From an uncultured Candidatus Saccharibacteria bacterium (GTDB lineage Bacteria; Patescibacteriota; Minisyncoccia; Minisyncoccales; JANBVM01), in NCBI GenBank assembly GCA_964435835.1, contig CAYSZX010000003.1, forward strand, positions 1-51,911: a stretch of DNA of 51,911 nucleotides, in the 5' to 3' direction. The position numbers and the translations under genes were made by a program. The notes below the pieces were generated by a model. That model did not search any database, was not told the DNA's origin, and worked only from the letters and a program-made list of their open reading frames with translations. Below are positions 1 through 51,911 of the stretch, piece by piece (position 1 is the first letter of the stretch; the number at the start of each line of letters is the position of its first letter).

Positions 1-10
1 AACTTAGAAG

Positions 11-245
11 AATAAGGTAATATTACCTAAAAGTGAAAAATAAAAATGTTGAAATCTTTAATTAATTATAAAACAAAATCAGTTAATAAATCAGCAGGAA
101 TTTTAACAGTTTCTGCTATTATTAGCAAAATACTGGGAGTGGCTAGAGATTGGCTTTTGGCTAAGAATTTTGGGGCAGGAAGCGAGTTGGATGTTTATTT
201 TACTGCTTTTAAGATTCCGGATTTTATTTACAATATTTTGATTTT
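11..245 (+). repeat. Direct repeat copy 1: murJ 5' region (copy 2 at ~10540-10772)
   Basis: 46-246 aligns with 10573-10773 with about 13 differences counted by eye; 190-245 is identical to 10717-10772; upstream AATAAGGTAATATTAC shared (11-26 / 10540-10555). Confidence 0.95.
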
Positions 246-261
246 AGAGAGATTGTTGTGA
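46..261 (+). pseudogene. murJ: Truncated 5' fragment of murJ (71 aa)
   Basis: First 67 aa nearly identical to the full MurJ at 10573, then diverges (ERLL*). Confidence 0.9.
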
Positions 262-340
262 AAAATCACAATATAGTATGGACCAAGAAATAAATTATAA
301 TTAGATTTAAAAGCTAATTATCTGAAATATAATAATTTAA

Positions 341-1414
341 ATGAAATTACCTAATTTTTTAAAAAGAAAACAGAATCAGGATAGTCTAAAAAATATGAGT
401 TATCCTAGAGTGGGTATTAGTCTTGGAGCTTCTTGGTCTTGGGGGGTCAGCATGATAGCGACAATGGCATTTATGAATACAATGGGTATTCTTCCTGCTC
501 TGGTGTGGGTGATTGGGAATATTTTGGCCATTCCGTTGTTTGGTTTTATTAAAGTTGGGATTAGAGGTTTTAAAAATTGGCTTAATTTTGTACCTTTTGT
601 TCTATTTGCCCTTTTTATTGCTTTAATGGCAATTATAATAAATATGCAGGCTTTAATTACGGGATTGGGAGGTGGACACGATATAGTTTCCTATAAATTT
701 TTAGACAACAACTATAGTGTTCCACTAGTAATAGGATTAGCACTTTTTGTTTTGTTTTTTGTATATAAATATGGTTTAAAAGGAGATGTTTTAAGCGATA
801 ATGGATACTATATTTTGCAGCTTGGCGCGGTAGTAGTATTAGCGGTTTCCTCAGTATTTCAGAGTAGTTTTAATATTAACCCTAACCTTGAATTAGTGAC
901 CCAAAAAGGAATCGAGTGGGTTTTCCCTTTGGGCTTTTTGGGTATAGTTACTGGGGTTTTCACTGATCCCATGATGTGGCAAAGGTTTGAGCAAAAATCA
1001 GAGGTGTTGAAGCTTAGTTTCTGGGGAGCATTCTGGTTTGCAATTTATATGTTTTTCGTTGTTCTTACAGGTTTATTCTTTAGACCAAATCTGTTTTTAG
1101 GAACTATGTTGTTAATAGTTATATTTGCATTAGCGCTATCTACTATCGGGAGCGCGATTGTGGCTACTCAATTTTTGACATCTAAGATAGGAGTTGGAAA
1201 ATTATTAGGTTTACTTTTTTCTCTTAGTGCTGTAATTTCGTGGCCTCTTCTTATGGATTTTGGAATGTCTGAAATCTGGGGTATTTATGCTAGCTATAGA
1301 TGGAAGATAGTCACTACAATGATTGCCGTTTCTTTTATGGGTAAATACGTTATAAAGAAAAAACAAAAGAAAAAAATTCTTTCTTTATTTAACAAAGTCA
1401 AGTTATATAATTGA
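341..1414 (+). CDS. Multi-pass membrane protein, probable sodium:solute symporter-like transporter
   Basis: About 10 hydrophobic segments; N-terminal SLGASWSWG..(G)...W..GN pattern and D..MWQR motif resemble SSS-family transporters. Confidence 0.55.
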   Translation: MKLPNFLKRKQNQDSLKNMSYPRVGISLGASWSWGVSMIATMAFMNTMGILPALVWVIGNILAIPLFGFIKVGIRGFKNWLNFVPFVLFALFIALMAIIINMQALITGLGGGHDIVSYKFLDNNYSVPLVIGLALFVLFFVYKYGLKGDVLSDNGYYILQLGAVVVLAVSSVFQSSFNINPNLELVTQKGIEWVFPLGFLGIVTGVFTDPMMWQRFEQKSEVLKLSFWGAFWFAIYMFFVVLTGLFFRPNLFLGTMLLIVIFALALSTIGSAIVATQFLTSKIGVGKLLGLLFSLSAVISWPLLMDFGMSEIWGIYASYRWKIVTTMIAVSFMGKYVIKKKQKKKILSLFNKVKLYN

Positions 1415-1432
1415 AAAATAATTAATTTAATT

Positions 1433-2740
1433 ATGTCAAAAGCAAAAAAAGTGAATTCTCTAAGAGGCTTTAAAAGTATATATCCTCAAGAATGGGAAAA
1501 ATGGAAATATGTTAGGAAAACAATTGAAGAAGTTTTAGAAAGTTTTGCTTTTAAAGAGATAAGTACTCCTTCAATAGAAAGCAGAAACCTGTATAAAGTT
1601 AAGCCTCCTTGGTCGGAAGGGATGATTGAAGAAACCTTTAGTTTTTTTGATTCTCAGGGTAATCATCTTACTCTTATCCCTGAACAGACTCCAACTAGAT
1701 CAAGAATGGTTCAAGAGTTAAAGCATATAGAACTACCAATTCGCTGGTTTAATACTTCAAAAAGATGGAGACAGGAAAAAGAAATTAAAAAGGATAGGGC
1801 AAGAGAGTTCTGGCAGACGGACGCAGATGTAATTGGCTGTGATTCAGTAGAGTCTGATGCGGAAATATTAGCTTGTGTGACAGAGATTTTTAAAAAGCTA
1901 AAATTAAGGAATAGAGTTGATATTCTAATAAGTGACAGGAAGCTTTTAGAAAATATTATTACTAGGGTAGGGGTTAAGAAGAAGAATTACTACGAAGCAG
2001 TAAAGATAATTGACGATAAAGAAAAAATTAACAAAAAAGAGTTTCAGGAGAGATTTGAGAATATTGGATTAAACAGAGAAGAAATTAGACTTCTTTATGA
2101 AATAATTTCTCTAAAGGGACCCATTAAGGAAACTGTAAGAGAAATTCAAGAAAAATACAGACAAACTGCGAAGAGAGGGATGGAAAGACTAGACAGAATT
2201 CTTTCTCTCTCTGAGCTTCTGGAGACATATAAGATATATGATATTTGTAAACTGGATTTATCTATAGCTCGTGGATCTTTTTATACAGGTTTAATTTTTG
2301 AGGTTTTTGACAAAGATAAAATTTTTGGTGCTTTAGCAGGAGGAGGACGCTATGATTGGCTAGTTAGTATGTATGGTGATAAAGATTTGCCGGCGATTGG
2401 GTTTGGTTTTGGCCACTTAGGAGTTGTACAAAAACTCAAAAAGGATCATTTATTTGACAACCTTTTAGAAAAAAAGAGGGTGTTTGTCTTTTGTGAAAAC
2501 AAGAAAGATTATGAATTCTTAATAAAGCTTGTTAAAAGATTAAGAGAAAAGAATTATAAGGTAGAAGCTGATGTTGGGTATAGAGCAGACAAGGATAAAG
2601 ATTTCTATATGGTTATTAAGCTAAAAAATAATTTTTTAGAAAAGAAAAAAATAGAAATTCAGGTTAAAAAAGTAAACAAAAAATTCACAGTTAAAGGATT
2701 CGATCGATGTGTAAGGAAAATTGCTTCATTTTTTGAATAA
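1433..2740 (+). CDS. Divergent histidyl-tRNA synthetase paralog (class II aaRS)
   Basis: RGFKSIYP N-terminus, TPSIE, PEQTPT, motif 2 WRQE...REFWQTDAD, ARGSFYTG, AGGGRYD, PAIGFGFG; degenerate C-terminal anticodon-binding domain. Confidence 0.85.
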   Translation: MSKAKKVNSLRGFKSIYPQEWEKWKYVRKTIEEVLESFAFKEISTPSIESRNLYKVKPPWSEGMIEETFSFFDSQGNHLTLIPEQTPTRSRMVQELKHIELPIRWFNTSKRWRQEKEIKKDRAREFWQTDADVIGCDSVESDAEILACVTEIFKKLKLRNRVDILISDRKLLENIITRVGVKKKNYYEAVKIIDDKEKINKKEFQERFENIGLNREEIRLLYEIISLKGPIKETVREIQEKYRQTAKRGMERLDRILSLSELLETYKIYDICKLDLSIARGSFYTGLIFEVFDKDKIFGALAGGGRYDWLVSMYGDKDLPAIGFGFGHLGVVQKLKKDHLFDNLLEKKRVFVFCENKKDYEFLIKLVKRLREKNYKVEADVGYRADKDKDFYMVIKLKNNFLEKKKIEIQVKKVNKKFTVKGFDRCVRKIASFFE

Positions 2741-2853
2741 CAAAGATTGTAATTGAGTTAATAGTTTAAGTAATTTTTAATAATAATTAGACCCGCAAGA
2801 GGGTTTCTGTATCTATATGTGCGGAAGAACGATAAGATAATACAATTGAGGTC

Positions 2854-2882
2854 TTGACAAATTTTTTTGAAAGATGTAGATT
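2854..2882 (+). promoter_or_regulatory. Sigma70-type promoter for tRNA-His
   Basis: TTGACA-17 nt-TAGATT directly upstream of the tRNA. Confidence 0.7.
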
Positions 2883-2903
2883 ATTAATAGAAATTCAAAA
2901 GAT

Positions 2904-2977
2904 GGTGCCTATAGTGTAATTGGTTAGCATTGAGGCCTGTGAAGCCTTAAGAGCGGGTTCAAATCCCGCTAGGCACC
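2904..2977 (+). tRNA. tRNA-His(GTG)
   Basis: Cloverleaf: acceptor GTGCCTA/TAGGCAC with encoded G-1:C73, anticodon arm GAGGC-CTGTGAA-GCCTT, T arm GCGGG-TTCAAAT-CCCGC; CCA not encoded. Confidence 0.95.
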
Positions 2978-3163
2978 CTCTTTTTAAGCTTATTATAGTT
3001 CTTTTCTTTAAAATTTTAATCTCTCTTAAAGGAAGGTAAAAAACCTTCCTTATTATTTTTTTAGGCAACCTTATAAAAATTTTAGCTCTATTTATTCGTA
3101 AGCACAACTGTTGCTCGACAAACTACGAGTTATTGTTTATTCTTTCTCTAGGTGGTTAAAAAA

Positions 3164-3898
3164 ATGAAAAAAGATAAAAAAGAATTTCTTTTTATAGCTG
3201 CTACACATGGTGATGAAGAAATTGGAGTAGCTACTATGAAAAAGATAAAAACCAATAAAGATAAATTTGATTGGATTATTGGCAACCCAAAAGCTTTCGA
3301 GCAAGAAAACAGGTTTTTTGAACGAGATTTAAACCGCTCTGCTCCGGGAAAAAAGAACGCCGAAGAATATGAACTTAGAAGAGCTTACGAAATAATGAAA
3401 ATCTGTAAAGATTACAAATATATCATTGATTTGCACGGAGCTTCAGCTTCTTGCGGAAGTTTTACATTGATTAGTTATCCAAAATTGGAGAATCTGTTCC
3501 TAGCTAGTGCTTTACCTATTAAGAACGTCGTTCTTTGGCCCTCTAAAGAGTGGAAAGAATTTGGACCACTAACTCAATTTGTTGATTGTGGCTTGGAAAT
3601 AGAATCTGGACCTAAAAAAGACCAAAAAACAAGGAGTAAACTTCGCAAGATTGTAAAGTCAATTCTTAAGAACGGAGTTAACTTTAATCTATATCAAATA
3701 AAAGAAAAAAAATGGTTTTTAGTATATGGGAAGATGAAAAAGACTAAAGCAAGAAAAAACATATCTAAAGAAATGAAAGAATTTAAAAAGATCGAAGTTG
3801 AAAAGGAGTCTTTTTATCCCTTATTAATTAATCAATACAAGGATTTAGTTTGCTATAAGATGAAGAAAATGGACTTTTTTGACCAATTTTCTTATTAG
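3164..3898 (+). CDS. Succinylglutamate desuccinylase/aspartoacylase (AstE/AspA, M14-like Zn hydrolase) family protein
   Basis: THGDE, GNPKA...RF..RDLNR, DLHG and EIE motifs; AGGTGG RBS before ATG 3164. Confidence 0.85.
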   Translation: MKKDKKEFLFIAATHGDEEIGVATMKKIKTNKDKFDWIIGNPKAFEQENRFFERDLNRSAPGKKNAEEYELRRAYEIMKICKDYKYIIDLHGASASCGSFTLISYPKLENLFLASALPIKNVVLWPSKEWKEFGPLTQFVDCGLEIESGPKKDQKTRSKLRKIVKSILKNGVNFNLYQIKEKKWFLVYGKMKKTKARKNISKEMKEFKKIEVEKESFYPLLINQYKDLVCYKMKKMDFFDQFSY

Positions 3899-4244
3899 AT
3901 TTAAATTTTCTAATAAGAGATAGGTGATTAAAAAGATTATCTATCCCTTCTTATTGTAAGTTAAGTTCCAAAGAGACCTAAGCAAGTCTTAATAAACTGT
4001 TCTTTTTTTTATTTAAATTGACTAATATAGTTCTAATATTATTTACAACTCGCGACACTCGCTATTAAGGTCTGATTAATTTTAGCTTTTTTATTTTTTA
4101 ACATTTTTTACTTGTGTTTTTGCACATTACCGAGCTACATTGAATTTTTTTTTAGATATGTTATCGTATTTATAGTGAATAGAGTTTTTGTGTAAACAAA
4201 AACCTATTATAAAATTAATTATAAAATAAAAAAGGTGTATAATA

Positions 4245-5012
4245 ATGAAAAGTAATATATTTGTTATTACGGCTGCAGATGGTAATGGAACTGCAATTCG
4301 GGTATTAGATCACGCTTTATCGCGTGAAGAATATGCTAAACGTGGCAAGCAGATTGGTAAAGATATGGAACCTTTTGGTGCAGAACAAGCAGGGTTTCTT
4401 GTCCCAGACGAAAATCATTTTGAAATGGCAGGAGGAGAGTTTTGTGGCAACGCGGCTCGCTCGGCTGCAATCCTTATTTCAGAAATTCAAAAAAAACCAC
4501 ATGTGTCATTTACAATGTCGGGATATAGTGGAACAGTAAGTGCTAAGGTTAAGAAAAAAAGTGATACTGGTTATTTTGTTGAATGTGTTTTTCCCGGTTT
4601 ATCAACCGACTTGAAGGATATTACTCTTTCTAATGGTCAAGTTGCTACAGTAGTTGATTTGGGAGGTATTGTGCATGTAATCATAGAAGCATCTTTTCCG
4701 TCTAAGACGGAGGATTATGAGTCTGCCCACCGAGATATCACTAAGGAGCTCAACTTTGACGAGCGAAGTGCTGTCGGGGTTGTGTGGATAAATCGTATCG
4801 ATGGTGCGGTCAAAATGCATCCTGTAGTATGGGTTAAGGATGTCGATACTTTTTTCTATGAACAATCCTGTGGCTCGGGCACTATTGCCGTTAGTAAAGT
4901 GACGGGTATTTCTTCCATAATTCAGCCTACTGGTAAGAAAATTGAGGCAGAAATAAATGACGAAGAAGTAATCCTTAGAAGTAAAATGGAGGTGGTTTAT
5001 AGTGCGGATTGA
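4245..5012 (+). CDS. DapF-fold PLP-independent racemase, CntK/histidine racemase-like
   Basis: GNGT, EQAGF, EMAGGEFCGNA and PVVWV...EQSCGSGT two-cysteine motifs match the CntK pattern (EQVGF, MSGNEFCGNA, ENSCGSG) better than DapF. Confidence 0.8.
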   Translation: MKSNIFVITAADGNGTAIRVLDHALSREEYAKRGKQIGKDMEPFGAEQAGFLVPDENHFEMAGGEFCGNAARSAAILISEIQKKPHVSFTMSGYSGTVSAKVKKKSDTGYFVECVFPGLSTDLKDITLSNGQVATVVDLGGIVHVIIEASFPSKTEDYESAHRDITKELNFDERSAVGVVWINRIDGAVKMHPVVWVKDVDTFFYEQSCGSGTIAVSKVTGISSIIQPTGKKIEAEINDEEVILRSKMEVVYSAD

Positions 5013-5598
5013 TTATGTCTATGTGGAAGAGGAACTGCGATATTGCAAAGGTTTCATAGAGGTTTATAAAGAAGCCTTTGGTGGACATCCTTACTATGAA
5101 GTTTATACAAACAGAGAAGTTTTTGAGAATATTTGGAAGCCACATCTTGATAAGGGAATTATTGTTCTCGCTTGTGATAATGGTTGTGTTGTTGGGTTTG
5201 GATGCGCAAAACCGCTTTTCAAGTCTGATAAAGAGATTCAGTCTTTCTTAGAGAAATCTAAGCTTAACTTAGGTCTTTCTATTGAACTTAGTAAGACATG
5301 GTATATCTCTGAACTGGGTGTTCACAAAATGTACCGTCGTCAAGGTATTGGATTACAACTTGTTGGTCAATGCATCGCTCACATCAGCGACTCTAGCTGT
5401 TCTTATTATGTTATGCGGACAGCAGCGAAAGATTCAAATTCTATTGGATTGTTTAAAAATATTGGTGCAATTGAAGTGTCTGGTACACAAGATGTTTCTG
5501 AATCTGATCAAATTCAGATCAATAAATCTAAAAGCACCAAACGCGTTTATCTCTATGGCCGTTGCGAAGAAGCGCTTAGAAGAATTTCAGTTATTTAA
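5002..5598 (+). CDS. GNAT-family N-acetyltransferase
   Basis: YISELGVHKMYRRQGIG acetyl-CoA motif A, N..SIGLF...G; overlaps the racemase stop; GGAGGTGG RBS. Confidence 0.85.
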   Translation: MRIDYVYVEEELRYCKGFIEVYKEAFGGHPYYEVYTNREVFENIWKPHLDKGIIVLACDNGCVVGFGCAKPLFKSDKEIQSFLEKSKLNLGLSIELSKTWYISELGVHKMYRRQGIGLQLVGQCIAHISDSSCSYYVMRTAAKDSNSIGLFKNIGAIEVSGTQDVSESDQIQINKSKSTKRVYLYGRCEEALRRISVI

Positions 5599-5649
5599 GA
5601 AAAGACTTAATTTTAATAAATTGGTCATCCATAGTGATGACCCTTTTTT

Positions 5650-6327
5650 TTATTTCTTTTCTATCTTGTATTTAATTTGAGAGTAGAGAGATTTTTTTCT
5701 CTCGTAAAAACAGGCCCATTCACGATCTCCGTATGAAAAATGCCACCATTCTCCATAAAAGGGAGCAAAATTTTCCTTAGTTAAGACATCATGAAGTAGT
5801 ATACGATTCTCTTGTTGTTTTTTAGAAAGCCCTTTTGCAAATGTTTTTATCTTTTTATTTTTAAGCTCAAAAAGCTTAGTGCCCATATCTAGATTTTTTC
5901 CTTTTTTATTGGTGAGAGTAACATCAATCGCACCACCTGTCGGGTGTCCGGCAACTAATGGCACAGCAACAAAATTGTGAGTTAATGTGTCTAATTCTTC
6001 GTTGCTGAGAGATGGATTTAGATTTTGAAGTTCATCACGTTTTTCTCTAAAGTATTTCTTTTGGATATTAGGGTGTCTATATCCATAAACGACCTTAATT
6101 CGCAATTTGTAATGTTTTTTAAGTCTTTTATTAATTGTCGCGAGTTTTTTAGCAACAGTATCTCGTACAAAAATACGTTTTCCTGTATAAGGAATCATGT
6201 CATTTTTTTTATGTTTGGCGATGATGTCTGAATCATAATAACACACATTAATCAACGGTTCTTTGTTTTCTCCAGGAAGTATTTTTTTAACTTCTTGATA
6301 AGTAATAATTTTTCTTTTTTGGGGCAT
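5650..6327 (-). CDS. D-alanyl-D-alanine dipeptidase (VanX/DdpX, M15D) family
   Basis: YGYRHP..Q, GHPTGGAIDVTL, DMGT and EWWHFSYGD motifs. Confidence 0.9.
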   Translation of the reverse strand: MPQKRKIITYQEVKKILPGENKEPLINVCYYDSDIIAKHKKNDMIPYTGKRIFVRDTVAKKLATINKRLKKHYKLRIKVVYGYRHPNIQKKYFREKRDELQNLNPSLSNEELDTLTHNFVAVPLVAGHPTGGAIDVTLTNKKGKNLDMGTKLFELKNKKIKTFAKGLSKKQQENRILLHDVLTKENFAPFYGEWWHFSYGDREWACFYERKKSLYSQIKYKIEKK

Positions 6328-6544
6328 ATTTTTAAATATTAAAAGAAGTAATAAGTAACTATAGTGTTTGGGTATTGAAAAACTTTTTACCTAAATTTTA
6401 TTAACCCAAGACATTTTTACATTGTAATAAAGTTGTTTTACCACATAAAGCATGTCGAGATTGTTTTTGTTTCTTTAGCCTAATCTCTTGATAGTATAGC
6501 AAGAATAATTTACTCTAACAACAGAAATTTAAGAAGGTGATAAA

Positions 6545-7093
6545 ATGTCAGAAATTAAAAAAAGAAGAATACAAATTGGAGTAATGGGGTCTGCGGCGGA
6601 CTTAAATTATACTAAAGAACTGGAGAAAATTGCGGAGGGCACAGGTCGATTAATTGCCGAGAGTGGGAATATTACTATCTACGGAGCGGAAAAAGATTAT
6701 GATTCTTTATCTACAGCCGCTGCAAGAGGAGCGAAGAATGCAGGTGGATTAACTGTCGGGGTTACTTATGGAAAAGGTAAAGATATTTGGGATAAAGAGA
6801 AAAATACAGACGTTATAATTTGTAGTGGTTTAGAAAGAGGAGGAGGTCGTGAGTTTGTGTTGGTCAACAGTTGTGATGGAATCATTGCTATTTCGGGAGG
6901 CTCTGGAACCATGAACGAGATGCTGGTAGCATATCAGTTGAACATTCCAATAGTAGTTATTAAAAATACAGGTGGATGGGCTGATAAAATGGCTGATCGT
7001 TATTTTGATAATAGAAAGCGCATGAAGGCAGTAGCAGCTAAAAGTCCGGAAGACGCAGTTTCAAAAATTATAAAATTGATAAGTGAGAAGTGA
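6545..7093 (+). CDS. TIGR00725 / LOG-SLOG family Rossmann-fold protein
   Basis: IGVMGS, AARGAK.AGGLTVG, R...LVNSCDGIIAISGGSGTMNE, TGGWA motifs. Confidence 0.85.
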   Translation: MSEIKKRRIQIGVMGSAADLNYTKELEKIAEGTGRLIAESGNITIYGAEKDYDSLSTAAARGAKNAGGLTVGVTYGKGKDIWDKEKNTDVIICSGLERGGGREFVLVNSCDGIIAISGGSGTMNEMLVAYQLNIPIVVIKNTGGWADKMADRYFDNRKRMKAVAAKSPEDAVSKIIKLISEK

Positions 7094-7152
7094 TAAAAAT
7101 TTTATTTATTACCGTAGCCGCCCTAATAATAAATGACTTCTTTTTTAATTAG

Positions 7153-7182
7153 AAAGAGCTTCGATTATCAAGCTCTTTTTTT
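7153..7182 (+). terminator. Intrinsic terminator
   Basis: AAAGAGCTT-8 nt-AAGCTCTTT followed by a T run. Confidence 0.7.
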
Positions 7183-7317
7183 AAATCGGAAATTTTTAGA
7201 GGTTGATTTTTCTTGACAATCCTTTTGATAATGTTATAGAATGCTTCTAGAGATTGAATAAGTATGCTCTTTAACATATAATAATACTGAAAGTAAATAA
7301 TACTGGAGGAAAAAAAT

Positions 7318-8631
7318 ATGAAAGAAAAAAGAGTTTTAAAAGGTTTTCAAGATTTCTTGCCCGAGAAAATGGTTTTAAAAAATTATTTTATTGGCAAGAT
7401 TAGAGCTGTTTATGAAAAATTTGGCTTTCTCCCTCAAGACACTCCATGTTTAGAATACGCGGACTTATTGCTTGGCAAGTATGGGGAAGAAGGGGAAAGA
7501 TTAATTTATGAATTCAGAGACAAAGGGGATCGTCATGTAGCTTTGAGATATGATTTGACTGTTCCTCTAGGGAGAGTAGTTCAAATGTATGAAAGAGAAA
7601 TTGATTTTCCGTATCGTAGATATCAAATAGGAAAGGTTTGGCGAGCAGACAAGCCTGGAAGAGGCCGATTTAGAGAGTTTATTCAAATAGATGCAGATAT
7701 AATAGGAGATGATTCAATACTTTCTGACGCAGAAACTGTTCTTCTAATTATTAATACAATGGATTCTTTAGGGATTGAAACGATGGTTAGAATAAATTCC
7801 CGCGAAGTCTTAGATGTTTTTGTTGATGTTTGTGGGATTGATGAAGAAAGGGGGGTAGACTTAATGAGAGTTATTGATAAATTCGAAAAAGTCGGGATGA
7901 AAGGAGTTATGGAAGAATTAGAAGAACTAGAATTTTCTTTAGAGATTAGAGAAAAAGTAAAAGATTATCTTTCTATTAAGGGCAACAGTGAGGAAATATT
8001 ATCATCTCTTAAGGAATTTCTAAAGGAAGGGAAGAATTCCAAGGAAGCTCTTGAGCGATTAATGAAAACTGTTGAGTTGATCAATAAAGCAGGCGATTAC
8101 AAAGAAAAGTTTAGAATTGATCCAACCATAGCTAGAGGTCTTGACTACTATACAGGTATAATTTTTGAAACAGCCTTTCTTAAAAGTCCTAGTGTGGGTA
8201 GTATTTGTTCTGGTGGTAGATTCGACCGTTTAATAAAATTGTCTTCTGGAGACTTTACGCCAGCCGTGGGAATGTCTATAGGACTAGACAGACTCTTCTT
8301 TGTTTTAGAAGAAACAGACTCTTTGCCTGATATTGAAAGAACGACCACACAGGTTTTTGTAGCTAATTTTGATGAAGAGTATATAACAGATTATCTAAAA
8401 TTGGCGAACGAATTGCGCAAAGAAGGTATCGCAGTAGAGATTTTCCCCCGACCGGTAAATTTATCTAGTCAGTTGAGTACCGCTGAAAGCAAGAAAGTTC
8501 CTATTGTTCTTATAATGGGACCAGAGGAAATGAAGAGCAACACGGTAACGGTTAGAAACATGAAGGAGCGGAATCAGGAAAAGATTTCTCGAAAACAGCT
8601 TGTTAGTAAAATTAAAAAATTAGTTGGGTAG
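7318..8631 (+). CDS. hisS: Histidine--tRNA ligase (canonical motifs)
   Basis: KGFQDFLP, LRYDLTVP, WRADKPGRGRFREFIQ.D.D, ARGLDYYTG, SGGRFD, GMSIGLDRL; intact anticodon-binding domain. Confidence 0.97.
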   Translation: MKEKRVLKGFQDFLPEKMVLKNYFIGKIRAVYEKFGFLPQDTPCLEYADLLLGKYGEEGERLIYEFRDKGDRHVALRYDLTVPLGRVVQMYEREIDFPYRRYQIGKVWRADKPGRGRFREFIQIDADIIGDDSILSDAETVLLIINTMDSLGIETMVRINSREVLDVFVDVCGIDEERGVDLMRVIDKFEKVGMKGVMEELEELEFSLEIREKVKDYLSIKGNSEEILSSLKEFLKEGKNSKEALERLMKTVELINKAGDYKEKFRIDPTIARGLDYYTGIIFETAFLKSPSVGSICSGGRFDRLIKLSSGDFTPAVGMSIGLDRLFFVLEETDSLPDIERTTTQVFVANFDEEYITDYLKLANELRKEGIAVEIFPRPVNLSSQLSTAESKKVPIVLIMGPEEMKSNTVTVRNMKERNQEKISRKQLVSKIKKLVG

Positions 8632-8659
8632 ACCGCTTTTTTAAAGGTCTACTTTTTTT
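8628..8659 (+). terminator. Probable intrinsic terminator between hisS and hutH
   Basis: GTAGACC-11 nt-GGTCTAC followed by T7. Confidence 0.55.
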
Positions 8660-8681
8660 ATTTAAAATAAAAGTTTAATTT

Positions 8682-10223
8682 ATGGACAAATTAATTATAG
8701 GTAGTCATAATTTAACTATTGATGATGTTGTGAATGTTGCAAGAGACAAAGATATTATAATCGTGCTCTCAGAAAAAGCTATTGAACAGGTTAGACGAGG
8801 GCGTTCCTTCGTGGAACAGAATGTTAAGGAAGGAGAAGTTATTTATGGTGTTACTACAGGTTTCGGAAAATTCCAAGACAAAAAAATCCCTTTAGATAAA
8901 GCCAAGGAACTTCAACATAATCTTATCAAGAGTCATTCAGTAGGGGCTGGTGATCCTTTACCGGAAGATGTTGTTAGAGCAGCAATGATTATTGTTGTGA
9001 ATTCTCTTTCAAAGGGTTATTCAGGAGTTAGAGTGAAGGTTGTAAAGAAAATTGTTGAATTGCTTAACAAAAACATCTACCCTTATGTTCCTGAACAAGG
9101 CTCGGTTGGAGCTAGTGGTGATTTAGCTCCCTTGGCTCATATCGCTCTTGTTCTTACTGGAGAGGGAGAAGTTCTAGTCCACCACAAAAGGCTTAAATCG
9201 ATTAAAGTTTTAAAGAAGGAGAAGATAAAACCTCTTTCTTTAAGTTATAAAGAGGGTTTAGCGCTTATTAATGGAACTGCTGTAATGAGTGGATTAGCAT
9301 GTCTGAATATTAATTATATGAAGAATCTTTTAAAGAGTGCGGACATTGCTTCTTCCCTAAGTCTAGAGGCGATGGAGGGATTAATGAGCCCTTTTGATGA
9401 GGATTTGAATAAATTAAGACCTCATCAAGGACAAATAAATACAGCGTTAAATATAAAAAGAATATGTCAAGGAAGTGGATTGGTTTATTGGGATAAACAT
9501 CCAAAAAAAGTTCAGGATTCTTATTCGCTTAGATGTATTCCTCAAGTTCATGGAGCCCATAAGGACGCATTAAATAAGATTAAATCTTGGATGTCTACAG
9601 AGATTAACTCTGTTACTGATAACCCTTTAATTTTCTCTAAAAAAGATAAGGTTATTTCAGGGGGTAATTTCCATGGGCAGCCTGTGTCCTTGGCTATGGA
9701 TTTTTTAGGCATAGCTACTGCTGATTTATCAAATATTTCTGAAAGAAGAACAGCTAAAATGGTAGATGCAGACAATAATGAAGGACTACCAGCTTTCTTG
9801 ATATCTGAGAAGAGAGCTGGATTAGATAGTGGCTTCATGATAATGCAATATACTGCTGCCGCTCTCGTCGCGGAAAACAAAGCATTAGCTCATCCGGTGT
9901 CAGTTGATTCTATACCGACCTCTGCTAATAAGGAAGATCATGTGAGTTTTGGCACTATTGCTGCTCGCAAGTGCCGAGAAATAATTCAAAATTCTATCAA
10001 TGTAGTAGCAATAGAACTATTAAGTGCAGCACAAGGATGTGATTTTAGGGAAACCAAGAAACTTGGGAAAGGAAGCAAGGTTGCTTATGAATTAATTCGA
10101 AGTAAGGTCAAAAAAGTAGAAAAAGACAGAGTTTTATATACTGATATGGAAAAGATTAACAAAATTATTAAAAATGGGGAGCTTGTTACTAAAGTAGAAA
10201 AATCAATTGGAGAACTAAAATAA
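8682..10223 (+). CDS. hutH: Histidine ammonia-lyase
   Basis: YGVTTGFG, LIKSHSVG (His-type SH), MIO-forming GASGDLAPLAH, KEGLALINGT, QDSYSLRCIPQVHG, SGGNFHG, EDHVS. Confidence 0.95.
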   Translation: MDKLIIGSHNLTIDDVVNVARDKDIIIVLSEKAIEQVRRGRSFVEQNVKEGEVIYGVTTGFGKFQDKKIPLDKAKELQHNLIKSHSVGAGDPLPEDVVRAAMIIVVNSLSKGYSGVRVKVVKKIVELLNKNIYPYVPEQGSVGASGDLAPLAHIALVLTGEGEVLVHHKRLKSIKVLKKEKIKPLSLSYKEGLALINGTAVMSGLACLNINYMKNLLKSADIASSLSLEAMEGLMSPFDEDLNKLRPHQGQINTALNIKRICQGSGLVYWDKHPKKVQDSYSLRCIPQVHGAHKDALNKIKSWMSTEINSVTDNPLIFSKKDKVISGGNFHGQPVSLAMDFLGIATADLSNISERRTAKMVDADNNEGLPAFLISEKRAGLDSGFMIMQYTAAALVAENKALAHPVSVDSIPTSANKEDHVSFGTIAARKCREIIQNSINVVAIELLSAAQGCDFRETKKLGKGSKVAYELIRSKVKKVEKDRVLYTDMEKINKIIKNGELVTKVEKSIGELK

Positions 10224-10539
10224 ATTAATAAAGAAAACATCATTCTTAAAAGGGTTTTTAATCAAAAAGAAAAAGCTCTGTTTTTTTTAAAAGTATTTCA
10301 AGCTTTATCAGTTGAGAAAAAATCTGATTGAAACAATTTTTTTGATAATTTAAGAAAATGTAAGCTTGATTTTGGTTAAAGCTGCTATCTTTTTCTGTTC
10401 GGTTTTTTCTAAGGCTAGAAGTTTCTTAATTCAGCAAGACCACTTATTGTAAAAATACATTTTTTCTTTTATGACTCTATTGGCTAGAATTATTTTCATA
10501 GTTTTTCCATTTATGATTTAAATTTGGATAAGCAGGAAT

Positions 10540-10772
10540 AATAAGGTAATATTACTTTAAACTAAAATTGAAATGTTGAAATCTTTAATTAATTACAAGA
10601 CAAAATCAGTTAATAAATCAGCAGGAATTTTAACGGTTTCTGCTGTTGTTAGTAAAATACTGGGAATAGTTAGAGATTGGCTTTTGGCTAAGAATTTTGG
10701 GGCAGGAAGCGAACTTGATGTTTATTTTACTGCTTTTAAGATTCCGGATTTTATTTACAATATTTTGATTTT
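10540..10772 (+). repeat. Direct repeat copy 2: murJ 5' region
   Basis: Matches 11-245. Confidence 0.95.
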
Positions 10773-12201
10773 GGGAGGAATGTTGGTTTCTTTTTTGCCT
10801 TTATTCTCTGAATATTTTTCTAAGAATAAAGAACTAGCTTGGAAGTTTACTTCAAACCTTTTAAATATTTTTATTGTTTCTTTAATAACTTTAAGTTTTA
10901 TTCTTTTCTTTTTTACGCCATCCTTAATAGATATTATTGCTCCTGGGTTTAGTTATCAGCAAACGGAACAGGCAATTACTTTAACTCGAATAATGTTATT
11001 GAGCCCTATTTTCTTTGGGTTAAGTTCTATTTTTTCTGGAATTTTACAATATTTTAATAAATTTTTTATTTATAGTTTATGTCCTGTTATCTATAATTTA
11101 GGGATTATTTTTGGAATCTTATTTCTATCTCCTAAAATGGGAATCTTAGGAGTTGTATTAGGAGTTGTTTTTGGAACTTTTCTGCATTTTGTTATTCAGA
11201 TTCCTTCTGTTATTGACTGCGGTTTTCAATATAAGGCTGTTTTTGATTTAGATAATTATAAGATTAATAAAGTTTTTTCTTTAATGTTGCCAAGAATGTT
11301 TGGAGTTTCTGCTCAGCAAATAAATTTAATTATTACTAATGCTATTGCTTCTACTTTAGCTGAAGGTTCAATTACTATTTTTAATTTTGCCAATAATATT
11401 CAATATTTTCCTGTAGGGATTATCGGAGTTCCTTTTGCGGTTGCTGCTTTTCCGACTTTGTCTAAAAACTTGGCTGAAAATAATAAAGAGAGGTTTATAG
11501 ATAATTTTTCAAAAATATTTAATCAGATTGTTTATTTAACTCTTCCGGCTACTGTTTTTATTTTTATCTTAAGAGAAGAAATAGTTGGAATTCTTTTACA
11601 GCACGGATTATTTTCTCCTTTGTCGGCTAAGCTTTCTTCATCTAGTTTAGGCTTGTTTTGCTTAGGAATTCTTGCTTCTGCTTTAATTCCTTTATTATTT
11701 AGAGCTTTCTTTGCTTTGCAAGATACAAAAACTCCAACTCTAATTGCTCTTTTTTCGATGGCAGTTAATATTGTTTTGAGTTTTCTGTTTACTAAAGAGT
11801 GGTTTTACCTTCATCAAAAATTACGAAATATTTTTTCTTTTCTCCGAACAGCTGATATCGCTGTTTTAGGTTTACCTTTAGCTTTTTCTGTGGCTGTTAT
11901 CCTTCAACTTGTTTTAATGATTCTTTTTTTAAAAAATAAGTTTAAAGAAATTGATTTTGAAAAAATTGGTACTAACTTCTTAAAGGTTTTATTTTCTAGT
12001 CTTGTTTTGTTTTTTTCAAGTTATGTATTAAAATTTCTAGTTAGTGAGATTTTTACTACTCAATCCTTGTTTTTAGATTTCTTTCAAGTTTTTATAATAG
12101 GAACGATCGGTTCTTTGATTTATTTATTAGTTACTCTTATTTTATCTGTTTCTTCAACGGATTTAATTTTGGCTAAAATATTTAAAAATGCAAAAAATTA
12201 A
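10573..12201 (+). CDS. murJ: Lipid II flippase MurJ (MviN)
   Basis: SKILG.VRD, FGAG.ELD.YFTAFKIPD, FLPLFS, RAFFALQDTKTP; many TM helices. Confidence 0.95.
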   Translation: MLKSLINYKTKSVNKSAGILTVSAVVSKILGIVRDWLLAKNFGAGSELDVYFTAFKIPDFIYNILILGGMLVSFLPLFSEYFSKNKELAWKFTSNLLNIFIVSLITLSFILFFFTPSLIDIIAPGFSYQQTEQAITLTRIMLLSPIFFGLSSIFSGILQYFNKFFIYSLCPVIYNLGIIFGILFLSPKMGILGVVLGVVFGTFLHFVIQIPSVIDCGFQYKAVFDLDNYKINKVFSLMLPRMFGVSAQQINLIITNAIASTLAEGSITIFNFANNIQYFPVGIIGVPFAVAAFPTLSKNLAENNKERFIDNFSKIFNQIVYLTLPATVFIFILREEIVGILLQHGLFSPLSAKLSSSSLGLFCLGILASALIPLLFRAFFALQDTKTPTLIALFSMAVNIVLSFLFTKEWFYLHQKLRNIFSFLRTADIAVLGLPLAFSVAVILQLVLMILFLKNKFKEIDFEKIGTNFLKVLFSSLVLFFSSYVLKFLVSEIFTTQSLFLDFFQVFIIGTIGSLIYLLVTLILSVSSTDLILAKIFKNAKN

Positions 12202-13972
12202 AAACTTTGTCATTATTAGTCACATAGATCACGGTAAGTCAACTTTGGCTGATCGTTTTTTGGAATTAACTAAGACAATCAGCGAAAAGAAAATGCGTTC
12301 TAGGTTTTTAGATATGATGGACTTAGAAAGAGAAAAGGGGATTACCATTAAAATGAGACCAGTGAGAATGCATTGGGAACATGAAGGGCAAGACTACATG
12401 TTAAATTTAATAGATACTCCTGGTCATGTTGATTTTAGTTATGAAGTTTCGAGAAGTTTGGTTGCTGTAGAAGGAGGGATTTTACTAGTTGATGCTGTTA
12501 AGGGTGTTCAGGCTCAGACTTTAGCTAATTTACATTTAGCAAAGAAGCAAGGATTGGTTATTGTTCCTGCAGTGAACAAGATTGATTTATCTAATGCTAA
12601 GGTTGAAGAAACTAAAGAAGAAATCGAAGAATTGTTAGATATCCCTAAAGATAGAATTCTTGCTATTTCTGCAAAGGAAGGAACTAATGTTGAAAAACTT
12701 TTGAAGGCTGCCATTGAAAGAATTCCTTCTCCTGAAATCAGCAAGAAAGATTCTTTTAAATCATTGATTTTTGATTCAGAATACGATTCTTATCAGGGAG
12801 TAATTATTCATTTACGAGTTTTTGATGGAAAAGTTAAACCAGGAGATAAGGTTCGTTTAATGCAAGCTGATATTGAAGGGCAAGTTAAAGAAGTTGGTTA
12901 CTTTTCTCCTAATTTAAAAAAGTGTGAGGAATTGAAAGCGGGAGAAATAGGTTATATTACTATAGGCTTAAAAGAACCTACTCAGGTTAGAGTCGGTGAT
13001 ACAATAGTTCAAGCTGATGATAAGCAAGCAAAGCCTTTAGCCGGGTACAAAGAGCCAAAACCAATGGTTTTTGCTTCTATTTATCCTAAAAATCCTAGTG
13101 ATTTAGATAATTTAAGAAATGCTTTGAATAAATTAAAACTTAATGATGCCTCCTTAGTTTTTGAAGGAGAATCCAAGGAATTTTTAGGAAGAGGATTTCG
13201 GTGCGGATTTCTAGGTTCTTTACATGCAGAAATTGTTTGTGAAAGACTAAAAAGAGAATTTGATTTAGATTTAATTATTTCTTCTCCTTCTGCTGTCTAT
13301 AAAATTATTAATCAACAAGGAGAAGAAGAATTTGTTTATTCTGCTTCTGATTGGCCTAATCAAAGCTTAATTAAAGAAGTACAGGAACGATGGGTTAAAT
13401 TAGAGATAATGACTCCAATTGATTATTTAGGCAATATATCTACTTTGTTAGATAATTTAAATGCACAACACGCCAATACTAAATATTTAAACCCCGAAAG
13501 AGTATCTTTGACTTACGAGGTTCCTTTAAGAAAAATAGTTGTTGGCTTTTTTGATAATTTAAAAAGTGTTAGTCAGGGCTTTGCTTCTATGAATTATGAG
13601 ATATTAGATTATAGGCCTGGTAATTTAGTTAAACTTGATATCTTAATTGCTGGGAGGAAAGAAGATGCTTTTTCAAGAATTGTTGAAGAAGATAATGCCT
13701 ATGAAGCAGGGAGAAGAATAGTGAATAAATTGAAGAATCTGATTCCTCCTCAAATGTTTAAAGTTCCTGTTCAGGCTGCAATTTCTGGTAAAATAATAGC
13801 TAGAGCTACTATTAAAGCTCATCGAAAAGATGTTACAGCAAAACTTTATGGCGGTGATGTAACTAGGAAAATGAAATTACTGGAACAGCAAAAGGAAGGA
13901 AAGGGTAGACTAAGAGAAAAAGGGAGAGTTAATATTCCCCCTGAAGTTTTCCTTAAAATGTTTAAGGATTAA
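12188..13972 (+). CDS. lepA: Elongation factor 4
   Basis: HIDHGKSTLADR, EREKGITIK, DTPGHVDF, GFRCGFLG, RKDVTAKLYGGD. Confidence 0.98.
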   Translation: MQKIKNFVIISHIDHGKSTLADRFLELTKTISEKKMRSRFLDMMDLEREKGITIKMRPVRMHWEHEGQDYMLNLIDTPGHVDFSYEVSRSLVAVEGGILLVDAVKGVQAQTLANLHLAKKQGLVIVPAVNKIDLSNAKVEETKEEIEELLDIPKDRILAISAKEGTNVEKLLKAAIERIPSPEISKKDSFKSLIFDSEYDSYQGVIIHLRVFDGKVKPGDKVRLMQADIEGQVKEVGYFSPNLKKCEELKAGEIGYITIGLKEPTQVRVGDTIVQADDKQAKPLAGYKEPKPMVFASIYPKNPSDLDNLRNALNKLKLNDASLVFEGESKEFLGRGFRCGFLGSLHAEIVCERLKREFDLDLIISSPSAVYKIINQQGEEEFVYSASDWPNQSLIKEVQERWVKLEIMTPIDYLGNISTLLDNLNAQHANTKYLNPERVSLTYEVPLRKIVVGFFDNLKSVSQGFASMNYEILDYRPGNLVKLDILIAGRKEDAFSRIVEEDNAYEAGRRIVNKLKNLIPPQMFKVPVQAAISGKIIARATIKAHRKDVTAKLYGGDVTRKMKLLEQQKEGKGRLREKGRVNIPPEVFLKMFKD

Positions 13973-13973
13973 A

Positions 13974-14081
13974 TTATCTGAATAATGGTGCAACCAAAAG
14001 AAGGATCATACTTAGGGCTACAATAGAAACCAGAGTTATCCAGACAGCGTTCATTATTTTTTCTTTTTTAGACTTTTTCAT
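13974..14081 (-). CDS. Small single-TM membrane protein (35 aa), not in ORF track
   Basis: MKKSKKEKIMNAVWITLVSIVALSMILLLVAPLFR*: basic N-terminus plus one hydrophobic helix, filling the lepA-ftsB gap. Confidence 0.65.
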   Translation of the reverse strand: MKKSKKEKIMNAVWITLVSIVALSMILLLVAPLFR

Positions 14082-14106
14082 ATTTTTACAGTATATTATT
14101 TAATGT

Positions 14107-14502
14107 ATGGTAGCAAAAAAAGAAGAAAATAAAAAATTCAATAAAGATAAGTTTGTGGAAATAATATTTTTTATAATTAGTCTTTCTATTTTTTGCGTTT
14201 TGCTTTTTTCTAATATTAAAATTGCTAGAGAAAGATTGTCTTTAATCGAAAAGGTAGAATCCTTAAGCCAAAAGGTGGAATTTTTAGAAGATCAAAAAGA
14301 AATGTTGAAAGCAAGAATTTCAGATGCTGAAACCGGTGATTATTGGGAAGAAGTCATGAGAGAACAAGGTTATGTTAGAGAAGGAGAAGAATCAGTAGTT
14401 ATTCTTTCTCCCGAAAAAAGAGAATCTTCTGTAGAAGAAGAAAAGTACTTTTTTCAGGATTTTTGGGAAAGAATTAGAAAGCTTTTTGTTTGGCCCGAGT
14501 AA
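14107..14502 (+). CDS. Septum formation initiator family (FtsB/DivIC)
   Basis: One TM helix, coiled coil, E...RE.GYVREGE..V motif. Confidence 0.75.
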   Translation: MVAKKEENKKFNKDKFVEIIFFIISLSIFCVLLFSNIKIARERLSLIEKVESLSQKVEFLEDQKEMLKARISDAETGDYWEEVMREQGYVREGEESVVILSPEKRESSVEEEKYFFQDFWERIRKLFVWPE

Positions 14503-14577
14503 GCGAGTGTCGTATAACGGCTATTACACGACCTTCCCAAGGTTGAGACGAGGGTTCAATTCCCTTCACTCGCTCCA
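14503..14577 (+). tRNA. tRNA-Gly(CCC)
   Basis: Acceptor GCGAGTG/CACTCGC, discriminator T, encoded CCA; anticodon loop TTCCCAA. Confidence 0.95.
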
Positions 14578-14649
14578 GCCAGTATAGCTCAGGGGTAGAG
14601 CAGGGCTTTCGTAAAGCTCAGGTCGTTGGTTCAATTCCAACTGCTGGCT
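14578..14649 (+). tRNA. tRNA-Thr(CGT)
   Basis: Acceptor GCCAGTA/TGCTGGC; anticodon loop TTCGTAA; T loop TTCAATT. Confidence 0.95.
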
Positions 14650-14702
14650 CATTCATTATTTTTATGTTATAATATGAAAGATAATAAAAATTAAGTTAAA
14701 AT

Positions 14703-14936
14703 ATGTTTGAAAAAAAGTTGTCAAAAGAGAATCCGAAGAAAAAGATTGAAAAAGATTTAGCTCAAGGTAATATAAAGTATACGGAGAAGATGCTTAAGAG
14801 AATTAACCAACATATTAAGCAGCTAGAAAATAAAGAGGAAATTTCTGAGAAAGAAGAAATAGCTTTGGAAAGATTAGAAGAAATGAAAGATGAAATGTTA
14901 AAAAGTCGTGAATTAAGTAAAAAGAAATCAATTTAA
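14703..14936 (+). CDS. Hypothetical K/E-rich protein
   Basis: 77-aa ORF, helical charged composition; TGTTATAAT extended -10 upstream. Confidence 0.6.
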   Translation: MFEKKLSKENPKKKIEKDLAQGNIKYTEKMLKRINQHIKQLENKEEISEKEEIALERLEEMKDEMLKSRELSKKKSI

Positions 14937-14985
14937 ATTAAAAATCCTGAAATGGTAAATTATTAAATTTTGTAAAAAATATAAA

Positions 14986-15267
14986 ATGAACGAGAAAAAA
15001 TTTGGTCAAGAAAAAAATAATAAAAAGGAAAAAGAAAAGATAAACGTAAGAGAAAAGTTTATTGATAAATATTTTGATGAAATTAATTTTTCAAAAGAAA
15101 AGGAAAGGAAGGTTATTGCTACCACCAGTTATTTAGAGGCTTTGAAAGCTGTAAAGAAAACAGAGGAACCTACTAAAGACATAGAGGCTTTGATTAATAA
15201 AGCGGATCCTGAAATCATTAAAGAGGCTAAGAAATTTATAAAAGCCTGTCAAAAAGAAGGAATATAA
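14986..15267 (+). CDS. Hypothetical K/E-rich protein
   Basis: 93-aa ORF; similarity to the next ORF. Confidence 0.6.
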   Translation: MNEKKFGQEKNNKKEKEKINVREKFIDKYFDEINFSKEKERKVIATTSYLEALKAVKKTEEPTKDIEALINKADPEIIKEAKKFIKACQKEGI

Positions 15268-15304
15268 AATTGTTTTTTAAAGAGATAAAAATTAATTTTA
15301 AAAT

Positions 15305-15595
15305 ATGTTCAAAAAAATAAAGCAAAAAATAGATAGAAAGATAGAAAAAGCTGGTGTGAAAGCGGAAGAGTTAGAAGAATTTCCTCAAAAAATTGTAAAT
15401 ATTGCTAGTTCTTTGAAGGCAATTAAACGGCTTGAGAAAGCTTTAGAAGAATCAAAAGAAGGTTCGGAAAAATATGAAAAAATAGAAAAGAATTTAGAAA
15501 GAGTGAAGAAAAGCATTGAAGATGCGTCTGAGAAAGAGATAGAAGAGGCTAAGGAATTTTTAGATAAAGCTAAAATTGTTTATCCAGAAGAATAA
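15305..15595 (+). CDS. Hypothetical K/E-rich protein
   Basis: 96-aa ORF; similarity to the previous ORF. Confidence 0.6.
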   Translation: MFKKIKQKIDRKIEKAGVKAEELEEFPQKIVNIASSLKAIKRLEKALEESKEGSEKYEKIEKNLERVKKSIEDASEKEIEEAKEFLDKAKIVYPEE

Positions 15596-15690
15596 ATTAA
15601 TGATTATTTAGAAAAATAAACTAAGCAATATTTTGGTATTGCTTTTTTTAATATTCATTTTTTATCTATTTTATTTTATAATTAATCTAA

Positions 15691-16759
15691 ATGGAAGATT
15701 TAGAAAAGAAAAAAGAATTATTAAAAAATAAACTCCTCGATCTCGAGGACTGTCTTTGACCTTGATAAGAAAAAGAAAGAATTTAAAAAATTAAAGAAGG
15801 CAATGAAAGATCCTAATTTATGGGATAATCAGAAAAGAGCAGTAAAGATTTCCAAGAGATTTAGTGAATTAGAAGAAGATTTGAATGATTTTGAGGAATT
15901 AAAATTAAGGATAGAATGTTTAGACAAAAATAGTAATATTGAAAAAATAGAGCAAGATTTAAAAGATAAAGAAAGAGAAACTTATTTTTCTGGTAAGTAT
16001 GACAAGGGGAATGCTATTTTATCACTTCATTCTGGAGCTGGAGGACAAGATGCTCAGGACTGGACAACAATGCTTTTGAGAATGTATAGAAAGTATTGTG
16101 AGAAAAAGGGATTTAAAAATAAGATTTTAAATCAATCTTTTGGAGAAACATCGGGAGAAACTAACAGAATTGGAATTAAATCCGCTACTTTAAAAATTGA
16201 AGGAAAGTTTGCATATGGTTATTTTAAAAACGAAAAAGGAGTGCATAGATTAGTGAGAATCTCTCCTTTCTCTGCTCAAGATCTTCGGCATACCTCTTTT
16301 GCTTTAGTAGATGTTCTTCCTGAAATTAAAGATTTATCTGAAGAGAATATTGAAATTAAACAAGAAGATTTAGTTATTGATACTTTTAAAGCTTCAGGAC
16401 CGGGAGGACAATACGTAAATAAAACAGAATCGGCGGTTAGAATAAAGCATAAACCAACTGGCATTGTAGCAACTTGCCAATCAGAAAGATCACAATTACA
16501 GAATAGAAAAAGAGCAATGGAGCTTCTTTCCTCTAGGCTTTATAGTTTTTACAAAGAAGAAAAAGAAAAAAGAGTTTCTGAAATTAAAGGAGATAAGATT
16601 TCAGCAAGTTGGGGAAATCAGGTCAGGAATTATGTTTTTCATCCTTATCAGTTAGTTAAAGATTTAAGAACAGGAATAGAAACATCTAAGGTAGAAAACG
16701 TTTTGGATGGCGAAATAGATGAATTTATTGAAGAAGAAGTTAAATTAAAAGATGATTAA
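15691..16759 (+). CDS. prfB: Peptide chain release factor 2, +1 programmed frameshift
   Basis: ATG 15691 reads MEDLEKKKELLKNKLLDLEDCL then CTT-TGA-C (15754-15760); the +1 frame joins the 15803 ORF; SPF and GGQ motifs. Confidence 0.95.
15745..15760 (+). promoter_or_regulatory. prfB frameshift signal (SD-like GAGGA plus CTTTGAC)
   Basis: GAGGAC-TGT-CTT-TGA-C matches the conserved RF2 autoregulatory site. Confidence 0.9.
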
Positions 16760-17453
16760 ATTTGAGAATGTAACAAAAAGGTATCCTGAAGATGATGATT
16801 CAAGAATTGAACCATCTTTGGCGCTAGATAATATTTCTTTTAAGGTTAACGAAAAAGAATTTGTTTCTATTGTTGGTAAATCAGGAGCTGGCAAGACCAC
16901 CTTGTTAAAGCTTTTAATTGCCCAGGAAAAACCTACTAGCGGAAAAGTTTTCTTTGAAGAAAAAGATGTTCATAAGCTTGAACCTGGAGAACTACCGGAA
17001 TTGCGAAGGAAAATAGGTTCTGTTTTTCAGGATTATAAATTAATTTTTTCTAAAACAGTTTATGAAAATGTAGCCTATGTTATGGAAGTAATAGGTTCTT
17101 CTGATAAAGAAATAAAAAGAGATGTTCCGCGAGTTTTGGAAATTGTTGGTTTGAGAGACAAGTTAAATAATTTACCGGCTGAGCTTTCAGGAGGAGAAAA
17201 ACAAAGAGTAGCTATTGCCCGTGCTTTGATTCATCGACCAAAGGTTATTTTAGCTGATGAACCTACTGGCAATCTTGACCCTTATCATACCTTTGAAATA
17301 ATTCAATTATTACTTAAGATAAATGATATAGGAACTACTGTTGTTTTATCTACCCACAATAAAGAAATTATTAATGATTTAGATAAAAGAGTGGTTACTT
17401 TAGATAATGGTAAACTTATCCGAGATGAAGAAAAAGGAAGGTTTACTCTTTAA
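16752..17453 (+). CDS. ftsE: Cell division ATP-binding protein FtsE
   Basis: GKSGAGKTT, VFQDYKL, LSGGEKQR, ADEPTGNLDP; precedes ftsX. Confidence 0.93.
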   Translation: MIKFENVTKRYPEDDDSRIEPSLALDNISFKVNEKEFVSIVGKSGAGKTTLLKLLIAQEKPTSGKVFFEEKDVHKLEPGELPELRRKIGSVFQDYKLIFSKTVYENVAYVMEVIGSSDKEIKRDVPRVLEIVGLRDKLNNLPAELSGGEKQRVAIARALIHRPKVILADEPTGNLDPYHTFEIIQLLLKINDIGTTVVLSTHNKEIINDLDKRVVTLDNGKLIRDEEKGRFTL

Positions 17454-17455
17454 TT

Positions 17456-18364
17456 ATGTTTGAATCTATTAAAAGAATATTTGGTTTGGGATGGAAGATG
17501 TTTTTGAGAGAAAAAGGAATTACGGTGGCAACTGTATTTGTTTTGTTTTTGGTTATTAACTTGATAGGTGGTCTTTTTCTACTGAAAGATATGGGGACTT
17601 TCTTGATTCAGAACGTTGAAGATAAGGTTGATATCTCTGTTTATTTTAAGCAGTCAGCTAGCGAAGATGAAATCTTAACTATTAAGAAGAAAATTGTTGA
17701 TTTTCCTGAAGTTAAAAGAGCTGAATATATTTCTCAAGATAAGGCTTTAAATCAATTTACTGAAAGACATAAAAGTGATTTTAGTTTAATAGAGTCAATC
17801 GAAGAATTAGGAATGAATCCTTTTTTAGCTTCTTTAAATGTACAAGCTAAAAACCCAAGCCAGTATGAAAAAGTTTATGCTTTTTTATCTAATTTAGAAA
17901 CTGGTGATATTATTGAAAAGATTGACTATTATCAAAGGGAAACTGTTATTCAGAAGATCCACGCTTTAAGCTCTCAATTAAGTCAGGCTGGTCTTTATTT
18001 GGCTATTATCTTGTTTATAGTTGCAGTAATAGTTACTTTAAATACAGTCAGATTGTCTATTTATAATTCCAAAAAAGAAATTGAAATTCAGAAATTAGTT
18101 GGAGCCTCAAATTGGTTTATTAAAGCTCCTTTTCTGATCCAGGGAATGTTGTGTGGGGTGACTGCTTCAATTATTTCTTTTTTATGTCTTGCTTTTGCTT
18201 GTTGGTTTTTTAATCCTCAGATTAGAAATTTATTTCTTGATTTTAATCTTTATAACTTATTTATGAGCGAAGTCTGGACTTTGTTAGGAATTCAAGTTAT
18301 GGTGGGAATATTACTGGGAGTAATCTCTAGCAATATTGCGGTTAAGAAATATTTGAAAGTTTGA
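17456..18364 (+). CDS. ftsX: Cell division permease FtsX
   Basis: 4 TM with large extracellular loop; NTVRLSIY..KKEIEIQKLVGASNWFIKAPF. Confidence 0.92.
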   Translation: MFESIKRIFGLGWKMFLREKGITVATVFVLFLVINLIGGLFLLKDMGTFLIQNVEDKVDISVYFKQSASEDEILTIKKKIVDFPEVKRAEYISQDKALNQFTERHKSDFSLIESIEELGMNPFLASLNVQAKNPSQYEKVYAFLSNLETGDIIEKIDYYQRETVIQKIHALSSQLSQAGLYLAIILFIVAVIVTLNTVRLSIYNSKKEIEIQKLVGASNWFIKAPFLIQGMLCGVTASIISFLCLAFACWFFNPQIRNLFLDFNLYNLFMSEVWTLLGIQVMVGILLGVISSNIAVKKYLKV

Positions 18365-18435
18365 TCGGAGGTCGTCTAATGGTAGGACGCTAGGTTCTGG
18401 CCCTGGTAATTGGGGTTCGAGTCCCTGCCTCCGAA
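18365..18435 (+). tRNA. tRNA-Gln(CTG)
   Basis: Acceptor TCGGAGG/CCTCCGA (U1:A72); anticodon loop TTCTGGC; T loop TTCGAGT. Confidence 0.92.
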
Positions 18436-18510
18436 CATTTTAGAAGCTGCTTGGCTCAAAACAAGTGGTTTTCTTTTTTAAATTTTATTATAATAATTAA
18501 AGTAGAGGAT

Positions 18511-18700
18511 ATGGATTATTCTGATTTTGTAAAAGATGACAAGACAATTTCAGCAGTTATACGAAAACTTTGAGATTGTTAGAAAAGCGGCAAAGAGAAT
18601 CCCCAACAGGGTAAAAAAAGACTATCCTCAAATACCCTGGAAAGATATGGCAGGGACTCGAACATTAATTGGAGAATTAAACTTAAGACGATTGTCTTAA
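18511..18700 (+). pseudogene. HepT-like (DUF86/HEPN) RNase toxin relic
   Basis: MDYSDFVKDDKTISAVIRKL, +1 shift at 18571, then EIVRKAAKRIPNRVKKDYPQIPWKDMAGTR; matches the DUF86 core, but both ends and the catalytic His are missing. Confidence 0.8.
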
Positions 18701-18753
18701 GTTCTTGACTTTTTAAGGTTATTTTATTAGTCTTCCAGTGGAGGTCTTTAAAA

Positions 18754-19377
18754 ATGAAAATTAAAAAGAAAATAAAGAAATTCATTAGGCAGAAACTAAA
18801 AAATGAATTTTTTGAAAATGAAATTATTGAAAAAGTATTTCATAAGATAAAGAGGGAATACGGAGAAAAATTAATGATTTTTGAACCACCTGCTTTGTCT
18901 TTAATAGCGGATGACTCCGATTACCATCGAACTAGGCGAGGATATATGAAGTATGAATCAATTGCTTTTTGCAAGATAGAGGGTTCTTGGTTTGTATTAG
19001 GGCAAGGAGAGGCCTGGGGAAGTTATCCAGCTGATCCTTATTCGGTTGATATTTTAGCTGTACCAATATCTTCTGGTGAAATAAAAAAACAGGAGATGAA
19101 AAAAGTAATTGAAAGAAGAATAAATGCTTTTTTTAAGTTTTCAATAATTGCTAGTAAAAGATCAGGGGCGATGTTTATTGGTAAGTACTGGGAAAAAAAG
19201 ATTAAAATATCGAAAGAGCGGTTTTCAAGCTTTATTCAAGAAGCTAGTGAAAGAGCAAATGATCTTTTCACGATTGAAGAATATGATATGGTACCTATCT
19301 TAGTATCGCCGAGCAAATATAAAAAGGAACTTGCTCTTTATCTTTTTCAAAAAATAGAGGAAGCTCTAACTTTATAA
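18754..19377 (+). CDS. Hypothetical protein
   Basis: 207-aa ORF with GGAGGT RBS and downstream hairpin/T run; no family recognised. Confidence 0.75.
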   Translation: MKIKKKIKKFIRQKLKNEFFENEIIEKVFHKIKREYGEKLMIFEPPALSLIADDSDYHRTRRGYMKYESIAFCKIEGSWFVLGQGEAWGSYPADPYSVDILAVPISSGEIKKQEMKKVIERRINAFFKFSIIASKRSGAMFIGKYWEKKIKISKERFSSFIQEASERANDLFTIEEYDMVPILVSPSKYKKELALYLFQKIEEALTL

Positions 19378-19489
19378 TTTTTTGAGAGTAAAAACTCTCA
19401 TTTTTTTTATTTATCTTTTTTATTTGCTATTATTATTGTATAAATAAAAACAATAAGATTTGAGATTTACATTAATTATATTTTTTTAA

Positions 19490-20242
19490 ATGTTTAATTT
19501 AATTATAGCAGCGGCTTTACAAGGAGTTTTGGAGTGGTTACCAGTGAGTAGTGAAGGAATTGTTACTCTTTCATTGGGCTTTCTTAATTACTCTTTCAAA
19601 GAAGGAATGAATATCGCTTTATTTCTCCATTTAGGAACTTTAATTGCCAGTTTATCTTTCTTCCGTCAGGAAATCTTTGCTTTTTTTAAACTAAAGAAAA
19701 AGAATCTTTTATCTTTTGTTCTTTTGTCGGGAATTGTTTCGTCTTTGTTGGGTTTGCCAGCTTACTTGTTTCTTCAGGAGATTAACTTTAATCATGTTTT
19801 AGGCCAGGCTTTAATAGGTTCAGCTTTAATGATTACAGGGTTTTTGCAATTAAAAAGAAAAGAGAAAGGGGAAAGACAAGCTAAAAGCATTAACAAGAAA
19901 GATGGGTTATTAACTGGTCTAGCTCAGGCCTTTTCTGTTTTACCGGGAATAAGTAGAAGTGGGATCACAACAATTATTCTAAATTGGAGAGGTTTTGATA
20001 TTAAAAATGCTTTAAAGTTAAGTTTTTTGTGTGGTATTATTCCTATTTTTGGGGCTCAATTATTTACTGGGCTTAAAGAGGGTTTCTTTTTTCAGCCAAA
20101 ATATTTAATTCTTACTTTAGTTTCTTTTATTGTCGGGAGAATTAGCATCGGTTATTTATTGGAAGTTGCGGAAAGAATTAATTTTGGAAAGTTTTGCTTG
20201 TTTTTTGGTTTTTTGAATATTATTTTAATCTTTTTTATTTAA
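19490..20242 (+). CDS. uppP: Undecaprenyl-diphosphate phosphatase
   Basis: QGVLEWLPVSSEG, LHLGT, PGISRSG motifs. Confidence 0.9.
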   Translation: MFNLIIAAALQGVLEWLPVSSEGIVTLSLGFLNYSFKEGMNIALFLHLGTLIASLSFFRQEIFAFFKLKKKNLLSFVLLSGIVSSLLGLPAYLFLQEINFNHVLGQALIGSALMITGFLQLKRKEKGERQAKSINKKDGLLTGLAQAFSVLPGISRSGITTIILNWRGFDIKNALKLSFLCGIIPIFGAQLFTGLKEGFFFQPKYLILTLVSFIVGRISIGYLLEVAERINFGKFCLFFGFLNIILIFFI

Positions 20243-20875
20243 ATGTATTTATTTTTTGATACCGAAACAACTGGGTTACCATTAGATTGGAAGGCTCCAA
20301 TTACTGATTTAAAAAACTGGCCTCGTTTAGTCCAGATAGCCTGGTCTCGTTATGATAGTTCGGGAAATAAGATATCGGAGAAAGATTATATTGTTAAACC
20401 TGATGGTTTCACGATCCCTAAATTTTCTACTGCTGTTCATAAGATAACAACTGAAAAGGCAATAAAAGAAGGTGTTAATTTAGAAAAATCATTAAGAGAA
20501 TTTGCCCAGGATATTAGAAATGTTAAGTTTTTGGTTGCTCATAATATGGAATTTGATAGTAAAGTGGTAGGTGCCGAGTTTTTAAGAAAAGAAATTGAAA
20601 ATAATTTATCTGATCTTCCTAAGATAGATACAATGAAAGAATCTGTTGATTTTTGTAAAATAGAAAGTCCAAGAGGTTATAAATGGCCAACCTTATCTGA
20701 GCTTTATAGAAAGCTTTTTGGAGAAGATTTTGATAATGCTCATAATGCTTATTTTGATATTTCTGCTTGCGCTAAATGTTTTTTTGAATTAAAAAAATTG
20801 AATGTTTTTGATAATGAAAAAATAGCTGAAAAGGAAGAAGAGTATATCCAGGAAAGGAATATAAAATTAATTTAA
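20243..20875 (+). CDS. DEDDh 3'-5' exonuclease (DnaQ-like)
   Basis: FFDTETTG, AHNMEFD, IDTM, AHNAYFD. Confidence 0.9.
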   Translation: MYLFFDTETTGLPLDWKAPITDLKNWPRLVQIAWSRYDSSGNKISEKDYIVKPDGFTIPKFSTAVHKITTEKAIKEGVNLEKSLREFAQDIRNVKFLVAHNMEFDSKVVGAEFLRKEIENNLSDLPKIDTMKESVDFCKIESPRGYKWPTLSELYRKLFGEDFDNAHNAYFDISACAKCFFELKKLNVFDNEKIAEKEEEYIQERNIKLI

Positions 20876-20884
20876 CTTTTCCTA

Positions 20885-20912
20885 TTGACATTATTTTTCT
20901 GTTTTATATAAT
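20885..20912 (+). promoter_or_regulatory. Consensus sigma70 promoter for the poly-Asp ORF
   Basis: TTGACA-16 nt-TATAAT. Confidence 0.7.
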
Positions 20913-20979
20913 TCTTTTAATTCTACTTTTCAAGTAGAAAAAAACGGTCGATGTTTTTTAAAAAAATAATTAAAAAAAC

Positions 20980-21201
20980 ATGGTTACAAAAAGTAACTTA
21001 AATTATTTTTTGAATCAAGTGGTTGGATTCATTGATGAAGAAGACGAGGCTTTTTACGAGGGTGATCTTGATAAAGAGGTAAGACTTGAAGATGAGGATG
21101 ACGATGATGATTTTGATGACGACGATGATGATTTTGATGACGACGATGATGATTTTGATGACGACGATGATGACGACGACGATGATGACGACGACTACTA
21201 A
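20980..21201 (+). CDS. Small, extremely acidic poly-Asp protein (73 aa)
   Basis: ORF flanked by its own promoter and terminator; mixed GAT/GAC codons. Confidence 0.7.
   Translation: MVTKSNLNYFLNQVVGFIDEEDEAFYEGDLDKEVRLEDEDDDDDFDDDDDDFDDDDDDFDDDDDDDDDDDDDY
21112..21174 (+). repeat. 21-bp coding tandem repeat x3 (FDDDDDD)
   Basis: TTTGATGACGACGATGATGA(T/C) repeated three times. Confidence 0.9.
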
Positions 21202-21227
21202 GAAGAATCAAAAATAATCTGAAAAGA

Positions 21228-21262
21228 GAAAGGAGCGCTATTAGTTTTTAGCGCTCCTTTTA
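21228..21262 (+). terminator. Intrinsic terminator
   Basis: AAAGGAGCGCTA-loop-TAGCGCTCCTTT. Confidence 0.8.
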
Positions 21263-21400
21263 TAATTGTAAAAATAGAATCATTTTTGTTTTTATGATAA
21301 TATTCATTTAATGGGTAAGAAAAAACCAAACTTATATTGATAGTAAAATAATAATTGCTATTAATAAGGATATATAAACTTTTAAATATGATAAATAATT

Positions 21401-22828
21401 ATGGCCTTGACTAAAATTATTGCTACTGTTGGCCCTTCTTGTAGAAAAGTTGAAACTTTGGTTTCTCTTATTAAAGCAGGAGTGAGAGTTTTTCGTTTTA
21501 ACTTAAAACATGGTAGTTATGTCTGGCACAGCCAGTGCATTGAAAATGTTAAGGAAGCTTCTCAAAAAATAAATGAGCCAGTAGGCGTTCTTTTGGACTT
21601 TCAAGGCCTAAATATAAGAATAGGAGATTTGGAAGATGATATTAAGATAGAAAGGGGAGACAAAGTTAATTTTGTTAAAAAGCAAGATTCATCTGAGAAT
21701 AATATTGTAGTTTCTAATAGTTTTTTTTCAGCAGATCTTTCAAAAAATCAGAAGATATTTATAGATGATGGAAAAATAGAATTAAAAGTCTTAAAAAGTA
21801 AAGGAGAAACTTGTCAGGCTGAAGTTATAAGAGGGGGATTGGTAAAAAGCAATAAAGGAATTAATATACCGGGAGCAAAAGTGGATTTGCCCTCTTTATT
21901 AGAAAAAGATATTCAGGATTTGTCTTTAGTTTCTAAATATGAAGTTGATTTTATTGCTCTTTCTTTTGTCAGAAATAAAGAAGATATAGAATTGCTAAGA
22001 AAATATATTGAGAAGCATTCTTTATCAGTCAAGGTTTTAGCTAAGATAGAAAATCGGCAGGCTTTAGAGAATTTTGATGAAATTCTAGATGTTTCTGATG
22101 GTATTATGATTGCTCGAGGAGATTTAGGAATAGAGATTCCTTTAGAGCAAGTTCCTTATTACCAAAAAGAAATTATTAAAAAATGTGCTGAAATTGGTAA
22201 ACCTGTTATTACAGCTACTCAGATGTTGGACTCTATGACTCATCATGCTATTCCTTCGAGAGCGGAGGTTTCTGATGTGGCGAATGCTATTCTTGATTAT
22301 ACTGATGCGATAATGCTTTCTCAGGAAACGGCAATAGGAAAGTATCCTTTAGAAACAGTTAAGGCCATGGAAAGAATAGCTTCTTTTTGGGAAAAGAAAA
22401 GACCTCCTGTTTCAGGATTTGATTTCCAGTTAAATCATCAAACAGCAGCAATTTGTCGTTCTGCTTATAATCTTTGGAGCTCTCCTTTTTGTCAGAAAGA
22501 AAACGTTAAGGCCTTTGTGGTAATGACGGAAACAGGAATGACTGCTCGAATGCTTTCTCGTCTTCGACCCACTCTACCTATTATTGCCCTAACTAATAAG
22601 GATAAAATTAAAGAGCAACTTTGTCTTTCTTATGGTGTTTATCCTTTAATTTTGGAGTACAAGACGAAAATGTATCAACAAAAAGATGTTGCTGATATTA
22701 AACTTCTTTTAGATAGAGTTAAAGAGACTAATTATATAGAGAAAGGAGATAAGGTAATTGTTGTTTATGGTGAAGACTGGGGAACTCCGGGAAAAACTTC
22801 AATTATGAGAATTCAGGAAGTTTTATAG
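21401..22828 (+). CDS. pyk: Pyruvate kinase
   Basis: TKIIATVGPS, FRFNLKHG, AKIE, IMIARGDLG, ATQMLDSM, DAIMLS.ETA.GKYP. Confidence 0.97.
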   Translation: MALTKIIATVGPSCRKVETLVSLIKAGVRVFRFNLKHGSYVWHSQCIENVKEASQKINEPVGVLLDFQGLNIRIGDLEDDIKIERGDKVNFVKKQDSSENNIVVSNSFFSADLSKNQKIFIDDGKIELKVLKSKGETCQAEVIRGGLVKSNKGINIPGAKVDLPSLLEKDIQDLSLVSKYEVDFIALSFVRNKEDIELLRKYIEKHSLSVKVLAKIENRQALENFDEILDVSDGIMIARGDLGIEIPLEQVPYYQKEIIKKCAEIGKPVITATQMLDSMTHHAIPSRAEVSDVANAILDYTDAIMLSQETAIGKYPLETVKAMERIASFWEKKRPPVSGFDFQLNHQTAAICRSAYNLWSSPFCQKENVKAFVVMTETGMTARMLSRLRPTLPIIALTNKDKIKEQLCLSYGVYPLILEYKTKMYQQKDVADIKLLLDRVKETNYIEKGDKVIVVYGEDWGTPGKTSIMRIQEVL

Positions 22829-22903
22829 CACGTTATTAAAACAAGGTTTTTTAGAATCCTTGTTTTTGTTTATGAAAAAAGAAGTTTGTGCCATAATTTA
22901 ATA

Positions 22904-25738
22904 ATGGAATTTGATTTAAAAAATTTAAATCAAGAGCAGAAAAAAGCCGTTACTTTTGGTGGGGGCCCTCTTTTGATAATAGCTGGAGCGGGGACGGGAA
23001 AAACAATGACTCTTATTTACAGAATGGCTTATCTTATTAAAGAAAAAGGAGTAAAACCTGGAGAAATTCTAGCTTTAACTTTTACTGATAAAGCAGCCCA
23101 GGAAATGGAAGACAGAGTTAATGATATCTTACCTAATAGTTATGGCGATCTTTGGGTTTCTACCTTTCATGTTTTTTGTGAAAGTGTTTTACGGGAAAAT
23201 GGTTTAGATATTGGTTTACCGACTAACTTTAAATTGCTGGACGATACTAGTAGTTGGCTTTTAATTAAAAAGAATTTAGATAAATTTGATTTGGATTATT
23301 ATAAGCCATTGGCTAATCCGACTAGACTTATTCATGGTTTAGTGAAACATTTTAATGATTGTAAGGATCAGTTTATTTTTCCAGAAGATTACTTGAAGTA
23401 TGTTAAAAAAGTAAAGAGGGAAGATAAGAAAAGAATTAAGGAAGTTGCTAATGCTTATAAAACCTATCAAAAAATTCTTCTAGAAAATGATTTATTAGAT
23501 TTTGGCGATTTAATTAATTATGCTTTAAAGATTTTTAAAAAGAGACCTTTAATTTTAAAAAGATATAGGGAAAAATATGAATATCTTTTGATTGACGAAT
23601 TTCAGGATATCAATTGGTCGCAGTATGAATTAATTAAAATTTTAGCTCGGCCAGAAAATAATGTTACTGTCTCAAGTGATGATGATCAGTCTATTTTTCA
23701 ATTTAGGGGGGCTTCTTTTGATAATGTTTTTAGATTTGAAGAAGATTTTCCTAAAACTAAACAGGTAGTTTTAACAAAGAATTATCGTTCAACTCAGGAT
23801 ATTTTGGATTTAAGTTATAAGTTTATTCAACAAAATAATCCTCATCGATTAGAACATTCTAAAGGGGTTAGTAAAAAACTAAAGAGTACGGTAGGCAAAA
23901 AAGGGATAATTAAACATTTACATTTTAATACTTTGGAGCAGGAGGTTAGGGGTGTTATTGAAAAAATTGATGAAATTTTAAAAAACGATAAAAAGGCCGA
24001 ACTCGGTGATTTTGCTATTTTAATTAGAAAAAATAGCTCAGCTGAACCTTTTTCTAGAGCTTTAGAAAGATATAATATTCCTTATAAATTTATTGCCTTG
24101 AAAGGGCTTTATTCAAAATCAGTTATTTTAGATGTTATTTCTTATTTTAAACTTTTAGATAATTATCATGAAAGTAAGTCTTTGTATCGGGTTTTAACTT
24201 TTCCTTTTTTTGATATTCCCATTGAAGATATAGCTACTATTAATTCTTTTAGTAAAAGAAAATCGCAATCTACTTTTGAGACTTTAAAAAACATTAATTT
24301 AATAAGTAATAAGCTTTCTAAAAAAACAATCAAAAAAATTGAATTTATTTTAGATTTGTTAGAAAAGCATAGCTTATTGGCTACGAAAAGAAATGTTTCC
24401 GAAGTTTTTGTTTCGTTTTTGAGAGATTCTGGCTATTTAAAGTATTTAACTGAGCAAAAAGTTCTTGAAGACTTTAATTATATCAATCAATTTTATGAAA
24501 AACTTAAGGCTTTTGAGGAGTCTAATTTAGATCCAAGATTAAAGAATTTTATGGTAGAGCTAGAGTTAGAACTAGAATCGGGCGAAACAGGAAACTTAGA
24601 ATTTAATCCTGAACTAGGCTTGGACATTGTAAAAATTATGACTATTCACAACGCTAAGGGTTTAGAGTTTAAATATGTTTTTTTGGTTAATTTAGTTAAC
24701 AGGGTTTTTCCTTCAGACAATAGAAGAAATCCGATTGAAATTCCTGAAGAGTTAAGAAAAGATAGCTTTTTAGCAAAAAAAAGTCATTTAGAAGAGGAGA
24801 GAAGGCTATTTTACGTAGGAATGACTAGAGCTGAAAAAGGCTTGTTTTTTACCTCAGCTGAAAACTACAAAGGTTTAAAAAGAAAAAAGAAAATATCACG
24901 ATTTTTAAAGGAATTAGGTTTTGAAGGCAAGGAGAAGGTTGAGGTTAAGGAAGAAGAAATTACTCAAAAGAAAGAAACAAGAAAAAGAAAAGTTAATTTA
25001 AAATTACCTTCTTATTTTTCTTTTTCTCAATTAAAGGCTTTTGATGTTTGTCCTTTGCAGTATAAATTTGCCCATGTCTTAAAAGTTCCTCGTTCAGGGA
25101 AAGCAGTATTTAGTTATGGTAAAACAATGCATGATACTTTAAGTAGATTTGTTTCCGATTTTCTTAAGGAAAAAAGAGACTTTAAATATTTATTAAAAAT
25201 TTATGAGGAAGAATGGGTGGATGATTGGTATTTTGACAAAGAACAAAGAGAAAAGTATTTTGAAAAAGGAAGAAAATCTCTTAAACTGTTCTATAATAAT
25301 TTCTTAAAAAGAAAACCTTCTATTTTAGTTAAAAACGAAACCCCCTTTTTAGAGAAAAAATTTAATTTGAAAATAGGAGATTATGATTTAATTGGTAAAA
25401 TAGACAGAGTTGATAAAGTTAAAGGGGGAGTAGAGATTATTGATTACAAAACAGGAAAAGCTAAAGATAAATTAAGAGCTAAGGATAAGAAGCAATTACT
25501 TATTTATCAAATTGCTGCCCAGGAAGCCTTCGATTTGAATGTTAAAAAATTAACTTTTTACTTTTTAGATAAAGGTAAAAGACTTTCTTTCTTGGGTTCT
25601 GATGAAAATATCGAAAAAGAAAGAAAGAAAATTGTTTCTGAGATTGAAGAGATTAAAAAGAAAAAATTTGAACCTGATCCTGGCTGGAATTGTAAATATT
25701 GTGATTTCCAGGATATTTGTAAATATGCTCAAAAATAA
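22904..25738 (+). CDS. UvrD/PcrA-family helicase fused to a C-terminal PD-(D/E)XK nuclease with 4-Cys cluster
   Basis: AGAGTGKT, DEFQD, NYRS, TIHNAKGLEF, EERRLFYVGMTRA; GKIDRVD...IIDYKTG; CP...CKYCDFQDIC. Confidence 0.93.
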   Translation: MEFDLKNLNQEQKKAVTFGGGPLLIIAGAGTGKTMTLIYRMAYLIKEKGVKPGEILALTFTDKAAQEMEDRVNDILPNSYGDLWVSTFHVFCESVLRENGLDIGLPTNFKLLDDTSSWLLIKKNLDKFDLDYYKPLANPTRLIHGLVKHFNDCKDQFIFPEDYLKYVKKVKREDKKRIKEVANAYKTYQKILLENDLLDFGDLINYALKIFKKRPLILKRYREKYEYLLIDEFQDINWSQYELIKILARPENNVTVSSDDDQSIFQFRGASFDNVFRFEEDFPKTKQVVLTKNYRSTQDILDLSYKFIQQNNPHRLEHSKGVSKKLKSTVGKKGIIKHLHFNTLEQEVRGVIEKIDEILKNDKKAELGDFAILIRKNSSAEPFSRALERYNIPYKFIALKGLYSKSVILDVISYFKLLDNYHESKSLYRVLTFPFFDIPIEDIATINSFSKRKSQSTFETLKNINLISNKLSKKTIKKIEFILDLLEKHSLLATKRNVSEVFVSFLRDSGYLKYLTEQKVLEDFNYINQFYEKLKAFEESNLDPRLKNFMVELELELESGETGNLEFNPELGLDIVKIMTIHNAKGLEFKYVFLVNLVNRVFPSDNRRNPIEIPEELRKDSFLAKKSHLEEERRLFYVGMTRAEKGLFFTSAENYKGLKRKKKISRFLKELGFEGKEKVEVKEEEITQKKETRKRKVNLKLPSYFSFSQLKAFDVCPLQYKFAHVLKVPRSGKAVFSYGKTMHDTLSRFVSDFLKEKRDFKYLLKIYEEEWVDDWYFDKEQREKYFEKGRKSLKLFYNNFLKRKPSILVKNETPFLEKKFNLKIGDYDLIGKIDRVDKVKGGVEIIDYKTGKAKDKLRAKDKKQLLIYQIAAQEAFDLNVKKLTFYFLDKGKRLSFLGSDENIEKERKKIVSEIEEIKKKKFEPDPGWNCKYCDFQDICKYAQK

Positions 25739-25739
25739 T

Positions 25740-26357
25740 ATGAATCTTGTTAATTCTTTAATTAAACAAGGGTGGTTAAAAACAGACAGAATTATTAAAG
25801 CTTTTAAAAAAATTAAAAGAGTTGATTTTATGCCTGAAGATTTAAAGAATTCAGCTCAATTAAACAAAGCTTTGCCTATTGGGAAAGGACAGACAATTTC
25901 CCAGCCTTTAGTTGTTGCTTTTATGTTGGAACTTTTAAAACCTGAAAAAGGGGATAAGATTCTGGATATTGGTTCAGGTTCTGGTTACACTTCGGCTCTT
26001 TTAGGAGAAATTGTTGGCCCTGAAGGAGAAATAATAGCCATTGAATTAATTCCTGAATTAAAAGAGTTTGGAGAAAAAAATACTTCTAAATATAATTTTG
26101 TGGAGAAGGGAAGAGTTCGATTTATTTGCGCTGACGGGACTAAAGGTTACAAAGAAAAGGCCCCTTTTGATAAGATTTTAGCTTCGGCTTCGGCTCAAAA
26201 CAACATTCCTTCTGCTTGGAAGAAACAAGTAAAGACAAAAGGTAGAATAGTGTCTCCTGCTGGTGCTTCAATTTATCTTTTAATTAAGGAAAAGGAAGGA
26301 GAATTCAAAACTAAAGAACATCCAGGGTTTGCTTTTGTTCCTTTAAAGGAAAAGTAA
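25740..26357 (+). CDS. pcm: Protein-L-isoaspartate O-methyltransferase
   Basis: LPIGKGQTISQP, LDIGSGSGY, DGTKGY...APFDKI, FVPL; start placed at ATG 25740. Confidence 0.93.
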   Translation: MNLVNSLIKQGWLKTDRIIKAFKKIKRVDFMPEDLKNSAQLNKALPIGKGQTISQPLVVAFMLELLKPEKGDKILDIGSGSGYTSALLGEIVGPEGEIIAIELIPELKEFGEKNTSKYNFVEKGRVRFICADGTKGYKEKAPFDKILASASAQNNIPSAWKKQVKTKGRIVSPAGASIYLLIKEKEGEFKTKEHPGFAFVPLKEK

Positions 26358-26407
26358 TTGTTGATAATTTTGGTAATTTATTTTATTATTCGGATAGGTG
26401 GTTAAAA

Positions 26408-27265
26408 ATGAATAATTGTCCTGAATGTGGAGGCAACATCTTAAAAAATAATGTCTGCAGTAAATGTGGGTTAGTAATATCTCCCCAAATAGTTAAGGAA
26501 GTTTCTTTTAGAAGTAAACACCATGGACCAGGTACTAATATTCTTTTAGCGGGAGGAACAGGGCTTGGTTCTTTTTTGTCTCGAAAAGACCGAGATTGGA
26601 GAGGTAATCCAATTCCTCCTTCTCAGAAGGAGAAAATAAAAAGATTAAGAAAATGGCAGAATCGATTTAAGAGTTATCGCTGTCAACGAGAAAGAGCTAT
26701 TATTTTGCTTTGTCAGTTTTCTTCTTCAATTGGTATTCCTCCTTCAAGAAGAAAAAAGCCGGCAGCAATTATAAGAACTTTTTTTAATTCTGAAAAAAAG
26801 TTGACTGGGCATAGCCTTGAATATTTTGTTGCTGCAGTGATATATTTGGCATTCAAAAACAGCGAATGTCCAATACAAATTAAGGAAATTGTTAAGAAGC
26901 TGGATTTGCAATTTAAAAGCTTTTTGTCTTATATAAGAATCCTTTATGAAATATTAAGAAAAAAGGGGAAGCTTAAAACCGGGATCAAAACCAATATTGA
27001 CCCTTGCTCTTTAGTTGCTAGAATTTGTTCTAAGCTTGAACTTACTATTCCCGTGCAGAAAAAAGCTATTGAAATTATTAAGAAATACATGAACTCTCCA
27101 ATGTTTTTTGGAAAGGATCCGGCTGGGATTGCCGGGGGTGCTATCTACGTAGTTACAAGACATTACAGAACCCAAGAGGAGATTGCGGAAACAGCAGGCG
27201 TTTCGGTAGTTACATTAAGAAGTCGATATCAGGAGATGCAGGAGATGTTAAATTTAAAAAAATAA
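26408..27265 (+). CDS. Archaeal-type transcription initiation factor IIB (TFB) homolog
   Basis: Zn ribbon CPECG...CSKCGLVI; B-linker RLRKWQ; cyclin repeat 1 GHSLEYFVAAVIYLA...P..IKEI; repeat 2 GKDPAGIAGGAIY and HTH RTQEEIAETAGVSVVTLRSRYQEM. Confidence 0.92.
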   Translation: MNNCPECGGNILKNNVCSKCGLVISPQIVKEVSFRSKHHGPGTNILLAGGTGLGSFLSRKDRDWRGNPIPPSQKEKIKRLRKWQNRFKSYRCQRERAIILLCQFSSSIGIPPSRRKKPAAIIRTFFNSEKKLTGHSLEYFVAAVIYLAFKNSECPIQIKEIVKKLDLQFKSFLSYIRILYEILRKKGKLKTGIKTNIDPCSLVARICSKLELTIPVQKKAIEIIKKYMNSPMFFGKDPAGIAGGAIYVVTRHYRTQEEIAETAGVSVVTLRSRYQEMQEMLNLKK

Positions 27266-27268
27266 ATC

Positions 27269-27300
27269 AAAGGGGCTTTCTATAAGTCCTTTATTTTTTT
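27269..27300 (+). terminator. Probable intrinsic terminator after the TFB gene
   Basis: AAAGGGGCTT-loop-AAGTCCTTT followed by a T run. Confidence 0.6.
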
Positions 27301-27303
27301 ATA

Positions 27304-27332
27304 TTGACCTTGTTTTTTGAAAGCTTTATACT
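27304..27332 (+). promoter_or_regulatory. Sigma70 promoter, probably leaderless, for the ftsZ-like gene
   Basis: TTGACC-17 nt-TATACT, 8 nt before ATG 27341. Confidence 0.65.
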
Positions 27333-27340
27333 AAAAACAA

Positions 27341-28822
27341 ATGAGTAAAAATAAAAAAAGCAAAAAAGATAAAGTAAGAAAGATAAAAGTAAGGGTTGTT
27401 GGTATTGGTGGAGGAGGAGGTTCTGTTGCTTCTAAAATTTCTCGTAAAGTAAAAGAAGCTTCTTTTTACGCTGTTGATACTGATGCCAGGGCTTTAAAAA
27501 GAGTTTCTAAAAATGTTAAAAAAGTAAGACTTGGGAAAGACATTACCCGCGGTTTAGGAACTGGTATGGATTTTGAAATGGGGGAAAAAATAGCTAAGGA
27601 AGAGAAAAGTGAAATTAAGGAAATTTTTAAAGATCAGGATGTTGTTATTCTAATTGGCTGTCTGGGGGGCGGTTTTGCTTCAGGAGCAGCTTCGATTTTA
27701 GCTGATGAGTCTAAGAAAATGGGTAATATTACTTACGGAGTTTTTACTTTACCTTTTCAATTTGAAGGAAGGAAAAAAGCAAAAATTGCTAAAAAAAGCT
27801 TAAAGAAAATAAAAAAGAATATAGATGCTTTTTCTATTATTCCTAATGATAGAATTTTTAAAATTATAGAAAAATCAGCTCCTTTGAAAGAGGCTTTAGC
27901 TGTTATTAATCAACATTTAGCTCAATCAATTCGTGGATTGCTTGAAACTATTTATGGGACAGGAATTATTAATATTGATTTTGCTGACTTAGAAACTGTT
28001 TTTTCAGGAAGAGGTAAATTGGCTTATCTGAATTCAATTAGGGTGAAAAAGAAAGATAAAAAAGAGAAAGTTTTTAAAAAAATAATAGGTTCTCCTTTGT
28101 ATCCTTATACTATTAAAAATGGGAAAGGAGTTTTGTTTAATATATCGGGACAAAGAAATCTTTCTTTAGCTCAAGTTAACAATGTAGCTGAGGCTATTTC
28201 AAAGAAAGTCAGTAGAAGTGCTAAGATTATTTTTGGAATTTCTAAATCTAAAAAGAAAACTATTACCAGAGTTAATTTATTAGTTGTTGGTTGCGATGAA
28301 TCAAATCTTTTAGGAAAGAAGAAGCAAAAGTCTAAGAAAAGGAAAAAAACTAAGAAAAAAGAAAGGGTTCTTGAAGAGATTCCAGAAGAAAAAACTAAAA
28401 AGGTTAAGATTGAAAACTTGGGTTTACCTCCCAAAACAGTAAATCTTCTTTCTAAAAATCAGATTAAAACTGTAGCTGGCCTAATTCGAAGAAAAAAAGA
28501 GAGTCTTTTAGATATTGATGGAATAGGACCAGGAAGACTGAAAAAGGTTGATGAAGCCTTAGAGTTATTAGGTCTTAATTTAAAGAAAAAAGAACCTGAA
28601 AAGAAAAAAGGGGCAGAAAAAACTAAGAAAAAACAAGAAGATAAAGAAAAGCAAAAAAAAGAAAAGAAGAGTAAGAAAAAGAAGAAGAAAAAAGACAAAA
28701 AGAAAAAAAAGAAAATCAGAAAAAACGCTCTTCAGGTTAAAGAAGATATTAAAAAAGCAAAAAAGGAGATTATTTCCAAAGAAAATATGTGGGAAAAACC
28801 AACTTTTTTGCGTAAAAAATAA
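27341..28822 (+). CDS. Divergent FtsZ-family protein with inserted RNAP alpha-CTD-like domain and Lys-rich linkers
   Basis: VVGIGGGG, TRGLGTG, LGGGFASG, PFQFEG, INIDFADL, terminal EKPTFLRKK; IENLGLPPKTVNLL...I.TV..L......LL.I.GIG insert. Confidence 0.88.
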   Translation: MSKNKKSKKDKVRKIKVRVVGIGGGGGSVASKISRKVKEASFYAVDTDARALKRVSKNVKKVRLGKDITRGLGTGMDFEMGEKIAKEEKSEIKEIFKDQDVVILIGCLGGGFASGAASILADESKKMGNITYGVFTLPFQFEGRKKAKIAKKSLKKIKKNIDAFSIIPNDRIFKIIEKSAPLKEALAVINQHLAQSIRGLLETIYGTGIINIDFADLETVFSGRGKLAYLNSIRVKKKDKKEKVFKKIIGSPLYPYTIKNGKGVLFNISGQRNLSLAQVNNVAEAISKKVSRSAKIIFGISKSKKKTITRVNLLVVGCDESNLLGKKKQKSKKRKKTKKKERVLEEIPEEKTKKVKIENLGLPPKTVNLLSKNQIKTVAGLIRRKKESLLDIDGIGPGRLKKVDEALELLGLNLKKKEPEKKKGAEKTKKKQEDKEKQKKEKKSKKKKKKKDKKKKKKIRKNALQVKEDIKKAKKEIISKENMWEKPTFLRKK

Positions 28823-28839
28823 TTATTTAAAATTTAATT

Positions 28840-29712
28840 ATGATCGAAACCAACGAAAAACTTTTAAAGGGAATTTATAAGCCAAGAAAAAAAGATCAAT
28901 ATTTTAGGAAGTATGATTTTGGCTTTTGTTTTATTATTAGTGGCTCGGAATATTATTCTGATTCGCCGGCTTTATCAGCAATGGCTGCCTTGGAATCAGG
29001 AGTAGATAGAGTGCGAGTAATAGCCCCTCGGAGAGCAGCTGATATTGTTGCTTCTTTTTCGCCTGAATTAACGGCTTATCCGTTAGAAGGAAAATGGCTT
29101 GCAGAAAGACATTTATCAGTCTTATTATCGATGATTCAGTCAGCTAAATCAGTTTCAAGAGGAAATTTTTCTGTAGTTATCGGAAAAGGGTTAGGAAGAA
29201 GCCAGCATAGTCAGGATGTAATTTTGAAAACTATTTCTAAAATTTCTGTTCCTATGGTTCTTGATGGTGATGCTATTCATGCTTTAGCGGAAAAACCTTC
29301 TGTCATTCAAGATAAAAAATGTATTATTACTCCTCATTCTTTTGAATTTTTTATTTTAACTGGTAAGAAAGTGTATGGTTTGTCCCAAGAAGAGAAAATT
29401 AAAATTGTTAAAGAGGAGGCTAAAAAAATAGGAGTAACTATTATTTTAAAAGGAATGCCTGATATTATTTCTAATGGTGAGGAAGTTGCTTTAAATAATA
29501 CAGGCTCTCCTTATATGTCAGTGGGAGGAACGGGCGATATTTTAGCTGGAATTTGTGGTAGCTTATTATCTCGTAAAAAACTTGATCCTTTTGTGGTGGC
29601 TCAAGCTGCTGCTTTTATTAGTGGAAAAGCAGGTGAATTGGGGGCTGATGAATTGAAAGAAGGCTTGACAGCTATGGATGTTATTAAATTTATTCCTAAA
29701 GTTTTACACTAA
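28840..29712 (+). CDS. nnrD: NAD(P)HX dehydratase (YjeF C-terminal/NnrD family)
   Basis: G.GLG, VLDGDA, ITPH..EF..L, ILKG..D, GGTGDILAG. Confidence 0.85.
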   Translation: MIETNEKLLKGIYKPRKKDQYFRKYDFGFCFIISGSEYYSDSPALSAMAALESGVDRVRVIAPRRAADIVASFSPELTAYPLEGKWLAERHLSVLLSMIQSAKSVSRGNFSVVIGKGLGRSQHSQDVILKTISKISVPMVLDGDAIHALAEKPSVIQDKKCIITPHSFEFFILTGKKVYGLSQEEKIKIVKEEAKKIGVTIILKGMPDIISNGEEVALNNTGSPYMSVGGTGDILAGICGSLLSRKKLDPFVVAQAAAFISGKAGELGADELKEGLTAMDVIKFIPKVLH

Positions 29713-29714
29713 TT

Positions 29715-30629
29715 ATGACTTACGATTTAATTATTATCGGGGGTGGTCCAGCCGGGATAACGGCTGGAATATATGGAGCAAGGCAAGGCTTAAAAACACT
29801 TTTAATTACTAAATTTTTTGGAGGGCAGTTAACTAAGAAGGCTGTTTTGATTCATAATTATCCTGGATTTGAAAAAATAGCAGGAATGGATCTGGCAAAG
29901 AGACTGGAGGATCATTTAAAAAAGCAAATAATTGATACCAAAAAAGAAGAAGTTTTGAAAGTAACAAAGAATAATTCTTTATTTTCTGTTTTTACTGAAA
30001 AGGAAGAGTTTCAAGGAAAAAGTGTTATTCTTGCTTCAGGAGCAAAAGTTAGAGAGCTTGGTGTTCCTGGTGAATCTAAGTTTTTAGGAAAGGGAGTAAG
30101 TTATTGTGTTGTCTGTGATGGCTCTCTTTTTTCTGGTAAAAATGTAGCTGTTATAGGAGGAGGGAATACTGGTTTCGAGGCAGCTCAATTTTTAAGTAAG
30201 ATTGCAAATAAAATTTACATATTAGAATATTCTTCTAAAGTTAAAGCAGATAAAAGGAATCAGGAAATTGTAAAGAAAGATAAGAAAACTGAAATTATTA
30301 CCAATGCGAACTTGAAGGAAATTCAAGGCAATAAGTTTGTTGAATCTATAGTTTATAAAGATAGAAAAACCAAAGAGGAGAAAACTTTAAAAGTGGATGG
30401 AGTTTTTATTCAGGCTGGCTTAGAAACAAACTTACCTTCTTTGGGTGATTTAGTTGATCTTAATTCTAAAAATCAAATTATTTTTGATTTGAAAACCTAT
30501 CAAACAAAAACTCCCGGTCTATTTGCAGCCGGAGATGTTGGAATTGGGCGATTTAAACAAATTATTATTGCTTGCGGTGAAGGAGCATCAGCAGTTTTAT
30601 CTGCTTTTAATTATCTTAAAACTCAATGA
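29715..30629 (+). CDS. trxB: Thioredoxin-disulfide reductase
   Basis: GGGPAG, GVSYCVVCDG, GGGN, FAAGD. Confidence 0.88.
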   Translation: MTYDLIIIGGGPAGITAGIYGARQGLKTLLITKFFGGQLTKKAVLIHNYPGFEKIAGMDLAKRLEDHLKKQIIDTKKEEVLKVTKNNSLFSVFTEKEEFQGKSVILASGAKVRELGVPGESKFLGKGVSYCVVCDGSLFSGKNVAVIGGGNTGFEAAQFLSKIANKIYILEYSSKVKADKRNQEIVKKDKKTEIITNANLKEIQGNKFVESIVYKDRKTKEEKTLKVDGVFIQAGLETNLPSLGDLVDLNSKNQIIFDLKTYQTKTPGLFAAGDVGIGRFKQIIIACGEGASAVLSAFNYLKTQ

Positions 30630-31831
30630 AGCGAAAAATTGAAAAAGTTCAAGCTAGGAAAATTTCAGATTCAAGAGGTAACCCTACCGTTGAAGTTGTT
30701 TTAACTGTTGATTCAAAAGAGTTTAAAGCTTCTGTTCCATCGGGAGCTTCAGTTGGTACTTATGAAGCAGTAGAGTTAAGAGATAATGATGGTGGTGTTT
30801 CTAAAGCAATTGAAAACATCTTGGAGATCATTGGTCCTAAAATTGTTGGGCGCAATGTTGTAGCTCAGGCTGAACTGGATCGTTTTATGATTCAATTAGA
30901 CGGAACTGACAATAAGTCTAATTTGGGAGCCAATACTATATGCCCAGTTTCTTTAGCTATTTGCAGAGCGGGTGCTGCCGTAAAGGAATTAGAATTATTT
31001 CAACACATTAAAGAGGTATCTGGATTTTCTATTTCTGTACCAAGAGCTTCTTTTAATATTATTAATGGCGGACAGCATGCCGAAAATGAATTAGATATTC
31101 AAGAGTTTATGTTTGTTTCTTTAAAGAATTCTTTTTCTGGTCAATTGAAAGAAGTTAAGGAAACTTATAGTCAATTGAAAAAGATTATTGTTAACAAGCA
31201 CGGAAAAGATAATTTGAATTTAGGAGACGAGGGGGGTTTTGCTCCTAATATTTCTAAATCTGAGGAAGCTTTAAATTTAATTTTAGAAGCAGCAGAGGAT
31301 AAGAAGATAAACATTGTTTTAGATGTAGCTGCTTCCGAGTTTTTTAAAAACGGAAAATATACAATAGAAGGGGAGTCGCTCAACAAAAAAGGATTGTTGG
31401 ATTATTATTCTAAGCTTATTGATGATTATCCTATTTTAGCAATAGAGGATCCTTTTGCGGAAAATGACTGGGCGGGCTTTAAAATGATAACTAAGTCTTT
31501 TGGCGATAAGATTTCTATAATTGGTGATGATCTTTTAGTAACAAATTCTCAAAGAATTAAAAAAGCAGAAAAAGAAGGTGCTGTTAATGCGGCTCTTTTA
31601 AAAATAAATCAAATAGGAACAGTTACCGAGGCCTTGGAATATGCTAAATTAGCGCGTGATTTTGGCTGGAAAATAATGGTTTCACATCGTTCAGGAGAAA
31701 CGATGGATGATTTTATAGCTGATTTTTCAGTAGGAATCGGAGCTGATTTTATTAAATCAGGTGCTCCGAGTCAGAAGGAAAGAATGGTTAAGTATAATAG
31801 GTTATTGGAAATTGAAAAAGAATTAAAATGA
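30626..31831 (+). CDS. eno: Enolase
   Basis: DSRGNPTVE, VPSGASVG, GDEGGFAP, LLKINQIGT, SHRSGET. Confidence 0.97.
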   Translation: MKRKIEKVQARKISDSRGNPTVEVVLTVDSKEFKASVPSGASVGTYEAVELRDNDGGVSKAIENILEIIGPKIVGRNVVAQAELDRFMIQLDGTDNKSNLGANTICPVSLAICRAGAAVKELELFQHIKEVSGFSISVPRASFNIINGGQHAENELDIQEFMFVSLKNSFSGQLKEVKETYSQLKKIIVNKHGKDNLNLGDEGGFAPNISKSEEALNLILEAAEDKKINIVLDVAASEFFKNGKYTIEGESLNKKGLLDYYSKLIDDYPILAIEDPFAENDWAGFKMITKSFGDKISIIGDDLLVTNSQRIKKAEKEGAVNAALLKINQIGTVTEALEYAKLARDFGWKIMVSHRSGETMDDFIADFSVGIGADFIKSGAPSQKERMVKYNRLLEIEKELK

Positions 31832-33327
31832 AACCTTTAATTTTAATTATTATGGATGGGTGGGGAGTAAGGAAAGAGAAAAAAGGCAATGCGATTGTTT
31901 TAGCTGATACTTCTAATTTTGATAAATTAAAAGAAAACTATTCTTATACTGAACTTTTAACTCATGGCGTTCATGTTGGTTTAGCTAAGGGAATGATGGG
32001 AGGATCTGAGGTGGGGCATTTGAATATTGGAGCTGGCCGAACAGTAAAACAAAATGTAATGAGGATTAATGAAATGATAAAGGGCGGCTCTTTTTTTAAA
32101 AATGAAAAAATATTAAAGGCTTTTAAAAACGCTAAGGAGAATAAGTCAACTCTTCACTTAATGGGTTTGTTGTCTGATGCAGGCGTTCATTCTCATGAGT
32201 CTCATCTTTACGCTTTACTGAAATTAGCTAAAGAAAAAAAGCTGGAGAAAGTTTTAATTCATGTTTTTTCTGATGGGCGGGATACTGGTCCTCGAGAATT
32301 GAAAAAGTATCTTAAAAGATTAAACAAGAAAATTAAAGAATATGGAATAGGTAAAATAGCCACTATTACCGGACGTTATTATGTTATGGATCGAGATACT
32401 AGATGGGAAAGAACTAGAAGAGCTTATTTAGCCTTAACAAAGGGTAAAGGAAATCAATTTAAAGAACCCATGAAAGCTATTGAGTCTGCCTATAAGAAAG
32501 GAGAAACTGATGAATTTATTAAGCCGCTTATTATTGATGGTTTTCAGGGAATAAAAGATAATGATTCGGTTGTAGTTTTTAACCATAGGGCTGACCGAAT
32601 GCGACAAATTGTTAAAGCATTTATTGAGGAAGATTTTAATAAGTTTAAAAGAGAAAAAATTGATTTGGTTTTTGTTTGTATGACTCGTTATTATGACGAT
32701 GTTTCTGCTCCAGTTGTTTTAGAAAAGATAAAAGTTAAAAATGTTTTGGGAGAAGTTTTGAGCAAAAATAATATTTATCAATTACGAATTGCAGAAACTG
32801 AAAAGAAACCTCATGTTACTTATTTTTTTAATGGCTTAAGAGAAAAACCTTTTCCTAAAGAAGAAAGATTTTTCGTTCCGAGTCCGAGAATAGCTACTTA
32901 TGATATGAAGCCAGAAATGTCTGCTTTTGAAGTTACTGAAGAATTAGTTAAGAGAATTAAGAAAGATAGATATAAATTTATTCTTTTAAATTTAGTTAAT
33001 GGGGATATGGTTGGTCATACAGGAGATTTAGAAGCAGGAATTCTTGCTATTGAGACAGTAGATAAATGTATTGGAAAAATTGTTAAAGAAATCCAGAAGA
33101 AGGGAGGGGTTGCTTTAATTACAGCTGATCATGGAAATGCTGAGGAAATGGGTAATAAAGAAGAAATATCAAAAAAACATACTTTAAACTCTGTTCCTTT
33201 TGTTATTGTTTCTAAGGAGTGTTATAATCTAAAAAAGGGGAAATTATCTAATATTACTCCTACAATTTTGGAGATAATGGGAATTAAAAAACCCAAAGAA
33301 ATGACAGCCGAAAGCTTAATAAAATAA
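31828..33327 (+). CDS. gpmI: 2,3-BPG-independent phosphoglycerate mutase
   Basis: MDGWG, GGSEVGH, GVHSH, DGRD, AETEK, DMVGHTG, TADHGN. Confidence 0.97.
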   Translation: MKPLILIIMDGWGVRKEKKGNAIVLADTSNFDKLKENYSYTELLTHGVHVGLAKGMMGGSEVGHLNIGAGRTVKQNVMRINEMIKGGSFFKNEKILKAFKNAKENKSTLHLMGLLSDAGVHSHESHLYALLKLAKEKKLEKVLIHVFSDGRDTGPRELKKYLKRLNKKIKEYGIGKIATITGRYYVMDRDTRWERTRRAYLALTKGKGNQFKEPMKAIESAYKKGETDEFIKPLIIDGFQGIKDNDSVVVFNHRADRMRQIVKAFIEEDFNKFKREKIDLVFVCMTRYYDDVSAPVVLEKIKVKNVLGEVLSKNNIYQLRIAETEKKPHVTYFFNGLREKPFPKEERFFVPSPRIATYDMKPEMSAFEVTEELVKRIKKDRYKFILLNLVNGDMVGHTGDLEAGILAIETVDKCIGKIVKEIQKKGGVALITADHGNAEEMGNKEEISKKHTLNSVPFVIVSKECYNLKKGKLSNITPTILEIMGIKKPKEMTAESLIK

Positions 33328-33343
33328 TATAATTTTTAAAAAT

Positions 33344-33523
33344 ATGGCAAAATTTATAATTAACAAGGAGAAATGTATCCGTTGTGGAGCTTGTGCTTCT
33401 ACTTGTCCTAAAGGTATGGACTGGACGGATGACAATAAACCAAAGATAAAAGATCATGAGGAATTAGAAGAATGTGGCGGAGCGAAAGTTTGTCCTTATG
33501 GGGCAATAGAAAAAGAAGAATAA
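33344..33523 (+). CDS. Small 4Fe-4S ferredoxin (59 aa), not in ORF track
   Basis: MAKFIINKEKCIRCGACASTCPKG...ECGGAKVCPYGAIEKEE*: CxxCxxCxxxCP and C-terminal CP.GAI. Confidence 0.92.
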   Translation: MAKFIINKEKCIRCGACASTCPKGMDWTDDNKPKIKDHEELEECGGAKVCPYGAIEKEE

Positions 33524-33592
33524 TTTTTATAGATTTAGGAATAAAGCATAAGATTGTCTTTTTTCTGAAGAAGGTAACTAAGAGAAGAATTA

Positions 33593-33621
33593 TTGACATT
33601 TAAAAAGCAGCTTGCTATATT
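33593..33621 (+). promoter_or_regulatory. Sigma70 promoter of the Rrf2-isc operon
   Basis: TTGACA-17 nt-TATATT with TG extension. Confidence 0.75.
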
Positions 33622-33646
33622 AAAACCGACTATTGTAGTCGGTTTT
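33622..33646. promoter_or_regulatory. Palindromic Rrf2/IscR-type operator
   Basis: AAAACCGACTA-TTG-TAGTCGGTTTT perfect inverted repeat over the predicted TSS; GACTA-N3-TAGTC core as in IscR type-1 sites. Confidence 0.75.
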
Positions 33647-33650
33647 TCTT

Positions 33651-34061
33651 ATGATGAAATTTTCTAAAAAATCACAATATGGTCTAGTGGCAATGATTTA
33701 CTTAGCTGAAGCCTTTAAAGATAAAGGCCGATTTTGCTCTTTAAGAGAAATATCTAATGAAAAAAATATTTCTTTTAGTTATTTAGAAAAAATACTTTTA
33801 GCTTTAGAAGAAAATAATTTAATAGAATCTAAAAAAGGTGTTAAGGGTGGATATAGATTAAATAATCATTCTCGAGAAATTAAAGTAGGGGATATTGTTA
33901 ATGCTTTAGAGAGCACAACAAATATTATTAGCTGTATTAATGGTAAATGTTCTAAAATGAATACTTGTAAAGCGGTTGATGCTTGGAAAAAAATTCAAAA
34001 AGTTTTAGATAAAACTTTAAATTCAATTACTTTAAATTCTTTAATAAAAAATGAAAAATAA
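33651..34061 (+). CDS. Rrf2-family regulator (IscR-like)
   Basis: YGL.AMIYLA, IS.SYLEKIL, S.KG.KGGY.L, three C-terminal Cys. Confidence 0.92.
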   Translation: MMKFSKKSQYGLVAMIYLAEAFKDKGRFCSLREISNEKNISFSYLEKILLALEENNLIESKKGVKGGYRLNNHSREIKVGDIVNALESTTNIISCINGKCSKMNTCKAVDAWKKIQKVLDKTLNSITLNSLIKNEK

Positions 34062-35211
34062 AATTTATTTAGATTATGCAGCTACAACTCCTACTGATCC
34101 TCGAGTTGTTAAAGCAATGATTCCTTATTTTACTAAAAACTTTGCTAACACAGTGTCAATTCATTCTTTTGGACAAAAAGCAAAAGAAGCTTTAGATGAA
34201 AGCAGAGAAGTGATTGCTAATTTTCTTGGGGCAAAAACATCAGAAATAATTTTTACCAGTTCTGCGACAGAAAGTAATAATTTTGCCTTAAAAGGAATTG
34301 CTTTTGCTAATAAAGATAAAGGAAATCATATTATTATTTCTTCTATTGAGCATGCTTGTGTTTTAAATAGTGCTAAATGGCTTGAAAAACAGGGCTTTGA
34401 AATAACAAGATTAAAAGTTGATAAAAATGGTTTAGTTGATTTAAAACAGTTAAAAGATGAGATAAAGAAAGAAACCATTTTAGTTTCTGTGATGCATGCT
34501 AATAATGAAATAGGAACTATTCAGCCAATTGAAGAAATTGGAAAGATTTGTAAAAAACAAAATGTCTATTTTCATACTGATGCAGCTCAAAGTTTTGGAA
34601 AGGAGGATATTGATGTCCGTAATATTAATGTTGATCTGTTAACAGCTAGTTCTCATAAGATGTATGGCCCAAAAGGAGTAGGACTTTTGTTTGTAAAAGA
34701 GGGGACTAAAATAGAACCACTTTTGCATGGAGGAGGGCATGAATTTGGTTTAAGAAGTTCAACTAGTAACCTTCCGGGAATAGTTGGTTTTGCTAAAGCT
34801 TGCCAGCTTTGCGAGCAAGAGAGAGTGAAAGAAAATAAGAAAATTAGGAAAATGAGAGATAAGTTAATTAAAGGAGTACTTGATAAAATAGAAGATACTT
34901 CTTTAAATGGTCATCCTGAAAAAAGATTAGATAATAATGCTAATATTGCTTTTTCTTATATTGAAGGAGAATCTTTATTAATTCAGTTAGATTCTTTAGG
35001 GGTAGCTGTTTCTACTGGTTCAGCTTGTTCTTCAGAGAAGTTACAAGCCAGCCATGTTTTAAAAGCGATTAATTTAAAACCTCATCAGATTCAGGGTTCT
35101 ATTAGATTTAGTTTTGGAAGATGGTCAGAAGAAAAAGATGTTGATTATGTTTTAAAAATCTTGCCGGAGATAGTCGAAAAATTAAGAAAAATATCACCTT
35201 TTAAAAAATGA
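34051..35211 (+). CDS. iscS: Cysteine desulfurase (IscS/NifS)
   Basis: YLDYAATT, HTDAAQ, SSHKMYGPKG, STGSACSS. Confidence 0.95.
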   Translation: MKNKIYLDYAATTPTDPRVVKAMIPYFTKNFANTVSIHSFGQKAKEALDESREVIANFLGAKTSEIIFTSSATESNNFALKGIAFANKDKGNHIIISSIEHACVLNSAKWLEKQGFEITRLKVDKNGLVDLKQLKDEIKKETILVSVMHANNEIGTIQPIEEIGKICKKQNVYFHTDAAQSFGKEDIDVRNINVDLLTASSHKMYGPKGVGLLFVKEGTKIEPLLHGGGHEFGLRSSTSNLPGIVGFAKACQLCEQERVKENKKIRKMRDKLIKGVLDKIEDTSLNGHPEKRLDNNANIAFSYIEGESLLIQLDSLGVAVSTGSACSSEKLQASHVLKAINLKPHQIQGSIRFSFGRWSEEKDVDYVLKILPEIVEKLRKISPFKK

Positions 35212-35669
35212 AGTATAATAAAAAAGTTCTTGATCATTTTAAAAATCCACGCAATGTTGGGAAAATAGAAAATCCCGATGGTGTTGGTAAAGTTGGGAAC
35301 ATAGTTTGCGGAGATGTAATGTGGATTTACATTAAAGTGGAGAAAAAAAATGGGAAAGAAATTATTAAAGATATTAAGTTTCAAACTTTTGGTTGTGTTG
35401 CTGCTTTAGCCACTACTAGCATTCTTACTGAGCTAGTCAAAGATAAGAGTTTAGAAGAAGCTTTAAAAATTGAGAAGGGTGATGTCGTTGAATCTTTAGG
35501 AGGATTACCAAATATTAAGCTTCATTGTTCGCTTTTAGCAGTTGATGCTTTATCGGAAGCAATTTACGATTATTTATCAAAGAATGAAAGAGAAATACCA
35601 GAAAAACTTAAGTTGAAACACAAAGAAGTTCTAAAAGAATTAGAAATTATTAAGGAAAAAAACCAATAA
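35208..35669 (+). CDS. iscU: Fe-S scaffold IscU/NifU-N
   Basis: HFKNPRNVG, CGD, FQTFGC, KLHCS. Confidence 0.95.
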   Translation: MKYNKKVLDHFKNPRNVGKIENPDGVGKVGNIVCGDVMWIYIKVEKKNGKEIIKDIKFQTFGCVAALATTSILTELVKDKSLEEALKIEKGDVVESLGGLPNIKLHCSLLAVDALSEAIYDYLSKNEREIPEKLKLKHKEVLKELEIIKEKNQ

Positions 35670-36691
35670 TGAAAAAGGTTCTTTGTGCTATATCAGGCGG
35701 AGTTGATTCTTCAGTGGTAGCCGATTTTTTAAATAAAAGGAAAGATTTTTGTGTTCAGGGTGCTTTTATGAAGCTTTTTTCTAATGAAAAAAGTGAGGAA
35801 ATGGAGAAAAAAGCTCGATTAGTAGCCGATAAGATTGATATTCCTTTTTATGTTTTTGATTTTCAAAAAGAATTTAAAAAAGAAATAATTGATTATTTTG
35901 TTAAAAGCTACAAAGAGGGGAGAACTCCTAATCCCTGTGTTGTTTGTAACAAAAAAATGAAGTTTGGTCTTTTTTTGGCTAAAGCTCAAGATTTGCAAAT
36001 GGATTTTATAGCTACAGGTCATTATGCTTTAAAAATGAAAAATGAAAAATATGAGATTTATAGGGGAAAAGATAAAGGGAAAGATCAGTCTTATTTTCTT
36101 TGGCAGCTTAATCAGAAACAATTAGAAAAAATATTGTTTCCTATTGGCCAGTACAAAAAGAAAGAAATTAAAAATAAAGCAAAAGAAATAGAACTCGCAG
36201 GTCTTGTCAGTCAAGAATCACAAGACATTTGTTTTATTGAAGATGAAGTCCGGTCTTTTTTAAAAGAAAGATTGAAAGAAAATCCGGGCGATATTGTGGA
36301 TTTAAAAGGAAATGTTTTAGGAGAACATAAGGGGTTATGGTTTTATACTATAGGTCAAAGAAAAGGGATTAAACTTTCCGGTGGGCCTTTTTATGTTTTA
36401 AAAAAAGATGGAGAAAAGAATCAGTTAATTGTTACCAAAAACAAGAAGAAATTAATTAAAAAAGAGATTAAACTTAGGGACGTTAATTGGATTTCCGGAA
36501 AAGAACCTTCTTTACCCTTAGATATTAAAACCCAAATTAGGTATGGAGGAAAAGCTTTTGATTCAGTTCTTTTAAAAGAACAAAATAATTATTTAATAAA
36601 ATCTGAAATTGGCTCTAAATCAATTTCTCCTGGCCAGTCGGCAGTTTTTTACAAAGGGGAAAAGGTTTTAGGGGGAGGAATTATCTGTTAA
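35669..36691 (+). CDS. mnmA: tRNA 2-thiouridine(34) synthase
   Basis: SGGVDSS, TPNPCVVCN, ATGHY, KDQSYFL, SQDICF, YTIGQRKG, PGQSAVFY. Confidence 0.96.
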   Translation: MKKVLCAISGGVDSSVVADFLNKRKDFCVQGAFMKLFSNEKSEEMEKKARLVADKIDIPFYVFDFQKEFKKEIIDYFVKSYKEGRTPNPCVVCNKKMKFGLFLAKAQDLQMDFIATGHYALKMKNEKYEIYRGKDKGKDQSYFLWQLNQKQLEKILFPIGQYKKKEIKNKAKEIELAGLVSQESQDICFIEDEVRSFLKERLKENPGDIVDLKGNVLGEHKGLWFYTIGQRKGIKLSGGPFYVLKKDGEKNQLIVTKNKKKLIKKEIKLRDVNWISGKEPSLPLDIKTQIRYGGKAFDSVLLKEQNNYLIKSEIGSKSISPGQSAVFYKGEKVLGGGIIC

Positions 36692-36700
36692 AATTTACTT

Positions 36701-37873
36701 ATGAAATATATTATTTGTCATTATCATGAAATCGCTTTAAAGGGAGGTAATAGGAGCTTTTTTGAAAAAAAGCTTGTTCAAAATATTAAAAAGTTTTTAC
36801 CAAAAGAAACTTTTGATTTTGTTAAAAGAATTTCAGGGAGAATTCTTATAAAATTAAATGAAAGGGGGGTTAAGAAAAAGAAAGAATTAGAGAGTATTTT
36901 GAAAAATATTTTTGGAATTGTTCATTTCTCTTTTGCTGATAGCTGTAAGCAGGAGTTAAAAGAAATAAAAGAAAAAAGTTTAGATCTTTTAAAAGATAAA
37001 AAGTTTAAAACCTTTAGAATATCAACAAAAAGATCAAATAAGGAATTCGAATTAACTTCTCCCGAAGTAAGTAAAGAAGTAGGAGCTTTTATCGTTAGTA
37101 AAATGAATAAGGGTGTTGATTTAGAGAATTTTGATAAAAATGTTTTTATTGAAATTGTTCAAGACTACGCCTTTGTTTACTTGAAAAAAATAAAAGGAAG
37201 AGGGGGGTTGCCAGTTGGGGTAAGTAGTAACGGATTAGTTTTACTTTCAGGAGGTATTGATTCTCCTGTAGCTGCTTTTGCAGCTATGAAAAGAGGAATA
37301 GAAACTTCTTTAATCCATTTTCATTCTTTACCTTATACTAAAAAAGAAGCAATAAAGAAGGTTGAAAGATTGGCCCAGTCTTTAACGAAATTTCAATTTG
37401 ATTTAAAACTATATTTGTGCCCTTTTGCTGATATTCAGCAGGAGATTCTTTTAAATTGTCCAGCGGAATTTAGAGTTATTTTATATAGAAGAATGATGAC
37501 TAGAATTGCAGAAAAGATAGCTCAAAAACAAAAGATTCAAACCCTAATAACAGGAGAAAGTGTTGGTCAGGTAGCTTCTCAGACATTAGAAAATATTAAT
37601 GCTATTCAATCAGCAGTGGATATTTTAATTTTGAGACCTTTAATTGGCCGTGATAAAAGAGAGATTATAGAAATTGCTAAAGATATAAAAACTTTTAATA
37701 TTTCTATTCTTCCTTATAAAGACTGTTGTTCTCGATTTGTACCAAAACATCCAGCTACAAAAGCTCGATTAAAAGATGTGAAAAGAGCAGAAAAGGATTT
37801 AGAAATTAATCAGCGTGTTCAGCAAGCTGTCGAAAAAATAAAAATATTAGAATTTAAATTTAAAGAGAAATGA
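36701..37873 (+). CDS. thiI: tRNA 4-thiouridine(8) synthase (no rhodanese domain)
   Basis: EIALKGGNR, THUMP domain, GGLPVG, LSGGIDSPVA, TGESVGQVASQT, DCC. Confidence 0.95.
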   Translation: MKYIICHYHEIALKGGNRSFFEKKLVQNIKKFLPKETFDFVKRISGRILIKLNERGVKKKKELESILKNIFGIVHFSFADSCKQELKEIKEKSLDLLKDKKFKTFRISTKRSNKEFELTSPEVSKEVGAFIVSKMNKGVDLENFDKNVFIEIVQDYAFVYLKKIKGRGGLPVGVSSNGLVLLSGGIDSPVAAFAAMKRGIETSLIHFHSLPYTKKEAIKKVERLAQSLTKFQFDLKLYLCPFADIQQEILLNCPAEFRVILYRRMMTRIAEKIAQKQKIQTLITGESVGQVASQTLENINAIQSAVDILILRPLIGRDKREIIEIAKDIKTFNISILPYKDCCSRFVPKHPATKARLKDVKRAEKDLEINQRVQQAVEKIKILEFKFKEK

Positions 37874-37983
37874 AAAAGCAGGTTTTATGGATTTTTTGAT
37901 TTATTTATTGTTAATTTTTGAAACAAATATGTTATAATTTATCTAGAATTTATTTATTTTATTAATATAATTTAAGCAAAAAT

Positions 37984-38742
37984 ATGAATTTAGAAAATAA
38001 AGTAGCGATTATTACAGGAGCAAGAAGGGGAATGGGAAGAACCCATGCCTTAACTCTTGCTCAAGCAGGAGCAAAAGTTGTTGTTTCTGATTTGTCAGCT
38101 GAAGACTGCGCTGAAGTGATTGATGAGATAGAAAAGAAGGGCGGTGAAGCTTTAGCTGTTAAATGTGATATTTCTAAAAAGGAAGAAGTAGACGCTATGG
38201 TTGATAAAACTGTTGAAAAATTTGGTAAAGTGGATATTTTAGTGAATAACGCTGGTATTGCTCACTTCAAACCTTTTTTAGAATTAACTGAAGATGATTG
38301 GGATAAAACGATCGATGTTAATTTAAAGGGTTATTTCTTGTGTTCCCAGGCTTGTGCTAAAGAAATGGCTAAACAAAAATCAGGAGTGATTATTAATATT
38401 TCTTCTATTGCTATGGGGCAAGTAGGAGCGGGCTTTTCTACTCTTGCTCATTATTGTGCTTCTAAAGGTGGAATTTCTGCTATGGCTGAGGCCTTAGCTG
38501 TGGAGCTTGCACCTTATAATATTAGGGTAAATACTATTGCTCCGGGAGTAATTGATACACCTATGGTTAAAGATGTTAAAGAAGATCCAGATTCTATGAA
38601 GGGATTTTTAAACAGAATTCCAATGAATAGATTGGGAAAACCTCAGGAAATTTCTAATACTGTTTTGTTTTTAGCTTCTGATAAATCTTCCTACATTAAC
38701 GGAGAAATTATTGTGGTTGATGGTGGTTATTTAGCAACTTAA
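37984..38742 (+). CDS. SDR-family oxidoreductase (FabG-like)
   Basis: TGARRGMG, NNAG, YCASKG, VDGG. Confidence 0.92.
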   Translation: MNLENKVAIITGARRGMGRTHALTLAQAGAKVVVSDLSAEDCAEVIDEIEKKGGEALAVKCDISKKEEVDAMVDKTVEKFGKVDILVNNAGIAHFKPFLELTEDDWDKTIDVNLKGYFLCSQACAKEMAKQKSGVIINISSIAMGQVGAGFSTLAHYCASKGGISAMAEALAVELAPYNIRVNTIAPGVIDTPMVKDVKEDPDSMKGFLNRIPMNRLGKPQEISNTVLFLASDKSSYINGEIIVVDGGYLAT

Positions 38743-38746
38743 TAAT

Positions 38747-38956
38747 ATGAAAAAAATTAACAAAAAAACAACCTTAGAAAAGATTCTTAAAATTTCTGAC
38801 TCAAGAAAAGTATTAGAAAAGTACAAAGTTCCTTGTTTGTCTTGTCCTTTTGCTAAATTAGAAATGGGAGAGTTAACAATAGGGGAAATTTGTAAAAGCT
38901 ATGGAATCAATGAGAAGAAACTAATTGAGGATTTAAATCAACTTCTCAAGAAGTAA
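38747..38956 (+). CDS. DUF1858-like small Cys protein
   Basis: VL....VPCLSCPFA..E..TI..IC..YGI pattern. Confidence 0.7.
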   Translation: MKKINKKTTLEKILKISDSRKVLEKYKVPCLSCPFAKLEMGELTIGEICKSYGINEKKLIEDLNQLLKK

Positions 38957-38978
38957 TATTTATGATAAATTAAGTTAT

Positions 38979-39932
38979 ATGAATAAAAAGATAAAAACAA
39001 TTCTATCATTTGTTGTCCTTGTCTTGGTTTTAGGGAGTGGTTTTTGGTATTTTCAATATCGTCAGAAACCTTCTCAAGAAGTAGCCCAAAAGACTATTGA
39101 TTATTTGAATAACCAATTATTGCCAGAAGAATTAACAGCCTCCTTAATTGATGTTAAGGAAAAAGAAAATGTTATTGAAATTAGATTCAATGTTGGTCAA
39201 AGTGAATATACTTCTTATGTTACTAAGAACGGTGAATTATTTTTTATTGAAGGTATTGAATTAAATGAAGAGATTAATATTCAAAACAGCCAGTCAGATA
39301 GCACAGAAGAAATTCCAAAAAAAGAAAAACCGGATGTAGAATTATTTGTTATGAGTTATTGTCCTTTTGGCAACCAAGCAGAAGATACAATGGAACCTGT
39401 TTATGATTTGTTAAGCGATGATATTAATTTTGATGTTCATTATATTGTTAGTGTACAAGAAGATAAGATTCAATCTCTTCATGGCCAGGAAGAAGTAGAT
39501 CAAAATATGAGGGAAGTTTGTGTAAAAAATAAATATGGAATGGATAGTTTTTGGGATTTTATTACTTATGTAAATGAAAATTGTGGTTCAGGCGGAGTTT
39601 GTTGGAAAGAAGCTGCTGATGAAATTGGTGTTAATTCTCAGGAAATCCAGTCTTGTGTTAATGAGAATGGATTAGAATACATGAAAGAAAATGCTCAAAT
39701 TAGTAAGGAGGCAGGAGCTACTGGAAGTCCAACGTTGATATTAAATGGGATAAAAATGGATACTAGTGATCCTATTAATTATGAATATGATGCAGCTATT
39801 TATGAATACGGAAACCCAGAAGCTTATAAACAGGCAATTTGTTCAGTTTTCACTGAAGAAGCTAAACCGGAAAGTTGTTCTCAGGTTCTTCCTGTTCTTG
39901 ATTCTTCCTCTAGTTCTGGCGGAAGTTGTTAA
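38979..39932 (+). CDS. Membrane-anchored thioredoxin-fold (DsbA-like) protein
   Basis: N-terminal TM; VELFVMSYCPFG, SLHG..E, GSPTL. Confidence 0.75.
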   Translation: MNKKIKTILSFVVLVLVLGSGFWYFQYRQKPSQEVAQKTIDYLNNQLLPEELTASLIDVKEKENVIEIRFNVGQSEYTSYVTKNGELFFIEGIELNEEINIQNSQSDSTEEIPKKEKPDVELFVMSYCPFGNQAEDTMEPVYDLLSDDINFDVHYIVSVQEDKIQSLHGQEEVDQNMREVCVKNKYGMDSFWDFITYVNENCGSGGVCWKEAADEIGVNSQEIQSCVNENGLEYMKENAQISKEAGATGSPTLILNGIKMDTSDPINYEYDAAIYEYGNPEAYKQAICSVFTEEAKPESCSQVLPVLDSSSSSGGSC

Positions 39933-39960
39933 TAAGATTATTAGTTAATTTTTTAAAAAA

Positions 39961-40215
39961 ATGACAGATAAAAAAGAAAAAACAAAAATTAAAGTTTATA
40001 GTACACCGGCTTGCCCTTTTTGTGTGAATCTTAAGAAGTATTTAAAAGATCATGACCTTGATTTTGAAGTAATCAATGTTGCTGAAGATAAAAAGGCGGC
40101 CAAGGAAATGATTGAAAAATCAGGTCAAATGGGAGTTCCTGTTTTAGAAGCAAATGGAAAAATAGTAGTTGGATTTGATAAAAAGAAAATTAATAAAATA
40201 CTTAATATTGAATAA
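39961..40215 (+). CDS. Glutaredoxin-like protein (NrdH/YruB)
   Basis: YSTPACPFC, SGQMGVPV, VGFD. Confidence 0.92.
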   Translation: MTDKKEKTKIKVYSTPACPFCVNLKKYLKDHDLDFEVINVAEDKKAAKEMIEKSGQMGVPVLEANGKIVVGFDKKKINKILNIE

Positions 40216-40216
40216 C

Positions 40217-41224
40217 GTGGTTAAAGTTGCAATTAATGGTTTTGGAAGAATTGGAAGAGGAACTTTTCGTTTTCTTTTAGAAAATGAAAAGGTTAAAGTT
40301 GTTGCCATTAATGATTTAACTGATCCAAAAACATTAGCTCATCTTTTAAAGTATGATTCTGTTCTTGGTACTTATGAAAAAGAAGTTAGTTTTGATAAAG
40401 AAAATCTAATTGTTGATGGTAAAAAATTTAAAGTTTTAAAAGAGAGGGATCCCGAAAAATTGCCTTGGAAAAAATTAGATGTTGATGTTGTTTTAGAATG
40501 TACAGGATTTTTTAGAGAATATGAAGATGCTAAGAAACATTTAAAGTCTGGGGCTAAAAAGGTGATTATTTCTGCAACCAGTAAAGATCCCGAAAAAGTT
40601 CCTTCGATTGTTTTAGGAGTAAATCATTTTGATTTGGACGTTGCGAATATTGATGTTTTTGATATGGCTTCTTGTACAACTAATTGTTTGGCCCCCATTG
40701 TTAAGATTCTTAATGATGAAGTTGGAATTGAAAACGGATTAATGACTACTGTTCATTCTTATACTACTTCCCAAAATATTTTAGATGGTCCCCATAAGGA
40801 CTTGAGAAGAGCCAGAGCGGCAGCGGTTAATTGTGTTCCTACTACTACTGGGGCAGCAAAGGCAATTGGTTATGTTATTCCTGAACTACAAGGAAAATTA
40901 GACGGGATGGCTTTGAGGATTCCAACTCCTCTTGTCTCAATTGTTGATTTTGTTTGTCGAATAAAAGAAAAAAGTACTAGGGAAAAAATTAATGATATTT
41001 TTAAAAAAGAATCTCAGAAAGAAAATTGGAAAGATATTTTAAAAGTTGAGGAAAAGCCTTTAGTTTCCTCTGACTATATTGGGAACTCTTATTCCTCTGT
41101 TATTGATCTTCGTTCAACGAAAGTCATTGATGACTTAGTTAAAGTTGTTGCTTGGTATGACAATGAATCTGGTTATGCAAATAGGTTATCAGATTTTAGT
41201 CAATATATTGGTGAACAGCTTTAA
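40217..41224 (+). CDS. gap: Type I glyceraldehyde-3-phosphate dehydrogenase
   Basis: AINGFGRIGR, ASCTTNCLAP, WYDNE; GTG start inferred at 40217. Confidence 0.96.
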   Translation: MVKVAINGFGRIGRGTFRFLLENEKVKVVAINDLTDPKTLAHLLKYDSVLGTYEKEVSFDKENLIVDGKKFKVLKERDPEKLPWKKLDVDVVLECTGFFREYEDAKKHLKSGAKKVIISATSKDPEKVPSIVLGVNHFDLDVANIDVFDMASCTTNCLAPIVKILNDEVGIENGLMTTVHSYTTSQNILDGPHKDLRRARAAAVNCVPTTTGAAKAIGYVIPELQGKLDGMALRIPTPLVSIVDFVCRIKEKSTREKINDIFKKESQKENWKDILKVEEKPLVSSDYIGNSYSSVIDLRSTKVIDDLVKVVAWYDNESGYANRLSDFSQYIGEQL

Positions 41225-41288
41225 GTATTTGGGTTGCTATTTTAATTAAAAAATAAAGCCATCTTTTTTGGCGGTTTTTTAAAATAAT

Positions 41289-41939
41289 ATGACTAGATTA
41301 AGTTTTCAAAAATCAAAAGAAATTCTTTCTAAATACGGAGTCTCTTTTTGTAAAGAAAAGCTTGTTCAGACAAAAGAAGAAGCTGTTGAGTTTGCTGAGA
41401 AAATTGGTTATCCGGTTGTGGTAAAAATCTTTTCACCTGAAATTTTACATATTACTGATATTGGAGGGATAAGACACGATATCGAGGACAGAGAAGAGCT
41501 TGAAAATGCTTGTTCAGATTTAAGAAAATTAACTCAGAAAAAGGTTGATAAGAAAATTGAAGGATTTTTAATACAAGAAGAGATAAGAGGAGCTGAATTA
41601 GTAGTAGGAATGAAAAGAAGCAAGGAGTTTGGTCCAGTTATAATGTTTGGTTTAGGGGGTGTTTTGGTGGAAGTCATTAAAGATATTTCTTTTAGAGTTG
41701 CTCCTTTTTCTGAAAAAGAAGCCAGAAAAATGATTAAAGAAATTAAAGGTTATAAACTTTTAAAAAAGTTCAGAGGATATCCAGCTGTTGATTTAAATAA
41801 ATTAATTGATCTTTTAATGGCTGTTTCGAGACTTTCTCTTGAAAATGATAATATTAAAGAGATAGATCTTAATCCAGTTATTGCTAATGATAAAGAAGCT
41901 TTAGTAGTTGACACTTCTATTTTATATGAAGAATCTTGA
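41289..41939 (+). CDS. ADP-forming acetate--CoA ligase, ATP-grasp (beta) subunit
   Basis: GYPVVVKI.SP.ILH.TDIGG, FGPVIMFGLGG, EIDLNP. Confidence 0.9.
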   Translation: MTRLSFQKSKEILSKYGVSFCKEKLVQTKEEAVEFAEKIGYPVVVKIFSPEILHITDIGGIRHDIEDREELENACSDLRKLTQKKVDKKIEGFLIQEEIRGAELVVGMKRSKEFGPVIMFGLGGVLVEVIKDISFRVAPFSEKEARKMIKEIKGYKLLKKFRGYPAVDLNKLIDLLMAVSRLSLENDNIKEIDLNPVIANDKEALVVDTSILYEES

Positions 41940-43275
41940 TAAAATTTTTAATCCGAAAACAATTGCTTTAATTGGGGCTACAGATAGGCCTGGTTCTGTT
42001 GGTTTAAGTCTTTGTCAAAATTTATTAGAAGAAAAAGAAAAAAGAAAGATTTTCTTTGTTAATCCCTTTCGTAAAGAAGTTTTAGGTAAAAAAACTTATG
42101 ATTCTATCAAATCAATAAAAGAAGAAGTTGATTTAGCCGTAGTAGCGGTTCCGGCCGGAGTTGTTTTAAAAGTTATAAAAGAAATAAAAGAGAAAAAAGT
42201 AGGCGGGGTTATTATTATTTCTTCTGGTTTTGCGGAAATTGGCTCAGAAGGCAAGGAACTACAAGAAAAAATAGTTAAAGTTTTAAAGGAGGCAGAAATT
42301 CCTTTGTTAGGCCCTAATTGTTTAGGAGTTTTGAGACCTGGTTCAAAATTAAATGCTTCTTTTGCTTTTACAGCTGCTCCGCAAGGAGAAATAGCTTTTA
42401 TTTCTCAGTCAGGTGCGTTGGTTGGTTCAATTATTGATAAGGCTTTAATAGAGAGGTATGGTTTTTCAACAATTGTTTCCTATGGTAATGAAGCCGGAAT
42501 AACTTTATGTGATATTCTAGAGTGGCTAAAAGACGATGAGGAGACTAAAGTCATTGGTGTTTATCTGGAAGCCGTTAAAGACGGGAGAAGGTTTATGAGG
42601 GTGGCTAAGAAGGTGAGAAAGAAGAAGCCTATTGTTGTGTTGAAATCAGGAAAAACTAAAGTTGGTCAGGAGACAGCTATGAGTCATACAGCTTCTTTAT
42701 CTAGTTCTCATAAAATTTATTCCGCGGCCTTTAAGCAGGCTGGTGTTTTAGAAGTTGAAAATATTAGAAATTTATTTAATAGTTTAAAAGCTCTTGCTTG
42801 GCAGTCTCGATGTGAAAACGAGATTGCTATTGTTAGTAATAGTGGTGGCTGCGGAGTTTTATTAGCTGACGCTTGTGAAAAATTTGGTCTTAAATTAGCT
42901 AAAATAGATAAAAAGATTTTTAAAAAAGTAAATAATTTAGAAAAAATAAAAAGAAAAATTGAACCTACGAACCCAGTAGATATTTTTGGTGCAGCTTTAG
43001 CTTATGATTACAAAGTTGTTATTAACAATCTTTTATCTCAGGATAATATTAAAGGGTTAATTGTTGCTCAAACGCTTCAAGCAATGACTATGTGCGAAGA
43101 GAATGCAAGAGTAATAGTAGAGGCTCAAAAAAAGTGGCCTAATAAGCCAATTATTACTTTATTTATGGGGGGTAAAAATATTAAATCTGGAATTAAAATT
43201 TTAGAAAAAAACAAGATTCCAAATTATTTTGATCCAGAAGAGGCGGTTTCAGTTATGAAGCATATTACTAAATAA
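41926..43275 (+). CDS. ADP-forming acetate--CoA ligase, CoA-binding (alpha) subunit
   Basis: FNPKTIALIGA, SSGFAE, GPNCLG, SQSGA, SHT phospho-His, NPVD. Confidence 0.9.
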   Translation: MKNLDKIFNPKTIALIGATDRPGSVGLSLCQNLLEEKEKRKIFFVNPFRKEVLGKKTYDSIKSIKEEVDLAVVAVPAGVVLKVIKEIKEKKVGGVIIISSGFAEIGSEGKELQEKIVKVLKEAEIPLLGPNCLGVLRPGSKLNASFAFTAAPQGEIAFISQSGALVGSIIDKALIERYGFSTIVSYGNEAGITLCDILEWLKDDEETKVIGVYLEAVKDGRRFMRVAKKVRKKKPIVVLKSGKTKVGQETAMSHTASLSSSHKIYSAAFKQAGVLEVENIRNLFNSLKALAWQSRCENEIAIVSNSGGCGVLLADACEKFGLKLAKIDKKIFKKVNNLEKIKRKIEPTNPVDIFGAALAYDYKVVINNLLSQDNIKGLIVAQTLQAMTMCEENARVIVEAQKKWPNKPIITLFMGGKNIKSGIKILEKNKIPNYFDPEEAVSVMKHITK

Positions 43276-43287
43276 TAAATTTATATC

Positions 43288-45654
43288 ATGAAAAAATCTG
43301 AAAAGTTATTGTTAAAATTTAAAGAAACTTCTTCAAAAGACGTTGCTTTAGTTGGAGGGAAAAATGCTTCTTTAGGAGAAATGTTTAATAAGTTAACTAA
43401 GAAAGGAGTTAAAATTCCGGATGGTTTTTCTTTAACCTCTCGTTCTTATTGGTATTATTTAGAAGAAAACGGAATAGATAAAAAATTAAAAAAGATATTT
43501 AAAGATTTTGATCCTAAAAGCGTAAAAAGTATAAAACAAACAGGTAAAAGGGCTAGACAGGCTGTTCTTCAAGGAGAACTTCCAGAAGATCTTAAAGAAA
43601 AAATAGCTCAACATTACAAAGATTTATCTGAAACTTATGGCGAGAAGAATGTTGATGTCGCGGTTAGGTCTTCGGCAACAGCCGAAGATTCAAAAGAAGC
43701 TTCTTTCGCTGGTCAAATGGAAACCTTTTTAAATGTACGGGGAGAAAAAGAATTATTTAAAGCAGTTAAAAAATGTATGAGTTCTTTCTTTACTGATAGA
43801 TCTCTTTCTTATAGGGAGGAAAAAGGCTATGGTCATTTAGATATTGCTTTATCAGTTGGAGTTCAGAAAATGGTGAGGTCTGATTTAGGTTCTGCGGGAA
43901 TAATGTTTTCAATAGACACGGAAACTGGTTTTGAAAATGTTGTTATTATCAATTCCGTTTATGGAGTAGGAGAATTAATTGTTAAAGGTAAAATTACCCC
44001 AGATGAATTTTATGTTTTTAAGCCTACTCTTAAAGAGGGCTATAAATCCATTATTAGTAAGAAATTAGGAAGAAAATCTGAAAAATATGTTTATAAGAAG
44101 AAAGGTGGCTTAAAATCTAAATCTGTTTCCAAAGCAAACCAATCAAAGTTTTCTTTAACTGATGAAGAAATTTTAACTTTGGCAAAATGGGCTTGTACGA
44201 TTGAAGATCATTATGATTATCCTCAAGATATTGAGTGGGCTAAAGACGGGAAGTTAGATGAATTATTTATTGTTCAATCTCGTCCTGAAACGGTTCATTC
44301 TGTTAAGAAAAAAAATGTCTACCGAGAACATACTATTAAAACAAAAAAAGAACCAATTTTAAGAGGTATAGCTATTGGAGAGAATGTTGGTTATGGGAAA
44401 GTTAGAATTGTTTCTGATGCTTCTGAGATGGATAAATTTAAAGAAGGGGAAGTTTTAGTTACTCAAATGACTGATCCAGACTGGCTTCCTATAATGAGAA
44501 TGGCTTCAGCTATTGTTACTGATGAGGGAGGAAAAACTGCTCATGCTGCTATTGTAAGTCGAGAATTAGGTATTCCTTGTATTGTTGGTACCCAGACAGG
44601 AACCAAAACTTTAAAAGACGGACAAAAAGTAACAATTGATTGTACACAAGGAAGAATTTTTGAAGGCAAAGTATCTTATAAAACTAAAGAATACAAGCTT
44701 GATGACAAGAAAGATCTACTTACTAAGATAGTTTTAAATTTGGGTGCTCCTGAAATTGCTTTTCAGTCTTCTTTTTTACCTGTTGATGGAGTAGGTTTAG
44801 CTAGACAGGAATTTATTATTGCTGAAAAAATTAGGATTCATCCTCTAGCTCTTTATCATTACGATAAAATTAAAGACAAGAAAGTAAAAAATAAAATAGA
44901 TGAGTTAACAATTGGCTATAAAGATAAAAAGAAATACTTTATTGATAAATTAAGATCAGGGATTTCGATTATTGCTTCAGCTTTTTATCCTGACGATGTA
45001 ATTATTAGATTATCTGATTTTAAAACAAATGAATATTCTTCTTTAATTGGCGGAAGCTCTTATGAACCTGAAGAATCAAATCCAATGTTAGGATGGCGAG
45101 GAGCTTCAAGATTTTACGATGATAAATTTAAGCCGGCTTTTAAAATGGAATGCCAGGCTATTAAGGAGGCCCGGGAAAAGTTTGGTTTGAAGAATATTTG
45201 GATTATGATTCCTTTTTGTAGAACTGTAGAGGAAGCTAAAAAAGTTTTAGCTTTGATGAAAAAATATGGATTAGAAAAAGGTAAAGACGGGTTAAAAGTT
45301 ATTGTTATGTGTGAAATTCCTTCTAATGTAATTTTAGCTAAGGAATTTTTAAAACATTTTGATGGAATGAGTATTGGTTCTAATGATTTAACTCAATTAA
45401 CTTTAGGAATAGATAGAGATAGTGCTGATATAGCTCATATTGGTGACGAGAGAAACGAAGCTGTTAAGAGAATGATTTCAAAGACTATTAAAGAGTGCAG
45501 AAAGCAAAATAAGTATGTTGGTATTTGTGGAGAAGCTCCAAGTTACTATCCTGAGTTTGCCCAATTTTTGTTAAATGAAAAGATAACGGCGATATCTCTG
45601 AATCCAGGATCAGTATTAAAAACAATAATTAAACTTAATCAAAAAAATGTTTGA
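43288..45654 (+). CDS. ppsA: Phosphoenolpyruvate synthase
   Basis: VGGKNASLGEM, AVRSSATAED, SFAGQ, GGKTAHAAIVSRE, NPMLGWRG, SIGSNDLTQ. Confidence 0.97.
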   Translation: MKKSEKLLLKFKETSSKDVALVGGKNASLGEMFNKLTKKGVKIPDGFSLTSRSYWYYLEENGIDKKLKKIFKDFDPKSVKSIKQTGKRARQAVLQGELPEDLKEKIAQHYKDLSETYGEKNVDVAVRSSATAEDSKEASFAGQMETFLNVRGEKELFKAVKKCMSSFFTDRSLSYREEKGYGHLDIALSVGVQKMVRSDLGSAGIMFSIDTETGFENVVIINSVYGVGELIVKGKITPDEFYVFKPTLKEGYKSIISKKLGRKSEKYVYKKKGGLKSKSVSKANQSKFSLTDEEILTLAKWACTIEDHYDYPQDIEWAKDGKLDELFIVQSRPETVHSVKKKNVYREHTIKTKKEPILRGIAIGENVGYGKVRIVSDASEMDKFKEGEVLVTQMTDPDWLPIMRMASAIVTDEGGKTAHAAIVSRELGIPCIVGTQTGTKTLKDGQKVTIDCTQGRIFEGKVSYKTKEYKLDDKKDLLTKIVLNLGAPEIAFQSSFLPVDGVGLARQEFIIAEKIRIHPLALYHYDKIKDKKVKNKIDELTIGYKDKKKYFIDKLRSGISIIASAFYPDDVIIRLSDFKTNEYSSLIGGSSYEPEESNPMLGWRGASRFYDDKFKPAFKMECQAIKEAREKFGLKNIWIMIPFCRTVEEAKKVLALMKKYGLEKGKDGLKVIVMCEIPSNVILAKEFLKHFDGMSIGSNDLTQLTLGIDRDSADIAHIGDERNEAVKRMISKTIKECRKQNKYVGICGEAPSYYPEFAQFLLNEKITAISLNPGSVLKTIIKLNQKNV

Positions 45655-46615
45655 TGTAATTACATTTGGTTCGGCTACTTTAGATGTTTTTGTTCCTTAT
45701 GACCAAAGGATAGATCTTATTAAAAAAGGTGAAAGAAAAAGCCCTTTTCTTCCTTTGGGAAAAAAGCTGGAAGGAATGAAAATTGAATTTTATTCAGGTG
45801 GGGGAGGAGTTAATGGCGCAGCTACTTTTGCTGCTCAGGGTTTAAAGGTTGCTTATTGCGGGATGATCGGAAAAGATTACGCTGGTGAATTTATTTTAGA
45901 TGATTTAAAGAAAAGTAATATTAATAATCGTTTTGTTTTTAAGACTAGTGAAAAAACTTCAAATTGTTCAGTTATTTTTACCGGAGAAGAAGGGAAGGTA
46001 ATTTTACCTTACAGAGGGGCCTCAGGATGTTTACATGTTCAGGATATTCCTTTGGATAAGATGCAAGCAAAATGGTTTTATTTAGGACCTTTATCGGGAA
46101 AATTGAGAAGTAGTTTTTATAGGATTATTGAATATGCTAAGGATAACGATATTAAAATTTTTCTTAATCCAAGCAAGTATCAATTAAAAGCTCAAATTAT
46201 TAAAAAAGCGATTAAAAGGGCGGATGTTTTAATGTTAAACCAGGAAGAAGCTTCTTTGTTGACTAGGGTTCCATTTAAGAAAGATAAATTAATTTTTAAA
46301 AAATTAGATCAGTGGGCTAAAGGTATTTGTATTATGACCAAAGGAAAAGAAGGCTCAGTTGCTTCTGATGGGGAGTATTTATATAAAGCTCCAATTTTAA
46401 AAAGAAAAACTGTAGATGAAACGGGGACTGGTGATTCTTTTGGTTCAGGCTTTGTTGCTAATTACATGAAAACTTCTAATATTGTTACAGCTCTTCAATT
46501 TGCAACTGCTAATGCGGCTGCTAATTTAGAGAAAACAGGAGCAAAAGAAGGGGTCTTAAAAGAGGGAGAAAATTGGGATAAAGTTAAAGTTAAAAAGGAA
46601 AAAGTTGATTTCTAA
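45647..46615 (+). CDS. PfkB/ribokinase-family carbohydrate kinase
   Basis: GGGG.N.A, N.EEA, DETGTGDSFGSGF. Confidence 0.9.
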   Translation: MFDVITFGSATLDVFVPYDQRIDLIKKGERKSPFLPLGKKLEGMKIEFYSGGGGVNGAATFAAQGLKVAYCGMIGKDYAGEFILDDLKKSNINNRFVFKTSEKTSNCSVIFTGEEGKVILPYRGASGCLHVQDIPLDKMQAKWFYLGPLSGKLRSSFYRIIEYAKDNDIKIFLNPSKYQLKAQIIKKAIKRADVLMLNQEEASLLTRVPFKKDKLIFKKLDQWAKGICIMTKGKEGSVASDGEYLYKAPILKRKTVDETGTGDSFGSGFVANYMKTSNIVTALQFATANAAANLEKTGAKEGVLKEGENWDKVKVKKEKVDF

Positions 46616-46681
46616 GCTTGACCCTCTTTAATTATTTGTTAATATTGAAAGACAATTAAGTTTATTTTTTAAATTATTAAA

Positions 46682-47404
46682 ATGCTTACTTTAAAAGCAC
46701 AAAAAAGATCAAAGAAGAAATTAAGAGATTTAAGAAGGGATAAGTTAATCCCTGCTATTTTGTATGGACCAGAAATTGATAACCAGGAATTAGAAGTTGA
46801 TTTAATTGAATTTGAAAAATTACATGGAAAAGCAGGAGATTCTTCTTTAATTTCTTTGGAAGTTGCCAAAGATGAATTTTTAGTTTTAATTAGGAATACT
46901 CAGTTTGCTCCTATTAGTGGTAATCCTATTCATATTGATTTTTATCAACCTCCTCTTAAGGAGGAAGTTGAAGTTGAAGTTTCAGTTGTTTTCGAAGGAG
47001 AATCTGCAGCTGTTAAAAACTTAGGAGGAACTTTGGTTAAGAATCTTTCTGAACTTCCTGTTAAGGCTCTTCCTCGAGACTTACCTAAAGAAATTAAAGT
47101 TAATATTGGTTCTTTAGAAACTTTTGATGATAAGATTGTAATTAGTGATTTGGATACTTCTAATAAATTCAGGATAATAAAAGATCCTGAGGATGTTGTT
47201 GCTTCGGTTAGTCGTCCTGAGGAGATTGAAGAAGAGGAAGAAATTGAGCTTGGTGAAATGGGAGAAATGGGTGAAATGGAAGAAGAAATGGAAGGTATAG
47301 AATTAGGCGAAGATGTTAAAATGGAAGAAGGAGAGGAAATTAAAAAATCTGATGAAAAGGCAGAAAAAGCTAAGAAAGGAAAGAAAAAGGGAAAAGCAAA
47401 ATAA
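46682..47404 (+). CDS. rplY: 50S ribosomal protein L25 (Ctc type) with acidic tail
   Basis: LRR...IPAILYG, HIDFY, GES.AVK..GG. Confidence 0.93.
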   Translation: MLTLKAQKRSKKKLRDLRRDKLIPAILYGPEIDNQELEVDLIEFEKLHGKAGDSSLISLEVAKDEFLVLIRNTQFAPISGNPIHIDFYQPPLKEEVEVEVSVVFEGESAAVKNLGGTLVKNLSELPVKALPRDLPKEIKVNIGSLETFDDKIVISDLDTSNKFRIIKDPEDVVASVSRPEEIEEEEEIELGEMGEMGEMEEEMEGIELGEDVKMEEGEEIKKSDEKAEKAKKGKKKGKAK

Positions 47405-47416
47405 TTTCTTTTTAAA

Positions 47417-48931
47417 ATGTTGAAATTAAAAACAATTAAGAATTTTTTCTTGATTCCTTTGGTTTTGTTAATATTTTTTCTTTCTTTTTCTAAAGTTAAA
47501 GGTGAGAATTTAGAAAAGATTTGTGATATTGATTACATTGATAGTCAATATGAAAGTCTTTCTCGAACCGAGTACCAGTCCTTATTAGAAAAATGTCAGA
47601 ATTATTACCAAGAAAAGAGTTCTGAAATAGATGAAAATATTGAAGAAACCAAACAGAAAGAGCAAAGCTATAATAATCAGATTTATATTTTAAATAGTAA
47701 AATAGAACGTCTTAAGAATGAAATTTATCAAGACAATTTACGGGTTCAGGATTTAAGCATTCAAGTTGAAGATACTGCTTCTTCAATTGAAACAACTTCT
47801 AAGGAAATTAATAATATTGAAAATAGTTTAGCCCAAGTTTTAAGGGTTATTTACGAAGCGGATCAAAAATCTTTACTGGAAGTATTTTTATCAGAAGATA
47901 AAATTTCTGATTTTTTTGGTGATTTAGTTTCTTTGGAAGTATTAAGTTCGAAAAATAAAGAACTTTTAGAGAGGATTAAGAACTTAAAGGCTTATTTAAA
48001 TAATCAAAAAGAATCTTTAAATGAGGAAAAGGTAGATTTGGAAAAAGCCGTTAAAATGCAAGAGTTCCAAAAAGAACAAAGTAATGAATTAAAAAGCCAA
48101 CAAGAATATTTGCTATCTTTAACTGAAGCTGAATACGAACAATATCTTAGAGAAAAACAGGAAGTAGAAGAAAAAACAGCCAAGATTAGAGCTCGAATTT
48201 TTAGCTTGATGGGCATAGCAGAAGCTCCTACTTTTGGCGAAGCTATTGATATTGCTAATTTAGTTACCAGTCAGATTGATGTTCGTTCTGCCTTCCTATT
48301 AGCTATTATTAGTCAGGAATCAGCTATGGGTAGAAATGTTGGTCAGTGTTTTGTTACTGACAAGGAAACGGGAGGAGGAACTTACAGAAGTGGAGATCCA
48401 GTTGATAGGATTATACGTTCTTCGGTTCGGACATATCAGGAAAAAAGCGATTTAGATATTTTCTTAGAAATGACTGGTGACGATTTTTCTAAAACACCTG
48501 TTTCGTGCTGGATTCCTCAATGTGCTGTGAGTTGGAATAATAAACTTTATTTTTCTGGAGCCACAGTTCATTCTGATGGAAGTATTTCTTGCGATAAATC
48601 TGGTTATTATCCTTTCGGTTTTGGGGGAGCAATGGGACCTGCCCAGTTTATTCCAAATACTTGGGTTTTATATAAAGAAAGGGTTAAGTCTTATACAGGT
48701 AAATCTATTGCAAGCCCTTGGGATATTGTAGATTCTTTTACCGCTTCTGCTTTATTGTTGTCTGATAGTGGAGCTACATCTCAGGGCTATTGGGATGAAT
48801 ACTGGGCTGCTTATGATTATTATGGTGGCTCTCATAACTACTCTAAACAAGTAATGACTCGTGCTTCCTGTATCCAGGACTTTATAGATAAAGGAGCAAT
48901 GTCTTATGAATGTCAGCAATTAATTTTTTAA
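47417..48931 (+). CDS. Secreted coiled-coil protein with C-terminal lytic transglycosylase domain
   Basis: Signal peptide, PcsB/CwlO-like coiled coil, QES..G and GGAMGPAQFIP.TW. Confidence 0.8.
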   Translation: MLKLKTIKNFFLIPLVLLIFFLSFSKVKGENLEKICDIDYIDSQYESLSRTEYQSLLEKCQNYYQEKSSEIDENIEETKQKEQSYNNQIYILNSKIERLKNEIYQDNLRVQDLSIQVEDTASSIETTSKEINNIENSLAQVLRVIYEADQKSLLEVFLSEDKISDFFGDLVSLEVLSSKNKELLERIKNLKAYLNNQKESLNEEKVDLEKAVKMQEFQKEQSNELKSQQEYLLSLTEAEYEQYLREKQEVEEKTAKIRARIFSLMGIAEAPTFGEAIDIANLVTSQIDVRSAFLLAIISQESAMGRNVGQCFVTDKETGGGTYRSGDPVDRIIRSSVRTYQEKSDLDIFLEMTGDDFSKTPVSCWIPQCAVSWNNKLYFSGATVHSDGSISCDKSGYYPFGFGGAMGPAQFIPNTWVLYKERVKSYTGKSIASPWDIVDSFTASALLLSDSGATSQGYWDEYWAAYDYYGGSHNYSKQVMTRASCIQDFIDKGAMSYECQQLIF

Positions 48932-48934
48932 AAT

Positions 48935-48962
48935 AAAAAAGCAGGATTTTCTCCTGCTTTTT
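48935..48962. terminator. Bidirectional terminator between convergent genes
   Basis: A6-GCAGGA-loop-TCCTGC-T5. Confidence 0.8.
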
Positions 48963-48977
48963 AATTTAGAGTGAATT

Positions 48978-49712
48978 TTATAATTTCTTTGAAACTGTTT
49001 TGATTATTTTATCTATTTCGCCATCCATAGCGTCGTCTATATTATGCCAGTCTTCCTGTATTCGATGATCAGTTATTCTGTTTTGAGGAAAGTTATAAGT
49101 TCTTATCTTTTCTGCTCTTCCTCCTTGCCCTATTTGAGATCTTCTTTTTCTTTTCATCTTTTTCATTTTCTTTTCTCTTTGTTTTTGAAAAAGTTTTGCT
49201 TTTAAAATAGACATAGCATTTATCTTGTTTTGAAGCTGATTTCTTTCTGTCTGCGAAGAAACACTTATTCCTGATGGTAAATGAGTAATTCTGACAGCTG
49301 ACTCTGTTTTATTAACATATTGTCCTCCAGCTCCGGAAGCTCTAAAAGTATCTACTTGTAAATCACTAGATTTAATTTTTATTTTTTGAGCCTTAGTTGG
49401 TCTGAGTAAAACAGCTACTGAAACAGTAGAAGTATGAATTCTTCCTGATTTTTCTGTTTCAGGAACTCTTTGAACTCGATGAACTCCGGCCTCATTTTTT
49501 AATTTAGAATAAGCTCCTTTTCCTCTAATTTCAAAAGTAACTTGTTTGAACCCTCCAATACTAGTTGGGCGAGAATCTAATATTTTAGCTTGCCATTTTT
49601 GGTTTTTAGCATATTTTACATACATTCTAAATAAGTCTTTAGCAAAAAGACTTGCTTCGTCTCCTCCTGCTCCTGCTCTTATTTCAAAAATGACTCCTTG
49701 TTTACGAGCCAT
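48978..49712 (-). CDS. prfA: Peptide chain release factor 1, lacking the N-terminal domain
   Basis: EIRAGAGGDEA, HRVQRVPET (PxT), GAGGQ, RTYNFPQNRITDHRI; only 244 aa. Confidence 0.88.
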   Translation of the reverse strand: MARKQGVIFEIRAGAGGDEASLFAKDLFRMYVKYAKNQKWQAKILDSRPTSIGGFKQVTFEIRGKGAYSKLKNEAGVHRVQRVPETEKSGRIHTSTVSVAVLLRPTKAQKIKIKSSDLQVDTFRASGAGGQYVNKTESAVRITHLPSGISVSSQTERNQLQNKINAMSILKAKLFQKQREKKMKKMKRKRRSQIGQGGRAEKIRTYNFPQNRITDHRIQEDWHNIDDAMDGEIDKIIKTVSKKL

Positions 49713-50019
49713 TTTTCTTTTTATCTTTATTTTTCTTTTCCTGACTTTCTTCTTTCTTTTTCATTGAACCCTTCTTGTCTTTCTTTCTTTTCTTGTTTGT
49801 TTTTTCTTTTATTCTTTTTTGTTTTTCTAGTTTAGCTTTAAATTTCTGAACTCTGCCTACCTTGTCAAGATTTCTTTTTCCGCCAGTGTAAAAAGGATGA
49901 CATTGAGAACAAGCTTCTGTTTTAATTAACTCTTGAGTTGCTCCAATGTGAAAAGTGTTTCCACAGGTACATTTTACTGTAGCATTAGGATAATATTTTG
50001 GATGAATATCTTTTTTCAT
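49702..50019 (-). CDS. rpmE: 50S ribosomal protein L31 (Zn-binding type) with Lys-rich tail
   Basis: MKKDIHPKY, CTCG, CSQCHPFYTG, GRV.KF. Confidence 0.96.
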   Translation of the reverse strand: MKKDIHPKYYPNATVKCTCGNTFHIGATQELIKTEACSQCHPFYTGGKRNLDKVGRVQKFKAKLEKQKRIKEKTNKKRKKDKKGSMKKKEESQEKKNKDKKKNGS

Positions 50020-50114
50020 ATTGCCTATGTTAACAAATCGTTTGAAAAAATCAACATATTTTCAAGAATAAACTTGCAAAAAAACACTGTTTTGTTATAT
50101 TTAAATCCATAAAG

Positions 50115-50843
50115 ATGATTAAAAAGAAAAACAAATATAGTCTTGATATTAAGGAGATGGCTAAGGCTGGTTTACACTTTGGCCACAAAAAGGGAAGTAT
50201 TCATCCAAACATGAAGCCTTTTTTATACGGGGTAAGGAACTCCATGTATTTAATTGATTTAGAGAAAACAAAAGAAAAACTTGAAGAGGCTTTAGATTTT
50301 GTTAGTGAATTAATTTCTCAAGGTAAAAAATTATTAGTGGTTGGAACTAAAATTCAGGCTCAGGAATTAACAGAAGAATTTGCTAAGGAATGTGATCTTC
50401 CTTATGTCAAAGAAAGATGGATTGGTGGAACTTTTACTAATTTTAAAGTAATTAAGAAAAGGATTAATCATTTTAAAAAATTAGAAGAAAAGAAAGAGGA
50501 GGGAATTTTTGAAAATCGTACTAAGAAAGAGATAAGTGATATTAAAAAAGAATTAAAAGGTTTCGAAAGAAGATTCGGCGGTATTAAAGATTTAGAAAAG
50601 ACTCCGGACGCTGTTTTTGTTTTAAGTATGAAGAAAAACGATATTACTGTTGAAGAGTCAAGAGATAAAGGAGTTACTGTGATCGGTGTTTCTGATGCTG
50701 ACTTCGATCCTGAATTAGCTGATTATCCTATTCCAGCCAATGATGATTCTAGAACTGCGGTAAAATATTTATTAGATAAATTTAAGGAGGTTATTCTAAA
50801 AGCAAAAAAGAAAGCTCCGAAAATTAAAAATAAAGAAAAATAA
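50115..50843 (+). CDS. rpsB: 30S ribosomal protein S2
   Basis: AGLHFGH, VGTK, RWIGGTFTN, IPANDD. Confidence 0.97.
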   Translation: MIKKKNKYSLDIKEMAKAGLHFGHKKGSIHPNMKPFLYGVRNSMYLIDLEKTKEKLEEALDFVSELISQGKKLLVVGTKIQAQELTEEFAKECDLPYVKERWIGGTFTNFKVIKKRINHFKKLEEKKEEGIFENRTKKEISDIKKELKGFERRFGGIKDLEKTPDAVFVLSMKKNDITVEESRDKGVTVIGVSDADFDPELADYPIPANDDSRTAVKYLLDKFKEVILKAKKKAPKIKNKEK

Positions 50844-50847
50844 TAGT

Positions 50848-51294
50848 ATGGTTTCTATAAAAGATGTTAAAGAGCTTCGTAATAGAACTGGTGTTTCTCT
50901 TGGAGAATGTAAGAAAGCTTTAAAAGAATCGGGAGGTGATATTGAGAAAGCAGAAAAAGCTTTAGAAGAGCTTGGTAAAAAAGTTGTTCAAAAGAGAATG
51001 GACAAAGAAGCTGAAGCGGGAATTGTTGATTCTTACATTCACAATAATGGGAAAGTAGGTGTTTTACTTCAATTAAATTGTGAAACAGATTTTGTTGCTC
51101 GTTCTGATGAATTTGAAAAGTTAGCTCATGAATTGTGTTTACAAATTGGTTTTGGTTCGGCAGATGACGTGCCTCTTTTAGAAAGGAAGTGGATAAAAGA
51201 TCAAAACAAAACAATTAAAGAGTTAATTGAAGAAAAGATGGGAAAGTTAGGAGAAAAAATTATTATTAAAAGATTTACTAGATATGAGTTATAA
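50848..51294 (+). CDS. tsf: Elongation factor Ts (short form)
   Basis: VKELR.RTG....CKKAL, YIH, NCETDFVA. Confidence 0.93.
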   Translation: MVSIKDVKELRNRTGVSLGECKKALKESGGDIEKAEKALEELGKKVVQKRMDKEAEAGIVDSYIHNNGKVGVLLQLNCETDFVARSDEFEKLAHELCLQIGFGSADDVPLLERKWIKDQNKTIKELIEEKMGKLGEKIIIKRFTRYEL

Positions 51295-51640
51295 TTTAGA
51301 TTTAATTGCTCAATTTAGTTTGCTTTTTAGTTTTGTTGGTTTAGTCCAGATGGCGTTAAGTAAAATGTCAATTTTGTCTGGATTACCAGAAACTACTCAG
51401 ACAAAAGAAGAAAATAAATTTTTTGTGGAAATTAAAAGAAAGGTTGTAGATGAGAATCCCTTGAAGGAAGTAAATTATGATAGATTGTTAAGCAAAATTT
51501 TAAAAGGGATAAGACTTTTCTTTTTAAAAGCAGATAATAAGCTTTTTGGCTGGACTCGCAAATTAAAAGAAAATAGTCAAAAAAAGAAAATAGAAGAAGA
51601 GGGGGACTATTGGGATAAAGTTAAGAAAAACACAAGATAA
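51284..51640 (+). CDS. Hypothetical protein with N-terminal TM helix
   Basis: 118-aa ORF overlapping the tsf stop. Confidence 0.7.
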   Translation: MSYNLDLIAQFSLLFSFVGLVQMALSKMSILSGLPETTQTKEENKFFVEIKRKVVDENPLKEVNYDRLLSKILKGIRLFFLKADNKLFGWTRKLKENSQKKKIEEEGDYWDKVKKNTR

Positions 51641-51645
51641 TTTTG

Positions 51646-51717
51646 GCCAGGATAGCTCAGCGGCAGAGCAACGGTTTTGTAAACCGTAGGTCGTGGGTTC
51701 GATACCCTCTCCTGGCT
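51646..51717 (+). tRNA. tRNA-Thr(TGT)
   Basis: Acceptor GCCAGGA/TCCTGGC; anticodon arm ACGGT-TTTGTAA-ACCGT. Confidence 0.95.
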
Positions 51718-51723
51718 CTGTTT

Positions 51724-51753
51724 AGAGCAGGTATTTTTTACCTGTTCTTTTTT
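51724..51753 (+). terminator. Intrinsic terminator after tRNA-Thr
   Basis: AGAGCAGGTA-loop-TACCTGTTCT followed by a T run. Confidence 0.75.
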
Positions 51754-51755
51754 AT

Positions 51756-51784
51756 TTGACATTCTTATTTTTAAAATATAAAAT
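51756..51784 (+). promoter_or_regulatory. rRNA operon promoter
   Basis: TTGACA-17 nt-TAAAAT upstream of the 16S start. Confidence 0.75.
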
Positions 51785-51858
51785 AGCAAATGCGAAGTAC
51801 ACTAAAATTAAATAATTTTGTTCTAGTATTAGTTCCTTAGAGTTGTCTCGTACAATTT

Positions 51859-51911
51859 TATTCTGAGGATTTGATCCTGGTCCAGGATGAACGCTGGCGG
51901 CGTGGATAAGG
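51859..51911 (+). rRNA. rrs: 16S rRNA 5' end (partial; start approximate)
   Basis: TTTGATCCTGG..CAGGATGAACGCTGGCGGCGTGGATAAGG. Confidence 0.95.

Follow-up and report, generated by a model that had tools for sequence, protein, structure and literature searches.

Why does a region of about 10 kb in an uncultured Candidatus Saccharibacteria bacterium gather so many genes related to histidine? The window is the whole stretch of 51,911 nucleotides that was analysed, and positions are counted from its first letter. A preliminary description saw at positions 341..10223 a single island of ten genes. Nine ORFs and a tRNA-His(GTG) are confirmed at the positions it gave. Its family identities are largely borne out (two HisRS, deacylase, racemase-like, GNAT, VanX-like, SLOG-like, and HutH), and so is the histidine theme. 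The clustering is real, but the island is a composite in which two modules, A and B, are joined, and it is made up of several transcription units. The features are as follows.

7..258, + strand: left murJ repeat, 90% identical to the right repeat
341..1414, + strand: compact SSS/APC-fold transporter of module A (fold model, gene context)
1433..2740, + strand: hisS1 of module A, an altered HisRS paralog of halophilic-archaeal type (motifs, tree)
2905..2978, + strand: extra tRNA-His(GTG), canonical, of the same type as the copy on contig C8
3152..3898, + strand: AstE/AspA-family deacylase with HGDE, DLNR, and DLH motifs (PF24827 over cut-off)
4245..5012, + strand: cofactor-independent histidine racemase-type enzyme, module B core (residues, PDB matches)
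5002..5598, + strand: GNAT acyltransferase, module B core (PF00583), overlapping the racemase stop
5623..5642, present on both strands: terminator-like hairpin where the GNAT and VanX genes converge
5650..6327, - strand: VanX-like (M15) zinc peptidase, module B core (residues, recurrence)
6545..7093, + strand: SLOG cluster-4 protein of a His-linked subfamily (PF18306)
7318..8631, + strand: hisS2, an intact extra HisRS of RxDLT type (TIGR00442 over cut-off)
8626..8661, + strand: terminator-like hairpin (9-bp stem) and U-run between hisS2 and hutH
8682..10223, + strand: orphan histidine ammonia-lyase HutH (TIGR01225 over cut-off; SH and ASG motifs)
10536..10785, + strand: right murJ repeat, with 37 nt of upstream sequence and the 5' end of an intact murJ located at 10573-12201

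The hairpin at 8626..8661 has a z of -1.7, so its support as a terminator is weak. The top promoter match of the region (11/12) is at 7213-7242, ahead of hisS2. The tRNA is the sole match in an Rfam scan of the island, and neither the island nor its spacers show an integrase or transposase ORF.

The murJ repeats reported to bracket the island are real. The left one consists of native upstream DNA and murJ codons 1-67, after which it is truncated. DNA upstream of it (contig C14) matches the rnhA-murJ spacer of the genomes G001 and G002 at 79% identity over 440-472 nt. Codons 1-67 of the two murJ copies show 9 synonymous versus 4 non-synonymous differences (P 3e-4), and the site is empty in five relatives. 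The island was probably imported by single-crossover integration of a circle carrying the murJ 5' fragment of a relative. An assembly chimera is not supported, because contigs of run X1, which may be the source sample, span six junctions including hutH-murJ at an even depth of about 5, like lepA. No island-free or excised junction is seen in X1, where depth is low.

In module A, the hisS1 clade is directly downstream of the transporter and translationally coupled to it in 13/13 loci. The transporter has no Pfam match, and PF00474 is matched by one of 72 family members. A structure model built on these 72 family sequences (pLDDT 93.6) has a LeuT/APC fold resembling SSS symporters. The structural matches are headed by CHT1 (the best match; Z 31.7, rmsd 3.4, 325 aligned), a SiaT-type sialic acid symporter, and SGLT; DUR3 is a profile match (E 8e-5). 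The catalytic motifs of hisS1 are retained, yet its anticodon helix is deleted and PF03129 is absent. The RGLxYY loop of canonical HisRS is not intact, and the RG-SFYTG loop deletion is seen in 20/20 clade members. Identity is 72-85% inside the clade; against the archaeal sisters it is 15% at the C-terminus and 48-58% in the catalytic parts. In the tree, hisS1 is sister to archaeal HisRS (support 100/100). It scores below the cut-offs of canonical HisRS (241 of 287 bits) and of HisZ TIGR00443 (173 of 272 bits). HisZ is a HisRS paralog that regulates short HisG, and hisS1 resembles it in having a HisRS fold with a degenerate C-terminus. The differences are that hisS1 keeps the catalytic motifs, has archaeal-type ancestry, and is partnered by a transporter in a genome where one long-form HisG query finds no match. 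On sequence grounds, this putative synthetase paralog, tied to a transporter and devoid of the anticodon helix, is a newly defined HisRS clade.

The core of module B is the trio of racemase, GNAT, and VanX-like peptidase. The peptidase keeps the equivalents of R71, H116, D123, E181, and H184 of VanX, among which we take R71 and E181 to be catalytic and the others to be zinc ligands. It differs from VanX/DdpX at the S114-S115 carboxylate site, which is changed to A-G (invariant in 28/28), in scoring far below the VanX family cut-off (41 of 320 bits), and in having no van or ddp genes around it. The GNAT is a single acyl-CoA-type domain; its profile finds generic matches only in PDB, with no close solved relative. 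In the racemase, N14, E65, C67, G68, N69, E206, C209, and S211 are invariant in 37/37, and these are the residues proposed for the Fusobacterium nucleatum racemase HisR in section 8 of PMC11602996. The first of the two-cysteine motifs is found in 53/54 racemase loci and the second in 52/54. The best PDB matches are 9cr1/9cr6 (E 5e-24). The racemase thus shares the two-cysteine DapF fold and the proposed His-binding residues with HisR (PDB 9CR1/9CR6) and Staphylococcus aureus CntK. However, it is far below the NF052224 and NF033599 cut-offs (96 of 400 bits and 54 of 300 bits), and its neighbours are GNAT, VanX, and hisS, not cnt or folate genes. As stated in the preliminary description, this is not the staphylopine cluster: cntL, cntM, and cntA-F are absent among the island ORFs and the recurring neighbour families scanned.

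Both modules recur in other genomes. The 54 racemase loci contain VanX (43), GNAT (38), hisS (25), tRNA-His (14), ammonia-lyase (11), and deacylase (7), and also HisG (13), HisE (10), and the HisR regulator (8). When they are thinned to 44 distinct racemases, the counts are VanX 34, GNAT 27 (tblastn), hisS 23, tRNA 13, and lyase 11. The racemase and a close HutH are found in 0/60 relatives, one of which has a 38% lyase in another context. Because the genes co-occur elsewhere while the racemase and close HutH are missing from relatives, the clustering goes beyond chance, as proposed earlier. The refuting condition set in the preliminary description, that these genes are never neighbours in other genomes, does not hold. 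The racemase co-diverges with VanX (rho 0.72) and GNAT (rho 0.67), not with the module HisRS (rho 0.06) or the lyase. No D,D-ligase, Fem-type transferase, CntL/CntM-like, or other ligase recurs with the trio among the neighbour families. Viral contigs contain no relatives of the racemase or the transporter, and viral carriage is rejected. A plasmid search gives 6 racemase matches, all distant. A literature search, mostly outside subscription journals, finds no published description of module A or B, in agreement with the view that the combination is not a described system.

The accessory genes also keep the company of histidine genes. The deacylase family is found in 13/67 archaeal-type hisS loci besides the 7/54 racemase loci, and its slot is taken by unrelated families, AstE and, at loci L088 and L268, M20. 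Low-GC archaeal loci contain GNAT-deacylase-hisS without the racemase. The SLOG protein is TIGR00725-like but below cut-off. Among its close homologues (55-80%), 3/5 are behind a HisR regulator gene or beside deacylase, GNAT, and hisS; among distant ones, 0/19 have such genes within 1.5 kb. HutH carries HAL motifs and is co-oriented beside module genes in about 6/11 loci. Urocanase is not found in this genome (96% complete) and is found in 0/5 other genomes with HutH and the module, and the earlier statement that this is not the hut pathway holds. The orphan HisG has no His pathway beside it: HisD is found in 0/5 genomes, and HisA/F over cut-off in 0/5. Orphan HisG/HisE and the SLOG protein are left without a role when the island is read as histidine salvage.

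Counting the island copies, the genome contains three HisRS and two tRNA-His genes; the third hisS, on contig C6, had been missed, and the second tRNA-His is on C8. The hisS at C6:17155-18570, which has an orthologue in G001, a genome of the same genus, is the housekeeping copy; both island HisRS are therefore extras. What had been called the canonical hisS, hisS2, is indeed intact (TIGR00442 cut-off, catalytic motifs, anticodon domain), but it is not the housekeeping copy. In the tree it falls inside the module clade (100/99), sister to the HisRS that follows module A (96/91). Full-length module-B HisRS are of one type in 21/22 cases, unlike the native enzyme. At least two hisS matches are found in 21/23 genomes with module-adjacent hisS, versus 2/60 relatives. 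In three genomes (G062, G068, and G069), the native-site hisS has lost the catalytic motifs and the module HisRS is the only intact one found; barring an unassembled gene, it must serve translation. Because of this, and because it does not co-diverge with the racemase, hisS2 is unlikely to be a dedicated tRNA-dependent ligase, as one earlier option had it; hisS1 stays a candidate for that function. The island tRNA-His is canonical (G-1:C73, G51:C63), and a specialised non-translational tRNA is rejected.

How are these genes controlled? The operator consensus of the regulator HisR (YerC) was taken from PMC9413887, on Gram-positive bacteria, and scored as matches of 14. Sites of at least 12/14 within 2.5 kb upstream of the racemase are found in 6/8 loci with a HisR gene versus 0/46 others (Fisher P 1e-6); shuffles give 0.075 loci, and 367 kb of distant DNA gives 0 sites. 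DNA binding of HisR is stimulated by histidine (PMC9413887), and the main text of that paper does not contain the words "racemase", "acetyltransferase", or "Patescibacteria". His-dense leader peptides give 4 matches among 537 ORFs, and 3 of them are upstream of the racemase (loci L072, L089, and L091). No T-box or His-leader reaches the gathering score in the 15 loci scanned. Read from sequence, the operators and His-leader attenuators at other loci predict induction under histidine shortage. The operator consensus and leader type of the HisR regulon thus precede the racemase in other genomes, but in this genome neither a HisR gene nor a convincing His leader is found, and the 11/14 HisR-type site at 4123 is 1 of 42 such sites genome-wide. 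The starvation switch is therefore borrowed from other genomes.

The best explanation, to which we would give an even chance, is that the island is a mosaic acquired from outside, whose two recurring modules secure the supply of L-histidyl-tRNA in a bacterium in which no histidine pathway was found. Gene content, recurrence, conserved catalytic residues, and the His-responsive switches before racemase genes elsewhere are observed. Among the options raised earlier, scavenging and detoxification fits best, because operators and attenuators of histidine shortage precede the racemase elsewhere. Histidine, or a solute that contains it, would enter through the SSS-fold transporter, and the transporter's partner hisS1 would activate or sense histidine instead of working as a normal tRNA ligase. 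The VanX-like peptidase and the deacylase would free histidine from D-configured dipeptides and N-acyl-histidine, and the predicted racemase would convert D-His to L-His. It should act on free His, not the N-acyl form, because the free-amine-binding Asn/Glu are kept. In the weakest step, the GNAT would store D-His or excess His in an N-acyl form returnable by the deacylase. The L-His would be caught for translation by hisS2 and the extra tRNA-His. HutH could be an overflow valve draining surplus L-His irreversibly, so that the reversible racemase cannot pile up D-His.

Parts of this scheme have parallels. An N-succinylamino acid racemase reportedly acts together with a desuccinylase in one D-to-L conversion. 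The same conversion, the pathway of Sakai et al. 2006, includes a GNAT N-succinyltransferase step according to a passage in PMC8762209, and resembles the island in the logic of GNAT, racemase, and deacylase. Here, however, the racemase is of DapF fold, and a VanX-like peptidase and synthetases are added. In an auxotroph, Lactobacillus reuteri, hdcP-hdcA-hdcB-hisRS2 also combines a transporter, a His-consuming enzyme, and a second HisRS. The island differs in having a lyase, not a decarboxylase, and further a racemase, GNAT, peptidase, tRNA, and an altered third HisRS. Several facts count against salvage. HutH destroys histidine that an auxotroph needs, and a reversible racemase yields D-His when L-His dominates. 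Deletion of hisR, the racemase gene, in F. nucleatum causes a small growth lag only, and D-His gives no rescue. Modules A and B are together in 0/54 racemase loci, 0/13 module A loci, and 0/400 class genomes.

The rival that survives best, biosynthesis and export, appears unlikely. Here hisS1, perhaps with His-tRNA, would activate histidine so that an amide bond can form. Tailoring by the racemase and GNAT would give D-His or N-acyl-His as the product, to serve as metal chelator, signal, or host effector; the transporter would export it, and hisS2 and tRNA-His would offset the drain. It would suit the adenylation motifs kept by hisS1 despite the lost helix, and the invariable transporter coupling. 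A hint of biosynthesis comes from distant transporter homologues, which are found within an NRPS/PKS cluster in G100 and next to a ProRS-like paralog in G435. CntK supplies D-His for staphylopine, and a Clostridia neighbour weakly resembles cyclodipeptide synthase (0.76-0.77; a lead only). However, histidine repression and His-leader control suit the supply of histidine rather than its diversion into a product. HutH would be a competitor for the substrate, the trio has no recurring ligase or CntL/CntM-like neighbour, and the module HisRS does not follow the racemase. SSS-fold proteins are normally importers.

It is rather unlikely that the island protects translation against D-His or a mimic of histidine or histidyl-adenylate, which acetylation, hydrolysis, racemisation, and deamination would inactivate and an alternative HisRS and tRNA would resist. 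Microcin C immunity by MccE/MccF and a resistant synthetase is analogous. The uniform, non-native type of module-B HisRS, the S66 peptidases flanking two loci, and the lack of the D-Ala-D-Ala enzyme serines in the VanX-like peptidase are consistent with protection; HutH and GNAT are directly explained, and His-leader attenuators also sense blocked charging. DTD1 is absent from this genome and 15 relatives, but present in 5/28 module genomes. Moreover, the HisR regulator senses free histidine, not an inhibitor, no His-mimic antibiotic is identified, and HisRS discriminates against D-His according to a passage in a review. The module as a DTD substitute is rejected, since DTD1 is missing lineage-wide and present in those 5/28.

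An incidental union of two separately mobile cassettes and a lyase at one site, with no joint pathway, is improbable. The several transcription units, unequal GC (racemase 41%, hisS1 32%), separate occurrence of A and B elsewhere, and absence of a local histidine switch would agree with it, and module A in other genomes is a 4.3-kb cassette flanked by long inverted repeats. However, each module alone is rare (2/400 class genomes), which makes a chance meeting unlikely, and recurrence beside the racemase holds for lyase, deacylase, SLOG, tRNA, and hisS alike. Cell-wall or surface-peptide editing with D-His, in which the VanX-like enzyme would remove D-Ala-D-Ala, was another earlier option and is highly improbable: the island is at murJ, three Mur ligases are present, and the peptidase is of the VanX family, but the trio has no recurring D,D-ligase or Fem-type transferase neighbour, Ddl has only a weak ATP-grasp match in this genome, the GNAT is of acyl-CoA type, GNAT-deacylase-hisS occurs in archaeal loci, and murJ is beside the racemase in 0/54 other loci.

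Returning to histidine supply, a more specific and quite tentative proposal is a histidine chirality-and-supply system in ultra-small symbionts. Here histidine would be trapped or ligated by the anticodon-blind HisRS paralog working with a minimal SSS-fold transporter, and the native synthetase could be displaced by a swappable second HisRS/tRNA-His pair that often lacks G-1. If members of this transporter family also team up with other synthetase paralogs, as they may, a new class of module, synthetase paralog plus transporter, would result. Genomes bearing the labels Nanosynbacter and TM7 oral taxon 348 also contain the trio, so that tests may be feasible in oral relatives that are in culture. 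Patescibacteria need histidine from outside, and the island names testable candidate enzymes for obtaining it, together with module HisRS copies able to replace the native enzyme. Cofactor-independent histidine racemases likely gain here a candidate physiological role outside staphylopine synthesis.

The window is contig C3 of a genome assembly (G000) of 538 kb that is 96% complete, and its island (341..10223) holds nine ORFs and tRNA-His(GTG). The gene families assigned in the preliminary description accord with family scans. The parts discussed below are as follows.

341..1414, SSS-fold transporter (module A)
1433..2740, hisS1, an altered HisRS paralog (module A)
4245..5012, racemase (module B)
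5002..5598, GNAT (module B)
5650..6327, minus strand, VanX-like peptidase (module B)
7318..8631, hisS2
8682..10223, HutH

Even coverage is seen across six junctions bridged by contigs from run X1, which may represent the source sample. GC3 of the island genes is in the 93rd–100th percentile relative to 361 other ORFs. Elsewhere the genome contains one more hisS (contig C6) and one more tRNA-His (contig C8). At C6:17155-18570, this third hisS has the same gene context as the copy of genome G001, with 71% identity; hisS2, which had been called canonical, is not the housekeeping gene. Both native HisRS carry a long Glu/Lys-rich insertion following the RGLDYY loop. Among 60 relatives, only two have two separate hisS loci, none carries the racemase, and a single one carries a distant lyase, in a different context.

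The murJ repeats noticed around the island (7-258 and 10536-10785) were confirmed, with 90% identity. In all five relatives examined, rnhA-murJ-lepA is without the island. The left copy has the native upstream spacer (79% to G001 and G002), and the right copy just 37 nt of it. Codons 1–67 of the two copies show 9 synonymous and 4 non-synonymous differences (P 3e-4), indicating divergence between functional alleles rather than decay of a duplicate. A circle can be integrated by a single crossover. We infer such an integration, of a circle with a murJ 5' fragment from a relative. No excised form of the island was seen, and no integrase was found.

A racemase alignment search of GTDB genomes gave 54 loci, labeled chiefly as Patescibacteria, with some Clostridia and others. 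Up to 10 kb on either side of the racemase, the neighbors are VanX-like (43/54), GNAT (36 by tblastn, 38 by profile), hisS (25, three of them partial), tRNA-His (14), HisG (13), MIO lyase (11), HisE (10), the YerC/HisR regulator (8), AstE deacylase (7) and SLOG of another subfamily (4). The module-A transporter and murJ are found at none of the 54. Clustering of such genes, first noticed in the window, recurs elsewhere. After thinning to 44 distinct racemases, VanX remains at 34, GNAT at 27, hisS at 23, tRNA at 13 and lyase at 11. Racemase distances correlate with those of VanX (rho 0.72; Mantel P 0.001) and GNAT (rho 0.67), and do not follow HisRS (rho 0.06) or lyase (rho 0.28). Judged from these sequence distances, the racemase-GNAT-VanX trio is the inherited core, to which synthetase and lyase were repeatedly added.

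Long two-gene ORFs at four loci (L044, L066, L086 and L263) suggest trio-gene fusions: VanX-racemase, racemase-GNAT and GNAT-racemase. An orphan HisG, often with HisE, adjoins the trio at L046, L042, L043, L064 and L062, and neither HisD nor HisA/F was found in these genomes. It is possibly a histidine sensor. A racemase-free run of AbrB-like regulator, GNAT, deacylase and hisS is present at low-GC halophilic-archaeal loci (L133, L146, L148, L150, L153, L156 and L166). In Clostridia, an unassigned 347-aa protein is located between tRNA-His and a His leader (L089:3690-4733; L091:8584-9630); its faint resemblance to cyclodipeptide-synthase is a lead.

The native HisRS motif is RPE.T. The motif R/H-[FY]-D-x-T is common to hisS2, 21 of 22 full-length module-B HisRS and six of the seven HisRS that follow module A. 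With seven dead copies and near-duplicates removed, HisRS with this motif form one group (SH 99 with 83 rows; 100/99 with 45 rows). At least two hisS matches are seen in 21 of 23 carriers. In G062, G068 and G069, the hisS match outside the module lies at the native site and lacks catalytic motifs. The module HisRS must therefore serve translation there, unless some copy is unassembled, which argues against a dedicated tailoring ligase. At native lepB-hisS sites of seven carriers (L210-L213 and L215-L217, in G061, G062, G068, G069, G076, G077 and G085), hisS is near full length with its catalytic motifs gone, representing either a conserved pseudo-synthetase or ongoing displacement. The window's tRNA-His is canonical. 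Genomic G-1 is missing from 7 of 16 module tRNA-His genes (L039, L063, L069, L074, L083, L084 and L088), and three lack C73 too. Thg1 was found in none of five tested genomes with such a tRNA. These are possibly G-1-independent HisRS/tRNA pairs.

The hisS1 clade contains ~25 proteins with 50-61% identity, and is sister to halophilic-archaeal HisRS (100/100). In all 20 aligned members, RG-SFYTG is present and the anticodon helix absent; within-clade identity of the catalytic parts is 72-85%. The transporter (model pLDDT 93.6; best match CHT1, Z 31.7) is directly upstream of a hisS1-clade gene at all 13 metagenome loci, several of them redundant, the intergenic distance being -11 to +1 nt. At 10 of these loci module A has an ordinary hisS next to it, the remaining three running into contig edges; none contains module-B genes. 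Since hisS2 is sister to these followers (96/91), the island may have arisen from a module-A cassette that took in the remaining genes. Across 400 genomes of the class, the marker of each module was found twice, and never the two together; the two transporter matches are more distant homologues. One distant homologue (L265) is within an NRPS/PKS cluster of a small genome. Another (L266:6702-9846, G435) has tRNA-Ser on one side and, on the other, an archaeal-type ProRS paralog scoring below cut-off. Module A elsewhere forms a 4.3-kb cassette, likely a non-autonomous mobile unit, with terminal inverted repeats (156-194 nt, 97-99% identity) and a small HTH-like gene ahead of the transporter:

L092:3801-8423, inverted-repeat cassette
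L100:1581-6246, inverted-repeat cassette
L103:8318-13034, inverted-repeat cassette

Sites scoring at least 12/14 against the HisR operator consensus (PMC9413887) are found up to 2.5 kb upstream of the racemase at six of eight loci with the regulator gene, the other two scoring 11, and at 0 of 46 loci without it. Of 537 ORFs, four have a His-dense leader peptide in front, and three of these four encode racemases. Two of five close SLOG homologues are directly behind the regulator gene, one with a 12/14 site; a third adjoins deacylase, GNAT and hisS. In G000, no regulator gene, leader or strong operator site was found, which counts against starvation control. At L064:13703-13810 (minus strand), a leader of 22 codons, 7 of which encode His, precedes hutH, and the leader's stop is just before a terminator hairpin. 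It can be speculated from this single case that a ribosome at the stop might block the hairpin, inducing hutH when His is plentiful.

The racemase keeps all residues proposed for His binding in the F. nucleatum histidine racemase (PMC11602996). Like the window's HutH, 7 of 10 full-length module lyases have an SH motif, the other three differing. Urocanase was found neither in G000 nor in five other carriers. The peptidase retains the metal-binding and catalytic residues of VanX, with S114-S115 changed to A-G.

Every enzymatic step in the readings below is predicted. The best, with about an even chance, is histidine salvage into translation with lyase overflow. It would explain the switches, the recruitment of synthetase and tRNA, and the convergent deacylases, and is strained by HutH and by the origin of D-His. 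Biosynthesis and export of a His-derived product, strongest where module A is concerned, is a tentative second. A doubtful third, protection from D-His or from a mimic of His, accounts for GNAT and HutH but leaves HisR control unexplained, and HisRS discriminates against D-His according to a passage of a review (PMC13193766). An incidental union of the modules is improbable, and wall editing hardly credible.

The Sakai D-to-L pathway (as cited in PMC8762209) and the L. reuteri hdc-hisRS2 cluster work in a similar way to the island. The island does not belong to any of the staphylopine, hut, his, van and HisZ systems. No description of either module was found in the main texts of papers; regulon members might be listed in the supplements of PMC9413887. 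The window locus adds the joining of modules A and B, a genome with three synthetases and the insertion anatomy, together with tests of co-divergence and of operators.

Follow-up and report, generated by a model that had tools for sequence, protein, structure and literature searches.

A conserved HisRS paralog with a shortened histidine-binding loop, its predicted transporter partner and an accompanying extra HisRS in Candidatus Saccharibacteria

Introduction

A 51,911-nucleotide stretch of DNA from an uncultured Candidatus Saccharibacteria bacterium (referred to below as the window) contains an open reading frame, paralog A, which encodes a HisRS-like protein with an altered histidine-binding loop. 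The question raised by this locus is what such a protein does in a genome that possesses intact HisRS genes. An earlier note, made from the letters of the window alone, had described it as a second HisRS occupying positions 1433 to 2977 together with its own tRNA-His. The start is correct, but the gene itself ends at 2740, and the remainder of that range is spacer and tRNA. Paralog A is the third rather than the second hisS-like gene of this Patescibacteria genome: the window also contains an intact extra copy, HisRS 'B', and another copy is located on contig C6 beside a signal peptidase gene. It is the copy on C6, not HisRS B, that is the housekeeping HisRS. The features are collected in Table 1. 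The island in which they lie is covered by contigs from three DNA runs of one study, which may be the source sample, and no differences are listed for the paralog.

Table 1. Features of the island around paralog A (coordinates of the window)
Feature	Position	Strand	Properties
murJ 5' end copy (71-codon fragment)	7..258	+	left border of the roughly 10.3-kb island; ORF 46-261
357-aa membrane protein, predicted minimal LeuT/SSS transporter fold	341..1414	+	constant partner of paralog A
HisRS paralog A	1433..2740	+	435 aa, intact frame; PF13393 E 5.7e-37; TIGR00442 240.7 bits
Putative ordering loop, K57-G63	1601..1621	+	two-residue insertion (PP) and invariant W60; loop predicted to order over the active site
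Motif 2	1769..1816	+	R113, E115, R122 and Q128 unchanged; one extra residue in the acceptor-binding loop
HisA loop RGSFYTG	2270..2290	+	retains the catalytic Arg and the second Tyr; lacks one residue and has Phe in place of the first Tyr
Motif 3 without Arg (GFGFGHLG)	2399..2422	+	inherited subfamily trait
Remodelled C-terminal domain	2453..2737	+	predicted alpha/beta retained; a short loop takes the place of one helix; not matched by the anticodon-domain model
Sigma70-like promoter match, TTGACA-17-TAGATT	2854..2882	+	before tRNA-His; 10/12
Extra tRNA-His(GUG)	2904..2978	+	tRNA 2905-2978; standard G-1 (at 2904):C73; this window only
AstE/aspartoacylase-like deacylase	3152..3898	+	PF24827 E 2.9e-14; this window only
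Histidine-racemase-like DapF-fold protein	4245..5012	+	both Cys motifs; this window only
GNAT acetyltransferase	5002..5598	+	PF00583 E 1e-11; this window only
D-Ala-D-Ala dipeptidase-like protein	5650..6327	-	PF01427 E 7.7e-16; this window only
SLOG/TIGR00725-like protein	6545..7093	+	PF18306 E 2.3e-29; this window only
Promoter match (11/12) and boxA-like 12-mer	7213..7276	+	precede HisRS B
Extra intact HisRS B	7318..8631	+	TIGR00442 390.7 bits, above cut-off; PF03129 E 2.2e-19
Histidine ammonia-lyase HutH	8682..10223	+	TIGR01225 658.7 bits, cut-off 539; this window only

Results

The predicted structure of paralog A (pLDDT 87.7) resembled HisRS over the whole chain (TM 0.83 to 1wu7), and only HisRS clusters were found for it in the ESM Atlas. 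With TIGR00442, the equivalog model of canonical HisRS, its score was below the cut-off of 286.75 bits, unlike that of HisRS B, and with the HisZ model TIGR00443 it was below the cut-off as well (173.3 bits, cut-off 271.65). The motif strings reported before (PEQTPTRSRMV, WRQEKEIKKDRAREFWQ in motif 2, RGSFYTG and GFGFGHLG) were all present in the protein, and so was the difference in the HisA loop, which reads RGLDYYTG in HisRS B. Paralog A belongs to a family of 27 sequences among 236, the 27th being a fragment. RGSFYTG was found in all 26 family sequences that span the loop, and because of this the one-residue deletion and the Tyr to Phe change can be ascribed neither to chance nor to an assembly error. 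When counted in a single alignment, the loop had seven residues with FY in 23/23 family proteins and eight residues in 187 of the 188 other HisRS; an eight-residue loop with YY was present in 117 of 118 nanohaloarchaeal and haloarchaeal HisRS, the remaining one being unmatched. The hydroxyls of the tandem tyrosines of the HisA loop recognise the histidine side chain, and one of them is lost in paralog A (PMC11363354).

Other parts of the active site are retained. E84, T86, R113, E115, R122, Q128, D132, R280, Y284 and GGRY were 100% conserved in the 23 family proteins, which have the class II motif 2 ATP residues, the amino-acid-binding E/T/Q/D and the HisB GGRY of canonical HisRS. No change in paralog A affects the residues that we take to contact the alpha-amino and carboxyl groups. 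The ATP-binding residues and most of those that bind His are invariant; the catalytic site is kept, and the pocket is changed. Two further loops are altered. K57, P58, P59, W60 and G63 were each found in 100% of the 23 family proteins, at a place where about 80% of the 188 others have a gap; by comparison with residues 53-63 of T. thermophilus (PMC4357726), the K57-G63 loop may become ordered over the active site. The motif-2 loop contains the changes Gln to K119 and Gly to D121, and R124, an Arg in the window's protein, is Lys in 78% of the family. According to PMC4357726, from which the roles of the motif-2 residues were taken, the contacts of T. thermophilus Q117 and K118 are minor. The equivalent of R115, lost in paralog A, is absent also from the ordinary nanohaloarchaeal sister HisRS.

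The earlier note had remarked on the missing Arg of motif 3. The observation stands, but not its value as a sign of changed function, because the solved HisRS of Thermoplasma and Trypanosoma also lack this Arg; only 44% of the 188 other HisRS have it. PEQTPT and the Arg-less motif 3 are inherited features, which ordinary enzymes have as well. The suggested archaeal origin was borne out: in the trees, including smaller LG+G4 trees, the HisRS of Nanohaloarchaea/Halobacteria formed the sister group of the family, which has a long stem branch, and paralog A did not group with ordinary HisRS sharing its loop. The paralog and the archaeal enzymes (with solved structures of relatives in 1wu7 from Thermoplasma acidophilum and 3hri/3hrk from Trypanosoma) are 41-43% identical and have in common the two inherited motifs, the catalytic residues and the fold, whereas the archaeal HisRS have an eight-residue YY HisA loop, a normal motif-2 loop and an intact anticodon domain. 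For P0122, a halophile-type singleton, a loop deletion common by descent with the family was evaluated with an AU p of 0.31. No homolog of the transporter described below was found near nanohaloarchaeal or haloarchaeal HisRS in 20 loci. A viral origin was rejected: neither a family member nor a transporter homolog was detected in the viral contigs searched, and the best PHROG match was not better than E 0.06.

The family, which a few ultra-small bacteria carry, is rare, conserved, monophyletic and under purifying selection. No member was detected in 60 close relatives or in a 400-genome phylum sample, where the one other match (G195) was an ordinary HisRS. Median dN/dS was 0.12 (64 of 105 pairs), frames were intact across 53-100% identity, and the lowest dN/dS, 0.037, was obtained for residues 271-340, which hold the altered loop. 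Decay of a redundant copy, which the earlier note had named as a possible outcome, is largely refuted by these values and by the identical deletion in every member; the fastest-changing part of the protein, the C-terminal domain (dN/dS 0.23; the corresponding domain in the extra HisRS has 0.115), and the long stem branch would fit with decay, which we nevertheless regard as exceedingly improbable.

Since three HisRS-domain genes were present in 6/6 host genomes (2/400 in the phylum sample), the paralog is not needed for housekeeping. Its anticodon-binding domain, described before as eroded, is indeed altered: it is still predicted to be alpha/beta, but PF03129 (HGTP anticodon-binding domain) gave no match in paralog A, nor in 6/6 family members at E<=1, and matched the nearest ordinary relative at 4.7e-15. 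The sole HisRS locus is an open frame of 301-321 residues in 17/30 relatives of host G458, and the third HisRS copies of two hosts (321 and 302 aa) are likewise without PF03129. As such short sole HisRS frames occur in the phylum, the missing match is not decisive here, and loss of the anticodon domain, to judge from these sequences, need not stop charging.

Because the only HisRS of many relatives is too short for an anticodon domain, the main alternative is that paralog A is a working variant of L-His:tRNA-His ligase, with high affinity or with resistance to an inhibitor. It would belong to a module by which auxotrophs scavenge histidine and whose transporter imports L-His. We consider this possible, if rather unlikely. 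The preserved catalytic core and the whole-chain fold are consistent with it. HisG (PF01634) was not found in the genome of the window (G000, 96% complete) or in G460, G461 and G462, and gave one match in G458, which is compatible with auxotrophy in four of the five hosts tested. The extra tRNA-His of the window and the low His content of the extra HisRS (0-3 His, as compared with 3-7 in the hosts' third copies) point in the same direction; however, 78 of 200 HisRS had at most 1 His, so His-poor HisRS are common. A working variant would also leave unexplained that an intact HisRS was kept alongside and then replaced by an unrelated type (see below), and the otherwise almost invariant HisA loop length and the score below the TIGR00442 cut-off argue against it.

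The earlier note had overlooked that the paralog has two conserved partners, a transporter encoded upstream and an extra HisRS. The transporter gene was located directly upstream of the paralog in 20/20 loci, with a gap of -14 to +18 nt in the 15 loci measured and frequent overlap. Because the 20 loci are related and some are near-duplicates, these counts overstate independence. In the genome contigs searched, transporter homologs were found at 6 loci, all on contigs that carry the paralog. The protein matched no Pfam family at E<=0.1, and thus not PF00474. Its model (pLDDT 74) aligned with the sialic acid symporter 5nva over 320 residues (VIA Z 25.2, rmsd 3.8), the best Foldseek match was CHT1 (E 2e-5) and a BFVD match had E 1.2e-8. 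As modelled, the protein contains the LeuT-fold core of the sodium:solute symporter family, in common with SiaT and CHT1 (Z 25.2 and 23.2), from which it differs in consisting of a core of about 360 aa only, with 13-17% identity and no Pfam or PHROG match. At feature level it resembles phage SSF-like proteins: phage clusters that carry no annotation, and one cluster in which PF00474 reaches 40%. A riboswitch or T-box was sought and rejected: only tRNAs were found in 10 loci, and the conserved stretch that precedes the transporter gene encodes an XRE regulator.

The tight coupling with the transporter gene could indicate a non-catalytic sensor, similar to HisZ or Gcn2, which would control the transporter upon binding of His or uncharged tRNA. 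HisZ, the only HisRS paralog in the table of a review where no duplicated HisRS with a special role appears (PMC9437257), likewise stands beside a working HisRS without an anticodon-domain match. As that review describes it, HisZ has no adenylation activity and acts with HisG (PMC9437257); paralog A, in contrast, keeps the catalytic residues, scores below the HisZ cut-off, has the transporter as partner and occurs in hosts where HisG was mostly not found, including the 96% complete genome of the window. The HisRS-like domain of Gcn2, fused to a kinase, has a remodelled HisA loop and has lost the catalytic Arg and both hydroxyls (PMC11363354). The remodelled loop and the Tyr to Phe change of paralog A recall this domain, but R280, one Tyr and the ATP-binding residues are invariant, and the protein is a stand-alone 435-aa frame with no kinase fusion. 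A sensor is therefore very improbable in our view.

Another HisRS gene was found within 5 kb of the paralog in 17/17 judgeable loci, and it belonged to at least two unrelated types. In locus pairs whose paralogs remained 97% (L026/L023) and 87% (L042/L027) identical, the extra HisRS had been exchanged for one of an unrelated type (26% identical). The extra HisRS is about 30% identical to the housekeeping HisRS, and its types have ordinary active sites. The 12-mer upstream of HisRS B resembles boxA.

A second aaRS at about 30% identity is also the pattern of inhibitor producers in the examples given in PMC9437257. The locus might thus be a producer and immunity module, in which the paralog makes a His-adenylate-like HisRS inhibitor for export by the membrane protein, with self-resistance conferred by the extra HisRS. 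The mobile context (serine recombinase, XRE regulator) and the separate promoter match of the extra HisRS would agree with this. The genes that recur in the cassette, however, are the transporter, the paralog, the extra HisRS and the XRE regulator only. Across the loci no conserved acceptor gene and no conserved biosynthetic or tailoring enzyme was found, unlike in aaRS-inhibitor clusters, with which the presence of an extra, distantly related aaRS is shared. The best fold matches of the membrane protein are uptake symporters. Moreover, a single shared resistance trait is not evident, because the extra HisRS are of several unrelated types with ordinary active sites. We give this explanation little credence.

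In the window, the left border of the island is 90.5% identical to positions 10536-10785 over 253 nt. The tRNA-His that follows paralog A is not a general companion, as no tRNA-His was located directly behind the paralog in the 19 other loci. A second tRNA-His gene is on contig C8 (62/76 columns identical), and insensitive pattern and BLAST searches of 5 other hosts indicated one tRNA-His gene in 1/5. The promoter noted before this tRNA exists, but such sites are as frequent in the region (36) as in shuffles (37.3). The racemase-like protein scored 96 bits with NF052224 (cut-off 400) and 54 bits with CntK (cut-off 300). Its gene was present in 1/20 loci and in 0/5 other host genomes, which are possibly incomplete, so there is no constant link with the paralog; HutH was not found in the same five genomes. 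Similar racemases in the phylum followed a YerC repressor at 3/4 loci and at 1/4 belonged to a his cluster that also contains hisS and tRNA-His. In L041 the paralog is followed by a gene that matched nothing in Pfam, NCBIfam or PDB, was not found in any of 5 other hosts and occurred otherwise in 2/400 genomes, adjoining a racemase both times. The case for D-His, raised in the earlier note, is therefore weak in view of the racemase counts, and the rare racemase-associated gene of L041 speaks in its favour.

These neighbours bear on the possibility that the amino acid loaded on tRNA-His, here the adjacent extra tRNA, is not a standard one but D-His or His modified in the ring, and that the charged tRNA is a donor for non-ribosomal or recoded use. 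The reshaped pocket with apparently intact chemistry, the racemase-like gene and tRNA-His in the island, the genomic setting of the phylum's racemases and the gene in L041 agree with it. We find it quite unlikely, since the residues that should contact the alpha-amino and carboxyl groups have not changed, the tRNA is ordinary in its standard G-1:C73 and GUG anticodon, tRNA and racemase are missing from the other 19 loci, and a racemase could equally supply L-His.

Discussion

The reading that we prefer, with considerable reserve, is that paralog A takes part in a transporter-fed activation of a histidine derivative for a non-standard acceptor, with a spare HisRS protecting translation. The transporter would import the histidine derivative, and paralog A would activate it with ATP. 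The acceptor that then receives the activated derivative would not be ordinary tRNA-His, while the intact HisRS that travels along would keep L-His-tRNA synthesis accurate. The kept catalytic site with its changed pocket, the constant transporter link, the three HisRS-domain genes per host, the exchange of the extra HisRS, the tRNA-facing changes of the paralog (the motif-2 loop and the lack of a PF03129 match) and the His-related neighbours (the racemase-like gene, HutH and tRNA-His here, the racemase-linked gene in L041) were counted in favour of this reading. Against it weigh the short sole HisRS frames of the phylum, the minor contacts of Q117 and K118 in T. thermophilus, the Arg at position 124 in the window's protein, the missing R115 equivalent in the ordinary sister HisRS, the lack of a conserved acceptor gene and the failure to find the racemase-like gene, HutH and the L041 gene in five other hosts. 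We infer that the paralog is an active enzyme, what it acts on and what acceptor it serves, which way the transporter works, and that the extra HisRS is protective; the altered specificity and the tRNA-independent role proposed before are likewise what we infer for paralog A. In a more specific form, which we hold to be unlikely, the paralog of haloarchaeal ancestry would activate D-His or ring-methylated His supplied by its own minimal transporter and load it onto a protein, onto a small molecule or onto a tRNA-His reserved for it, an ordinary HisRS, recruited repeatedly, shielding translation. In that form it would offer a ready-made orthogonal system for histidine analogs.

Models for such a protein are the class II aaRS-like ligases (PoxA/EpmA, aa:CP ligases), which, as reviewed in PMC9437257, kept adenylation and changed substrate or acceptor. 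TyrZ, IleRS2 and SerRS2 are described there as precedents for a second aaRS that guards fidelity or resists an inhibitor (PMC9437257). None of these proteins is derived from HisRS, and the C-terminal domain of paralog A is remodelled, not deleted. Literature searches yielded no usable paper dealing with His analogs or with the Tyr and Arg residues of the loop. Activation of a histidine derivative would be a use of the HisRS family that was not found in these searches.

If the preferred reading is true, it would give the HisRS family a new function and endow bacteria regarded as minimal with a metabolic activity; the paralog is kept in genomes of 0.5-1.6 Mb with three HisRS-domain genes. A HisRS scaffold that takes histidine analogs would serve genetic code expansion. 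If paralog A is only a HisRS variant, it would show that shortening of the HisA loop is possible; in part of the phylum, moreover, the only HisRS gene is commonly of insufficient length to encode an anticodon domain.

Three HisRS genes and a distinct family

The sequence motifs attributed by the earlier note to the divergent HisRS gene (the paralog) were confirmed in an open reading frame of 435 aa, and the normal His-binding loop was confirmed in the HisRS gene farther downstream. The paralog had been regarded as a second HisRS; in the genome, which at 96% completeness spans 538 kb on 19 contigs, contig C6 also carries a hisS gene, thus three in all. The C6 gene was taken as the housekeeping copy because it is preceded by a signal-peptidase-like gene (labeled from its translation), an arrangement shared by the corresponding genes of four more loci that were read. 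The downstream HisRS gene in the window is an extra copy, not the housekeeping one.

A search of 5.8 billion proteins yielded 21 homologs of the paralog at 54-61% identity and two fragments; the next two proteins were at 41-43%, after which identity fell to about 30%. When 1.84 billion representatives were searched with a profile, the family grew by just one more fragment. RGSFYTG was present in all 26 family sequences covering the loop. In a single alignment of 23 family members with 188 other HisRS proteins of 380-520 aa, the HisA loop had 7 residues in 23/23 family proteins and 8 in 187/188 others, and position 283 was Phe in 100% of the family vs Tyr in 99% of the others. The motif 2 segment was longer by one residue (23/23 vs 2/188), with K119 and D121 where 83% and 95% of the others have Gln and Gly, respectively; position 124 was Lys in 78% of the family and Arg in 97% of the others. 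K57-P-P-W60 and G63 were found in 100% of the 23 family proteins, and E84, T86, R113, E115, R122, Q128, D132, R280, Y284 and GGRY were also invariant. We take E84, T86 and Q128 to be the alpha-amino and carboxyl ligands.

The predicted structure of the paralog (pLDDT 87.7; residues 58-62 below 50) resembled Thermoplasma HisRS (TM 0.83). The anticodon-binding domain, described before as eroded, gave no match to PF03129 and lacks one helix in the model, but its alpha/beta architecture is retained. Median dN/dS was 0.122 (15 family genes; 64 of 105 pairs with dS 0.05-1.5), excluding the pairs with the window gene, for which dS was saturated (at least 1.7, or undefined) and dN lay between 0.31 and 0.39; regional values were 0.037 for residues 271-340 and 0.227 for the C-terminal domain. 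The low median and the family-wide conservation of the loop point to constraint, and decay, named earlier as one possible refutation, has a negligible chance of being the explanation. The paralog family is real and conserved.

Origin

In a quick tree of 78 rows the family formed one clade (SH-aLRT 100, stem 1.03) joining the group around P0023 (99), a HisRS with 99% identity to a Nanohaloarchaea gene and with Halobacteria next. In a careful 33-row tree, from which the trait columns had been removed, the family (100/100) was sister to the P0023 group (100/99), in agreement with the suspected archaeal origin. The Arg-less motif 3, noted before as archaeal-like, is inherited, like PEQTPT: this Arg is also missing from the solved HisRS of Thermoplasma and Trypanosoma. 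P0122, a halophile-type singleton HisRS, has a similar loop deletion with FY and carries a Trp in its ordering loop; its insertion domain is damaged, and the anticodon-domain model finds no match in it; an AU test on shared descent of its deletion and that of the family gave p 0.31.

In Halobacteria, nanohaloarchaeal-type HisRS is fused to an N-terminal domain of ~260 aa without Pfam match (L074-L077, L080, L083; P0118), which two Nanohaloarchaea encode separately.

Features located in the window and in compared loci
Record	Position	Feature
Window	341-1414 (+)	predicted transporter gene
Window	1433-2740 (+)	paralog
Window	2905-2978	tRNA-His(GUG)
Window	7265-7276	boxA-like 12-mer
Window	7318-8631	extra HisRS, loop RGLDYYTG
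Window	8682-10223	histidine ammonia-lyase (HutH), above cut-off
Window	26408-27265	TFIIB-like gene (PF00382, E 1.1e-22)
Window	27341-28822	FtsZ-like gene, long lysine-rich tail
C6	21260-22186	FtsZ-like gene
L139	4884-6735	rare module
L140	3802-9856	rare module
L141	2648-5364	rare module
L041	7956-8544	rare module
L060	915-1877	short HisRS
L066	1465-2370	short HisRS
L071	2188-2946	~260-aa domain, separate upstream gene
L085	1356-2129	~260-aa domain, separate upstream gene

The cassette

The comparison covered 20 loci: one in the window, 6 genome loci and 13 metagenome loci. As some of them are identical or 98% alike, they amount to about 12 distinct groups; according to record titles the homologous loci come from Patescibacteria groups. 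In 20/20 a membrane protein of 342-363 aa is encoded directly upstream of the paralog; the spacing, measured for 15 loci, ranges from -14 to +18 nt. Its family comprises 28 proteins (59-68% identity) with no distant matches, and wherever it was located in genomes (6 loci) the contig also carries the paralog. The predicted structure (pLDDT 74) has the LeuT fold, the best match being a Na+-coupled sialic acid symporter (Z 25.2, rmsd 3.8, 320 aligned). The two genes represent an aaRS paralog with a predicted partner transporter.

Another HisRS gene immediately follows the paralog in 15 loci (2 of these truncated at contig ends). In the window it lies 4.6 kb downstream; in L041 it is upstream, divergent, accompanied by a tRNA-His, and may be the housekeeping gene; in 3 loci the contig was too short to judge. 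These cassette HisRS genes have normal active sites and differ in type: 13 belong to one type, with 37-40% identity to the window copy in the cases measured, and two to another, which is 26% identical to the first and groups with a host-type HisRS (100/98). Because such distinct types stand beside near-identical paralogs (97% between L026 and L023, whose extra HisRS differ in type), an additional HisRS must have been recruited at least twice and probably three times. Three HisRS-domain genes were found in 5/5 other host genomes, whereas in a 400-genome phylum sample, which includes the unpublished G212 (one match), 372 genomes had one match, 18 two, 2 three and 8 none (E<=1e-20).

An XRE regulator gene lies upstream of the transporter in 15/18 loci and a serine recombinase nearby in 3, paralogs in Curtissbacteria and Komeilibacteria records are 94-98% identical, and the window island adjoins a duplicated murJ 5' end and is absent from 60 relatives searched. 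From these observations we infer that the cassette is mobile. A boxA-like 12-mer occurs exactly once in the genome, 53 nt upstream of the extra HisRS, and similar sequences stand in front of the unrelated extra HisRS genes of other cassettes.

Histidine-linked genes

A tRNA-His does adjoin the paralog, but the view that it is the paralog's own was not supported, as the 19 remaining loci have no tRNA-His behind the paralog. It has the standard G-1:C73 and differs in 14/76 columns from the second tRNA-His of the genome, on contig C8. Its proposed promoter is present as a 10/12 match, but such matches are not above chance region-wide.

Deacylase, racemase-like, GNAT, dipeptidase-like, SLOG and HutH genes occur in the window and in 0/19 other loci; neither the racemase-like gene nor HutH was found in 5 other host genomes. 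Similar racemase-like genes were detected in 4/400 genomes, preceded by a YerC repressor in 3/4; in genome G384 the gene lies between hisS and the his operon, with a tRNA-His nearby. A gene of no assigned family stands beside the racemase-like gene in 2/2 genomes carrying it (400 sampled), and in L041 a homolog of it (30%, E 4e-18) immediately follows the paralog. Since the window and L041 both touch this rare histidine-linked system, they hint at a His derivative as substrate but do not prove it.

The rare module consists of the YerC repressor, the histidine-racemase-like gene and a further enzyme, accompanied in G384 also by a pyruvoyl decarboxylase-like gene. Histidine breakdown by HutH is unexpected for a presumed auxotroph; HisG was not found in the same genome. 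The window also carries an archaeal-type transcription factor gene in a bacterial genome and one of two FtsZ-like genes, judged by eye.

Possible function

The paralog scores below the model cut-offs of both HisRS and HisZ, and no HisG was found in 4/5 hosts tested. In its available text a review names HisZ alone as HisRS paralog (PMC9437257), and the family is not described in the accessible parts of PMC5388404, PMC5370408, PMC11580382 and PMC8319005, the second of which reports archaeal-type TyrRS and TrpRS plus TrpRS homologs in the same phylum. A full-text literature search covering few subscription papers and main texts only returned no description of the family.

According to PMC11363354 (in part), the HisA Arg of HisRS is the catalytic residue in activation, and the hydroxyls of the tandem Tyr serve to recognise the side chain. 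The family retains this Arg and one Tyr, and constraint is strongest in this region. This suggests an active enzyme whose pocket has changed; a non-catalytic sensor is a remote prospect. When T. thermophilus HisRS residues were mapped onto the paralog by motif spacing, the equivalent of the essential E114 was retained, that of R115 was gone, likewise in the ordinary sister group, and that of R122 was Arg in the window paralog and Lys in most family members; Q117 is a minor contact, and anticodon-domain mutations cost 5- to 9-fold (PMC4357726, accessible part). By this mapping the tRNA side is changed, but a dead tRNA function does not follow. Loading of an analog on tRNA is improbable.

That the paralog is a working HisRS variant is less likely than the reading favored below, but it is the main rival, and one result speaks for it: 17/30 relatives of host G458 have a sole HisRS locus whose frame is 301-321 residues long (not counting four more genomes in which the match was cut, split or double), and the third HisRS copies of two hosts also lack the anticodon domain. 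This reading leaves unexplained why an additional intact HisRS was recruited repeatedly. Many phylum genomes, including 3/31 around G459 (itself included), have one HisRS only, which at about 300-320 aa has no room for an anticodon-binding domain.

Inhibitor production with immunity has a slim chance of being correct. We tentatively favor, at somewhat less than even chances, a function in which a His derivative would be imported by the transporter, activated by the paralog and transferred to a non-standard acceptor, while the spare HisRS would protect translation. More specifically, though this is unlikely in such detail, the paralog may activate a non-standard histidine (D-His or ring-methylated) supplied by its own transporter, with the ordinary HisRS shielding translation.

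Follow-up and report, generated by a model that had tools for sequence, protein, structure and literature searches.

FtsZ linkers are normally disordered, and alpha-CTDs bind DNA and transcription factors. In the alpha/beta-tubulin heterodimer, one subunit provides the catalytic residue and the other the nucleotide that is hydrolysed. In chloroplasts, the ring-tethering C-terminal peptide is restricted to FtsZ2, and FtsZ1 presumably joins the ring by assembling together with FtsZ2, according to the accessible part of the source (PMC8142252). Among Hyphomicrobiales, extra ftsZ copies are found outside dcw, most of them in truncated form, as far as the available text describes them (PMC13732431). 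A divergent second FtsZ, possibly derived from the FtsZ of CPR bacteria themselves, has been reported for some CPR genomes in the accessible text of another study (PMC9871819).

We analyzed a 51,911-nucleotide stretch (the window) from an uncultured Candidatus Saccharibacteria bacterium of the order Minisyncoccales. A sequence-only reading of the window had proposed that one gene encodes a degenerate FtsZ paralog with an alpha-CTD in its linker, which may tether the nucleoid to the division ring or membrane. In the following, G000 denotes this genome, FtsZ1 the ftsA-linked copy, and FtsZ2 the second copy, of the type found in the window. Residue numbers of the nucleotide pocket and T7 loop are those of E. 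coli FtsZ.

The second ftsZ gene and its neighbours

The Pfam scan matched all three expected families in the 493-residue FtsZ2, namely Tubulin (residues 17-176), FtsZ_C (235-315), and RNA_pol_A_CTD (PF03118; 348-408, scoring 32.2 bits where the cut-off is 23.8, E 9e-8). The match to the TIGR00065 ftsZ model reached 243 bits, below the cut-off of 295.2. Every motif named by the sequence-only reading (GGGFASG, GGGGGS, DTD, NIDFAD, and EKPTFLRKK) is present in the translation. The model and the sequence contain the disordered linker and the C-terminal core peptide that characterize members of the FtsZ family. The named homologues are Nealsonbacteria/Paceibacterales proteins, which puts the organism within the Patescibacteria. 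In G000, ftsA is not located beside this gene but adjoins the tail-less copy instead. The features of the locus are collected in Table 1.

Table 1. Features of the FtsZ2 locus (positions in the window).
Feature	Position	Strand	Basis
TFIIB/TFB-like gene; adjacent, but outside the FtsZ system	26408..27265	+	Pfam
Terminator-like hairpin, 3' of the TFB-like gene and 5' of ftsZ2	27270..27292	+	
Promoter-like site TTGACC-17-TATACT; kept 5' of ftsZ2 in G000, G001, and G002 despite differing upstream genes	27304..27332	+	
Second ftsZ (FtsZ2)	27341..28822	+	ORF, 493 aa; Pfam and TIGR00065 matches
Tubulin/FtsZ GTPase domain, altered nucleotide pocket (N24S, N43D, G103C, T108F, G109A, R142K; E. coli numbering)	27389..27868	+	Pfam, alignment
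T4 signature loop GGGFASG	27665..27685	+	Sequence, mapping on E. coli FtsZ
T7 loop, N207/D209/D212 kept; unchanged in 56/56 FtsZ2	27962..27988	+	Alignment
FtsZ C-terminal domain	28043..28285	+	Pfam
First Lys-rich linker part, low pLDDT	28295..28399	+	Sequence, model
Alpha-CTD-type domain, residues 354-415	28400..28585	+	Pfam, model, 66-68% identity to own RpoA CTD
Putative gene-conversion tract (weak), ~91% DNA identity to own rpoA	28502..28552	+	DNA comparison
Second Lys-rich linker part, pLDDT <50	28586..28717	+	Model
FtsZ2-specific C-terminal element: RKNAL motif, predicted helix 463-485, core peptide W-x-x-P-x-F-L-R	28718..28819	+	

The position directly after a TFB gene, from which a functional link had been hinted, is real in G000. 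However, a TFB-like gene lies directly 5' of ftsZ2 in only one of the 56 loci, and a terminator-like hairpin and a promoter-like site intervene, so that the adjacency is incidental and the hint is not borne out. In G001, a second insert-bearing genome (81% complete), pcm is located directly upstream of ftsZ2, and a TFB-like gene was not found. The order ftsZ2 followed by galU-like, nnrD, trxB, or eno genes recurs in 51/56 loci. Judged from gene order, FtsZ2 is encoded at its own locus outside the ftsA operon.

Archaeal-type TFIIB/TFB-like genes (loci L154-L161) occur in 13 of 61 genomes of this bacterial order (8/14 other family members), some in tandem, and TBP was not found in any of the five genomes searched. 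Elsewhere in the window, a 73-aa ORF (20980-21201) consists mostly of an Asp repeat with DDDDDDF units.

Partition of tail, pocket, and T7 loop between two FtsZ copies

By Pfam, Tubulin is matched twice in G000 (538 kb, 96% complete). The search for a canonical ftsZ elsewhere in the genome located the other copy on contig C6 (21260-22186), after ftsA. This FtsZ1 has an intact signature, comprises 308 residues, and ends where the core ends. Its presence shows that FtsZ2 is a paralog, as had been suggested. Among 301 genomes of the order, 262 have two or more Tubulin matches, 33 have one, and six have none, whereas among 145 genomes outside the order 138 have one, four have two, and three have none. 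On the sequence evidence, the gene in the window encodes the second member of an FtsZ pair found across the order.

For the alignment we used 53 FtsZ1, 56 FtsZ2, and two sole copies from 61 genomes of the order, leaving out G027 for want of a match, the incomplete genes of G005 and G009, and the third copy of G026. The tails of FtsZ1 comprise merely 1-6 residues, and the C-terminal peptide is found in 0/53. FtsZ2 tails have a median length of 117 residues and the peptide in 53/56, the remaining three being cut or masked. Sole copies within the order carry both tail and peptide in G044, G025, G232, and all seven proteins fetched from family f147 (8 genomes). A tail-less copy was found without a second one in five genomes, by FtsZ2 profile search in G325, G346, G268, and G373 and by Pfam only in G253. 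These assemblies are fragmented into 10-90 contigs, and loss of FtsZ2 is possible. In a sixth genome of this kind (G367), the end of an FtsZ2 tail was found at a contig start. Exceptions to the pattern are G231, with two matches including a tailed canonical copy, and G330, with three matches, one of them tailed. FastTree placed the FtsZ2 clade (support 1.0) among long FtsZ1 branches, a nesting that we do not trust for the order of events.

As controls for the active site, we took 50 FtsZ sequences from single-match genomes outside the order, namely the 30 with the highest Pfam scores and 20 from among the lowest. Compared with E. coli FtsZ, FtsZ2 of G000 shows N24S, N43D, G103C, T108F, G109A, R142K, and F182L, and keeps N207, D209, and D212. 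T108, R142, F182, and G103, all four changed in this protein, are invariant in 50/50 controls. The residues N24, T108, R142, and F182 are all intact in 43/50 controls and 48/53 FtsZ1 but in 0/56 FtsZ2. F182 (Phe183) forms a stacking contact with the guanine when FtsZ is in its filament state, according to the accessible text of PMC11157280. The proposed impairment of the GTP site is thus supported as far as these residues are concerned, but the glycine loops, D45, E138, N165, and N186 remain. Because of these retained residues, GTP binding or hydrolysis has more likely been altered than abolished, and FtsZ2 may still be able to bind nucleotide.

The T7 loop shows the opposite distribution. The N-D-D triad is intact in 56/56 FtsZ2 and 47/50 controls but in 40/53 FtsZ1, where G000 itself carries N207D. 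The 13 FtsZ1 changes map to about ten separate branches of the tree; Fisher's test against the controls gives p 0.013, which overstates the difference because related genomes are not independent. Within a genome, the changes in the T7 loop of FtsZ1 show no covariation with those in the pocket of FtsZ2 (p 0.78), which counts against a strict reciprocity of the two copies, and the 40 FtsZ1 with an intact T7 loop could polymerise alone.

FtsA retains R300, a residue that acts in the binding of the FtsZ C-terminal peptide, in 51/51 sequences, even though the neighbouring FtsZ1 lacks the peptide. SepF was not found in G000. The suggestion of a membrane tether is supported, and more strongly than the sequence-only reading could know, as the other copy has no tail. 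For annotation, this means that the ftsA-linked copy, although seemingly canonical, lacks the usual means of tethering itself. Preceding the W-x-x-P-x-F-L-R core at fixed spacing, an RKNAL-type motif, helical by prediction, is present in 45/56 FtsZ2 and 0/50 controls. Both arms of FtsZ2 are basic throughout the order, with a median net charge of +22 in the tail (controls -1) and +15 at the N-terminus (controls 0). Lys/Arg-rich tracts are also found elsewhere, in 12/503 ORFs. The N-termini of 4/56 FtsZ2, all from the sister genus g3 (L010, L011, L014, and L017), contain 3-4 RGRP repeats, which we take to be AT-hook-like, and at least one such repeat is present in 8 of the 120 best FtsZ2 homologues. 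Pfam AT_hook did not score on two RGRP-bearing proteins.

The genomes of the order without a Tubulin match are G027, G260, and four of the seven from family f16 (79-94% complete), pointing to possible FtsZ loss or strong divergence in that family. The third FtsZ-like match in G026 (C17:58236-58859) is very divergent, with a 411-aa frame and 30% identity. Directly 3' of ftsZ1 in G000 (C6:22278-26666), a 1462-aa ribonucleotide-reductase-like ORF contains, by eye, two apparent intein-like insertions.

The alpha-CTD-type insert in the FtsZ2 linker

We modeled the insert (residues 354-415) from a 49-row alignment with a pLDDT of 90. In the full-length model, where 2/45 alignment rows cover the insert, it reaches a pLDDT of only 55-73. 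The predicted five-helix fold with two helix-hairpin-helix motifs superimposes on solved alpha-CTDs with TM scores of 0.92 (3gfk), 0.93 (3n4m), and 0.94 (3k4g). A search against the sequences of solved structures yielded 33 distinct matches with E values no higher than 1, RpoA in almost every case. The proposal of an alpha-CTD within an FtsZ linker is accordingly confirmed by Pfam above the cut-off as well as by structure prediction. We also examined whether the insert might be an artefact of assembly. In run X1, a single contig covering 28125-28614 agrees at every position and bridges the left insert junction; X1 is possibly the source sample, and fewer than 31 letters extend beyond the right junction. 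Since X1 may be the source, the presence of this insert at an identical position in two further proteins (G001 and P0019) is the stronger argument, and an artefact is ruled out. The contigs of run X4, which may be RNA, do not cover the insert.

PF03118 is carried by three among the best 120 FtsZ2 homologues, which form one clade (bootstrap 99). The 15 next relatives (65-70% identity) lack the insert, which must therefore be optional. Without the module, the linker measures 62-79 residues, compared with 51-78 residues in relatives, suggesting one clean insertion into a linker of normal length. The fusion thus recurs, but in three related proteins only. An order-wide fusion was rejected: the module profile matched 137/301 genomes of the order, and among 150 listed of 160 module matches, FtsZ is the host only in G000 and G001. 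Most RpoA-sized frames among these matches were assigned by length only; five frames of 431-446 residues are RpoD and three of 230-247 residues are S16. No further FtsZ fusion was encountered in pattern scans of 44 of 64 metagenome parts (18 loci) and of genomes (12 loci), in which loci with proteins identical to known ones were counted once. A homolog search with the insert region alone returned only the query, and none of the best 150 of 1633 representatives contains an FtsZ core.

The insert shares 66-68% of its residues and 75% of its nucleotides with the CTD of the genome's own RpoA (G000:C1:11051-11218; dN 0.20, dS 1.08). The six copies of the genus, two each from FtsZ2, RpoA, and the RpoD N-terminus, form one clade (bootstrap 100) apart from 48 others. 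The insert thus originated within the genus, and a horizontal origin is not supported because the copies group by genus. A tree forcing the copies to follow their host genes was rejected (AU p 0.01), a hint of conversion between module copies. The FtsZ2/RpoA pair of G000 shares a stretch of 49/54 nucleotides (p 0.017), which, as one of 15 pairs, is non-significant after correction. Between species, the insert shows a dN of 0.29 against 0.12 for the core and a pS of 0.74 against 0.61. By these rates it is under purifying selection, yet changing faster than the core.

The DNA contacts of the E. coli alpha-CTD include R265, N294, and K298, as given in the available text of PMC5101437. In the insert they are replaced (R265K, N294G, and K298G), N268 and G296 are kept, and S299R adds a new Arg. 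The RpoA CTD of G000 has the same K, G, and G. Because of these replacements, sequence-specific reading of UP elements by the insert is doubtful. A general affinity for DNA is plausible, given net charges of +8 and +14 compared with +5 and +3 for the RpoA copies of the same genomes; the other module hosts, RpoD and S16, act on nucleic acids. Altogether, we put DNA binding by the insert at even chances, and the further step that such binding positions the ring on the nucleoid seems rather doubtful. A nucleoid tether through the alpha-CTD is plausible but would be at most an add-on, since 15 close relatives lack the domain.

The module has other hosts in the order. An alpha-CTD-type domain is found at the RpoD N-terminus in eight genomes of three families (L056:361-1701, L061:370-1692, L060:214-1545, and L244-L248), which besides the genus's own family are f33 and f138. 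G002 has the domain on RpoD and not on RpoA, as though the reading of UP elements had passed to sigma. In three genomes of one genus, S16 has a long charged tail ending in such a domain (L249:480-1166, L250:418-1143, and L251:442-1131). RpoA has a Lys-rich end without alpha-CTD in 5/5 family members checked (G002 and four others; L143-L147). The domain goes unmatched in over half of the order, and 36/61 genomes have no match by Pfam. Neither rpoD nor dnaG was found in the G000 assembly (96% complete), probably due to an assembly gap.

Possible roles and comparison with known systems

FtsZ2 keeps the peptide and the T7 loop that FtsZ1 lost or let drift, and we infer that it likely copolymerises with FtsZ1 and anchors the ring. 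Copolymerization of the tail-less FtsZ1 with FtsZ2 is by itself probable. The ring would be anchored by the FtsZ2 peptide through FtsA, FtsZ1 would supply the intact pocket, and FtsZ2 the strictly kept catalytic T7 loop. That mainly FtsZ1-held GTP is hydrolysed, activated by the T7 loop of FtsZ2, is possible, although its chances fall slightly short of even. The insert would be an optional module, folded by prediction, which likely adds a non-specific DNA contact to a very basic linker. Taken as a whole, this account of FtsZ2 as the tail-bearing half of a two-FtsZ system, copolymerising and anchoring the ring via FtsA with the insert as an additional DNA contact, has in our estimate an even chance of being right. 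A stricter version appears quite unlikely, in which this order of ultra-small bacteria would divide by means of an obligate alternating heterofilament parallel to that of alpha/beta-tubulin, FtsZ1 holding the hydrolysed GTP and FtsZ2 giving the catalytic loop, the FtsA anchor, and chromosome binding via basic arms that repeatedly captured binders of AT-rich DNA (alpha-CTD in one genus and AT-hooks in another).

It is also conceivable that the partition is real and the insert a passenger, a copy of the cell's RpoA/RpoD module that recombination between purine-rich tracts placed in a Lys-rich linker tolerant of insertions. Its fold would then persist only because misfolding is harmful, and gene conversion would have made the copies partly alike. 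The confinement to three proteins of one clade, the otherwise unchanged linker length, and the absence of the domain from RpoA itself in the five family members checked would suit such a passenger, as would the rejected host-gene tree together with the shared stretch that is non-significant after correction. However, the insert has been retained across species with near-saturated synonymous sites and a dN well below them, is more basic than the RpoA copies, and has a counterpart in the RGRP repeats gained on the same protein in the sister genus, so that we regard a mere passenger as somewhat unlikely.

Another possibility is that FtsZ2 is a regulator rather than a ring subunit, capping or sequestering FtsZ1 filaments, triggering hydrolysis with its T7 loop, and competing for FtsA; with DNA binding, it would become a nucleoid-occlusion factor. 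An intact T7 loop combined with an altered pocket fits a one-sided cap, ftsZ2 has a promoter-like site of its own outside the ftsA operon, and a truncated Agrobacterium FtsZ1 inhibits division according to the accessible text of PMC13732431. Yet a regulator would leave FtsZ1 without a known membrane anchor, as neither a peptide in the 53 sequences nor SepF in G000 was found, and the loss of the tail tracks the presence of FtsZ2; we judge it improbable. That the insert is a protein-binding module linking FtsZ2 to transcription, through sigma, activators, or the neighbouring TFB-like protein, is very improbable: alpha-CTDs do bind activators (Spx and CAP) in solved structures and the same module is found on RpoD in the genus, but the TFB-like gene is upstream in a single locus, separated by terminator and promoter, and was not found in the other insert-bearing genome.

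In the preferred reading of a copolymerising pair, functions of FtsZ (pocket, catalytic loop, and membrane tether) are divided between two genes in hundreds of species. Such a division offers a natural test of the step from homopolymer to heteropolymer that lies behind the chloroplast FtsZ pairs and tubulin. If the insert binds DNA, it would link the ring directly to the nucleoid without separate occlusion proteins. The main weight nevertheless lies on the order-wide partition, as the fusion alone is a curiosity of three species. The divergent CPR copy is already published and, from the available text of PMC9871819, very probably belongs to the same family as FtsZ2; that text gives its tree placement, and we did not see the tail partition, the pocket/T7 asymmetry, or the alpha-CTD fusion in it. 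A literature search, with subscription papers mostly outside its reach, found no report of an FtsZ partition or an FtsZ-alpha-CTD fusion.

The insert shares the sequence family and the predicted five-helix fold with the RpoA alpha-CTD but sits in an FtsZ linker without an alpha-NTD and differs at the contact positions; mobile copies of the alpha-CTD also occur on RpoD, S16, and many multi-copy proteins. The Hyphomicrobiales likewise have a bacterial ftsZ duplication with one tail-less copy, but with the arrangement reversed in the accessible text of PMC13732431: there the copy in dcw has its full length and the additional one is truncated, whereas here the truncation affects the ftsA-linked copy and the additional one bears the tail, contrary to the published bacterial pattern. 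As in the chloroplast (PMC8142252, accessible part), one of two FtsZs has the tethering peptide. The pair described here would work like the chloroplast one without being a member of that system, as it arose by an independent bacterial duplication and the tether is FtsA. Unlike in the chloroplast pair, it is the copy with the tail whose pocket is altered and the copy without it whose T7 loop drifts. The alpha/beta-tubulin heterodimer provides an analogy only, because the asymmetry is partial, with most FtsZ1 keeping the T7 loop, and an alternation of the two subunits is hypothetical.
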